A stretch of 64,000 nucleotides of DNA, taken from positions 299,150,001 to 299,214,000 of the forward strand of contig OZ024743.1 of NCBI GenBank assembly GCA_964016885.1, in the 5' to 3' direction. Made by a program: the position numbers and the translations under genes. This document shows, one piece after another, positions 1-64,000 of this stretch. This stretch comes from Eledone cirrhosa. Lineage: Eukaryota. The notes under the pieces were generated by a model. The model saw only the letters and a program-made list of their open reading frames with translations, did not search any database and was not told the DNA's origin. The stretch's first letter is position 1. Every line of letters begins with the position of its first letter.

Positions 1-1390
1 TGGCTATATTCCTGAAAACCTTCTGTCCCAGTTTTCACAAAGGGAGACAGGCCCCTTGCAGTGAACTACCGTCCGATCTCACTGAGCTCTCATATCATCA
101 AGGTATTTGAGATGATGGTAAGATCACAAAAAACCTACTTTCTTGAAAGCAACAGACTGTTGAACTCCAACCAACATGGGTTCCGTAATGGAAGGGACTG
201 CCTAACGCAGCTCCTGCATTACTTTGCTGACATTTTGAGATCTTTGGGAGACGGCTCCAAAACTGATGTCATTTACCTTGATTTCAGCAAGGCCTTTGAG
301 AGGGTTGATCACAAGATTCTATTGAAATAATTATCCAACATTAGTGTCTCTGGAAAGTTACTGCAATGGATCAAGTGTTTCCTGATAGACAGAGCCCAAC
401 ATGTTGTAGCCGAAGGAATAAAATCAATCCCACCCAAAGTCATCTACATTAATGACATTGCTGACATCATCAAGCAGAGAAACATAAGAATCTTTGCTGA
501 TGATTCCAAGCTCCGGAAGGTCATCAATGTAGTGGGTGACCGGACATGCCTTCAGTCAGATCTACTGGCTGTTATCCAATGGGCAGAAAAGAACAATATG
601 CTGCTGAACGAGGATAAATTTGAGTTAATCCACTTTATAAAAGAGGATGACCTTCAGGTGAAATTCTCGTGGCATCCAACATGAGAGACTTGGGAGTAAT
701 TGTGGACAACAACGTAAGCTGGGCCACTTATATAAACAGCAATGTTGACATGGCCCGCAGAATGTATTCCTAGATTCTGAGAACTTTTTCTTCTCCAATT
801 TTACCAGATCCCACCTTGAATACTGTTGTCCACTGTGGTCTACTCACATCAAACAAGGTATGAATGATGAAGCACCTCAAAGATCAATTACAAAAAGGAT
901 AGATGGCATGAAAAGCCTTTTACTATTGGGGTGAACTAGAAAGGCTCAGACTTTATTCCCCCCAAAGACACCGTGAGCGCTATATCATCTGCATGATACG
1001 GAAAATATTCCATCAGCATTGCCCAAACGATGTTGGGATCAGCTTTAAGTTACACCCAAGGCATGGGCCCTGTGCTATCCGCCCACAACAAAAATCACAC
1101 TCGCGTCTCATAACAACATTATGACACAATTATTTCGCCTCTTTAACATTACACCAAAACACATTAAAATAGAAACAGACCCCATAAGGTTAAAGAAATC
1201 TTTGGACAAATTCCTTCAAGAAATCCCGGATAAACATCCTACACCTGGATATATTTCCGTAAACAATAACTCTCTACTTGACTGGACCATGGTGTCCAAA
1301 TTCTGATTTGAAAGGCGTCACCGGGTGGTGATATTAAGTTAGACATGGCTTGGGCCAACACTGGCTGAAACCTATCACCGTTATCAAAGT
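1..1390 (+). mobile_element. Degraded CR1/L2-group (Jockey superclade) LINE, 3' half of ORF2 (reverse transcriptase) plus 3' UTR
   Basis: ORF 61-330 has NYRPISL, NQHGFR and DVIYLDFSKAF RT motifs. IFADDSK follows at ~489-510, then LGVIVD-like and FKKSLDKFL-like C-terminal remnants. Many stops and frameshifts. Ends at (CA)n. Confidence 0.9.
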
Positions 1391-1481
1391 TATACACACA
1401 CACACACACACACACATACATATATATATAAATATAAGTAGGGTCGGAGTCACTGTCGCAGGATATATATAATTTTTTTTT

Positions 1482-1590
1482 GCCATATTACAATCGTTTT
1501 TTTGGCATACTACAATCGTTTCATTGGCATATTACAATCGTTTCATTGGAATATTACAATCGTTTTATTGTCATATTACAATCGTTTCAT
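1482..1590. repeat. 22-bp minisatellite (gcatattacaatcgtttcattg) x5
   Basis: Five contiguous near-identical units with no unique spacers. Confidence 0.9.
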
Positions 1591-1829
1591 ATGCTAATAA
1601 ATTTTATATATATATGCTGAAACAATGACTTCGATCTGACTTATTTTTATCTATACTCTGTACATTACAGCTGTCTTAACTCTGGAATACAACCCAACAG
1701 GAGACCTAACTTGTAACAGCATCGACTGTTTAGGTCGGTGAACCCCCTGTATATATTTTTATACTCACCTAACACACTCACACAAACACAGACGTACACA
1801 CATACACACACATACATATATATATATAC

Positions 1830-1938
1830 ACTGGCCTGTTGGAGATGCAGGATATGGCAGCGATAATGAGGGACAGAGACCGCTGGAGAGAACTCGTCCA
1901 TGGATCTCGGGAATTTTACCCGCCTTAGATACTTAGAT
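1830..1938 (+). mobile_element. 5'-truncated 3' end of the RTE LINE family found at 16-17.7 kb
   Basis: gacagagaccgctggagagaactcgtccatggatctcgggaattttacccgcc is the near reverse complement of 15963-16018. Confidence 0.8.
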
Positions 1939-1947
1939 GTATGTATG

Positions 1948-2007
<60 letters not shown>

Positions 2008-2011
<4 letters not shown>

Positions 2012-2168
2012 GAGTTCGATTCCCGGACCGGGTAATGCGTTGTGTCCTTGGGCAAAACACTGTATTGCACCTTGTTCTTTCTACCTGGAGTGGCGACCGA
2101 TAAAGAGTATTAGCAATCTGAAAGACCAACGGAAACATTGCTTCCTCGGTCCGATTTGACGGAAGTCG
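2008..2168 (+). mobile_element. tRNA-derived SINE with CORE-like segment, 5'-truncated
   Basis: B box gagttcgattcc followed by ttgtgtccttgggcaaaacact. Homologous to the reverse copy at 14615-14826. Confidence 0.75.
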
Positions 2169-2911
2169 AAAAAATATATATATATACACATATGCGTGCA
2201 TGTGTGTGTGTGCATGTGCGGGTTTGCACTCTATGTTTAAATTTATACTGGCTTACTGCAATCGTCCGACCAGCAATATATAATTTCAACCAACAGAGAT
2301 CGATGAAATAATTGATAGGCAGTCATAATTTGAGATAACTACTTTGTTTATATCGAATCTAAAAATGCAAGAATACCGTGGCTCTAGAAAATATACTTTA
2401 TTTAAGATAGTAGAGTATTGAATTTGCCAGATAAGCGCATGTGTGTTTATGTGTGTGTGTGTGTATGTATGTATATTATTCTCTCTTTCTTTTAATTATG
2501 TCTATATTTTTTACTGGCCACCTTCCAGGTGGCAACGTTTTAAATAAAAGGAAATCGCCGTCTATTATGCAAACGTTTGTCCTTTGAATCTTAAGAATAT
2601 TTCGCCAATTTTTAACGTTCAGATATCGCGGACATTTGTAACGATAAAATCAATTTGTAGCGATAAATCCAAGTCGAGTTATACAACGGTTCAGCAGGTT
2701 TTGGATGTGACCTGTAGTTCCAATAATATGTATAAAGGTGAACATGTGTCTTTGATTCCTGGATTTGCAAACAGCTCATCAATAGCTCTTAAATATCCTC
2801 CTGCTCTTACATTTGACATCAAGTGGAGAGCTGAAGTCTACAACTGAACATGTTTTTAATCTATGTATGTATGTATGTTCTTCTAGTTTAATATATGTAT
2901 GTATGTATGTA

Positions 2912-3768
2912 TGTTCTTCTGGTTTTAAAATTTCACAAATTCTTGCCAATAGAGAGAGAGTCGGTTTCTAACATAGATACAAGACTGTCTCATTGGAATT
3001 TACACATCATCAACTAGGTAGATATGTCTGCATGTCTGCATGCATGCATGTGTGTGCAGGTATGGATGTTATTGTATGTGTAGATGTTTTGAGTTGTATG
3101 TGTGCATGTGTTTACGCTTTGTATCTGTATATGTGTATATGCAGTTAGTAGATGCAACATTTTTGTAATGTTTTACATATTTTCACTGTTCTAATAATGG
3201 ATTGTACTTGTAATTTCCTAACTAGCCGTGTTCTTTCTGTTTCTGTGAAGCCTAGCTTCCTCAAGATTTGTATTGAGGCAGTTACTAACATATCCCAGTG
3301 CCCCAATAGACGCAGGCATACATCTGAAGGGATAGTCAGGGTGGAGTATCTGCATAAATATTCTCCTTTTCGCCAATCTTTGATATTATATTGGCATCTG
3401 CTGGGCAGCTAACTTCCACCACTGTGCATGTTTTGTTTTCCCTGTCCCATATCATTATATCTGGTCTGTTATGCTTGCATTTTATTGGGGTTTTACTGGA
3501 ACATTCCAACAGTACTCTTTCATATTATGTATATGTATGTCTTCCACATTGCTGTAGCTTTTAATGTGTTTATTATCGGGGCTCTCCTTTCTACGGATTG
3601 CATTGTACAGTGTTTTGGCCATACATCATGCCTCATAGGTAGATAGTACCGCGATGATATCTTTGGACAGCTGCTTATGACATGGGTGTCATCTTCGATA
3701 TTAATTCTGCAGTCTGCAACTGTTATCACATCTAAGTGTTTTGCCTGCATCCCTATCTATTTTGCATG
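2912..3768 (-). mobile_element. R4/Dong-type RLE LINE, 3' fragment (copy 1)
   Basis: Translation includes CRINIEDDTHVISSCPKISSRYYLPMRHD (CCHC plus RHD of the restriction-like endonuclease). Closely matches 35055-35930. The 3' end abuts (ATGT)n. Confidence 0.85.
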
Positions 3769-3769
3769 T

Positions 3770-3870
3770 AGCTTTGCCTTTCATCCTTACGTGGTCAATA
3801 AAATAAGTACCAGTAACACACTGGATTTGATTTAATCGACTTTCCCCTCCCCAAAAATTGTTGGCCTAAT
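3770..3870 (+). mobile_element. SINE central/3' fragment (Meta-domain-like)
   Basis: ctttgcctttcatccttacgtggtcaataaaataagtaccag is shared with the other SINE copies in the window. Confidence 0.7.
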
Positions 3871-4688
3871 AATATATATAAAATAAGTACCAGACATGAA
3901 CACGTATGTACTGGGTTCAATATGATGTATTAAAACAAGGCGGTGCCCTTCCCCACCATGTCTGCACTCTAATGAATCAGAAATACGAGAATTTATATTT
4001 ATAGATAAATCTATAAGTATATGTGAGTGTGCGTATTTATATATATATAACCCGAATAGGTTTGCATAAATAATATACACAGTCGTCGGTATATATACAA
4101 TACTCTTCAAGTGGATGGCTAAATTGATTATAGATTTTCTGGGCATAGAAAAGGAGTCAATAATTACATTTTGAATCCACATAAAATGTATAACATCCAG
4201 GCGTGTATAGGTTTATTCTGTGAACCGAAATAGTCTGGTCAATGTAGCTGACCGGAATTGTACTTCAGCACTACAGCAATCGCCGCTCACAAAGTCAGTA
4301 TTGATTGATTATTTAGGCGTTAATACAAAAAATCGTAGTTAAAATGAATATGATTGCATGGCTGTCATAGTCTTATCGTGAGTATTAAAGATGTTAGTGA
4401 AATGAATTGGTTTGAACAGGGAATAGAAATCGACACGCAAACTCATTCGGAACTTATATTTTGATATAATCAGATGTACATTAATACAAACAGAAGGATA
4501 AATACTACATACATAAACAAATGTATGCACGCATACAGAGGTACATACATAATTCATACATTCAAACACACACAGAGGCGAAAACATTGGAGAAATATAG
4601 GTATAAATATTGGTGAATAATTAGAGAAGGATGTATATATGAATCGACATAATATACAGATGCTTATATATGTATATATATATGTATG

Positions 4689-4747
<59 letters not shown>

Positions 4748-6157
4748 TTATACACACACACACTCACACACACACATATATATATATATAAATAAGTGCT
4801 CGCACGCGTGTAAATATATTATTGGGTAAGTGTACTTTTGTGTTTCAATCTCTGTATATAAAATATATAGAGAGTAATAGAAATAGAGAAATGCTAATAC
4901 AAATAACTCCTGACATTTTAAATAACACTATCGCAGCTTGCAACCTAAAAACCCAATTCATATTTATTTGATATCCATTTTCATTATAGTTTAAATTTGT
5001 TCTCTCATTCATTATAGCTATATATTCCTACATGAATTTCATATTTTTTTCACGGCGGTCATGGCAGTGATATATATACAAAAGTAAACCTTACATTTAC
5101 GCGTTAAAGGTTACGAAATAATTTTTGCCTTTTTGTGAAAACAAAATTTTAGAATTCAGAAATATAGATTCTAGGAGAAATCTAAAGAGTTGTCGTGTCC
5201 GAGGCAAGAATCGAATATTTCGAGTTCATGTTTCGAGTTTCTATTCTCAAAATTCTTATTATAGGCTAGGCCATGCTTCCTCTCTTACCAAATCACCAGG
5301 TTTAATTTCTTCCTATCACATTTCCTTTAAATATACATATATGTTAATGCCAAGATACAAAGTTCTAGGAAAAGAAAGCGAGAATGGTATCACATGGGTC
5401 TTTCTCCGCTGTAATTACAATATATATATGAAGTGAAATGTCTTCAGCTGAGAGGAAATCAGCTTGCAGAAATAGCTTGTTTGCAGCTTATCTCTTGATT
5501 CATAATATACATTACTGAGATAAGCACCTGTGTGATGGATACTCCAAGGACCTGTACACCCCAACGTAATTATACACATCTTGATAGCATTGGAAGGTAA
5601 ATATTTTGTATCTTTAACCCGATCACAGTGCAATACTTGCCAATGGATAAAATCGTAGATATTTACTGATATTTTGACATCATATCAACACAGCCAGCTG
5701 TAGTTCTACTTCTAAGTAGATTCCTCAACAGATATATATTGAGCGGTTTAGTGTGCAATATTCATATACTTATGATCCCATTCTATTTCTTATAATTCGT
5801 AGTCATAAAGAATTTGTAAAGAATTTTCATGATCATAACTGACAATACTTCACTATGGAGGTCCAATAAGATTGAAACATTTCAATTCAGGTACAGTTAA
5901 GAAAGATATTATATTTCCTTAAGTATTCAAAAAATGAACTCTCAATTTATTGAAATTATTTCGTCTTTACTTTTTGAGTATCCAACTAGAAATGATTCCA
6001 ATTCGTACAAAATTTGTGAAGATCACTCAGTTTATATATAATATTTATCTGATTTTGTTCCATTAACTTATTTCAGTCATTCATTTCCTTTTGTGAAATT
6101 CTCTCTCTCTCTCTCTTTGTATATATATATATATATATAAATAGCATAATATATATT

Positions 6158-6212
6158 TTTAGTATACGTATTTCACGGATACCAAATTATGGTATGCTTT
6201 CATCAGATAAAC
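6158..6212 (-). ncRNA. Type I hammerhead ribozyme motif related to the Hydra-type PLE 3' end
   Basis: Minus strand CTGATGA-aagcatacca/tggtatccgt-GAAA-tacgta-TA, with palindromic stem III. Stem I is weak. Homologous to 52479-52544. Confidence 0.65.
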
Positions 6213-6344
6213 TATAATGTTTGATGTATAAGATAGTGACATACCCGTATATTAGCCTTTACATTTGGCTTATATATATATAACTAACAAATAATTTTAT
6301 CGCTCTACATAGCTGAATACAAGAAATGTATACATGAATTTTTA

Positions 6345-6410
<66 letters not shown>

Positions 6411-6830
6411 TAAATAAATATATATATATGTATATATACATTTATATATATATAGCCATTCGATGGCATAATTGTGGTAGAGGTTCATGCACACTCGCAT
6501 GATCATCAGGCAAAAGGTAAAACTCCAAATTAACAAGGTTTACCTAATCGGTATTGAACACTTTTTCTCACCTCCATTAGTACATCCATTAGTACCCGGA
6601 TATATCATTATTTTCTTGTATATTTTTTGTTATATAGTTTGCGCCTTCGGTCAGTTCTCTTGGTGTCACATTTTATAACTACGGTGTTTAACTCTGGACT
6701 TAATGTTTGTTTTTTAGATTGATTGCTTTGTGTTTACCTCAAAACAAATCGATTTGTACTCGCAGTACTGCAGGTAAGTTCCATTTACAAATATCATTTT
6801 TCTACCCCATATCTCGTCTCTCTCTCTCTT

Positions 6831-7880
<1,050 letters not shown>

Positions 7881-7887
7881 CTATATA

Positions 7888-7951
<64 letters not shown>

Positions 7952-8033
7952 TACGTTATTCCGGGTTGAGTCGGAGGTAACCACAGTAAATAAGGTACTC
8001 AATACATAGCAGAGTATAAAAGTTTTAATATAG

Positions 8034-8097
8034 ATGAGATTCTACAGGACTAGAACTGTTTCATTCTAAAGAAGGAAACAGTTCTAGTCCTGTAGAA

Positions 8098-8103
<6 letters not shown>
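8034..8103. repeat. Perfect 29-bp-arm hairpin made from half of the HHR family at 56773
   Basis: Arms atgagattctacaggactagaactgtttc and gaaacagttctagtcctgtagaatctcat. The left arm is identical to 56771-56799. Confidence 0.9.
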
Positions 8104-8151
<48 letters not shown>

Positions 8152-8299
8152 TCCTTTCAACTAAACTGTATCCATTCAAATCTTTCTATTTTTCTCCGGA
8201 TTACCTTTGGAACTACAACTGGAACCGTCGAGCAAACTCTACGTGAGCTGATAATCTACTGTGTGTAATATTTATATTACAACACAACGGAAAATACTG

Positions 8300-8330
<31 letters not shown>

Positions 8331-8892
8331 AAGTATAATTAAAATTGAATATCCAATACCTTAGGTTTCGGTGACCGGTTATGGCCGTCGCTCTATAGTG
8401 TAGAAGACGTTTCAAGTTTCAATACTGGCTTCTGATCTGGCGCCAGGACAAATTATGAAACAAATTGAGCAAAACCCTGTCGCATTTTCTATCTATATAA
8501 CTCTGTTTGTTTTGTGACAACTAGTTTGGGATATAGATTCTCTATGTCCTGGCTAAGTGAATTAAAATTACTCTATACTTATTGCTATTTGTTATTAGTT
8601 ATAGCCTGGTTAGGTATGACCTACACCAGAGTGACTTACTCTTGACAAACTAAAACAAAAAATCGATATTGCCACAGAAAACTATAATTTATTTATTTCA
8701 GGGCATTTCCCCAGTGCTTCAGTATTTGTTAATATATGGATATGTATGTGTATTTGGCTGGTTACGTATATATATATGTATCTATATGAATGCACACACA
8801 CACACATATATATATAAATGAATATACATGTATAAATACATACACACACGCCCACGCACACACACGCACACGCACCCCCCCCCCCCCCACGC

Positions 8893-8938
<46 letters not shown>

Positions 8939-8948
8939 ACACACACAG

Positions 8949-8979
<31 letters not shown>

Positions 8980-9148
8980 GAGAGATAGATAAATATACAC
9001 GGGTGTGTATGATTGTGTATAGAAGATTATATTATTAAGCGGAATTCCAACTTAGTCTGATTTACTCGTTTTATTTACAATCCTTTAACATTTATAATGG
9101 TATTATAATGAAATAGTATGATAGAATATTAAATGTTATGTGTTAATT

Positions 9149-9185
9149 GAACAAGTACTTTCATGCTTTCGCAATCTTCAGGTTC
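9149..9185 (-). ncRNA. Minimal type I hammerhead ribozyme (left arm)
   Basis: Exact reverse complement of 9259-9295. Confidence 0.8.
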
Positions 9186-9258
9186 ATAATGTGTGGTGAC
9201 AGTCAAGTTTGCAATTTTCAACTGTGAAAAATTCAACTTGACTGTCACCACACATTAT

Positions 9259-9295
9259 GAACCTGAAGATTGCGAAAGCATGAAAGTACTTGTTC
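9259..9295 (+). ncRNA. Minimal type I hammerhead ribozyme (right arm)
   Basis: gaac-CTGAAGA-t-tgc(gaaa)gca-t-GAAA-gtac-TT-gttc. Stem I gaac/gttc, GNRA-capped stem II, palindromic AGTACT stem III. Confidence 0.8.
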
Positions 9296-9408
9296 AATTA
9301 ACACTTAACATTTAATATTCTATCATACTATTTCATTATAATACCATTATAAATTTTAAAGGATTGTAAATAAAACGAGTAAATCAGACAACGTTGGAAT
9401 TCCTCTTA

Positions 9409-9472
<64 letters not shown>

Positions 9473-9474
9473 AA

Positions 9475-9539
9475 AAAGGAAAAAGGAAAAAGGAAAAAGG
9501 AAAAAGGAAAAAGGAAAAAGGAAAAAGGAAAAAGGAAAA
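9475..9539. repeat. (GGAAAA)n hexanucleotide microsatellite
   Basis: About 10 direct units. Confidence 0.95.
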
Positions 9540-9599
9540 TAGGGAAGAGAATTTATATATTATCTTATTTATTTATTTATTCATAATCATACTCGGAAC

Positions 9600-10850
9600 A
9601 AAAGCCCTACCTTGGTTTTGGGGCCTAATATTTACCATATCTCCAGAATGTAAGCGGGATCAAAATTGTGATCTAATCTCAGGTGTTTATTCCGGGTTTA
9701 TAAGACACCGTTAAAAGTAATTCGTGATATAACGCTAAAATGTATTATAACCAAGGGAAATAACTCCAAAGTGTAAATTTGAAATAGCGAAATCGTACAC
9801 ATGGTAGTATGTAGTATAGAGATGGTTGTATTTATAAAGGTATAGAGTAGAGTAGTATAGAAGGTATACTGTATTTTGTAAGTATAGAAAAAGAAAGAAA
9901 AAGAAATGATATAACGGAAGTATATTAATCGAATTAAGGTGGTCGAAAATCAGTCAAATTTGTTGAATATTTTCACTTACCTAACAATTATCTTTTAGGA
10001 GTTCACATAATTATTATTCAGAGATACCAAACCTTGTAATATTCTAAATTTATTTCTAAGACAGAGACGACATCTCTTGGTACCATTGTTGTAGGACCTG
10101 GATTTTTCAAGTAAACGTATGTGAAACCTTTGTGTGTAATCTATGCGTCACACACAACGAAATTTTAAAATTAAATTTCTGTTGGAGAAATTCTCTTTAA
10201 TCCTATAAGAGCAGCTTGGATTAACGACGGGTATATTCTTTGCAGTAATATTTGATCTCATAGTCTGACCACATGTATAGAATATCTTGAGGGAATTGCG
10301 ATTAAATATTTTACTGTATCTATGTTGTGGTGGGAAATGTCTATCTATTAAATCTAAAATCTTCTTAATTAAATTAGTCTTTACTTTAAGGGAAAAGTGT
10401 TTTGCGAACCAGATAATTATTCTTTCTCTGTTATCAATTTTAGTATTGTTGGGAATGATTGGGTGTGTTCTTAATATTGTCCTTAAACCACTATCAAGGA
10501 GGTTTTGTTTGTTCTAAGGCGCAGGCTTATCGAAGCTCTCCCTGGCTGCTGATAGACTTGAGTTCCTATGACTAATATTACAAAGTTTTTTAAAACAGTA
10601 TGGGAGGGGCTGTGAGATTTTATTAATATATCTTAATATATTTTGGTTAGGCTTATGATATCATTTATACGAAACTGTGGTTTGGTTTAAGTTTATATCA
10701 AGTAATATTACAGTAATAATGTTCGTATCAACCGTAATTTTAACGGTATCTTATAAACTCATATATGTGCCTGAAGATAAAGTCACAATTTTGATTCCTC
10801 TTACATTCTGGAGATATCATAAATATTGAGCCCTAAAAATTTAGGTAGTG
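9600..10850 (-). mobile_element. Old Hydra-type Penelope-like element fragment with diverged inverted ends
   Basis: Minus strand ~10430-10235 reads RIIIWFAKHFSLKVKTNLIKKILDLIDRHFPPQHRYSKIFNRNSLKIFYTC, matching NIIW..PFSLNIKT...KRFPRTHKYHSIFNRHTIKLTYS of the 48.8-51 kb ORF. SYNNGTKRCRLCL lies near 10095-10058. 9610-9730 is an inverted copy of 10726-10845. Confidence 0.75.
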
Positions 10851-11164
10851 CATTTTTCCATCTAGTTATCTGGAACGTGAGACAACCTAAAGCCGAAGAC
10901 ACCCACAAAGCTAACAGTTCCTGGTCGATTTACAGGTTGAGAGCGTTGGTTGATATAGAAGTCAGGACCAAAAATGTGAAAAACTATGCGGTTCAACAGT
11001 AATCGATGATGTTGGACTGCTCTTCTTTTCGGATTATAGCTGTTGTCGCACACAGGCATTACTCGACATCCTAGCATCTTTGAACCATGCGTATGGCTGA
11101 CCGTAGCCTTACTAGGCCACCTGATGGCAAAACACTGTAAACCACTTACTGGCCTTTATATATA

Positions 11165-11355
11165 TATATATTTACAAATGACCACCTGAGCTGAGCAACA
11201 GTATATAGCCACAAAATTAAAAAAAACCCAAACAAAAACACCATTCCGATGTCAACACCTGTAAAAGTCTCTCCCAATATTACTGTACAACAAAGGCATT
11301 CTGATTTAATAACGATTTTCTCGGTAATTTCTATTTCATATAATATTTGTTGCTT

Positions 11356-11402
<47 letters not shown>

Positions 11403-11580
11403 CAAATGACCACCTGATCTGAGCAACAGTAAATAACAAAAAAAAAAAAATAAATAAAAACTAAAACACCATTCCTATGTCAACACCTGTAAAAGTCTCT
11501 CCCAATAGAACAAAGGCATTCTGATTTAATAACGATTTTCTCGCTAATTTTTATTTGACATATTTGTTGCTTTAGTTTTT
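11165..11580. repeat. Tandem direct duplication of a ~190-bp unit, each unit starting at (TA)n
   Basis: tttacaaatgaccacctga...atttgttgctttagttt at ~11171-11361 and ~11399-11578. Confidence 0.9.
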
Positions 11581-12293
11581 GCTGTTTGCAATCATACAGA
11601 ATTTATATGTTAGCTTCTGATGTAATTAATCACTAACATGGAATATGATATGAACATAATTATGGGAAAAGAAAACAAATTAAAGGAGGAAAAACTTATC
11701 ATAGTTGATGAGATTCGAAATTAACATCATTAATCATGTTTGTGCATCTGCATATTTTGCAGATTTCCAAAATTATTTTTTTGGATTTTACTAATTGCAC
11801 GGAAAACTATTTCTTTTTTATGGAATAAATTCATATTTGTGCGCCTGTGTGCGTTTAATGTGCAACCAAATATATGTGTAATTTCCATCCTTCAAATTGT
11901 ATGTGCTGTTACTACATATCGATCATTCCGGTCAAATGGACAGAAAAAATAAATAAAAATTATAAAAAAGAAAAGAAAAAGGAACATCATACCAGAACAT
12001 TATTATATTATTTTCAGTGATGCAAAATTTTCCCAAAATACATCAAAAGTGTGATATTCTCTCTGCCCGAAGAAAGACAAGTAATAATATTTTTTATAGA
12101 ATTTTATATTTATTTCATAATTAAAAAGTAAAACTTTGTAAAAGTTGGAATATCATCAGAGGCTTGATATTACAAGTGGATGTATATCATGTGAATCACG
12201 GAACAAGAATACATTAGCTGTTGCAGTAGTAGTAGCGGTGAGGGCATTTGTTTTGTATATATAAGAAATAGGGAGAAAGTTATAATCTTCTGG

Positions 12294-12327
12294 AAATTGA
12301 TATTTCTTTGGCTCAATGAGGATATAC

Positions 12328-12371
<44 letters not shown>

Positions 12372-12404
12372 GTATATCCTCATTGAGCCAAAGAAATATC
12401 AATT
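12294..12404. repeat. Perfect palindrome centred on (TA)n
   Basis: aattgatatttctttggctcaatgaggatatacat-(TA)n-atgtatatcctcattgagccaaagaaatatcaatt. Confidence 0.95.
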
Positions 12405-12514
12405 TATATCAAAATATATATATAAATATATATATACATACACACACACACATGCACACACGCACACACACACCCGCACACACACACATATGTGTGTGTG
12501 TATATATATATATA

Positions 12515-13625
12515 TATGAATAAAATTAGAGGAAGAAGACAGGACTGTCCGTCATCAGTGATCTTCCAGCCATCATCGGTATTTCTTCGCATTAAAGACC
12601 ATATACCTTAGGCTGGTGCGAGCAATAACTAAAAAAGTTATTGGGACAAGTAGAATTGGGTGAGAAAGCGAGACATGTAAACGAACAGAGATGGTAATGC
12701 AACGGAAAGAGAGGAAGAAAAGAAGCAAGTCCATGATATCTGTGAACTTAGGTTCGAGCAAATCGTGGACGAGTAGAGACAGACACGTCCAGACGCTCTG
12801 AAATGTGAGCGAGAAAAGGATTTCACACAGGTCAGACGGGAGGAACTGAGAGAGGGGGAGTAGCAGAGAGTGAGTGAGTAAAAGTGTGGGTCTACTTGTC
12901 CCAATAACTCTTTTTAGTTATTGCTCGCACCAGCGTGAGGTATATGGTCTTTAATGCGAAGAAATACCGATGATGGTTGGAAGATCACTGATGACGGACA
13001 GTCCTGTCTTCTCGCTCTAATTTTATTCATATGTATCCCATTTGCAACAACGCAGCACGCCATTTGCATTTTTCATTTATATTTTTCCCTCCGCTGCGAC
13101 CAGTCTGTTTCTTTATTACTGCTATCCTATTTCTCTCTCCTTGTATCTCTTACCTTCATTCACCCCCTCTACCAGTCACCCTCTCTCAGCTGGCCTCTTC
13201 CCCACGCTTTCACCCACTCACTCACTCTCTGCTACTCCCCCTCTCTCAGTTCCTCCCGTCTGACCTGTGTGAAATCCTTTTCTCGCTCACATTTCACAGG
13301 GTCTGGACGTGTCTGTCTCTACTCGTCCATGATTTGCTCGAACTTAAGTTCACATATATCACGGACCTGTCTCTCATTTTCCTCTCTTTCCGTTGCATTA
13401 CCATCTCTGTTTGTTTACATGTCTCGCTTTCTCACTCAATTCTACTTGTCCCAATAATTTTTTTTAGTTATTGCTCGCACCAGCCTGAGGTATATGGTCT
13501 TTAATACGATGAAATACCGATGATGGCTGGAAGATCACTGATGACGGACAGTCCTGTCTTCTCGATCTAATTCATATGTATCCCATTTGCAACAATGCAG
13601 CACGCCATTTGCCATTTTTTATTTA
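12515..13625. mobile_element. Non-coding ~550-bp unit in partial tandem plus inverted arrangement (PLE pseudo-LTR/retrozyme-like)
   Basis: 12891-13080 repeats directly at 13441-13625. 12515-12880 is the reverse complement of ~13215-13572. (TA)n on both flanks. Confidence 0.75.
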
Positions 13626-13738
13626 TATATATATACACACTCTTATATATAATAATTTTACAATGAGTAAATAATGACACTTGTTACACTGGAGTTTCAC
13701 CTGTTTATCACAGGGACACCAGACATCTACATACGGAT

Positions 13739-13771
<33 letters not shown>

Positions 13772-13984
13772 AAGAATGTGTTTTGTGAAAAATATAAACC
13801 AAATCTAAAACTATTAATAACAACAGGATAGAATGAGAAAACATAGTGCGATATGTCAGGTGACCAAAACAGCTGGAACCTGGAAAAATGTAAATGTGGA
13901 TCAAAGTTGTAACCAGTTAACACTTTAAAAACCTTTACTTGCTGTGGCATTTCAAACACCACGTGACTAAAACATATATATATA

Positions 13985-14140
13985 CGAGGAATTGGTAGAT
14001 TCGTTAGAACATCGGGTAGAATGCTTTAGGGTATTCGTTCCGGCTCTCTGTTCTCTGAGTTCAAATCTCACCAAAATCAACTTTGCCTTTCATCCTTTCG
14101 AGGTCGATAAAAGAAGTACCAGTCTAGTACCTGGGTTGAC
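13985..14140 (+). mobile_element. tRNA-derived SINE (Meta-like core)
   Basis: gagttcaaatc B box, then caactttgcctttcatcctttcgaggtcgataaa. Confidence 0.8.
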
Positions 14141-14614
14141 TCTTGTCTCTTTTTCATTTCCTCTCTTTCACTTTCTATATTTCTCTGGAAGAAATCTGCT
14201 GTACTCAGGCATGGAGAGGGATGGGGATCCGCCAGACTTTAAAATGACCAAGAAACTCCGTATGTCAATACGGTGTTCCTACGACTCTATCAGGAGTTAC
14301 GGGTACACACATACATACATCTAAAATATTAAATCAAAATAATTGTTTCTACTTTTGGCACAAGCATTCACGATACATAATTCATTGTGAAACAATAAAA
14401 TGGTATGGAGTTTTATCTTATTCTACGTGTATAATTTGCAGACCCATTTAAGCATAGAATGTTTTGTAGTCCGTAAATAAAAATAAATAAATAAAAAGAA
14501 GTATTATATTTAAAGACTTCACAATTATTCGAGAATAATTCTACAATTCTAATTGTGTAGAAGAAAACTTGTTTTCACACATACACACCGAAACACATAT
14601 ATATCGACAGTCGA

Positions 14615-14826
14615 TCGACTTTCGTCAAATTGGACCGAGGAAACAATGTTTTCATTGGTCTTTCCAATTACTGATATTATCTAGCGGTCGCAACTCCAGG
14701 TAGAATGAGCAACGTGAAATAAAGTGTCTTGCCTAAGGACATAGCGCATCGCCCAGTTCGAGAATCGAACACACAACCTTACGATTGCGAGTCCTATTAT
14801 CTAACAATCATCTACGCGCCTCCACT
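14615..14826 (-). mobile_element. tRNA-derived CORE-like SINE, full length
   Basis: Minus strand gtggaggcgcgtag...gttcgattc...tgtccttaggcaagacact. Matches 2008-2168. Confidence 0.8.
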
Positions 14827-15027
14827 AATGAAACCAAGTGACAAAGCAGGCTTAATCCACTGAGGATTTAGGTCAAAAGATTAAAAAATAAAGTGAATTC
14901 ATAATCTTTAGAAATGATTCGAGATTTGATGACGTCATCTGCAGTAAACCCTTTCCCACTTGGTAAAACTTACAAATTACGGCTTCAAATATATTGTTGT
15001 AATATGAACATCTAAACCTTTAAAATT

Positions 15028-15090
<63 letters not shown>

Positions 15091-15249
15091 TCTCTCTCTC
15101 TCTCACTCTCTCTCCCTCTCTCTCTCTCCTCTCTCCCCTCTCTCTCTCTATCTCTCTCTCTCCCTCTCTTCATATATATAATATACAAATCCGTACGCAG
15201 TTGACAGCTGAGAGAAAAGAGTACTCAACACAGAAGTAGTGTTTTAATA

Positions 15250-15327
<78 letters not shown>

Positions 15328-15331
<4 letters not shown>

Positions 15332-15457
15332 AACACCGTACGGCATAAATTCAGGCTGTTCAGTTTGTTTACAAACGAACAAAGCGGGCGCTATAATAAG
15401 CGTCTGCTAAACTGATACGTACATATATGTATGTGTACCTGTATGTATATATATGTA

Positions 15458-15552
<95 letters not shown>

Positions 15553-15662
15553 GTGCATGCTACTGTACGTCTGTATACATATATGTATGTACGTACACAT
15601 ACATACTTACATTTAAGTAAGTGCCGTACTAAGAGTGAGAAATGAAATTTCGTTTTCATTTT
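15328..15662 (+). mobile_element. Truncated copy of the non-coding HHR-bearing family also at 41.3-41.8 kb and 63.7-64 kb
   Basis: ccttaacaccgta.ggcataaattcaggctgttcag...gagtgagaaatgaaatttcgttttcattt is shared among the three loci. Confidence 0.85.
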
Positions 15663-15669
15663 ATTACAA

Positions 15670-15734
<65 letters not shown>

Positions 15735-15782
15735 ATAAAATAACAGGAGGCTGGACTGGTGTAATTCCTTAAAAGGTTTATT

Positions 15783-15840
15783 ATACTATGATCATTTCAA
15801 TGACCGGGTTCAGTATGAATTCGGTGACATCATCAGGTAT
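15783..15840 (-). ncRNA. Type I hammerhead ribozyme
   Basis: Minus strand atac-CTGATGA-[tgtcaccg...cggtcatt]-GAAA-tgatca-TA-gtat. Stem I atac/gtat, palindromic ATGATCAT stem III. Confidence 0.75.
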
Positions 15841-15957
15841 TCGAAATATAATAAAAGAATATAATAGACAAAATCCATGGGGCTGAAAATCAGAGACATT
15901 AGGGCGACCGAACATTTAGCAGCTTCTACCCCGGTCGGCCGCTCTCAAGATATATAT

Positions 15958-17710
15958 ATCTTGGGCGGGTAAAATTCCCGATATCCATGGACGAGTTCTC
16001 TCCAGTGGTCTCTGTCTTTCATCATCGCCTCCATGTCCTGTGTCTGTCCTCAGGGCCTCAACATATGTCAACCTCGGTCTCCCTCTTCTAGTTTGTCCGT
16101 GTAGGGGCTCCAACAGGAGCATTGAGTGGAGTGTCAACTCTGAATGTCGGTGAGCATGTCCAGCTAACCTCAGTCTCCTCTGTGTTACTTTCAAGCTGAT
16201 TTTTGGGAGGCTCCCGTACAGTTCTGAGTTATCATGCTCAGTGTGTACTGATTAATGTTCAGAGCCGTACTCAGAATTCTCGTGTAGCACCCATTAACCA
16301 TCTGACTCAGTTTCTTGGCAGTATCCAAGTCTCAGACCCGTACAGAAGGACAGACTCCACTGTAGCAACGAATAGACGGATATTCAGGTCTTTACAAAGG
16401 TCCGACTTCCACACCGATCTCAAACTGTGGCACGCCGCCTAGGCTTTGCTCTTCCTCTCAACCAAATCATCCTCTGTGTTCCCAATCTTTACTCCAAGAT
16501 ACAGGAAGTTCTCAACCAACTCTAGCGGCTTCCCGCCTACATTTACAATCTTCTCTGGCTTGTTAGTGTTCTCTACCAGATACTTCGTCTTAATCTCATT
16601 CATTCTCAGCCCCATATCCTCATCGACACAGTCCCCCCCCCCCGCACAAACTCCTCTGCCTCATTCACTGTGTTTGTCACCAGAACTGTGTCGTCAACAA
16701 ATTCCTCACCAGAATGAACTCAATCTGGGACTTGGACAGGTGCATATCAGAGATGTAGGTCTAAATCTTCTTAAACCTTAGGTTGGTTGCCATCAAGTTC
16801 GCCCTCAGCAGAGTATGTCTCAGTAGTCTGCCATTTCGGTTGGTGTTGCTATGGAAGTACCAGCGAGGATCTTCACAGCTCTTGTTACTCAGATGTGCAT
16901 TGAAGTCACTCAGAACAAGCAGGATGTTATGAGCTGGTATGGTGTTGACAGCTCTACACACATCCTCATGGAACACCTTTGCACTCACATCACTGTCTCC
17001 TTTGGTTGGATTATAGCCTGAGATGACTGTCAGTCTTGGGTTTCCATTGAAGGTCACCCTCAAAACTCGCGGGGAGACAGGTATGATTTCCCCCACTAAT
17101 AGTTTTTGCACTGAGCACAAACCCACTCCGCCTACTGCAGTATTAGTTGTGTTCCTCACTGTAATTGTGATGATGAGCTGGCTCCTATTTCCAATCATTA
17201 CTCTCTTCACGGGCTCAACATGTAGGATCCCGTGTTCTTGGATCGCAAATATCTGTATACCACTCTCCTCGAACAGATAACCCAACTCGTCTCTCTACTC
17301 CAGCGTCCAACGGTCCTCACATTCAGAGTGCCGATTTTAATGGCTACTCTGCAGGCAAAACTGTATTCTTTACATTTGTCTCAGCGATAGCTGATCCATC
17401 ATCCACTGGCCCTCCCTGTGGCTCAAAACTAGCAGAGTGATAACGACCAGACTGCTCATTGACAGTGTAGTTAGGGGCTTTAATCCTAGTGCTGTTAAAT
17501 GCACTCTCCATGGTTCTTTTCAATGGCAGACAATACCTTACTGGGGCCACTCGAGTAAGGTAATTATTTAGCCCATAAATGGGGCACTAACAGGTACTAC
17601 TCCTCCGGGAGAGAGCAGATCTGGAGTGATAACAACTAAGGGGTAACTCTACATCCCCACCGCTCCTGAATTTCCGAACTAGAGCCTTGCCACTGGATAC
17701 AGTTTAATGT

Positions 17711-17712
<2 letters not shown>
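15958..17712 (-). mobile_element. RTE-clade LINE, internally deleted and degraded
   Basis: APE motifs IFAIQEH, GGVG, VLSDFNAH and NRNG (16761-17285). EFVDDTVL RT remnant at ~16700. VENFLYLG, VESVLLYGSETW and RRLRLAGH...RRGRPRLT C-terminus. 5' UTR runs to ~17712. Confidence 0.88.
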
Positions 17713-17751
<39 letters not shown>

Positions 17752-17752
<1 letters not shown>

Positions 17753-18683
17753 ATGAAAAATTGAACAGGGACAGAACAGAGAGGCAGTACAATAAATGTT
17801 TATTAAATTCACGCTCAGGAGAGTGGGGGGTAGGTGGGGGACGACGTTTCGGGCATAAGCCCTTCTTCAGGTGAGAAGTGTGTGGGAACAGAGTTCAAAA
17901 GGTGTGTAGGGGAGTGGTGGAGAGACATATAGCGAAAGGAAACGGTGCGAATGAAAAATTAACAAATAAAGACAAAAAATATAATAAATAAAAATAAAGC
18001 ATGATCAAAATACAAGGAATGAGAAAATTTAAAAATAAAGGCATGATCAAAATAAACTGAAATTAAAAGGGGGGTAGACAGGTGGTGGAAGGGTGTGGGG
18101 TGAGTAGGGGTGGTGGCGGGTGGAGTGGGGAGAGGGAGACGGGGTGTCCGAGCGGGGAGGGCTGAAGGTGGTGTGTGTGGTTAGGTGTGCGTGTGTGTGT
18201 GTGTGTGTATGTGAAAGTGAGGGTTGGGGGAAGAACGGGGTGTTTTTGTGGGTCGGAGTGTCTGTGCGTGTGTGGATAGGGGGGTGGGGGGAGAGGAATC
18301 AGGAGGCTGAGGGTGTAAATATGTGGTGGGAAGCACGTGTGTGTGGTTTAAGCGTGTTGTGGGTGTGGGTGGCGTGTGGATAACAATTTTTTTTTTGTGT
18401 GTGTGTGTGGGTGAGTTATATAGGTGATGGCGTAAGAGGATGGTTGAAAAGTTGGTAAGTTCCACGGGTGTTTGGAGATTTGGTTAGAAGTCAATTTCGC
18501 GTGTGGGTAATCCAAGAAGCGGTGGTCGGAAGAGGAGAGATGTGGGGTGCGCGCGCAACAGGAAGTGGTCAGCAGTGGGAGTGCTGTGGTCAGTTGGTGC
18601 TGAGAGGTGGTCGGAAGGGCATAGCAGCAGTCGGTGGAATGGTAGGGAGGCGACGATGGGTAGGTGTGAGAGTTGGAGTGAGG

Positions 18684-18720
<37 letters not shown>

Positions 18721-18935
18721 TAGTAGGGGTGTTAGTGGGATGAGTGAGTGTGAAGCGGGGAGAGAAGGGTGTGTGTGGTTCTATGGAGGGAGTGTGGTGT
18801 ACTGGTGTGTGTGTAGTTTGGTGAAGAGGTGTTAGTGGGTGTTAGTATACATGAGGTGGGGAGGGGTGAAATGCAGGTGTGAGTGGGGGTTAGTGGTGGT
18901 AGGGTGTGTAGAGTTGGTGGTGTACGAGGGTGTGA
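17752..18935 (-). mobile_element. Non-coding GT-rich PLE-like family (copy 1) with HHR-like core near its end
   Basis: 17752-18505 aligns with 53766-54505. Flanked by (TA)n. Confidence 0.7.
17840..17872 (-). ncRNA. HHR-like core without a clear stem I
   Basis: Minus strand CTGAAGA-a-gggc(ttat)gccc-GAAA-cgtcg-TC. Stem I has at most 2 bp. Confidence 0.5.
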
Positions 18936-18962
18936 TATATATATATATATATATATATATGT

Positions 18963-19012
18963 TCTTGTCTGATAACCCTGTAATAAACAGGCGAACCTCC
19001 AGAGTAAGAAAA
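18963..19012 (+). ncRNA. Degenerate hammerhead motif
   Basis: CTGATAA-c-cctgt(aataa)acagg-c-GAAC-ctccagag-TA, with two core substitutions. Confidence 0.4.
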
Positions 19013-19098
19013 CTCACTATTTAGCCTTAATAAAATGAATATTTAAACTCTACTTCGGTATTGAGTACTCTATTCTCTCAGCGGTTAGCTGCATTCGG

Positions 19099-19148
<50 letters not shown>

Positions 19149-19229
19149 CTGTGTGTTTGATGGTAGCTATGATGCTTCCATAGGTGGTATGCCGGTTGAG
19201 CACTATATGTTCTTACAGAGCAGAGTGTG

Positions 19230-19556
19230 ATATAATATAAAACGAAAAATCAGTGATGCATCTGGATTCAATTTATTGTGTGTTACAATTGTTTCGCCGG
19301 CAGACAGCTCGAGACACCATCATTGTATGGATCTGTCTGGTTCTGGAAACTGCAGGTACGTCGGACACTGGCAATAATTCCGGAATTATTGCCGGAATTA
19401 TTCTGAAATTATTGCCAGTGTCCGACGAACCTGCAGTTTGCAGAACCAGACAGATCCATAAAATGATGGTGTCTCGAGCTGTCTGCCGGCGAAACAATTG
19501 TAACACACAATAAATTGAATCCAGATGCATCACTGATTTTTCGTTTTATATTATAT
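19230..19556. repeat. Near-perfect palindrome with ~150-bp arms and degenerate HHR
   Basis: Arms are reverse-complementary, giving mirror ORFs 19253+/19533-. Right arm has ATGATGG...GAAACAATTGTA. The centre has stuttered ccggaattatt. Confidence 0.95.
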
Positions 19557-19594
19557 ATATATATATACAGAGAGGGGGGGGGGGAGAGAGAGAG

Positions 19595-19635
<41 letters not shown>

Positions 19636-19661
19636 TATACATATATATTCACACACACACA

Positions 19662-19701
<40 letters not shown>

Positions 19702-19732
19702 TACATATATATATATATTCACACACACACAC

Positions 19733-19847
<115 letters not shown>

Positions 19848-20196
19848 CAGACAGAGAGAGAGAGATACTAGATTGAATTTTCAAGGTTTAGATATTCATA
19901 TTACAACAATATATTTGAAATCGTAATTTGTAATTTTTACCAAGTGGGAGAGAGTTTACTGCAGCTCACGTTATCAAATCTCGAATCATTTCGAAAGATT
20001 ATGAATTCACTTTATTTCTTAATCTTTTGATCTAAATCGTCAGTGGATTAAGTCTGCTTTGTCAGTTGGTTTCTTGTGTGATTCCAATTATAGTTACAAG
20101 TAATGTCTGCATTAAGGTGATTATCCTTGAAGAAACCGTTGCCTTTCTCAGATTTATTTAACAATGAATCAATTTCATTAATATGCTTTTGAATCA

Positions 20197-20372
20197 TCTA
20201 TATATATCTAAAACAGAGAATGGTCGTGTGAGTGTTTTGAGCAAAAAATATTTCAAAGTTTCCATGCCCTAGGGACCGCATTAGGCAGCTATAACGTTGC
20301 GCCCTTATAATATCTGTCTGTATGTCGGGCTGTCTGCATTACAACATTATGACACTATCTGTGTGTGTTTGT
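20197..20372 (+). mobile_element. Deleted, inverted copy of the Helitron/Helentron-like element at 21925-22232
   Basis: Three blocks are reverse complements of 22214-22232, 22055-22121 and 21925-21990. Confidence 0.6.
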
Positions 20373-20388
20373 GTATATATGTATATAT

Positions 20389-20435
<47 letters not shown>

Positions 20436-20529
20436 AACGTTTTTCGAAATATTTACTTTTGCGTTAAGGGTGAGAGCAGCGATTCTTCGCTTGAATTTTA
20501 ATCTGTTATTTAAAAAAAAAAAAAATATA

Positions 20530-21469
20530 TATATATAATTATTTATTCGTGTACAGATTTTTGCATACACAATAACAAAATATAAAGAAACGTATTTATT
20601 TCACGAGGCTCGATAAGGATAAATATATATCAAATATATAAGAACCTAGAGCAAATATTGTTCTCATTGCTGACGAGGCAAAAGGGGATATACACGATTG
20701 GTTGAAGAAGGACAAGACGGTGTTAGTAGTATGACCAACGGCTGCCATCACACCAACAGCAGCAAAAACAACAACAAAGAAAGGGAACGCAATTACATGC
20801 TTTTGAAAAATTTTAATGGAAAATTACTTGCCTATTAACCCAAGGCGACTTCACTTTTTATTAGGACTTCTGCATCAATTGGTGTACATACGACGAAACT
20901 GTTTCAGAAAGCAAGGGTAAACATGCCAATCTATGTTTAGAATCCCGAACAACGCCGGGGAGTGGAAACACCGGGGACAACTGTCGCAGAAGCAGTATGA
21001 AAAGAAGGGGCTCAACAATATTTCTATGAACAATGCACGTAGACAGCTAAACCGTATAAACAATTTTCCTCTCGGTATATTTTCCTCTCGGTATATTTTC
21101 GTGAGTTTTTAACAGGCACTCACAAATAAACGTTTCTCATTGGAGGTGCTATTACCAATGTTCTTACCCGTCTAACACCAGGATAATGACCCGGCGTTGC
21201 TCGGCATTCTAAACCTAGATTGGCATGTTTACCCCTCCTTTCTGAAACAGTTTCCTCGTATATTCACCAATTGATGCAGAAGTCCTAATAAAAGTGAAGT
21301 CGCCATGGGTGAATAGGCAAATAATTTTCCATTAATACTTTTCAAAAGCATGTAATTGCGTTCCCTCTCTTTTTTTGTTGTTGTTTTTGCTGCTGTCGAG
21401 CCTCGTGAAATAAATACGTTTGTTTATATTTTGTTATTGTGTATGCAAAAATATCTGTACACGAATATA

Positions 21470-21478
<9 letters not shown>
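20530..21478. mobile_element. Fold-back / long-TIR non-coding element in TA-rich flanks
   Basis: 20530-20613 pairs with 21396-21478, and 20757-20958 pairs with 21190-21395. The right arm lacks ~140 bp present in the left. Confidence 0.8.
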
Positions 21479-21544
<66 letters not shown>

Positions 21545-21594
21545 TATATATATATAATATATAAGATCAAAAGATGGTTAAAAGAGTTTTATGT

Positions 21595-21663
21595 ATTTTA
21601 TTATGCGCATTTCAAAAACAAATATCATCATGCAATAACATTTGTGTTTTCATCAGATAAAAT
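21595..21663 (-). ncRNA. Type I hammerhead ribozyme
   Basis: Minus strand attttat-CTGATGA-[aaacacaaat...atttgttttt]-GAAA-tgcgca-TA-ataaaat. 7-bp stem I, palindromic ATGCGCAT stem III. Confidence 0.82.
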
Positions 21664-21699
21664 AGGAAGACATGATATGAAGGTTAAAAACACTTGTGG

Positions 21700-21750
21700 A
21701 TAGTGCAGTTTAAATCAACATATTGATATGTTGATTTAAAACTGCACTAT
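21700..21750. repeat. Hairpin
   Basis: atagtgcagtttaaatcaacata / tatgttgatttaaaactgcactat. Confidence 0.9.
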
Positions 21751-21754
21751 ATAT

Positions 21755-21925
21755 ATATATACACACTATATATACATACTATATACACACTATATACATA
21801 CTATATACACACTATATACACAATATACATACTATATACACAATATACTATATACTATATACACAATATATTATATACACAATATACTATATACACAATA
21901 TACATACTATATACACACTATATAC
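21755..21925. repeat. ~11-bp minisatellite (atatacayact/atatacacaat)
   Basis: Degenerate tandem units. Confidence 0.8.
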
Positions 21926-22880
21926 ACACAGATAGTGTCATAATGTCGTAATGCAGACAGCCAGACATACAGACAGATATTATAAGGGCGCGATGTTGTA
22001 GCTATCTATCTATCTAAAAAGACAGACTAAGAAAGACAGAGATCGCTAAACGGTGCCTAATGCGGTCCCTAGGGTATTGGAAATTCAAAATATCTTTTGC
22101 TCAAAATACTCACACGACCATAAGTATTACATGTGTAAAGTTTGAAAAAAATCGGTTGGGTGGTTCTCGAGTTTTAGGGAGTCAGACAGAAAAACAGATA
22201 GACAGACACACAGACATTCTCTGTTTTATATATAAAGTTGTAGTTCCTGTCTGTTTGTTTGTTTGTTCATGGACTCCTCCTATATCTTTGGAGATAGACC
22301 CCCATAACCATATATATTCTGAAAATAAGTTGCCCAGGGTACTTGGATAAGTATATTTCATTTTAATCAAAGGTTTCCCCGGGAGCACCAACCCCGCTGA
22401 AAATATTTTCCCTTCGATTTATATGAAATTTAAACCATATGTAAGTGACAAGAAGTGATGCCTATTCAAAGAATTTCAGCAAATTTCAATATTATTAAGA
22501 CACCCTAATTGGGGTTAAACCCCCTATAGTGAAAATGTTGGCCAATAAATGGAACAAGATTTCATGAACTCCTCCTATGATTTTGGAGATAGACCCCCAT
22601 AACCATATGTATTCTGAAACTACATTGTCCAGGGTACTTGGATAAGTATATCTCATTTTAATCAAAGGGTTCCCCGGGGGCCGAAACCCCCGCTGAAAAT
22701 ATTTTCCCTTCGATTTATATGAAAAATAATGTTTTCCAATTTTTCCTGCATTACATTTTACATTGAATAATATTGAAAAGCAGAGTTTTACTCCATAAAT
22801 TATATCACTGATTTAAAATCAATCATCATTTTCTTACAAACAAAATCTGAAACGCAGCAAGGCGCGGGTAATTTGTAAAA
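21925..22880. mobile_element. Back-to-back non-autonomous Helitron/Helentron-like elements
   Basis: aagtttgaaaaaaatcggtt...(gaca)n...ttttatatata terminus, then tatataaa...gtctgtttgtttg. Internal ~165-bp direct repeat (22270-22428, 22563-22723). GC-rich cgcagcaaggcgcgggta near the 3' end. Confidence 0.5.
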
Positions 22881-23505
22881 TTCATTAAAACTGTTACTGA
22901 GCTTCTATACGTCATCAAATCATTTTTGTTCCAGTTACACAATATTAGAAAGTAAAATCGGAATGACTTCAGCACATGTGAGGAAGGAGCACAATAAGGT
23001 AGTTGTTGCAACGGGTGTCGCTGACCATTGACTAGGCAATGCTTTTGACATTTTGTGTGCGGGCGCAGCCGCAACACCACTCAAACTTAAGTTTCTTTCG
23101 TTGCTCAATAATCCTTGCCTTTTCTCCACTCTCCTCTCATTTATAGTATTTTGCAATGTTACTTTCGTTTTCTCTATGATTGACTTATTATTTTTATGTA
23201 GTTTACATAATTATGTCCAAAATAATAATTTCGTTATGGAAAATAAAATATTAAAGTATACCGTAATGATTTTATTATTCATTTATAATAGAAAGTATAA
23301 TACGTATTTGTCACCAAAGTAGTTATCCAAAGTGGTAATGTTCATGATAACCTAGGGTCACAACTGAACTCTTCATTAAGTTACTATAACATAACCAGCA
23401 TTTTCTGTACCAACAAAGACTGACCGTATGTAGGCTCAGTGGAGATACACTATAATTGTTTTCTTATGGATCGGAATAATATCAATTATATAAAATATAT
23501 TTTAT

Positions 23506-23711
23506 TACGATGGTCGGCTGAAAAGTTAGTCGGCTGAAAAGTCCATAGGCTGACCAAGATAATCTCATGGAATGGCCAAAGGAGGTTTATTTTTCAGCAT
23601 AGTCCCTCGAAAGAAATAATGCAAATTATTAATAAGAAGATTTGAAAGTAATGCATGCAAGATTTTACAGCTTTAGTATCACTCCTATTAATTTTTCAGT
23701 CGACCCCCGTA
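23506..23711. mobile_element. Tc1/mariner-type MITE
   Basis: Imperfect TIRs tacgatggtcggctgaaaag / tttttcagtcgacccccgta with TA at both ends. Confidence 0.7.
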
Positions 23712-24546
23712 AACCGAAGAGATAGAAGATTTGACTAGAAGTAGGACAGAAGGAAAATTGTAATGCATCTTGTTTGGTAACGTACTGTATCTGCCATCAT
23801 AACTTCAATGTAAGCACACAGTATTATTGATGTGTATTTTATTAGCTTATCACGTCCGTCTTACATTAAACACACGATATGAAAGTGGAATTATCAGTAA
23901 TACTTCTACGACTAAATGCGTTATATGACTCTTTGATTCATATCAAGAAATGTGAGCTTAATGCTGATGTAAAATTTAACCAGCTATGAAGTAAGTTGTT
24001 TCACAGACGATTAATTGAAAACTGACTTATGCCTGGTATTCACTTAGCAATATATTGAACATTGCTTCATGAGTGCAGAATAAATTAAACCAGCAGTGGC
24101 CCGAAAGAAATTATTTGACGAGTGTAATTTCCGGCCATTGTAAAGTTGAATATCACCTCGGACATTTTTGTTAGTGTTGAATATACTTCCTAATTTCCGA
24201 AATCAAGATGGACGTATCACGTATTTTGATGGAAACGATTTCAGGATGAGGAAAGTGTTACTATCTTTACGTATCATAAATGACTTTATATTTAACGAGT
24301 AAAGGGAAAGATCTCATAATTTGATGTTTACATGAAATTCACATGATATTATTATAGGTGCTTTAACTACTGAGTAGAGATCAAATGCCTCTGATTTCCC
24401 AACTTTTACTTTTGTAAATTATAGTGTTTCAGGTAATCGCGTATTTAATATGCTCATGGGCTGCAGAAAAAGGAATCTAATAATAATTATAATAATAGTA
24501 ATAATAATAATATATACGTTCGAAGTTTAAAAGATATAACCTCCAT

Positions 24547-24617
<71 letters not shown>

Positions 24618-25204
24618 TCTCTCCATATTTCTTTTTTACTCACGCATTCAAATTGTTAAAGTAATAAATTCATGTACTGCAATTGATCATATTTTCCTTT
24701 GCGTCGCTATTGATATCAATACATTCTGTATAGTCTTAACATGTAATAGCAGCGTCACTTTCAGGTATAATTAACATTTAACGTTTCATTCATTGTGTTC
24801 TTATTTTCAAGAATTTCTCAAGCAAACAAGGAGCATACACTTTCGGCTAATCTCAGTTTCTAATATATAGGCAATAGTTCCTTGTATTCCTTAACAATAA
24901 GTTCCTTCGAAGAATTACATTTCAAAGACGACAACAGCGGTACTTAATCTTAAAAAATATTTACAGTGGACACAGGCCCAACCTCACATTTGCTCATTCA
25001 ACATCCTCACCAGGAGAGCTTTAAACTTCCTTTAAAATTGCATGTTGGTACATATGTACTACTGTATATCATCGAATTTGCTTTTTATTAAGTCACCAAC
25101 ACACACGAGCCAGTTTATTGTTTTACTTTATATATTCGCGTGTAAGATTAAATGAATTGATGATTGTGTCACACTAGTTATCTATGCTATTCTGATTATC
25201 TAGT

Positions 25205-25332
25205 TCTGATTTCAACAAACTTCTGGACAGAAACCACCAATATTTATAAGTGTTACGGAAAAATCATAAGACATTTCCTCATTATGGATGACGTAAAACT
25301 ATTTGCAAAGCACAATACCAAAGTGAAGAGTC
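25205..25332 (+). pseudogene. Small LINE RT fragment; inverted copy at 29284-29410
   Basis: GKIIRHFLIMDDVKLFAK resembles the HLLFMDDLKL catalytic motif of RLE-type LINEs. Confidence 0.6.
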
Positions 25333-25614
25333 TTTTAAAATCATTCATGAATTCATTTAAAGTATATATATATAAAGATCCCTGCTACTATCGTTATTCT
25401 GTTGTTATCGTTGTTTATTACTATGGCTGTCCTAATCGAACTGATGTGCCAAAGATTTCCAACAGCGTCTATCCGATCTATAGTTTTAGTGCATCTAGGA
25501 ACACATTATTCAATGCTACCGTTGTGAATTGTTAGCTTAGTTGTGAAAGGGCATAACCATTTCAACGCCAATATTTTTATTGGTAAAGGCATATGCTTTA
25601 TTAGCATTATTACT

Positions 25615-25700
25615 TTCATTCTTACGGGGTCGATAAAATAAAAGTACCAGTAATGCACTGGGATAATTGCTGGCCTTATGCCAAAAGTAAAAACAATTAT
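25615..25700 (-). mobile_element. SINE 3' half (Meta-like), partial
   Basis: ctttcattcttacggggtcgataaaataaaagtaccagtaatgcactgggataattgctggcc. Written here in the same sense as the + copies at 3770 and 13985, so the strand label is uncertain. Confidence 0.6.
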
Positions 25701-25957
25701 TACTGATTCTAAATATCTTTACATCATTGTCTTTGTTAAATTTTTCGATAATGTTAAGGTCAATTTGTCGTTTTCCTTCAGACAAGTTGACATTCGTTTC
25801 AGTTTTCCCACCCCACCAACAAAGTGTATTTACAATCTCATGGATTAGATTTCTACTTCTATTGTTGCAATCAATATCACTAAGAAGTCCGTTCGCACTT
25901 AATAGGAATTGTTATGGCGTTGACTTGCTCTAATTGTTCTACGCTAAAATAGTGTTT

Positions 25958-26220
25958 GTGGAGGCGAGTTGCCTGGTGGTAAGTGTGTTGGACTTACGAT
26001 AATAGCGTCGTGGGTTCGATTCCTGGACTGGGTTATGTATTGTGTTCTTGAGCAAAGCACTTCATTTTTCATTGCTCCTGTATACTCAGCTGGAAATGAG
26101 TACCAACATTAACTAGGTGTTTAATTCTGCAATGGATTAGTGTCCTGCCCAATGGAAAGTCCCAGTCACTTAAACTCACAGAAACCGGGATAAACACTGG
26201 CTTGATGATCCCCCAGCTTG
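25958..26220 (+). mobile_element. tRNA-derived CORE-like SINE
   Basis: gtggaggcgagttgcctggtggt (A box), gggttcgattcc (B box), ttgtgttcttgagcaaagcactt. Confidence 0.75.
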
Positions 26221-27129
26221 AGACAGGCTTTAGATTATTTAAAACTTTTATTATGGTGTTTACTTATTAAGCAGTCAATGGGTTCTGAAAAACACACGAA
26301 ATTCTTTTTTATTTTACTTTATACAAATATTCGATCTGTAAAATTAGAAATGATGGTAATGGTGATAACGATGCTCTTACTGCTACTGATGCTGTTGAGA
26401 ATGAGGATCATTATCATAATCATCACCTCATGTTAGTGTGGTGCTTGTATTACATCGAAATTATGGGCAGAAAATTGCTTTCCTCATCAGTGTGAAGAGA
26501 TGAGAAATCTCCCGTTTATCTTGTAGTTGCAGTAAACCATTTCGAGGGCAGAGGAGAACAAGACTACGTAAAACTTGTAAGGTAGATAATCCAAACCATG
26601 CAATTTGCGCCACATGCAGTCGTTTAAGGCTTCACGTATCTCAGCAGCTGCTGTTATAATGATTTACCAGCACTCTTCCTCTTCCACCAAAATCCATGGC
26701 AGGCCGTCGAGTTAGGAATTATGATCCACCAATAACTCCGTACACCCACTTGTTCTGTACTGTTGTGCGAAGAGTTGAGATGGTTGAGCAAGCAGCCTTG
26801 CTTTCAAGACTACACCAGGCCACATATTTATGCAACATATTCTTAAAATTGCAATCTTCGCCGTAAAACGTTAAGAAAAAAAAGGGGAGCATTTGGAGAT
26901 CGGGCGATTGAACCGCCATATCTGGGTGGGTTTCCATTGAGAACTACGTTTAAGGCCTACTCGAGGCTTTTAGATTAGTGGTCCCTACGTTCTAGGGTAA
27001 GATCTCCCTAATGTTTTTGTATCTTTCTGGTGACATCATACTCCCCATCATTATTGTTTGTGGCACTTTAAGAAGGCTGGTATCTCGAATACCCCCCCCC
27101 TTTAATATCTTTACTTGTAGCTATGAAGG

Positions 27130-28560
27130 ACATGAATTCAACGTTGGTCCTCCTCCCTTCGTGATGAAGTAGTAACAGTAATAACGGAATCTATCTCGGA
27201 TATGGGTGGGGTGTTTCTGTTTATAAGAATGTCTACGTGTGTATTTTCGTTTCGAGGAGACAGAGAAAGGGAGATGAAGAAGGAGAGGCAAAGCTTCGTT
27301 GGGAGTCCTCCTGGCTGTTTTTCATATTGTCTGTTGTTTTTCTTCCTGCCGCTTTTTATTGTGGTGGTGCATTTGCTGCTGTTGTTCCTAGCGTTTTGGG
27401 TGTTACTGTTGATGCTGGTGTTGGTGCTGCAGCTGCAGTCGTTCATTTTCCTATTAAAGATTTCTGCACCTGCCGTGGTTGTTGCCGTTGGTGTTGTTCA
27501 CTGTTGGTGTTGTTTTTGTTGTGGCTTTTGAAGTTCTGCTGCTGGCAGGAAGGGGAACCTGGAGTTCCGTGTTATCTGTTGAGGAAAGAATGCTCTCTAG
27601 TGGCCCATTCCCCGTGCATATGACAACAAGGTTTGTTGCCCACAACAATAATGTGCAACTTTAGCCCTCCTGGATCTTGTGAATGTTATCTGGTTCGATG
27701 TGGAGGAATACTTCCTCACTGATCCTAGATCAGTTTTCTCATCCTTCATCTCGAAGAGGGTATTGATTCTTTCTAGGACGAGGCAGGCCAATATCCTCCA
27801 GATATTCCCCTGTGGTGTGATCCCGGAAATCTTGGTCCTTATATTTCTTTATCCCAGATGAGATGGATAGAGAATATATTTAGTGCTCCTATGGAGTTCC
27901 ACTAAGTGTTTACCGGCGAGGGTTGAGCACTGAAATGTCTGCATACAGTTTGGCACTTGCGATATGCTGTATGGCGAGTAGTATCTTTCTCAGTGCTCTT
28001 TCTACGCCAGACACATTTGCTGTCTCCGGTCGATTTGTGTTTGTAGATATGCATCTATATAAATTTTTTTCATATATCTTTCAACACCTCGACGTGAGAT
28101 GGCTTCGTCAGCGAATAGCTTTTCTAAATTGATCAGTTTGCTCGCTTGGGACAAACATGTTTCTTAGTTAAAAATCTTTATATTAAACAGTTCTGCATCT
28201 ATTGCTGCAAAAGTATGTTTGTTATTGTTGTTGCCATTTATGTTGCCGTTATTGTCTGAGTTACGGATATTTTTGTTTTATTATTTCTGTAGTATTTTTG
28301 TTGTTGCAGTAGTGGTGGTAGCAATGTTCGTTTTAGTATTGTTGCTGATTTTTTGTGTTCTTTGTATTTTGTATTTCATGAAGGTGGTGTTGACATTTTA
28401 AAGGGGGAATATGTATCATAATTTTCCCTTGCAGTTTTGTTGTTGCTGTTGTTGCTGCTGTCATTCGGTTCTACAGTTTCACTTTTCCATCCTGTGGACA
28501 ATCGGCTGTTCTATCTTACGGACGTAACAATCTTTATCCTTAATCTTATTTTTCAGAAAC
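27130..28560 (-). pseudogene. Degraded gag-like ORF1 (L1/Tx1-like) remnant
   Basis: Minus strand near 27665-27580 reads LHIIVVGNKPCCHMHGE/MGH..., a frameshifted CCHC knuckle-like motif. Flanked by low-complexity Q/T/K-rich coding-like sequence. Confidence 0.4.
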
Positions 28561-28764
28561 AATGAGCGGCGTGTTTGGAAAACATGTACAGGTTTTTCCA
28601 CTAAAAGCTACAGGTAGAGAAAAACTAATCACCCACGAAGATACTGATTGATTTTAATATAAAGCAATATCAAATGTTGGATAATAATGGAATGATAACA
28701 AACTTACGGTAGTGATCTGTAACAAGTGACGATAAACGCTCGAACAAAATATTAATAAGAGAAA

Positions 28765-28946
28765 CAGCAGCAACAAAAACTACTAGTACTACTACTACTA
28801 CTACTACTACTGCTGCTACTACCACCACCATTGTCACTACTAATACTACTACTGATGCTGCTGCTGCTACTACTACTACTACTACCACCACCATTGTCAC
28901 TACTACTACTACTAATGCTGCTGCTGCTACTGCTACTGCTACTACT
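28765..28946. repeat. Compound (CTA)n/(CTG)n/(CCA)n trinucleotide repeat
   Basis: The block ctaccaccaccattgtcactacta occurs twice inside the tract. Confidence 0.9.
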
Positions 28947-29574
28947 TTCAAATGTTTCACTCAAACTTCTATCGTATCATTAGGTGTGCTACTATGCTCC
29001 CCAGGCGCGCACTTGTTTGTCTTTGTTCTCAGTTTTAATTCATTTGCCACTTTCCTGTGAAAGCTCTTCAATTTACATATAATTTGTTATATTGAAGCTA
29101 TACTTTATAACTGGGTGGCAAGTGTACTTATAATTATTATCTTAATTCTATCGTATGGATATAATTTAATGTTTATGTTTCAATCCCTACATTAATGTGC
29201 CTGTTTTTATAGTAACTTTAGCACAATTTCCATTCCCTTACCCATTTATATACGTTAAATGAATTCAGGAATAATTTTAATAGGCTCTTCACTTGGGTAT
29301 TGTGCGTTGCAAATAGTTTTACGTCATCCATAAAGAGGAAACGGTTTATGATTTTTCCGTAACACTTATAAATATTGGTGGTTTCTTTCATGAAGTTTAT
29401 TGAAGTCAGAACATAGAAGACTTTCTGAGAGATCCATATTTATATGGTCAGAGAATTGTTTAAAATATTTTAACTTTGTCCTACAACGGTATCATTGTGT
29501 GTTTGTATTGACATGACATTCCTTCGGAATAATATATTATAATAGAACTACTATATCTATATGATTTGTCACCA

Positions 29575-29765
29575 ATATTGTTTCTACTATTGGCACAAGG
29601 CGAGCAATTAAATAAGTGCATTACTTGTACTTTATTTTATCGACCCCGTAAGGATGAAAGGCAAAGTTAACCTCGGCGGGATTTGAACTCAGACCGTAAT
29701 GGCTGTAACTTGATGCTGCAAAGCATGACGTCCAACCCACTACCGATACTGCCAATCCACCACCA
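29575..29765 (-). mobile_element. Full-length tRNA-derived SINE (Meta-like core)
   Basis: Aligns end to end with 6859-7049 and 46013-46204. Confidence 0.85.
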
Positions 29766-30779
29766 ATATTTAAGTATGTCTTTGGCTACAAAATATATTT
29801 CCGAATTCAACCCGTGACATCATATGATTTTATTGTTTCCTTTTCTGTCCTTTGATAATTAACCAGTTAACCAGTAGCTGCTACATACAATCGTATTTCT
29901 GCTCCTTTGGCAAGATATTTTGCAGGTGGGCATCGAGCTTTTAATTGAGTACAGTTGTAGATGTTTACTATGTTACTGGCAAAAACGTTAAAGTCTTATA
30001 GTTTTGGGGATCTCATGTCATTTTACTTTAGGAAATAAATACTTTTTTCCCGATCTACTAAACATCAATACCTTCCTTCTGGTTTGCTAATTCTTTGAAT
30101 GATGCTGAATTACTTGATAATTATGACTTCTTACTAGTCTTAAATTATTGTGTACGTTCAATACATATTCGAGTGATATATACGTTAGTGATATATACGT
30201 TTAGTGATTTGATTTAATTTGGTATTTTTAATTATAATAAGAGCACTCTAAAACTGGTTGTAGAGCCATGTAATGCTATTCTATAAATTGTGTATATGTG
30301 AATGTCATATGTATATAGTTGCTTGTATCTTTTAAAAATAATTTCCAGAAGAATTATCCATATAGACGTTTATATTTTCCGGCTCCACATCCTCCGTATT
30401 CGCAGATCTATATATTTGTATAATTTTTCTATTTCTGTTTCAGATACGTTATTAAATGTTGGGCCCAATATTCTGATTAAAATGAAATTCAGTTAGGTTT
30501 GTCGATATATGCATTGTTTCGATATATTAATATCACTTGCTTAATTAACAATTTAGTTACATTTTTAGTGTCAATTCTTTTCAAAGTACAATGGTTAGTC
30601 ACCAGGATATTAACCTCCAAATATTGAAAGATAAGGTAAAAGTGGAGATGTTATTTTGTTTCACTTTGCGTTTTCTAATCATTTTATTTTCAAATTGCAT
30701 TGTACTCTGCTTTTAAAACAATTTCACAGACATTCGTTTTTATGCATGTATGTATGTGTATATTATGTACGTATGTATG

Positions 30780-33700
30780 TCTTCAGGTTTTATAATTTCA
30801 CAAATTGTTGCCAATAGAGAGAGAGCCGGTTCCTAACATAGATACAAGACTCTCTCATTGGAATTTACACAACATCAACTAGGTAGATTATGTATGCATG
30901 CTTGCATGCATGCATGTGTAGATATGGTTGTTATTGTATGTGTGGATGTGTATGTTTTGAGTTATATGTGTGCCTGTGCATATGCTTTGCATCTGTACAT
31001 GTGTACATGCAGTTATTAGATGCAGAATTTCTGGAATGTTTTACATATTCTTTACTGTTCCATTAATGGATTGTACTTGTAATTTCCTAACTAGTCGTGT
31101 TCTTTCTGTTTCTGTGAAGCCCAACTTCTCAAGGTATTTACTAACATATCCCAGTGCCCGAAAATTACAGGTATAACACTGAAGGTATAGTCAGGGTGGA
31201 GTATCTGTAGATTTCTCATTAGTTCTGTACAGATATTCTCCTTTTCACTAATCTCTTTAATATTATATATGTGTATATCTTCCAGATTGCAGTAACTTTT
31301 AATGTGTCTATTGTCGGGGCTATATCATGCGACTACATCATGCCTCATAGGCAGATAGTACCGTGATAACATATTTGGATAGCAGCGTATGACATGGGTG
31401 ATATCTTCGATGTTAATTCTGCAGAGAGTCTGCACTTGTCACATCTAGGTGTTTTGCCTACATCCCTATCTCTTTTGCGAATCAGGTATTTTGTGTTGAT
31501 GTCCTGTTCTTGGATTGAAAAAACGTATCCTTCAAAGTGGGGGCAAATGTAGCGGTTGTTGATAGACTACTTTGTTTATCTATATTACTCTCACTTTAGA
31601 GCTTCCTGGCAACATATCCATGCATGATTTTTGGTGATAAGTATGCAGCTCTTAATCCATGGATTCACTGCGGTGCTGCTGGGCGATTACCCTAGGTGTG
31701 AGCTTTTGATTATCATGTAGGGAGTATCTTTCAATGAGCTCCTTTCCAACTCTCATGATCTTATCTGGCTCATCTAGACAGACTTGCTCAATAGATAGGC
31801 TCCTGCTTCGAGGTTCGTAAGTGTTATTAGAGGGATATCATGCGACATTCAAATGCGGTCTGGGCTGATTTTAGGCCTCTGCTTCCGTGCTTACGTTCCA
31901 AGTAGAGGCGGTATATATCACTGTTGATGTGGAAAGTTCCGGTGTTGTTTAGAATTTTTAGAATTTTAACATCAATTGCTCGGATTTCGTCTATCGTCCA
32001 ATCGAGTATTCCAAACGTTGGTATTAGGATAGACACAGCAAACACATTGTGAGCCAGTTTTATTGTGTGCAGAGAGTTCCGATGACCATATTTTTCTTAA
32101 TCGGGTGTGATATTACAAATACTATTATAGGATATGTTCACATCTATCCCCAGGTATCTTTAGCAGTCCTCATCAGATATCGGTGAAACAGTTAGGCCAT
32201 TGATAAAAATGTTGCTAGATTGGGTTGTAGTTTTTCCCCGCTTTACAGTCATATATGAACATTTATCTTGGACAAACTCCATTCCTCTATCCTTTGAGAA
32301 TGTTGTAACTTTGAGAATGTTGTAATCGGGTGTAATATTTCCTGGTTACGCATTTCTTATATACAAATACCTTTATAGGATATATTCTCATCCATCCCAA
32401 GGTATCTGTAGCAGTCCTCATCAGATATCGGTGAAAATTGAGAAAAATGTTTCTAGATTGGGTTGTAGCTTTTTCCCACTTTACAGCCATATATGAACAT
32501 TTATCTTGGCCAAACTCCATTCCTATATCCTTTGAGAATGTTGTAACGAGGTCAACATTTTTTTTCCTTCCCTCTATGTTCTCGGCATAGAGTTTCAGGT
32601 TACCCACAAAGAAATTATGGATAAAGTTAGTATTTCTGTTCTCCTGTGAGGCAATGATGTATCCTTCACATTTCATGAGCAGAAAGGACAAGGGGTTTAA
32701 TGACAGGATAAATAGTAGCACAGAGAGACTGTCTCCTTGAAATATACGCCTGTGGTATTCTATTTTATCAGTGAAAATATAGTCCCCCTTCTCTGTTTTT
32801 AACTTTAATAGCCCAAGAAGAAGACAGCTTGTCTATGGCTCTAACAATAATGCCTGGGACTTTAGCAAGTCGGAGGGCTCTATCATCCAAGAATGGAGAA
32901 TAGAATCGAAAGCTCTCCTGTAGTCCAGCCAGGCTGTAGTCATATTCCTCCTAAGTTGTCGCACCTCCGACTTCACAGTTTTGTTGATTAGGAGTGGTTC
33001 AGCACGCCCCCAAACACCTTTCTTTCCAGCTGCTTGTTCATCTGTGATGATGTTATTATTTTCAAGGTGATCTTGGAGAAATAGGTTCAGGCAGGCTGTA
33101 TACATCTTATATATTAAGTTCTGGCATGCAATGGGTCGGGAATTTTTTTTCAAAATGGGTGTCTTTGTTTTGGGATCTGTATTGTTTGTGCTAATGTCAA
33201 CCATTCTGGTATATGTATATGTGAATCTCCCTTGAGAACTTGTTTGTAGAGGTCGATAAGATAAATCCGATATAATATCATTTTTTTGTTCCAGCAACCG
33301 ACAATCCAGTCTCTTCCTGGTGTTTTCTTATCTTGGAGGTTTCCTATCACAGTCTCAAGGGTATCCTCATTTATTTCATATGTTTTTGTTGTAGTGTAGG
33401 AGCAATAGTTTTTTTGGATTTCTTTTAGCTACATTGCATCTTGGTTGAAATTCTTCTTTTCACCCCATATGTTTTTCCACAAGGAATCTATGGCTTTCTG
33501 GGCTGGGAACTCAGTGACATTTATTACTTTGCCCTTCATATCTTTATAGACTGGTATTTGTTTTCGTCTGAATCTTTTATTAAGTACTTTGAGGGTGATC
33601 AGCTTATATTGAAGAGTTCTGGTTGTACTGTCATCACACATTGTTTCTATTTTATTTTTCACTCTTTGTTGGTGAGGAGTGAAGTTTGTTTTGTTTTTGT

Positions 33701-34980
33701 TTGCATGTAAGGAGCATTGTCACATATCCTATAGTTTCTCGTAGGTCAGCAATCTTTTTTTTCTATTTTAGTTATATATGATGGTATTTTTGTGGTGTTT
33801 TGTTCTTGTTAATATCTCTGCTATCATCAATATAATGATTCACTGTGGTTGCTAGGGTATATAAACAGGCGCTGATTTCCCAAAATGTGGGTTTTTAATC
33901 CGTTGTAAATTTTCACCCTCCATTTCGACGTAAAATTTTATTATTTGGTTTTATTTTATTTAGTATTATGGTTTTATTACGTTCAGTAAGAGAAATGTTT
34001 ATACATGAATTAATTTCTCTCTGGAAGATTTCGTTGAAGGAAAATTTCAATTCTTTATACTTTTGATTATTATTATCAATAGTGTTTTTCACAACAGTCG
34101 AGGCAGATTCAGATGGTACACATGGTGTCAAATTTCTAACGGGCATAGTTGTTTCAAGGCTCTATTCAGCCTGGCTGCTAGGAAGTCTAGTAGTATGGCG
34201 ACCTGTAGCAGGTGTTGCTCATTCCATGTTTGTTCTGGGGGACTTACGATTAATAATATTTATCTTATTTTAACTTTAACAAACGTCGCTTGTTGGCGTA
34301 ATTGTTTGGCTGTGAAGTGATTTAGCTCTGGCTGTATTTCGTCCCAGTATAGCTTCATTCTGTTCATAGACCACGGACGTTTTTTTTCGCTATTTTATAA
34401 TAATTAAATAAATCATCATTAAGATCGCAACTCCAAGAGAAATACGATTTATATTTTCGGTTTCTTCTTTTGTTTACTGTTCTCATTGATTTTCTCACTG
34501 ATTTTCTTCGGTAAATTATTTTCGTTCCTTGTGTTCAGTAAATTGTTATTGTTGATGTTGTGTCCAAACATCCTATTTGTAGCAAATCCTTGTAAAATGA
34601 ATTATGTATTTAGTCGGATATCACTACGAATTCGAATAAAAGGTGTCTTCAGTAGATATAGCTACAAGAATATCCAGTTATTCATCACGATGGTAGTCGT
34701 GGCATTACTGTCGGAGATAATATTCATATTGAATTTAATGAATAGTTCCCCACGCCAAAATGTGCGACTGATCGCGTTGACTGACTCAGTAGTTACCGAT
34801 GATGTTGATCTTTTCTTCTTTTCGGGTTATAGCTACTGTCGCTCAGGGAGTGGGATTGGCTCAGAACACAGTCTTTCTTCACATTAGAAAATAACTTCAC
34901 GCACAGGCATTGCACGATAGAATTAATTAATAATGGTATATCGTGCAATGGCCATACTCGATAACGAGAGGGCAGCTATC
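30780..34980 (-). mobile_element. R4/Dong-type RLE LINE, near full length but degraded (copy 2)
   Basis: Motifs KTPGRDWI, RPIACQNLIYKMYT, EQAAGKKG, WLDYRRAFDS, IFQGDSLS, NLKLYA, DIGMEFGQDKC, RLYLERKHGSRGL and the CCHC/RHD region. Internal ~220-bp tandem duplication (32095-32545). (ATGT)n at both ends. Confidence 0.9.
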
Positions 34981-35054
34981 ATGTATGTATGTATGTATGT
35001 ATGTATGTATGTATGTATGTATGTATGTATGTATGTATGTATGTATGTATGCAT

Positions 35055-36489
35055 GTTCTTCTGGTTTTATAATTTCACAAATGTTTGCCAACAGAGAAAG
35101 AGTCGGTTTCTAACATAGATACAAGACTGTCTCATTGGAATTTACACATCATCAAATAGGTAGATATGTATGCATGTCTGCATGCATACATGTGTGTGCA
35201 GGTATGGATGTTATTGTATGTGTGGATGTGTATGTTTTGAGTTATATGTGTGCATGTGCATATGCTTTGTATATGTAAAAGTGTGTATTCAGTTATTAGA
35301 TGCAGAATTTTTGGAATATTTTATATATTTTTACTGTTCCATTAATGGATTGTACTTGCAATTTCCTAACTAGTTGTGTTTTTTCTGTTTCTGTGAAGCC
35401 CAGCTTCTCAAGAATTGTATTGAGACAGTTACTAATATATCCCAGTGCCCCAATAATCACAGGTATAAATCTGAAGGTATAATGAGGGTGGATTATCGGT
35501 AGATTTTTCATTAGTTCTGCATAAATATTCTCCTTTTCGCTAATCTTTGATATTATATTGGCATCTCTGTTGGGCAGCTAACCTCCACTACTGTGCATGC
35601 CTTTTTTTCCCTGTCCGATATCATTATATCTGGTCTGTTATGCCTGAATTTTATTGGGGTTTTTACTGGAACATCCCACCAGTACTCTTTCATATTATGT
35701 ATGTGTATGTCTTCCACATTGCTGTAGCTTTTAATATGTTTATTATCGGGGCTATCTTTTCTACGGATTGGATTATACAATGTTTTGGCCACTACATCAT
35801 GTCTCATAGGTAGATAGTACCGTGAAGACATCTTTAGACAACTGCTTATGACATGGATGACATCTTCGATGTTAATTCTGCAGTCTGCACTTGTCACATC
35901 TAGTTGTTTTGCCTGCATTCCTATCTCAATTTTTGAATCAGCTATTTTGTGTTGATTTTCTGTTCTTGTTCTCAAATGCTGTCTGGGCTGATTTTAGGCC
36001 TCTGCCTCCCTGCTTACGTTTCAAGTAGAGGCGGTCTATATCACGGTTGATGTGGAAAGTTCCGTTGTTGTTTAGAATTTTTAGAATTTTAACATAAATT
36101 GTTCGGATTTGGTCGATTGAGTATTTCGAACGTTGGTGTTAGGATAGGCACAGCAAACACATTGTGAGCCACTGTTTTATTGTGTGCAGAGAGTACCGAT
36201 GACCATCTTTTTCTTAATCGGGTTTGATATTACAAATACCATTATAGGATATGTTCACATCTATCCCCAGGTATCTGTAGCAGTTCTCATCAGATATCGT
36301 TGAAACAGTTAGGCCATTGATAAAAATGTTGCTAGATTGGGTTGTAGTTATTTCCCACTTTACAGTCATATATGAACATTTATCTTGGCCAAACTCCATT
36401 CCTATATCTTTTGAGAATGTTGTAACCAGGTCAAGATTTTTCTTAATCGCATCTATGTTCTTGGCATAGAGTTTCAGATCATCTACAAT
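35055..36489 (-). mobile_element. R4/Dong-type RLE LINE, 5'-truncated (copy 3)
   Basis: Begins at VDDLKLYA. Contains CRINIEDVIHVISSC, RHDVVA and NRPDIMI...VVEVSCP (PD..E endonuclease). Pure (ATGT)n on both sides. Confidence 0.92.
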
Positions 36490-36639
36490 GTATGTATGTA
36501 TGTATGTATGTATGTATGTATGTATGTATGTATGTATGTATGTATGTATGTATGTATGTATGTATGTATGTATGTATGTATGTATGTATGTATGTATGTA
36601 TGTATGTACGTATCTATCTATCTATCTATCTATCTATAT

Positions 36640-39600
36640 CCTCTTATTTTAACTTTTCAGCATCAACATGGCCAATATAAGAGTTGGATGTGTGAATGTA
36701 CGCGGCCTGGGGATGCCCGGGAAACAGGGCAAACTCTTAAACGACCTCAGGTCGCACAGTGTGGATGTAGTAGCCATTTGCGAGTCCATAATCCACAGCG
36801 AGCGACAACTGGCCTCCCTCGTCGACGACTTTGAGATCTACGCATCTCTCTGTTAGCCGGAAGGTGGGGGTGGGGTTGCCGTTTTGCTGCGGAAACACCT
36901 GGACCTCGTAACACAGACGGTATATCTGGACCCGGAAAGTCGACTGGTGGCCCTAGACGTTGACGGTAGTGAAGGTGCAGCCTTCAGGCTGGTGGCCGCA
37001 TATGTCCCATCCGGTACACCGCGGCCAGACTTCTTCAAACGTCTAGAGACTTTTCCGGGAACGTCCCGCTCCCTGCTGTTAGTGGGAGACTGGAATGGAA
37101 TCCTAGATGCACGGAATATGTGGGAGCATGTCCTGATAGAGGGGGGTGTAACAGCCTCAAACAGCTAGTCGGCCGATTTGACCTGGCCGATAGATATCGA
37201 CTAGATTTTCCGACTGTGCCACTGTGGACGTGGACTAATCGTAGCGGAACATCTAGATGGTGCCTAGATAGGGTTTTAGTTAGAAAGAAGGATAGGGACA
37301 TGTTAAGCTGTCCACAAATGTTCATGGTTGCCTATTCAGATCACAAATTAGTGACCTGCTTAGTCAACCTTGACAAAACTCATAGACAGGGACCCGGCTA
37401 CTGGAAGCTGAACTTGTCGTTACCGACATGCAAAGCGTACAGTAGACGGATTAGCACTTTAGTTAAGCATCACTTGACGGGGACCATTGTCAACAACATA
37501 TGGTGGTACTCTCTCAAGAGGGCAGTTAGATTAGACTCGATAGGTTTTAGTAAAGGATTAGTGTTAGATAGAAATAAGACCGAAAAGGAACTGGTAGATA
37601 AAGTAGAAGAGGCACTTAGGAGTGGTAACGTAGCCAGCGTGCTCGCGACGAGAACGGCTTTGGACCAGTTATTTGACGCAAAGCACGAAGGCTGCGTTGT
37701 CAGAAGCAAACTACGTGCTCTGGGAAACGAGGGAGCCAAAGCTGTCAGCTGGGCCCGAGTGACGGAGGTGAAAATTGGCAACAAGTCCACGATTCGGTCT
37801 TTGAAGGACCAAGACAGACGCGTGATACGTGAGCCGAAGCAAATGTGCACGGCCTTTCAGCGGCACTTTGCTCAACTGTTCGGGCAGGGCGGCGCCTCGG
37901 GAGGGGCTATTTCGGTCCATACCTCGACGGCCTACCGCGACTCTCGGACAGCGAGGCGAAGTTCTGCGAAAGGCCGCTGAGATAGGGAACGCGCTGAGCC
38001 AATGCGGCAAACGCAAATCTCCAGGTCTCGACGGTCTATCCTACGAATTTTACGTAGCAATGCCGGACTTGTTCTCCGGTCTCCTGGAAGCGGTCTACTG
38101 CAACTGGTAGCTGAAAGGGAGAATTCCCAGTTCTGTGACCAAGGGCATAATCACGTTAGTCAGGGAGGAAGAGAATAAGGGGGATGACATAGGCAACTTC
38201 CGGCCCATAACTCTGCTCAACACAGAGTTACAGATTTTGGCCAAGGAAGGACCGGTAAAGCTGCTCGGGGTCTGGTTTGGTCCGGACCTCCAGGTGGAGA
38301 CGAACTGCAACGAGGTGACGGCCAAGGTGTTTGCGCTCACACAGAAGTGGGCCGAGTGCAAACTATCCTTGAAAGGTCGAGCGGATGTGGCGAACACTTT
38401 TATATAGTCCGTCATCTACTACCGCTTGACTGTCGTGCCTTGTCCAGCCAAAACGCTCACCAAAATGGAACGCGCGCTCTTCCAATTCCTTTGGAAGGTA
38501 CGGGCTCCTTTGGTGAGAAGATCCATCTGCTGCCAACACCCTTCAAACGAACGGAGGGCTGGAGATGCCGTGGCTGACGATGCGCAAACACGCGCTTAGG
38601 CTGCGGCACCTCCAGTATTCCTCACCAGACAACCGGTGTGGGCCACTTTCGTGTCGCGAGCCTTCCCACGACTCGTCTCGCTGACCGAGCTGCAGTCCTG
38701 GTTCAAGCAAAGACCGAGGAAAATGGGCGACTGGCACATCGAATGTGCTCAGGCGCTCACAGTCCTCTGGCAAAGGGACCCGGCGATCAATGGTGACTCA
38801 ACTTCGACATTCTATAGAGGGTTGGTCCGCAGCAGGTGCGACGACACACTCGGAGAAACTCTAGGCGTAGAGGAGGACGAACTGGCTCGTCTGTTCGGTA
38901 GGGCCTTCCGCCCGGGACCAACGGACAACTTCCCAAAGTCCCTGGCCTGGCAGTGCTACCGAGGAGCTCTACCAGTTCGAGACAAGCTCTACAGACACGG
39001 GCGCTCGGGTAGGGACCCTTCGAAAAAGATCTGTCCGAGATGCGTGCGCGATGAGGAAACCGTCGCGCACGCATTTGTACACTGCCCGGGTGTTACCGAC
39101 TTGTGGGGCTATGTAGAATGACTATTGTCGCGGGTGGGACCAATCCAATTGACCACCGAGTCCATTGTCATGATCAAACCCCCACGCTCCTTCAAAAACG
39201 AGGGAGAGGCGGTTTTCCTACGTGTTATGGCTATTGTGATAGAGGTTATATGGTGGACGAGGTTAAAAAGGCTGAGTTCAGACACCTTTTTCTCCGGCGA
39301 GCAACTGATTCATTTTTTCAAATATCATTTTCGAAGAAGAATAAGGATGGAGAGAGAGGTGCTGTACCCCAGCAAATTTTATAAAAGGTGGGTGAATGTG
39401 GCAAAGATGGCCCGAGTGGTTGGGCCTTCTCTCTATATAAGCCTGTAGGTTGAGTAAAAAGAGGAAGAGAGTACTCACTCTTTGTGCTCCTGTAGATGAG
39501 GGTTGTACATTTTTTCTGGGTGTGTACAACCACTGTGTAACGCCTCCCTCCTATAGGGGATATCAATTGTTATTTGTTATTTTATTAATAGTTTTATTTT

Positions 39601-39672
39601 CATATACCTGTATGTAAACTCCCCATTTGTATTTGTCCCCTTCTTTTGTGCCCTTGTGGCTAATAAATAAAT
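36640..39672 (+). mobile_element. L1/Tx1 element body without ORF1; 3' UTR ends in aataaataaa
   Basis: GC-richer block starting right after (ATGT)n(ATCT)n. Poly(A) signal at ~39662. Confidence 0.85.
36668..39446 (+). pseudogene. L1/Tx1-clade LINE ORF2 (APE - RT with core deleted - CCHC)
   Basis: NVRGL, VGDWNG, LDRVLV, SDH, GYWKLN, KSPGLDG, NFRPITLLN, KLLGVWF and CPRC..EETVAHAFVHC motifs. Several stops and frameshifts. Confidence 0.92.
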
Positions 39673-39831
39673 GTATCTATATAATAAGAAGTTGACGGAC
39701 CCGTCGTATTTAACAATACCAGGACCGGTTGTATTTCAGCGTACTCAATAGATAATGTAGAATACATTCCAGCGTATACACATAGTTATTCGCTTCAACA
39801 CTACACACGTAAACGAGTGCCTATATTAGTT

Positions 39832-39915
39832 CCCGGACTCGAGTTTCGCCCACACTTAATGCAGCAATATATTATACAACAATGCATAATCGGCGCATGT
39901 GGGTTCATCAGCGGG
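39832..39915 (-). ncRNA. Type I hammerhead ribozyme with extended stem II
   Basis: Minus strand cccg-CTGATGA-a-cccacat...gtgtggg-c-GAAA-ctcgag-TC-cggg. GUC cleavage site, palindromic ACTCGAGT stem III. Confidence 0.85.
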
Positions 39916-40513
39916 TATCGCCTAATCAATAACCAATCGATCGACGGAGTTCAATCTCAGCCCATGCCGGCTATGACAATGTGACGGCCGAACAGCAAAG
40001 TGATTAGCAACTGGAACTTAATACAACTCCGTCCCCCGACCAGCCACCGATTTACAAATTTACGTGGTGGCAGGAGATTAGAAAATAAATATTTTCGCTC
40101 CCACCAAAATCTCTGAGCCAAAGTGTCTCAAACACACATTGATAAGATAATGAAATGTTCGTTATTGGAAAAAGCAATCCACACCTTTGCACAGTAGGAT
40201 TGTAGCATTCAGATCTAGTCTCCATGTCCTATGGCGATAGGATGGCGATGGTAACAGTGGTAGGGCCTAGAACCTTTAACGGACATTAAATGCCTCCATC
40301 CACTATACATCGATATAGAGTGGCGTGAGGGTAGCGGCAGTCACGTGCGTAAACCATTCTATCTCACAACTTAAACGATTCAATATGCGAGTGAGAGAAA
40401 AAAAAATAGTAACAGGAATTAGAGCGCATATCAAAACAAAAACACAATAAATATATATATATATCACTGGGGACGACGACCGCGTGCATGGGTTTTTTGA
40501 TAATGCCATGTGC

Positions 40514-40609
40514 TATAGAAATTCTTTCTGGGATGAGGCTCCCTGTAGTGTTTGTGTTTGCTATTGAGAAACACTACAGGGAGCCTCACTCCAGAAAGAA
40601 TTTCTATAG
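40514..40609. repeat. Hairpin with ~40-bp arms, followed by a ~50-bp direct repeat (40598-40648, 40820-40871)
   Basis: ctatagaaattctttctgg...gaggctccctgtagtgttt / aaacactacagggagcctc...ccagaaagaatttctatag. Confidence 0.9.
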
Positions 40610-41031
40610 ACTTCAGACTGAGGAATGCTCTCAAAACTGACCAATGAGAAGTTTGACATTTTTTTGTTATTTTGTTCTTTTACCATCCTATTCCTTCTAC
40701 AACTTTATCAATTTTTTTTAGATAACTCCAACAATAACAACACTATCATCACAATAATTGAGGTCAGATGTACCTAACAATAACAAGAACAACAACTACA
40801 GATTGGCTTGCCTCAGAACGAATTTCTATAGACTTTTGAATGAGGAATGTTCTAACAACTGACCAATGAGAGGAGAAGAGGCCCTTTGACACTGAAATTC
40901 GTTTGTTTGCATTCATATGATTCCAGTTCCTCACTGATATAACAACCCAACCAGGAACTGGGCATATCAGAGTATTGACAAAGATATATACCTCAACAAC
41001 ATATGTACTTGTCTATACCACACTAATTCGG

Positions 41032-41086
41032 ACTGCCTGAAGCGGTCACAGTCAAAGATGGCTGTCACCGAAATATATATAGCAGT
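41032..41086 (+). ncRNA. Type I hammerhead ribozyme (A9C variant)
   Basis: actgc-CTGAAGC-ggtcacagtc/ggctgtcacc-GAAA-tatata-TA-gcagt, followed at once by aataaa. Confidence 0.7.
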
Positions 41087-41230
41087 AATAAACGAAGCTA
41101 AATTTTAAACATTTGACTTATTTATTTTATTTTATTTTACATTACTCCGGAGTAACCAAACCAACCTGCACACTTCGTCGAATGCTCCAATCTGCATACT
41201 GAGGTGTTGGTATACAACCAACATATACTC

Positions 41231-41293
<63 letters not shown>

Positions 41294-41298
<5 letters not shown>

Positions 41299-41810
41299 AG
41301 TATGCATGTATACGTACATACATATATGTATACAGACGTACAGTAGCATGCACATATATATATATATATATACATATATACATACATATGCATACAGGTA
41401 CACATACATATATGCACGTATCAGTTTAGCGGCGCTAACGTCGCTTTGTTCGTTTGTAAACAAACTGAACAGCCTGAATTTATGCCATACGGTGTTAAGG
41501 CAACCACGTCACCTTTTTGTTCAACACTGACACAGGAACGATGTACTAGTTTCAAGCTTGTTAGCTATCATCAGCACCGTTTACCCATCTGCCAGATAGA
41601 ACAAAGCGACGTTAGCGCCGCTAAACTGATACGTGCATATATGTATGTGTACCTGTATGCATATGTATGTATATATGTATATATATATATATATATGTGC
41701 ATGCTACTGTACGTCTGTATACATATATGTATGTACGTATACATGCATACTTACATTTAAGTAAGTGCCATACTAAGAGTGAGAAATGAAATTTCGTTTT
41801 CATTTTGTTT
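41294..41810. mobile_element. Fold-back insertion of the non-coding HHR family, flanked by (TA)n
   Basis: 41294-41451 is the reverse complement of 41599-41756. The loop carries the HHR. Same family as 15328-15662 and 63717-64000. Confidence 0.9.
41538..41580 (-). ncRNA. Minimal type I hammerhead ribozyme
   Basis: Exact reverse complement of 63789-63831. Confidence 0.85.
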
Positions 41811-41812
41811 CA

Positions 41813-41886
<74 letters not shown>

Positions 41887-41901
41887 TACTACTAATAATA
41901 A

Positions 41902-42016
41902 TAACTGTTTCTACGTTTGGCACAGGGTAGCAATTATCCAGTACATTACTGGTACTTTATTTTATCGACCCCGTAAGGATGAAAGGCAAAGTTAACCTCG
42001 GCGGGATTTGAACTCA
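41902..42016 (-). mobile_element. SINE (Meta-like), 5'-truncated
   Basis: Matches 46013-46130. Confidence 0.8.
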
Positions 42017-42903
42017 ACTAATAATAATAACAATAATAATATATCATTATTATATTTATGTTCATACAAGGAACAAAAGCGGCACCTAACGTTTCAGGGC
42101 TCAATTTTTACCATATCCACAGATTGTAATAGGGATCAAATCAAATATATTTAAGTATGTATGTGTGTATATATATATATGTATATAAGTGTGTATATAT
42201 ATGTGTGTGTGTGTGTATATATGTGTGTGTGTGTGCGTGTGCGCGCGTGTGTGTGTATGTGTGTGCGTGTGTGTATGTTTGTGTGTATGTATGTACGTGT
42301 TTGTGAGTGTATGTCTGTGTGTGTGTTGTGTGCATATGTGTAAGCACGTGAGTGTATATGTGAATAGGGATGTGTGTACAGATGCTTTGAAATATTAATA
42401 CTGGGCATTGGCGTTGATTAAAAATGAACAATTGACCTTTCTGTCAGACGTCTAGCTAAAAAGATCAACGGTGTGTCTAGCTGTACAGCCTTCAGCATTT
42501 CATTAGCCACACTAGCAATTCCTTTCATCTAGTTCTCATATTCAAATTATGTTTACGGTACAGGGTGAAGGAATCGTCAAACAAGCTATTCTAAATTTTC
42601 TACAACTGTCTCCATACTATTTGTTTCTCTTTGTTGTTCCTTTTACTTAACTAGAATTTCTTTCAACACGCTGACTCGTGTATGGGTATGTAATTATAAA
42701 CGAGCAAACACAGACGCACTTACAAAAATACACACTTACAGACATACATTCACACACATACACATACATTCACACAGACACACACATATATTCACATACA
42801 CACATACACATACACTGACACGCAGCGTAGGAAATGGAACGCCAACCACTGTTTCGTTCAAGCTTTTTCACTATTCCCTTCCATTCTTTTAAATACACAC
42901 ATA

Positions 42904-42976
<73 letters not shown>

Positions 42977-43678
42977 GCACACATTGTGTGACTGACGGAA
43001 GCCACTCAAATTATATATATATATATATGATAAAAGGAAAAAATTAAACGAAATTTCATTTCTCATACTTATATATATGATAAAATATTTGATTAAAATT
43101 ATTTCAGCCATGATGAGCTCACATTTTTGTTGATTCAGAATTATATTATCCAAACTGTCATTATTCCTTCAATATGTGATTTGAGTGAAATTCTGCTGCT
43201 ATTTCTTGGAATACAAATGACTGTTACCTAGCAATTCTAGTTTATTACTGTAGTTACAATAACTCTCCCTTATTTATAATCGGCAATTTCTTGAAATTTC
43301 TAAACAGCGTCTCACGCTTTCATTCATTTCTACTGTGTTTCTGTCGGCTAAAATTGTTGCTCTTTCAATTGTATTGATTAAGCTCTATACTGCAAATCAA
43401 GACTATTTTAGTTGTATTGTTCACTTCATGAATAACTTGCATAAATTTCGGTTGCTGTAAGTCAAATGAACTCAAAATATGCAGTCAATACTATCAATCT
43501 TGATAATTATGGTAAAAATCTTGCTGTTGTTCTTATTCCTCGCCATTTCTTAATGAGAGAATTATATCGCCTAAATAGACTTTCGTATGATAAACAAAAA
43601 AAAAATACAAAAGACCCCCCCCCCCACACACACACATTAAAGACTTACTGGTAACAATACTTACTTCACAAATGCTAC

Positions 43679-43709
<31 letters not shown>

Positions 43710-43739
43710 CATACATACATACATATACATGCATAGACA

Positions 43740-44085
43740 TTCCTTAGAAAATATAGGAATACCAAATGGAGAAAATGACTGTAACAACAATCGATGGCTA
43801 TGGATAATAGTTTAGAAAGTCAGCTTAAAAACTCAGAAAAATTGACTTATAGGCTTTACCGAGAATCGAAATCTGTATCTCTTGAATATCGACCGCGAGT
43901 TCAAACCATTAAGCTCAGGCATCTCTGGCCTTAGATTCCCTCAGAATTAGTTAGCTATACCGAACAGGTTGTATGTAAACAGCCTTTTTCTATACAAGCT
44001 ATCGTGCTTCCTTAGAAAATATAGGAACCCCAACGCACAAAATAACTGTAACAACAAATGATTGCTATAAATAATAGTTTTAAAA
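43740..44085. repeat. ~75-bp diverged direct repeats around a degenerate tRNA-like head on the minus strand (43851-43922)
   Basis: ttccttagaaaatataggaa...actgtaacaacaa...ataatagttt occurs twice. Minus strand has agcttaatggt and ttcgattc. Confidence 0.55.
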
Positions 44086-44269
44086 AAACCTGGTAAACAA
44101 AAAAAAACAAAAAAAAACTATGGACGGAATTGGACAAATACGGATTTAAACACCCCATAGCAGTAGTTGGCTCTTTTTCTGTCCATAAATGTATTTTACC
44201 AGATTTTCTAAGCTACTATTTGTAGCCATTAACCGTTGTTACTGTTATTTACTGCGTTTAGGATTCCTA

Positions 44270-44336
<67 letters not shown>

Positions 44337-45130
44337 TTATTCATATATTTATCTTTGCAAATAATACATTTTGCGAGATACCAATTTGAATATAGTTCGA
44401 GTTTGGCACGCAAGTATTTTTAACCCGTAACAAGAACACATCGTGTTCAGAATTGAGACATATATAGTAGTATGTATAATATGTCTAAGTATAATTAATT
44501 ATGTTTCGCTGTGGGTATTTCAGCTGTGATTATATCACAGCTCTCTCAGTGACACCGTGCGAATACCAGCTACTAATGTTTCAGGATCCTTATACAGCAT
44601 CAACGAAGGTTTAGTATTATTAATCCGTCATCTGAATTAACATTGGGTTAATGCTAGAGCTAATTAAATATTAGGCCGGCAGTCTCACATTATATACAAA
44701 TTTATCTCCAGTATGTATAAACTGTTAGCTAACCTGACCAGTACTGAGTGTGTCATCGTCGCTAATGATTCTGAAATACTAGTATATGGTGACTAAGATA
44801 CGTAAAAAAAGCACCATTTGTAAAACCACATCTGTGTAAACATGAAATCAGAAATGATTTCCACCACAAGACACACAAAGGTACAGAGACATATGTTACG
44901 TTAAATTTCAGGAATATTCTGACAACAATAAAACTGACAACTACGTTAATTCAAGCGAACTTGATTTTGCAATTGTCTGAATTATCGCGAAATTTGGAGT
45001 AACAGCAAAACGCATCAGTTGACTATATATAAATATATACATGCTGTATAGCGTACGGTTTCACTTGTAAATTGTACGTATACACACATCTCTCTCTCCC
45101 TCTTATTCTCTCTCTCTCTTTATATATATG

Positions 45131-45204
<74 letters not shown>

Positions 45205-45479
45205 TATGTATATACGTATATATATATATAGAGAGAGTTTAGTAGAAAAACAAGGTACCTAATATAATATTCAATGAATATCAACCTTAAATCCCCAAGA
45301 GGGCTTTACCCGATTTTTATAAGCTACTAGACGACCCGTGGGTCACGTTCACTTCAAAATAATTTTTAAATAATTAAAATATACACAGACATGTATATAA
45401 TGTGAAATGAAATTGGAAGACCCATATATATACGTGTGTGTATGTATATATATATATAAATGTGTGTGTCTATACACAC

Positions 45480-45513
<34 letters not shown>

Positions 45514-45561
45514 ATATATATGTGGGTGTCTGTAATTTATAGACACACACACACACACACA

Positions 45562-45616
<55 letters not shown>

Positions 45617-45626
45617 ATATATAAAG

Positions 45627-45808
45627 AGAAGCACTTTAAGCGCGTAAGTAAGAGTATTATGGAGGTTGTAGTGGTAAGGTATTTTTTGAATATTTTTATA
45701 TATTTTTTGTATATTTTTTATATATTTTTTTGTATATTTTTATATACAAAAAATACCTTACCACTACAACCTCCATAGTACTCTTACTTACCCGCTTAAA
45801 GTGCTTCT
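45627..45808. repeat. Palindrome with ~62-bp arms next to (TA)n
   Basis: agaagcactttaagcg...gtaaggtattttttg / caaaaaataccttac...cgcttaaagtgcttct. Confidence 0.92.
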
Positions 45809-46012
45809 ATTACACGTAACACCCTGCCACACAATAATCATATATAAATGAGACACAAGTGCATGCCCCACGTGTAACTAACGCATACAATAACTACTAC
45901 ATCTGACTAACAAACTACTCTCTTGCATTATCTATGTTTACTGCCGAATGTATTTTAATTTTGTTTTAATTTTGTTTTAATTTTGATTTTGAATTTGAAT
46001 TGCTATACAGAA

Positions 46013-46204
46013 ATAATCGTTTCTACTTTAGGCACAAGGCCAGCAATTACCCAGTGCATTACTGGTACTTTATTTTATCGACCCCGTAAGGATGAAAGGC
46101 AAAGTCAACCTCGGCGGGATGTGAACTCAGATCGTAAAGGGACGTAACTATGCTGGAAAGCATGGCGTCCGACCCTCTACCGATACTGCCAATCTACCGC
46201 CCTC
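46013..46204 (-). mobile_element. Full-length tRNA-derived SINE (Meta-like core)
   Basis: A box tggcagtatcggt, B box gagttcacatcc, core and tail as in the other copies. Confidence 0.88.
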
Positions 46205-46389
46205 ATATAATATAATATAATATAATATAATATAATATAATATAATATAATATAATATAATATAATATAATATAATATAATATAATATAATATAATATAA
46301 TATAATATAATATAATATAATATAATATAATATAATATAATATAATATAATATAATATAATATAATATAATATAATATAATATAATATA
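46205..46389. repeat. (ATAAT)n pentanucleotide microsatellite
   Basis: Pure tract. Confidence 0.97.
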
Positions 46390-46712
46390 TGTCACTCCAC
46401 TGTACATCAATATATACATATGTATCTGTATGTCTCTTGCGTTGGAAAGGAGGTCAATTATGTGTACAAACATTGAAAAATGCTCCGAACAGCCAAGCCT
46501 AGGTCTGGATGAAACAATTGTAAGTGAATAAATGCTTTGAACATAGCTTTGATTCTTGTGAATTCTATATAACTGCTCTGTAGAACAACTGATGTTATTA
46601 CATTGAGCTATTTATCTTACTGGTAATAAAGTAGTAATAAATTACTGACCTTCATTGTTTAGGGTTTAAAATATAAATAGTTTTAGTATATACATAACCA
46701 TAAATAGTATCC

Positions 46713-46794
<82 letters not shown>

Positions 46795-46912
46795 GTGTGT
46801 GTGTGTATGTGTGTATATGTGAGTATATGTGTATGAGTGTTTATATGTGTGTGTGTACATATATATATGTATGTGTACATGCATATATATATGTATGTAT
46901 AGGTGTGCATAT

Positions 46913-46943
<31 letters not shown>

Positions 46944-47072
46944 CAAAGGTTTTATTTAAAATTGTTGGGTTACAACAAGTAAATATTTTATAACTGATAT
47001 AAAGCACTCGACAAGTTTTGGAGTAGATATACGATATTAAACAAATGGAAACTATATTTATAAAACCATATT

Positions 47073-47138
47073 TATTTCATTATACATATTTCGGGGATAC
47101 CATATTAAAAATATGGCATGCCTTCTTTAGATAAAATA
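47073..47138 (-). ncRNA. Hammerhead motif with G5A core change (left arm)
   Basis: Reverse complement of 52479-52544, but the core reads CTAAAGA. Confidence 0.65.
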
Positions 47139-48783
47139 CAATATATAAACAGTTTTATAAATAATTTTGACGTACCATAAATATTGAGCAACCGTTATGT
47201 AGGAAGCCGGTTTGGTAGTGAGATGTTTATAAATATTTATTGTTAAGCACAGTTAAAAAGAAAGACGGAGAAAAAGAAGAAATGTATGTAAAGAAAAAAC
47301 AGAGAGAAATAGAGAGAGATAGGGGAGAGAGAAATATTGAGGAGGTGAGAAAAGAGATGCAGCTGAAGGCAACAGATGAATAATAATAATTCATCATACA
47401 AATTGAGAGATTTAGGAGGGAGGGAGTACTGTAATTATTTAGTTATAGTGTTAAGGACAGTTAGGGAGGAGACGGAGAGAAATAAAAAATGAAGAGAAAA
47501 CAGAGAGAGAGAAAGATAGAGGTGGGGGGGAAAAAGAAAGAGGTAGACCAAATAATAATAATTATATAGGGGGCGGTGAAAATCAAGAGAGGAATAGGAA
47601 AGAAATAAGAGAGAAACTTGAGAGGCAAAGTCAGAACAAGAGATACATAGACTTCATCATATATAAAGAGGGAGGAGAAGAAAGAGCTATATCTAGAGAG
47701 AGGGATGATAGATTTACATCTTTACGTTATGTCCTATCAATTTGAATTATCAATTCATATGAACTGGGTAATATAATGTAAATATCAATATTCATGAATG
47801 AGACATAGATGTATAATGTGTGAAAATAATTTTGCTCTATAATGACCATATTTTTAGTTTAAAATTCTGAGGTCGATGTACCAAAAACTGAGATAAAACT
47901 TCAAAATAAAATAAATACGGAAATATATAAGTATATACATACCCATGCATATGCACTTTCCGGAAAAGGAAAGAAAGAGAGAAAGAGAAGGTCATCTCAA
48001 GTTCTAGTTGATATTATAGACATACCCATGATTTTACGTGATCAACTCTGTAATTTCTTGTTTCACAAAAAAAATGTTTTTCCTTGTGTTATAAAAGGTT
48101 TCACTATATATATATACATAAAAAATAAACGATTAATATTCTTGCCCTCACATACATGATTATCGTTCATGTATAGAATATTATGCATATCTGTAACATA
48201 TCCAGAACTATAACCACACATACATATAGATATATATGTATGCACACATACAGGTACATAGACAGATAAAATATACTCTGTAATCATTCCATATGCATAT
48301 TAATACATATGGCCTTTGTACAGAGACAACCAGATATCAATATATCGGCACAGAAATATCAAAACGTTAAAATATTTTCATCACTCCCTAGAGTATCTTG
48401 GGCCACAAAAACACAGTATGCTTCTCATATCAACCACAGAAATCTACCCTTCCAATTTATCTGACAATATATTGCCAAGTTCATTAGAAGCAATCAGAAT
48501 AAAAAAGCAAACAAAAAACCAAAAATTATTCAACAAAACTTATTTAGCAGAAATCATTTAAAGGATTTAGGAGACCCTGTTGTTCTACGGATGTTCTTAT
48601 ATTTAGTATAGAAGTTTATCTTCCGTAAAATTTATTCAATAGGTTGGGAGCATCTACATTTTAGAGTAGTTTAATTACACCATTAGTTTATATTTATGAA
48701 GAAGGTTTAAAAGAAAAAGTTGAAGGAATCGAAAGATTTATCGTCAGGTTTCATACATTAATTAAATATCTTAATTAATTATA

Positions 48784-50980
48784 CTACATTTTAAATTTAT
48801 ATTTATATTTAAACGTTGAGTTTAATCTATGTCTGCAGCAACTGAATAAATTGCTCCTTAAATTAAGGGAATTTTTGGATTTTAATATAAAGAATATCTC
48901 CTCCACACAGAGGTCACATGTCTCAGATGAGGAATTAAAAGGAATCCCTCTTGAGACAATATTCCAAAACATCGAATACCCAACGTTATCATGTTTAAGT
49001 TGCCAGAGTAAGCCTGATAGTGAGGTTGAAGATTGTTTGGATCTGTGAAAGAATTCTTATGATTATTGTAGCGAAGTTTAAATTCTGTCGAGGTGGAACC
49101 AACATAGTTAAAAGAATTTAAGTTAGTTTTAACATTACAATTGTATATTATATTTTTAACTAAGCAATTGTTATTTAACGGACATTTAGATTTATTTCTA
49201 CAGTTACAGTTGTTTAACTGGATATTGTTTTGGTTATTATCGGTATTTTGGTTAGGTTTTAGATTCCTATTATTTATTCTGTTAATATTTTGTGCTAAAT
49301 TTTTGGTGGACGAGTAAGTTAATTTTATAGTATGTCTATTAAAAATTGAGTGATATTTATGTGTTCTAGGGAAGCGTTTGTCAAGAGCATTAAAAAATAG
49401 TTTAGCAATGTGGGTTTTAATATTTAGTGAGAAAGGCGGGGGGGGGGGGGACCATATTATATTTCTAGTTCTAATTCTTTTCCGGCTTTTGGAATTATTG
49501 TAATGTTTTCTATTATAGTTGTTAAAGTTGTTACCGTAATTAAAATTGTTATTATTTTGGTTAGTTTGCCTATTATTATCGATGTACTTAATTTTATCAC
49601 TATATCCTGCTCTAGCTAACGCTTCATTGTAATACTGCGCTTTTTCGTCGAAAATATTTTTATTAGATGAAATTCTTGTGATACGTTCTTGAACAGAGTT
49701 CACTATAGTATTTTTAACAGATCTGGGGTGATTAGAGTTAAAATTGACATAATTCAAGTTTTCATTTAGTTTGTGAAATGGATAGTGAAGACATGTGTTG
49801 AGATTTAGTGTTACATCTAGGAAATTGACTATTCTATGGTTATTCTCTATTTCAATTTTTAGATTAAGGTAATTAAAAAATTGTATAATTTGTTTTCTTT
49901 TTCTATTTAGTTCAGAGTTATTATTTTCAATAAGTAAAAGCATGTCATCACGATATAATCCTCCGGTTACACCAGGTATTTTTCTATGCAGCGAATTAAT
50001 TATAAATAGGCCCACAAGGTCCGTTACCTGAGCTGAGTCAGATGATCCCATAGTAATGTCGAAATTATTATCTCTATCTGCCCTAGTCCATAGTTGGTTA
50101 TTAAATTCTATCAATGTTTTCCTTGCCGATAATATATTGTGCATTTCATTGCTAGTTAGGTCTGTATGTTTGAATGCGTAATTTAGTGCCTTATTCAGTA
50201 GATTAGGGGTAATAGATGAATAGTAGTTAGCAATATCTAGTTGAATAAATTTATTATTATTGTTATATTTAATTTCTTTAAACCACTCAATAACATCACC
50301 AGTCCCCTTCCATAAGTTTAAGTTATGTAAATTATGTAAGTTTTTAATTTGCTGTATCACCCTGTCTAGAATGTTTTTGCTAAGTTTACCCAGGTCAGAT
50401 TTTGATGGTGCAATCAATCTGACTGGCAAATCATTTTCAAAATTTCTTTTGTGATCTTTCATATTGATCTTGGGTTTCCTAGGCAAGAAGGGTTGTGTTT
50501 TGTTCTCAATGTCTAACTCATGCATTATACAAGATGCCTCAACATTCATTTTTTCCAGTTCGTCCTTATTTGCTACCTTGTACTTTTTCCTTAGTTCTTT
50601 CAATATAAGGCCATTATACATGTCTTTTTGCACTCCATAAATGTTGTTGGTTTTGTCCGATTTCACCAAGATCTTCTCTGTTCTCTCCAAGCCTTCAATA
50701 TTATCCTTAATGCTTCTTAGATAGTCCTGGCCTTTGAAGTTTCTCTTGAATTTGATTCCTTGGATGATAGAAATGATATCGTTTTCAAAATCCATTAATA
50801 GTTTGTTGGGGGGTGGATTTTTTTTAGATTTGAAAACTTTATCTAAGTCTGAAACATTTTCATTTAGATTAGATTTATCAAAGTGGAAGGCACGCCACCT
50901 GATTCTTCTTATAAAAGAGTCTGATTTTTCTATTAATTGTTTAATAAAGTCATTGTTCTTAATAAATTTTAATAAATCTT
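48784..50980 (-). pseudogene. PLE reverse transcriptase plus C-terminal GIY-YIG endonuclease; one frameshift, 5' end clipped
   Basis: RRIRWRAFHF upstream of the annotated Met, VRLIAPSKS, QLDIANYYSSI, FDITMGS, GLYRDD, NFLDVTL, CNCx5Cx5C linker, IIY..YVGST..FKLRYNNH. After a shift at ~49040: CDLCVEE...LNLRS...CRH. Confidence 0.92.
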
Positions 50981-52478
50981 AATAAATTTTACGCAAGATA
51001 AACTTCTATACTAAATATAAGAGCATCCGTAGAACAACAGGGTCTCCTAAATCCTTTAAATGATTTCTGCTAAATAAGTTTTGTTGAATAATTTTTGATT
51101 TTTTGTTTGCTTTTTTATTCTGATTGCTTCTAATGAACTTGGCAATATATTGTCAGATAAATTGGAAGGGTAGATTTCTGTGGTTGATATGAGAAGCATA
51201 CTGTGTTTTTGTGGCCCGAGATACTCTAGGGAGTGATGAAAATATTTTAACGTTTTGATATTTCTGTGCCGATATATTGATATCTGGTTGTCTCTGTACA
51301 AAGGCCATATGTATTAATATGCATATGGAATGATTACAGAGTATATTTTATCTGTCTATGTACCTGTATGTGTGCATACATATATATCTATATGTATGTG
51401 TGGTTATAGTTCTGGATATGTTACAGATATGCATAATATTCTATACATGAACGATAATCATGTATGTGAGGGCAAGAATATTAATCGTTTATTTTTTATG
51501 TATATATATATAGTGAAACCTTTTATAACACAAGGAAAAACATTTTTTTTGTGAAACAAGAAATTACAGAGTTGATCACGTAAAATCATGAGTATGTCTA
51601 TAATATCAACTAGAACTTGAGATGACCTTCTCTTTCTCTCTTTCTTTCCTTTTCCGGAAAGTGCATATGCATGTGTATGTATATACTTATATATTACCGT
51701 ATTTTTTTTATTTTGAAGTTTTATCTCAGTTTTTGGTACATCGACCTCAGAATTTTAAACTAAACATATGGTCATTATTGAGCAAAATTATTTTCACACA
51801 TTATATATCTATGTCTCATTCATGCATATTGATATTTACATTATATTACCCAGTTCATATGAATTGATAATTCAAATTGATAGGACATAACGTAAAGATG
51901 TAAATCTATCATCCCTCTCTCTAGATATAGCTCTTTCTTCTCCTCCCTCTTTATATATGATGAAGTCTATGTATCTCTTGTTCTGACTTTGCCTCTCAAG
52001 TTTCTCTCTTATTTCTCTCCTATTTCTCTCTTGATTTTCACCTCCCCCTATCTAATTATTATTATTTGGTCTACCTCTTTCTTTTTACCCCCACCTCTAT
52101 CTTTCTCTCTCTCTCTGTTTTCTCTTCATTTTTTATTTCTCTCCGTCTCCTCCCTAACTGTCCTTAACACTATAACTAAATAATTACAGTACTCCCTCCC
52201 TCCTAAATCTCTCAATTTGTATGATGAATTATTATTATTCATCTGTTGCCTTCAGCTGCCTCTCTTTTTTCACCTCCTCACTATTTCTCTCTCCCCTATC
52301 TCTCTCTATTTCTCTCTGTTTTTTTTTACATACATTTCTTCTTTTTCTCCGTCTTTCTTTTTAACTGTGCTTAACAATAAATATTTATAAACATCTCACT
52401 ACCAAACCGGCTTCCTACATAACGGTTGCTCAATATTTATGGTACGTCAAAATTATTTATAAAACTGTTTATATATTG

Positions 52479-52544
52479 TATTTTATCTGAAGAAGGCATG
52501 CCATATTTTTAATATGGTATCCCCGAAATATGTATAATGAAATA
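52479..52544 (+). ncRNA. Type I hammerhead ribozyme (right arm)
   Basis: tattttat-CTGAAGA-[aggcatgccatatt/aatatggtatcccc]-GAAA-tatgta-TA-atgaaata, with an 8-bp stem I. Confidence 0.8.
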
Positions 52545-53570
52545 AATATGGTTTTATAAATATAGTTTCCATTTGTTTAATATCGTATATATATATATAT
52601 AAATATGTATGTATATGATTGTGTGCACATGTGTAGATGTATGTATAAGTTTGCATCTACTTATGTGTATGTATATTTTTAGTTGAGTATCAATATAACT
52701 ATACCTCTATCTTAATGTGGGTATATGAACTTTGTGATCTATGAAATTTATACGTTTTGACTATGTCAACATGTATTTATCTGAGTTTGATTATTTATAC
52801 ATAGACATACTTGAAAGTATTTTAAGGTGTATCATACGCTGTATTATACTAAATGCAATTTACCACACCGTACTATATTGTGTTACATTATATTATATTA
52901 TTATATTATTGTATTGTAAAATAAAGTACCAGTAATGCGCTGAGTTATTGCTGGCCTTGGGCTAGAAGTAGAAACAATTATATTATATTATTGTATTACT
53001 ATATTTCATTTTCTTATTATAATTTTCATCTTTTAATATACTATCTTTCCTAGACATGTCCTTAATTTATATTTACCTAACATCTCCATACAACACAACT
53101 CACATTTAATTTTTACATTCCTTTTAAACTTCACTATCCCATATACATCCAACTATCAATTTGACAATCCCTTTCTTCCTAATAGATTGTTTATGGCAAT
53201 TCTATTATTAACACCATTCAACTAATCCTTTCAAAGGGTCATGACCTCAACTAAAGTTCATTATTTTTCATCTTAACATCATATGAAAAAAAACCTTCTG
53301 ATTGGTTAGTTCTTCAACTACCTCCAAAGAATGTCATAGAACTTTAACATAATACTAATTTACTACTAATTTTGAATACAATTATTATTGCTTTTGACAA
53401 CAGCTGGTGATATGCATGCAAGTAAATATTCTCTTTATCTGATATTTTGTAACTAACCTTACATAGATCGATATCAAAGTATAGTTACGATATATTATCA
53501 TCACCTAGAAACGATCGTAAAGCAGTGAAGTAAATTTCTAATGACTTCATTTTTTATTTCATTGTTTTAA

Positions 53571-55182
<1,612 letters not shown>

Positions 55183-55201
55183 GGAGAGACATGTAGCGAA
55201 A

Positions 55202-55331
<130 letters not shown>

Positions 55332-55462
55332 AGTAAGTATGACCCCGACGGCAGAGCTCAAGCCGTTTTGGCAGCTAGTCCAGAAATAGCCGTCGAAACA
55401 CATATACATCATACATATATATATATATACACACGTATACATATATATATATATCTATATAC

Positions 55463-55577
<115 letters not shown>

Positions 55578-56021
55578 TAAGTATGTTTTGAAACAGTGAG
55601 CGAGTTTGAAATTAGAAAATATATAGCTTTCACCGTATTTTTAACTAAAGGAATTTTAGCTTGATAACGGGGTTTAGAACCCTCAGATAAATGGAAAAAG
55701 ATGAGTATTGACGTACATATATATATATATATATCATGTATATACATATATATATATATATATAGGTATTAAGGTGCAAATTAATTGCGTTGGCAGGCGG
55801 TATGCCGATTGAGTACTCGATGCTTTGGGGAGCATAGTATCAATAATATTAATATATAAGGGAACAAAAAATCACTGTTATATCATATACATATTTAATT
55901 ACATGTTACTTATGTTTCCCTCTCGATCACCTCGAGATTTGATCAAACAGGGAAATATGTTATATGTAATGAAATATATATATGATGCAACAGTTATTCT
56001 TTGTTCCCTTATATATTAATA

Positions 56022-56138
<117 letters not shown>

Positions 56139-56139
56139 C

Positions 56140-56185
<46 letters not shown>

Positions 56186-56296
56186 GATTATCTGAGCACT
56201 TTTAGTCATTGAGTAAAACGTTTTAAGGTGAACACCACACGCACACATACACCTGTGAATATATGAATATGTGTGTATATTTCATTATTATAAATC

Positions 56297-56390
56297 CTGC
56301 CGGGGTTAACTTTGCCTTCCATCCTTACGGTGCCGATAAAATTGGGATAATTGCTGGCCTTGTGTCAAATGTAGAAACAATTATTATATT
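56297..56390 (+). mobile_element. SINE fragment (Meta-like)
   Basis: gttaactttgccttccatccttacggtgccgataaa...gctggccttgtgtcaaatgtagaaac. Another tail fragment lies at 52918-52982. Confidence 0.7.
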
Positions 56391-56772
56391 ATCCCAAACT
56401 CTCCTTTGGTCGAGTTAACCCAGGTGCGTACCAACTTCTTTTTGTAGCAAACACTTTATTCGCTCACTGTCCACTGTCCACCTTACTACCCCTGTACTTA
56501 ATACCACTGTATCACGTCTTAATTCCTCCCTCCGCCTCTAGGGATTTTCTCACTTGCTACGAAAGTGTCAAGAAACAGACCTATTTCCTGAGGGGTCTCT
56601 TCATAAACGGTATCAACATCACAGTGATGATGCATTTTTATAGAGCAGATACACTTCACATGGATCGGCGAAATTGCAGTTGGTACTTTGACGAAAAAAT
56701 AGGTATATTTTTGTCTATTATTTCCTTACAATTTTATTTTTATATATATAAATATATAGTTTTAATATAGAT

Positions 56773-56825
56773 GAGATTCTACAGGACTAGAACTGTTTCA
56801 TTCTTTAGAAATCATCAGGAATCTC
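56773..56825 (-). ncRNA. Canonical type I hammerhead ribozyme
   Basis: Minus strand gagattc-CTGATGA-t-ttct(aa)agaa-t-GAA-ACAG(ttctagtc)CTGT-A-gaatctc. 7-bp stem I, 4-bp stem III, GUA site. Confidence 0.88.
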
Positions 56826-56857
56826 GCTTTCCAAGATAAATGTTGTGGTATTTATAT

Positions 56858-57252
56858 CTTTTCAGGTGGTAGGAGAGGGTGGGGAGTGATATGGGTGGAG
56901 GTCATTGGTTGAAAGAAAAGGGAATTCATTAAAAGCTAATTCTTTAAGTCTATAGATTATATTTAGAGTGACAAAGGCAGAAACAAGTCTATAAACAAGT
57001 TCAGAATTGGGTGCCACTCTTTATTTTTAATTTTCTCTTAAGCTAACAATGCCTATATTTCAGGTGTCTATGAGATGGTTGGGGGTCGGTCATGATTGAT
57101 GGATTTAAAGGAAAGGGAAATTCTTTAAAAGCTAATTCTTTGAAGCTCCACTTAGAGTGACAAAAGCCAAGAGAATTCTATAAACCCGTTCAAAATATTG
57201 GGTGCCTATCATATCATTATTGTCATATTTTTCTTAAGCTATATTCCAGGTA
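56858..57252. repeat. Diverged ~195-bp tandem repeat upstream of that HHR
   Basis: aagggaa...taaaagctaattcttt...ttagagtgacaaa...attgggtgcc...cttaagcta occurs twice. Confidence 0.75.
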
Positions 57253-57351
57253 TCAATAGACACATTCAAACACACACACACACACATACACACCTAGACA
57301 CACACACATATATATATATATAACATACATACACTTATAAATATATATATT

Positions 57352-57461
<110 letters not shown>

Positions 57462-57611
57462 AATACACATATGGATACACATATATACACATATATATAC
57501 ACACATATACATATATATGCATACATATAAATATACACATATATAGACATATACAAACACATCTACAGAAATACACTTATATACACATATACAAAATGCA
57601 TGAACACATAC

Positions 57612-57675
<64 letters not shown>

Positions 57676-57741
57676 AATATATATAATATATATATACAAT
57701 ATTAAATAAATGGAAACTATATTTATTTATAAAACCATATT

Positions 57742-57806
57742 TATTTCATTATACATATTTCAGGGATACCAAATTAAAATATGGTATGCCTTCATCAGAC
57801 AAAATA
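57742..57806 (-). ncRNA. Type I hammerhead ribozyme
   Basis: Minus strand tattttgt-CTGATGA-aggcatacca/tggtatccct-GAAA-tatgta-TA-atgaaata. Confidence 0.78.
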
Positions 57807-59161
57807 CAATATATAAACAGTTTTATAAATAATTTTGACGTACCCTATTATATGCGACCATTATTTTGGGAAGCTGTCTGGATAGTGAGATGTTCATAAT
57901 TATTTTATTAGTTATAGTGTTAAGCACAGTTAGAAAAAAGACGGAGAGAAAGAAACACGGAGAGAGAGAAGGAGAGAGAGAAAAGGAATGTATGCAGAAA
58001 AGAAAGATATATATAAATAGATAGGAGGAAATGAAAAAGAAAGAAAAAAAGAAAGAAATAAGAAAGACAAAAGAAAGCAACAGAGAGATAATAATTCATC
58101 ATACAGATAGAGAAACTCAAGAGAGAGGAGTACTATGTAGAGAGAGGAGGATATAGTGACAACTTTACGTCATGTCATATTAAGTTGAATTAACAATTCA
58201 TATGAAATGAATAATAAAAATGTAAATATCAATATTCATGAATGAGACATAGATATATAATATGAGAAAATAACATTGTTCAATAATGACCATATGTTTA
58301 GTTTAAAACCTTGAGGTCAATATACCAAAATCTGAGTTAAAACCTTCAAAAAATACCCTATTTATAAAAATACGGATACATATATGTATATATATATACA
58401 CACATATGTACGTTCAGAAAAAAGAGAAAATTATGTCTACTCCAGTCAATAATATAGACATACAAATGATTTCACTTGATTACCTCTATACATTTCTTGT
58501 GTTATAAACATTTCACAGTATATATACATAAAAATACGATTAATATTCATGTCCTCATATACATGAATACCGTTCATGTATTTAATATTATGCATATCTG
58601 AAACACACATCAACATATACACACACAACCATACATACACACACATATGTATAAATAAATATCTGCGTGAGTTTTCCAGCATCGTTATGCATATATACAG
58701 ACATATATACGAACACATAAATAAACTCTATAAACCTTTTATATGCATGTTAATACACACAAATTCAACTTAATATGACATGACGTAAAGTTGTCACTAT
58801 ATCCTCCTCTCTCTATATAGTACTTCCTCTCTCTTGAGTTTCTCTATCTGTGTGATGAATTATTATCTCTCTGTTGCTTTTTTGTCTTTCTTCTTTCTTT
58901 CTTTTTTTCTTTCTTTTTCATTTCCTCCTATCTATTTATATATATCTTTCTTTTCTGCATACATTCCTTTTCTCTATCTCCTTCTTTTTCTCTCTCCTTC
59001 TCTCTCTCCGTTTTTCTTTCTCTCCGTCTTTTTTCTAACTGTGCTTAACACTATAACTAATAAAATAATTATAAACATCTCACTATCCAGACAGCTTCCA
59101 AAAATAATGGTCGCATATAATAGGGTACGTCAAAATTATTTATAAAACTGTTTATATATTG

Positions 59162-59224
59162 TATTTTGTCTGATGAAGGCATACCATATTTTAATTTGGT
59201 ATCCCTGAAATATGTATAATGGAA
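59162..59224 (+). ncRNA. Type I hammerhead ribozyme (mirror copy)
   Basis: CTGATGA at 59170, GAAA at 59207. Stem I is weaker than in the left copy. Confidence 0.7.
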
Positions 59225-59292
59225 CCAATATGGTTTTATAAATAAATATAGTTTCCATTTATTTAATATTGTATATATATATTATATATATT

Positions 59293-59372
<80 letters not shown>

Positions 59373-59540
59373 AAATATATATATATATATATATATAATA
59401 AAATAAATATGGTTTTATAAATATAGTTTCCATTTATTTAATATTGTATATCTACTCCAAAACCTGTCGAGTGCTTTATATCAGTTATAAAATATTTACT
59501 TGTTGTATCCCAACAATTTTAAATAGAACTTTTGCATATA

Positions 59541-59571
<31 letters not shown>

Positions 59572-59581
59572 TATATTATAC

Positions 59582-59616
<35 letters not shown>

Positions 59617-59699
59617 CACACACATATATATATATACACACATATATATACACATATATACACACATACGCATATATATACATAAATATACACATATAC

Positions 59700-59760
<61 letters not shown>

Positions 59761-59805
59761 CATACACACATATACACATATATATACATATATATAAAAC
59801 ATATA

Positions 59806-59851
<46 letters not shown>

Positions 59852-59998
59852 CATACACATATATACACATACATACATATATATATATATATATTGTTAT
59901 ACTTGGAGAGGGTCATATTTGTGTAATATTGCCAGAATTAATAACAGAACGCACTCACTGTTTGGTTGGTTTTAGCTTCTCGATGTCTTTTATATCGG

Positions 59999-61847
59999 AC
60001 CAACAAGACCCGTATGCGGAGCTAATATAGCTAGCAACTACAGGATCTCCTACTTGCTCTCAATGATTATACGCCCCATAATCAAGATGTCCCCAGATGT
60101 ATGTGACAGTACAGAGGACCTCCTGAGCGGAATCAGTGAGTGCACAAAAACAGGAGCCTATCCAACTGCATAATAGGCAGCATGGATGTGGTGTCACTGT
60201 ACCCATCCAATAACATTGTTTTGCTGTGAAAAGATGTGTGGAGATGATCATTGAGAATGAGGTGGAGTTCTGCGACGTCGACACAGACGAACTGGGCCTC
60301 CTACTTAGACTTACCTACGACACTGACTACCTAGACAGCCATGACTTTAGATGTTTCTGCCCTAGTAGACCTATAAGAGGTAGACCCCCACCATAACCTC
60401 AATGGCAAAAAAGACTCCCATGGGAAGGTGGATTGGGTGGACCAAAGCTATACGGACCCCCCAAAACAATGATCAAGTAAGAAAAATGGTCGCACATGCA
60501 ATAGGGGCTAGTATCAAAACTACCCTAAAGGGCCACATATTTAAGTTCAACGAGAAAATCTACATCCAAAATGAGGGAGCAGCCATCGGCGCCAGCATAG
60601 CTGGTGATGTTGCCAACCTTTTCATGGTATGGTGGGAAAAGAGACTTGAAGATCTCCTTAATGAAAGCTCCATAGACCTCATCATGTACTCTCGTTATGT
60701 AGACGATATCAATATAGTTATAAGAACACCCCCACTAGAGAGCACTAACAAGTTTGATTTAGAACGTAGCACGATGGAAAGCATCCAGCAGATAGCTAAT
60801 TCCATACACCAGAGTATAACTGTAACTATCGACTTCCCTTCCAAACACCCTAACAATAGATTACCTGTATTAGACACAGAACTCTGGATTAACACTATAG
60901 ACGAGAGAGCCCAAATTCTCCACTCACACTATGCTAAACCCATGGCCTCCAAATACCTGATACTCAAAAACTCAGCAATGTCCAGTAGTGCTAAGTTTAA
61001 TATTCTGATCGCAGATTTGGTACGAGTGATGAAGAATGTGTCCCGCATGTGCGACCCAACAGAAATGGAAAGACACATCCAATACTTCATCAACCAGTTC
61101 TCTAGCTACAACCAAAGAGACAGAGTCAGAGTATACGAAGGAGCCATGGACAAGTATAAGACCCTCATAGAACTGGACATGAAAGGAATTTGCCCATTAT
61201 ACAGGAGCAAATCATGGAATAGCTTAGATAGGGCTAGACATAAGATAGGGAAAGCCACCTCATGGTACGACAACCAGAGATACCAGAGTGTCATGTTTGT
61301 GGACGCCACCCCTGGAGGGAAATTAGCTAACCAGTGTAGAAAGGCCCTGAGAAAGACCCACTTAAAAATAAAGGTGGTAGAAAAGCCAGGAACCACCATA
61401 AAATCCCTGATCAGCAAAACCTACCCTTTTAAGAAAACCCACTGTACCAATAGGAAATGTATCATATGTAAGGTGAACCCCCGGATAAACTGTAAAACTA
61501 GAAACGTAGTCTATAGCATAAGATGTACAGAGGGTACTTGCAGAAACATGACAACAACATACCTAGGTGAGACAGCTCGTAGCATAGGTGAAAGGATAGA
61601 CCAACACTGGGGGGAACTAAAAGGACGAAAAAACGGGTCAGTACTATAGGAACATGCTAGACAACAACATGACGGTAACATAGACAACATAGAAATTAGA
61701 ATAATATCTAAACATAGAAATGACCCAGCAGATAGGCAAATTAGAGAGGCCAGTGAAATAGAAATTAGAAGACCAAAGTTAAACAGAAAGAATGAGTGGA
61801 ATAACAACAACACCCAAACAAACAACACTGACCTAAGAGAAGTATAA
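59999..61847 (+). pseudogene. PLE reverse transcriptase plus GIY-YIG endonuclease (disrupted)
   Basis: TRPVCGA, GSMDVVSLYPS, QNEGAAIG, RYVDD, LPVLD, HYAKPMAS, Cys-rich linker, NVVYSIRC...YLGETARSIGERIDQH. The frame continues past TAG 61647 (EHARQQH...RQIREA...LNRKNEW) to TAA 61845-61847. Confidence 0.92.
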
Positions 61848-62079
61848 ATAAGTAAATAAAATAAGATAAATAAATACATACACAAGCACAATAACAATAA
61901 GCACATAAACACACACTAGTCACCCATCACACAGCAAAAATAACACTATACACACACGCAAACGCATGCGCGAAGAAGACAAAATAAAATAAACAAACAA
62001 GCAAATAAATAAATAAATATATAGACAGTCTGAATAAAAATGGCGTAGACATACAACACAACAGGAAGAAAATATAACA

Positions 62080-62119
62080 CCACTGACGATGTTGCAGATG
62101 TGCAACGAAAGATTTATGA
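62080..62119 (+). ncRNA. Hammerhead-like motif in the PLE 3' UTR
   Basis: CTGACGA-t-gttgca(gatg)tgcaac-GAAA-gatt-TA-tg. Stems I and III are weak. Confidence 0.55.
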
Positions 62120-62474
62120 TAAACTATATATATGTGTTTGTGTCTATATTGTATCTGTATTATTTTGACCGTCAGTCAGTTAATGGCAACATTGAGGACC
62201 GAGTAAGTTAGATTACCGATATAAAAGACAGCGAGAAGCGAAAACCAACCAAACAGTGAGTGTGTTCTGTTATTAATTCTGGCAATATTACACAAATATG
62301 ACCCTCCCCAAGTATAACAATATTTGTTTCGACACACGATTTCCCATAAAAAACCTCGCAAAATAAATTCGTCGCCGCTATATATATATATATATATGTA
62401 TATATATAATCAAGCTTTCGTAAATAAGAAGTTTCAAAATAAATTTAAAAAAATTCACTGTACTTACTATGGTT

Positions 62475-62561
62475 ACCTTTACCGAATCAGTTTCGAGTTT
62501 CAAAAATAAATGGACAGTCCTTGCAGGCTTCCATTGAAAAGATAAACTCTCGTCAGAAGGT
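62475..62561 (-). ncRNA. Type I hammerhead ribozyme with long loop II
   Basis: Minus strand acctt-CTGACGA-gagttt...aaactc-GAA-ACTG(att)CGGT-A-aaggt. Confidence 0.82.
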
Positions 62562-62597
62562 TCTTTTAACTCGGAGAATATAAAATTCCCGAGTTCA

Positions 62598-62639
<42 letters not shown>

Positions 62640-62707
62640 GATATCCACGGTATCTTGTGGGGTCCACATACACACAGGCATAGATGTATACATATGTATA
62701 TATATAG

Positions 62708-62778
<71 letters not shown>

Positions 62779-63094
62779 TACATATACATATACAATCATA
62801 CATACATATATATATATACATATATACATATATATACATATATATGTAAACACACACATACACACACACATATATATATATATATACACATATATACATA
62901 TACATATATTCATAAATACACACACACACATATATACATATATATATATATATATTAGGTATAGGATTATCCAAGATGTAGTGATGGTTAATTACTACAC
63001 TGGATATGGTTGACGTACGGTAAGAGGTTACTCTACGAGTTATGGAAGAATTGTTCAAGAAACTTAGTTCCTGGTCCTTCAGTATTCCGGAGTG

Positions 63095-63599
63095 TATATA
63101 AAGAATGAATAATAACAGGTAGACATCATAAAAAGGTAATTTATTCCGTGTGCTTACAAGTGTTTCCACGGTGGTACTGCAGCCTAGTTCCGCTACGTGC
63201 AAATTCACAAGTATTTGCAGAACTCGAATATCCAATGCTGTGACCATTGTTTCCTTAGAGCAGAATGGTAAATGTACAATGTAAAAACCCTTAAGTGGGG
63301 TTGTTGGGGAAGATAGAGTGGAACAACCCCTGCATATCTTTCCTTCTCTCTCCTTCTTCCCTACTTTTCTCTCTTCCTGTTCCACTCTATCTTCCCCAAC
63401 AACCCCACTTAAGGGTTTTTACATTGTACATTTACCATTCTGCTCTGAGGAAACAGTGGTCACAGCATTGGATATTCGAGTTCTGCAAATACTTGTGAAT
63501 TTGCACGTAGCGGAACTAGGCTGCAGTACCACCGTGGAAACACTTGTAAGCACACGGAATAAATTACCTTTTTATGATGTCTACCTGTTATTATTCATT

Positions 63600-63609
<10 letters not shown>
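63095..63609. repeat. Near-perfect palindrome with ~230-bp arms and HHR
   Basis: 63095-63325 is the reverse complement of 63378-63609. CT-rich spacer. Ends in (TA)n. Confidence 0.95.
63441..63552 (+). ncRNA. Hammerhead ribozyme with large structured insertion in stem II
   Basis: tgct-CTGAGGA-a-acagtggt...accaccgt-g-GAAA-cacttg-TA-agca. The mirror copy (63151-63262) has CTAAGGA. Confidence 0.7.
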
Positions 63610-63638
<29 letters not shown>

Positions 63639-63716
63639 AATATACACATACATATACATATATACACATATATATACATACATATATATACATATATATA
63701 TAAGTTGAAAAAAAAA

Positions 63717-64000
63717 ATGAAAACGAAATTTCATTTCTCACTCTTAGTATGGCACTTACTATCGTTCAACTATCTAGCAGATGGGTATACGGTGCTGATG
63801 ATAGCTAACAAGCTTGAAACTAGTACATCGTTCCTGTGTCAGTGTTGAACAAAAAGGTGACGTGGTTGCCTTAACACCGTATGGCATAAATTCAGGCTGT
63901 TCAGTTTGTTTACAAACGAACAAAGCGGCGTTGTAATAAGCGTCCGCTAAACTGATGCGTGCATATATGTATGTGTACCTGTATGTATATGTATATATGT
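63717..64000 (+). mobile_element. Third copy of the non-coding HHR family, with an inverted 3'-end fragment in front (63717-63760)
   Basis: 63717-63760 is the reverse complement of 41760-41805. 63770-63927 is the reverse complement of 41442-41597. Confidence 0.88.
63789..63831 (+). ncRNA. Minimal type I hammerhead ribozyme
   Basis: acggtg-CTGATGA-t-agct(aaca)agct-t-GAAA-ctag-TA-catcgt. 6-bp stem I, palindromic ACTAGT stem III. Confidence 0.87.

What the first reader, a model, noticed from the sequence alone, without database searches (positions are those of the whole stretch)
41294..41810. Small non-coding family with an identical minimal HHR in separate copies: candidate retrozyme
Seen: three copies (15328-15662, 41294-41810, 63717-64000) of a ~0.45-0.5 kb ORF-less unit. 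The 43-nt HHR is identical at 41538-41580 and 63789-63831 while nearby positions differ. Two copies have PLE-type inverted 3' ends. The HHR lies near the 5' edge of the visible unit. Inference: a young, non-autonomous ribozyme-processed retroelement, possibly with a circular RNA intermediate.
Basis: partly seen in the sequence, partly recalled or inferred. Interest (0 to 1): 0.72.

Follow-up and report, generated by a model that had tools for sequence, protein, structure and literature searches.

The report
Penelope-mobilised hammerhead retrozyme fragments
The three copies are truncated pieces of a 466-base non-coding repeat that carries a predicted self-cutting RNA motif, occurs over ten thousand times in this animal genome, and was likely pasted into TA repeats by Penelope-type jumping-gene enzymes copying one RNA, probably a circle, from both sides of a DNA break: a new member of a known class.

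Summary
The identical 43-nt hammerhead at 41538-41580 (minus strand) and 63789-63831 is real; copy 15328 has none, and no window copy is a whole unit. The true unit is a 466-bp monomer without RT or endonuclease coding. Its 31-nt core has 10,718 exact genomic copies; 22 of 53 position-sampled loci hold head-to-tail hammerhead units and some arrays exceed 30. This is a metazoan non-LTR retrozyme family, not a coding element's 3' UTR. Insertions carry a Penelope (PLE) footprint: 3' ends at two fixed sites about 60 nt apart, running into (TA)n; 23 of 24 scorable inverted pairs use one of each; both arms share one haplotype (240 of 242 sites); two sampled insertions are fused inside the ORF of a young Hydra-clade PLE. 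5' ends do not pile up at the cut site, so cut linear monomers are not the main template; a circle is likely but not shown, and long arrays also grew at DNA level. No RNA run was listed. The class is published, and this scan already noted what appears to be the same family elsewhere in this genome.

The parts
41291..41599 (-). Copy 2, hammerhead-bearing arm: monomer positions m411 across the cut site to m247-251 (short end, S), running into (TA)n. m1 is the base after the predicted cut.
41538..41580 (-). Type I hammerhead motif, predicted cut between 41544 and 41543
41599..41818 (+). Copy 2, inverted partner arm m93 to m308-310 (long end, L), running into (TA)n; no hammerhead
41760..41818 (+). 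About 60-nt tail between the S and L ends, present on one arm only
15328..15672 (+). Copy 1: single 5'-truncated arm m44 to the L end, (TA)n on both sides, no hammerhead
63700..63760 (-). Copy 3, tail-only arm m252 to m310 (stops at the S site)
63763..64000 (+). Copy 3, hammerhead-bearing arm from m404; ends at the S site about 90 nt beyond the window edge
   Evidence: L001, L037
63789..63831 (+). Type I hammerhead motif identical to that of copy 2, predicted cut between 63825 and 63826

Best explanation
These are truncated insertions of a high-copy, 466-bp, non-coding tandem repeat with a predicted hammerhead ribozyme (a metazoan non-LTR retrozyme), likely reverse-transcribed into (TA)n microsatellites by Penelope-like element (PLE) proteins from a single RNA template that is probably a ligated circle. 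Steps: (1) tandem loci would be transcribed (inferred). (2) Neighbouring hammerheads would pair through the ACUAGU palindrome, cut as a dimer and release monomers that ligate (inferred from structure and from published retrozymes). (3) A PLE GIY-YIG endonuclease would cut (TA)n and both DNA ends would prime inside the RNA at two fixed TA-like sites, S and L, about 60 nt apart (ends shown, enzymes inferred). (4) The two cDNAs run across the cut site for 0.1 to several units, stop at scattered places and are joined head to head (shown as sequence). (5) A young Hydra-clade PLE is the best candidate donor of the proteins (inferred from two fusions; a Neptune-like family is not excluded). (6) Some loci later grow by DNA-level duplication (shown as higher-order repeats). 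The window's three copies are sub-monomer dead ends.
For: 466-bp period, 6 of 6 intervals in L002. 10,718 exact cores; 28,537 with a looser core pattern, control 5. 22 of 53 position-sampled loci have two or more hammerheads in one arm, 77 of 92 arms cross the cut site; long arrays hold at least 34, 30, 29 and 16 same-strand cores. Subfamily changes sit at tolerated positions (N7, loop II) and helix I changes G.U to U.G and A-U between subfamilies; 104 of 104 cells paired across 8 hand-picked variants, 9 pairs changed on both sides. Double hammerhead -19.0 against best dimer fold -20.9 kcal/mol; a 2-bp helix III cannot close in a monomer. 3' ends: 46 L, 34 S, 10 other of 90; 73 of the 80 L/S ends run into TA; 23 of 24 pairs with both ends at L or S are L+S, p 9e-7. 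PMC8557442 names inverted 5'-truncated copies, a one-sided tail and (TA)n targets as PLE traits; coding PLE families in these loci show the same two-end pattern. Arms share haplotype at 240 of 242 diagnostic sites (about 90 mismatches expected), 27 of 28 pairs. Tail-only arms stopping at S: window copy 3, L092, and 3 of 7 pairs in tail-selected loci. Fusions inside the ORF of one Hydra-clade family in L064 and L067, both keeping the L+S rule; that family has many open 821-aa frames at 97-99% identity. 5' ends within 10 nt of the cut site: 1 of 92 (3.9 expected if uniform) and 0 of 30 in loci chosen without the exact core.
Against: A circle is not shown: an uncleaved linear multimer predicts the same arms, and coding PLE copies here also extend across their own hammerhead cut sites. 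The conserved G10.1-C11.1 pair is U.U; in PMC7229834 the axolotl variant with that mismatch cut 22% in an hour as a monomer, and in bioRxiv 10.64898/2026.07.22.740005 8 of 9 predicted retrozyme dimers did not cut in vitro. In the circular fold the three helix I pairs next to the core have probability only 0.16-0.26. Long arrays show period-7 to -8 variant patterns, L143 period 2, and L073 and L123 have mixed units, so unit number does not simply record rounds of a monomer circle. Most double changes come from two distant families, one (310 bp) not shown to be homologous. Donor identity is open: tail length (58-62 nt) matches Neptune-like families (58-61), not the Hydra family (about 95), and one Neptune fusion (L014) is long end plus long end. 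Sister-family arms start at m5, m10 and m12 in three of 40 loci. Fusions could be deletions at insertion.
Confidence: 0.7

Rival explanations
1. Same non-autonomous PLE-mobilised repeat, but the template is a long uncleaved linear transcript of a tandem array; the hammerhead is slow, regulated or inherited and no circle is needed.
For: Shared haplotype, crossing of the cut site and scattered 5' ends fit this equally. Both arms of L073 share an ordered run of variant units. U.U at the base of helix II; low in vitro activity reported for PLE hammerheads (PMC4209133) and for 8 of 9 frog retrozymes (bioRxiv 2026).
Against: Hammerhead pairing and core are kept across subfamilies and a distant homologous 467-bp family, which argues for function. 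Young arrays of 9-13 units are almost invariant (1 of 1730, 0 of 1381 and 4 of 4273 scored bases). Circles were shown in coral, mussel and axolotl (PMC7229834).
Confidence: 0.2
2. The copies are only 5'-truncated pseudo-LTRs (3' ends) of a coding PLE, with no independent element.
For: Type I hammerhead, tail, inverted arms and TA targets are all pLTR traits (PMC8557442, PMC4209133). A parent could be rare; only 53 position-sampled loci of this subfamily, 40 of sister subfamilies, 20 tail-selected and the top-hit loci were read.
Against: Upstream of the hammerhead the sequence continues into the previous unit; 32 of 53 loci run through the L site into the next unit. No fixed junction to an ORF; RT or GIY-YIG ORFs upstream of single arms belong to families with their own 3' ends or are joined at different monomer positions. 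The fused Hydra family has its own unrelated pLTR and hammerhead.
Confidence: 0.06
3. A satellite DNA spread by DNA-level mechanisms (unequal crossover, circular DNA), with the hammerhead incidental.
For: Higher-order repeats in arrays over 30 units.
Against: Polar structure with fixed 3' ends and scattered 5' ends, L+S pairing, TA targeting and fusions to PLE coding sequence; median locus size about 2 units.
Confidence: 0.04

Closest known systems
Metazoan non-LTR retrozymes (Cervera and de la Pena 2020, PMC7229834: parts 2 and 3 of 6, Discussion and passages read, supplement not readable; review PMC7761336: passages)
   Same: Short non-coding tandem units with one type I hammerhead each, low GC, thousands of copies, dimers to long multimers, weak palindromic helix III, highly self-paired monomer, coexistence with PLEs. 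U.U at the base of helix II as in axolotl HHR_Amex2.
   Different: Monomer 466 bp, just above the 150-450 bp range given there; contains an internal TA microsatellite hairpin. Circles and cleavage were shown there and are untested here. The parts read do not describe two-armed insertions with fixed ends.
Vertebrate retrozymes as non-autonomous PLE derivatives (Li, Clavereau, Pollet, bioRxiv 10.64898/2026.07.22.740005: parts 1-3 of 5 read, supplements closed)
   Same: Non-autonomous PLE derivative in tandem; length within their 51-972 bp range; most families with few units; meets their rule of two consecutive hammerhead units with fold energy under -5 kcal/mol (-8.7).
   Different: Their link rests on co-occurrence and pLTR homology in frogs; here no homologous coding parent was found and the link rests on insertion anatomy and fusions. 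They favour local unequal crossover for arrays; both routes show here.
Insertions of endonuclease-bearing PLEs, Hydra and Neptune clades (Craig et al. 2021, PMC8557442: passages and the Hydra section read)
   Same: 5' truncation, partial tandems, inverted upstream copy, tail on one end, (TA)n targets, hammerhead in the repeat.
   Different: No ORF; tail about 60 nt rather than 30-40 (coding families in this genome have 58-95 nt).

Membership tests
Metazoan non-LTR retrozyme | Type I hammerhead motif in each unit | tested here: met
   Core and helices by sequence and paired changes; G10.1-C11.1 replaced by U.U; Rfam below threshold
Metazoan non-LTR retrozyme | Head-to-tail tandem units of a few hundred bases | tested here: met
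   466-bp period; 22 of 53 loci with two or more in one arm. The window's own copies are sub-monomer.
Metazoan non-LTR retrozyme | No protein-coding capacity, no LTR structure | tested here: met
   Longest open frames 81 aa sense and 114 aa antisense, made largely of the microsatellite; no similarity of the monomer region to two PLE proteins. PBS and PPT were not searched for separately.
Metazoan non-LTR retrozyme | Low GC, highly self-paired monomer | tested here: met
   -153 kcal/mol, z -8.3, much of it from the TA-rich hairpin; 67% paired as a circle
Metazoan non-LTR retrozyme | Self-cleavage in vitro | not testable with these tools
   Needs transcription assay
Metazoan non-LTR retrozyme | Expressed as linear and circular monomer RNA | not testable with these tools
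Metazoan non-LTR retrozyme | Target-site duplication longer than 4 bp when present | tested here: inconclusive
   Ends lie in (TA)n, so a duplication cannot be read
Non-autonomous PLE derivative | PLE insertion anatomy: inverted copy, one-sided tail, microsatellite target | tested here: met
Non-autonomous PLE derivative | Sequence homology to the pLTR of a coding PLE | tested here: inconclusive
   None among the PLE families seen in the fetched loci; the genome could not be searched exhaustively
Autonomous PLE | RT plus GIY-YIG ORF joined to the repeat at a fixed position | tested here: not met
   0 of 53 sampled loci; two fusions at different positions with a family that has its own pLTR
PLE min-HHR (PMC4209133) | No helix III, long helix II, G10.1-C11.1 | tested here: not met
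   Has AC-UA-GU helix III, 4-bp helix II and U.U

The most novel reading that the evidence does not exclude
The insertions are a genomic record of two PLE reverse transcriptases primed from both ends of one (TA)n break at two fixed internal sites of the same small RNA circle, chasing each other round it, with occasional switches onto the RNA of the Hydra-clade PLE that supplies the enzyme. That would show the proposed retrozyme cycle from sequence, name its donor, and explain the one-sided tail of PLE insertions in general.
Probability: 0.35. Interest if true: 0.7.

Novelty: new member of a known kind. Interest (0 to 1): 0.42.

Why it matters
Retrozymes are published, but in the papers read their mobilisation by PLEs is proposed from shared features and phylogeny, and the origin of PLE inverted ends and tails is called open (PMC8557442). 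This family gives a small defined substrate (466 nt, two priming sites) and a candidate enzyme with many open frames, so both questions can be tested in vitro. It also accounts for tens of thousands of ribozyme motifs in one genome. The window's three copies are themselves ordinary dead fragments.

Tried and rejected
RNA evidence: no RNA holder listed; laying four contig sets of unknown kind showed the head-to-tail joint, which tandem DNA gives as well, so it says nothing on circles. A 5' hot spot at m404 seen in the top-hit loci was an artefact of where my query began; it vanished in the position-ordered sample. Low variation in the hammerhead is biased by selecting loci on the exact core and was not used. 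A-to-G editing scars: none in bulk (62 A>G against 61 T>C), in loci mostly selected on an unedited core, so edited copies could be missed. Internal snRNA-type promoter: the best site for a matrix from 8 host U1/U2 promoters fell at m364 with plausible spacing, but scored -2.5 against 14-32 for true promoters and 166 of 200 shuffles reached it: unsupported. The newt promoter paper was not held; I saw only a citing passage in PMC2220036. L013, L076, L097 and L055 put coding elements beside the repeat but look like nested insertions at microsatellite or element ends. Rfam microRNA hits are the TA microsatellite. Paper searches for hammerheads or retrozymes with octopus or cephalopod and for retrozyme with inverted, tail and template switch listed no description of this family or anatomy; the supplement of PMC7229834 could not be read and bioRxiv supplements are closed, and either may list such a family. 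The host species was not determined.

Full report
Observation. The 43 nt at 41538-41580, read on the minus strand, equal 63789-63831. They form a type I hammerhead layout: helix I of 6 bp, CUGAUGA, a U.U pair and 4-bp helix II, GAAA, the palindrome ACUAGU and a GUA cut site. Copy 15328 lacks the motif. Rfam does not call it at threshold. The window lies in a 3.0-Gb genome.

The real unit. A search of the genome with window 63762-63925 gave 43 matches (40 of 47 candidates scored, a lower bound). Many are head-to-tail arrays; L002 gives a 466-bp period, and I number the monomer from the predicted cut (m1). The exact 31-nt core occurs 10,718 times, control 0; a looser pattern 28,537 times, control 5, adding sister subfamilies of 420-433 bp. 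To avoid picking by similarity I fetched all 53 loci behind the first 100 exact hits on the largest contig. They hold 92 arms; 22 of 53 loci have two or more hammerheads in one arm; the median locus is about 2 units. On this map the window's copies are sub-monomer pieces.

Is the hammerhead real? Differences between subfamilies fall at N7 and loop II. One helix I pair is G.U here, U.G in the sister family and A-U in others. Across 8 variants that I picked, including a distant 467-bp family homologous over m240-395 (score 95, shuffles at most 42) and a 310-bp family not shown to be homologous, all 104 cells pair and 9 pairs change on both sides. Helix III cannot close in one copy; the double hammerhead is within 2 kcal/mol of the best dimer fold, the arrangement that PMC4209133 and PMC7229834 describe. 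Against: U.U replaces the usual G-C at the base of helix II, the core-proximal helix I pairs are weak in the circular fold, and 8 of 9 predicted frog retrozymes did not cut in the 2026 preprint. Activity is predicted, not shown.

Not a coding element's 3' end. The monomer has no RT or endonuclease similarity. In 32 of 53 loci an arm runs through the outer end site into the next unit. 5' junctions are scattered. Of 32 frames upstream of single arms, four matched RT or GIY-YIG profiles; these and the Hydra-type frames belong to LINE-like or PLE families with their own ends or are fusions at varying positions. A rare coding parent is not excluded.

Insertion anatomy. Of 90 3' ends not at a fetch edge, 46 fall at m298-311 (L), 34 at m240-256 (S) and 10 elsewhere; 73 of the 80 run into TA. 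Of 32 inverted pairs, 2 touch an edge and 6 have one end elsewhere; 23 of the remaining 24 are L+S (p 9e-7). Sister subfamilies use the homologous sites. PMC8557442 gives inverted truncated copies, a one-sided tail and (TA)n targets as PLE traits, and coding PLE families in these loci show two ends with tails of 58-61 (Neptune-like), about 80, about 90 and about 95 nt (Hydra) against 58-62 here. In 28 pairs with two or more shared diagnostic sites, the arms agree at 240 of 242 sites where about 90 mismatches are expected: one template per insertion, or one arm copied from the other. Tail-only arms that stop at S occur in window copy 3, L092 and 3 of 7 pairs among 20 tail-selected loci, as expected if two primings on one RNA collide.

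Donor. One PLE family with RW, DKT and CxCx5C motifs, the Hydra marks in PMC8557442, has coding sequence in 3 of the 53 loci; in two it is fused to the repeat inside its ORF with no TA between, and both insertions keep one L and one S end across the two RNAs. It has many open 821-aa frames. Other mixed pairs: another Hydra family with a sister copy (L140), a third PLE-type end (L031, L058, L081) and a Neptune-like endonuclease piece (L014). So PLE machinery is well supported, the exact family only moderately.

Circle or line. 77 of 92 arms cross the cut site, and 5' ends avoid no region and favour none: 1 of 92 within 10 nt of the cut, 0 of 30 in tail-selected loci, though three of 40 sister loci start at m5-12. 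Cut linear monomers are therefore not the main template. A ligated circle or an uncleaved multimer remains. Young arrays are nearly invariant, but arrays of about 30 units show higher-order repeats and some short ones have mixed units, so DNA-level growth also occurs. I put the circle at about three to one on the strength of the kept ribozyme and the published precedent.

Comparison and verdict. It works like, and by every DNA-level feature tested is, a metazoan non-LTR retrozyme (PMC7229834), in line with the preprint that derives them from PLEs. The searches named under Tried and rejected listed no paper on this family, with supplements unread. Earlier notes of this scan describe a 467/468-bp family and a 422-bp family in this genome that appear to be this family and its sister; I reproduced the two-end anatomy before seeing them, and could not reproduce the editing scars or a pile-up of ends at the cut site that one note claims. 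New member of a known kind; interest 0.42.

Noticed in passing
window 47024-52593, ORF 48882-50978 (-): Hydra-clade-like PLE (RWR, DKT, CxCx5C) with long inverted arms and a tail of about 90 nt; related pLTR hammerheads at 57798 (-) and 59170 (+).
   Followed up: partly
window 60384-61649 (+), ends near 60000 and 62370: Neptune-like PLE fragment (Cx4Cx2C linker, weak RVT_1 hit) with two ends 58 nt apart.
   Followed up: partly
window 21656 (-): Hammerhead belonging to the 3' repeat of the young Hydra family that is fused to the retrozyme in L064 and L067.
   Followed up: yes
window 8989-9455: Inverted pair of another hammerhead motif (9181 -, 9263 +), family not identified.
   Followed up: no
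window 43029-43074 (-): Isolated diverged tail fragment of this repeat group between TA runs.
   Followed up: partly
window 63095-63608: 231-nt inverted repeat, 99% complementary, beside copy 3; translates like a Hydra PLE piece in tblastn of L001/L037.
   Followed up: no
L054:5970-8400: Separate young 310-bp two-armed hammerhead array with the same U.U helix II layout, inserted next to a copy of this family.
   Followed up: partly
L036:1941-2560; L067:5194; L109:1364: Further hammerhead repeats: a distant 467-bp homologue with G-C at the base of helix II, and another family; both carry an ATGCAAAT octamer or a close variant upstream of the ribozyme.
   Followed up: partly
L031:6961-7600: 3' end of an abundant PLE-type family (80-nt tail) that seems to carry a U3-A8 core hammerhead with a stable helix III; seen whole in one copy only.
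   Followed up: no
L181-L202: Host U1 and U2 genes in tandem arrays share an upstream AATTA (-90), TCAGT (-57), TATATA (-30) pattern.
   Followed up: partly
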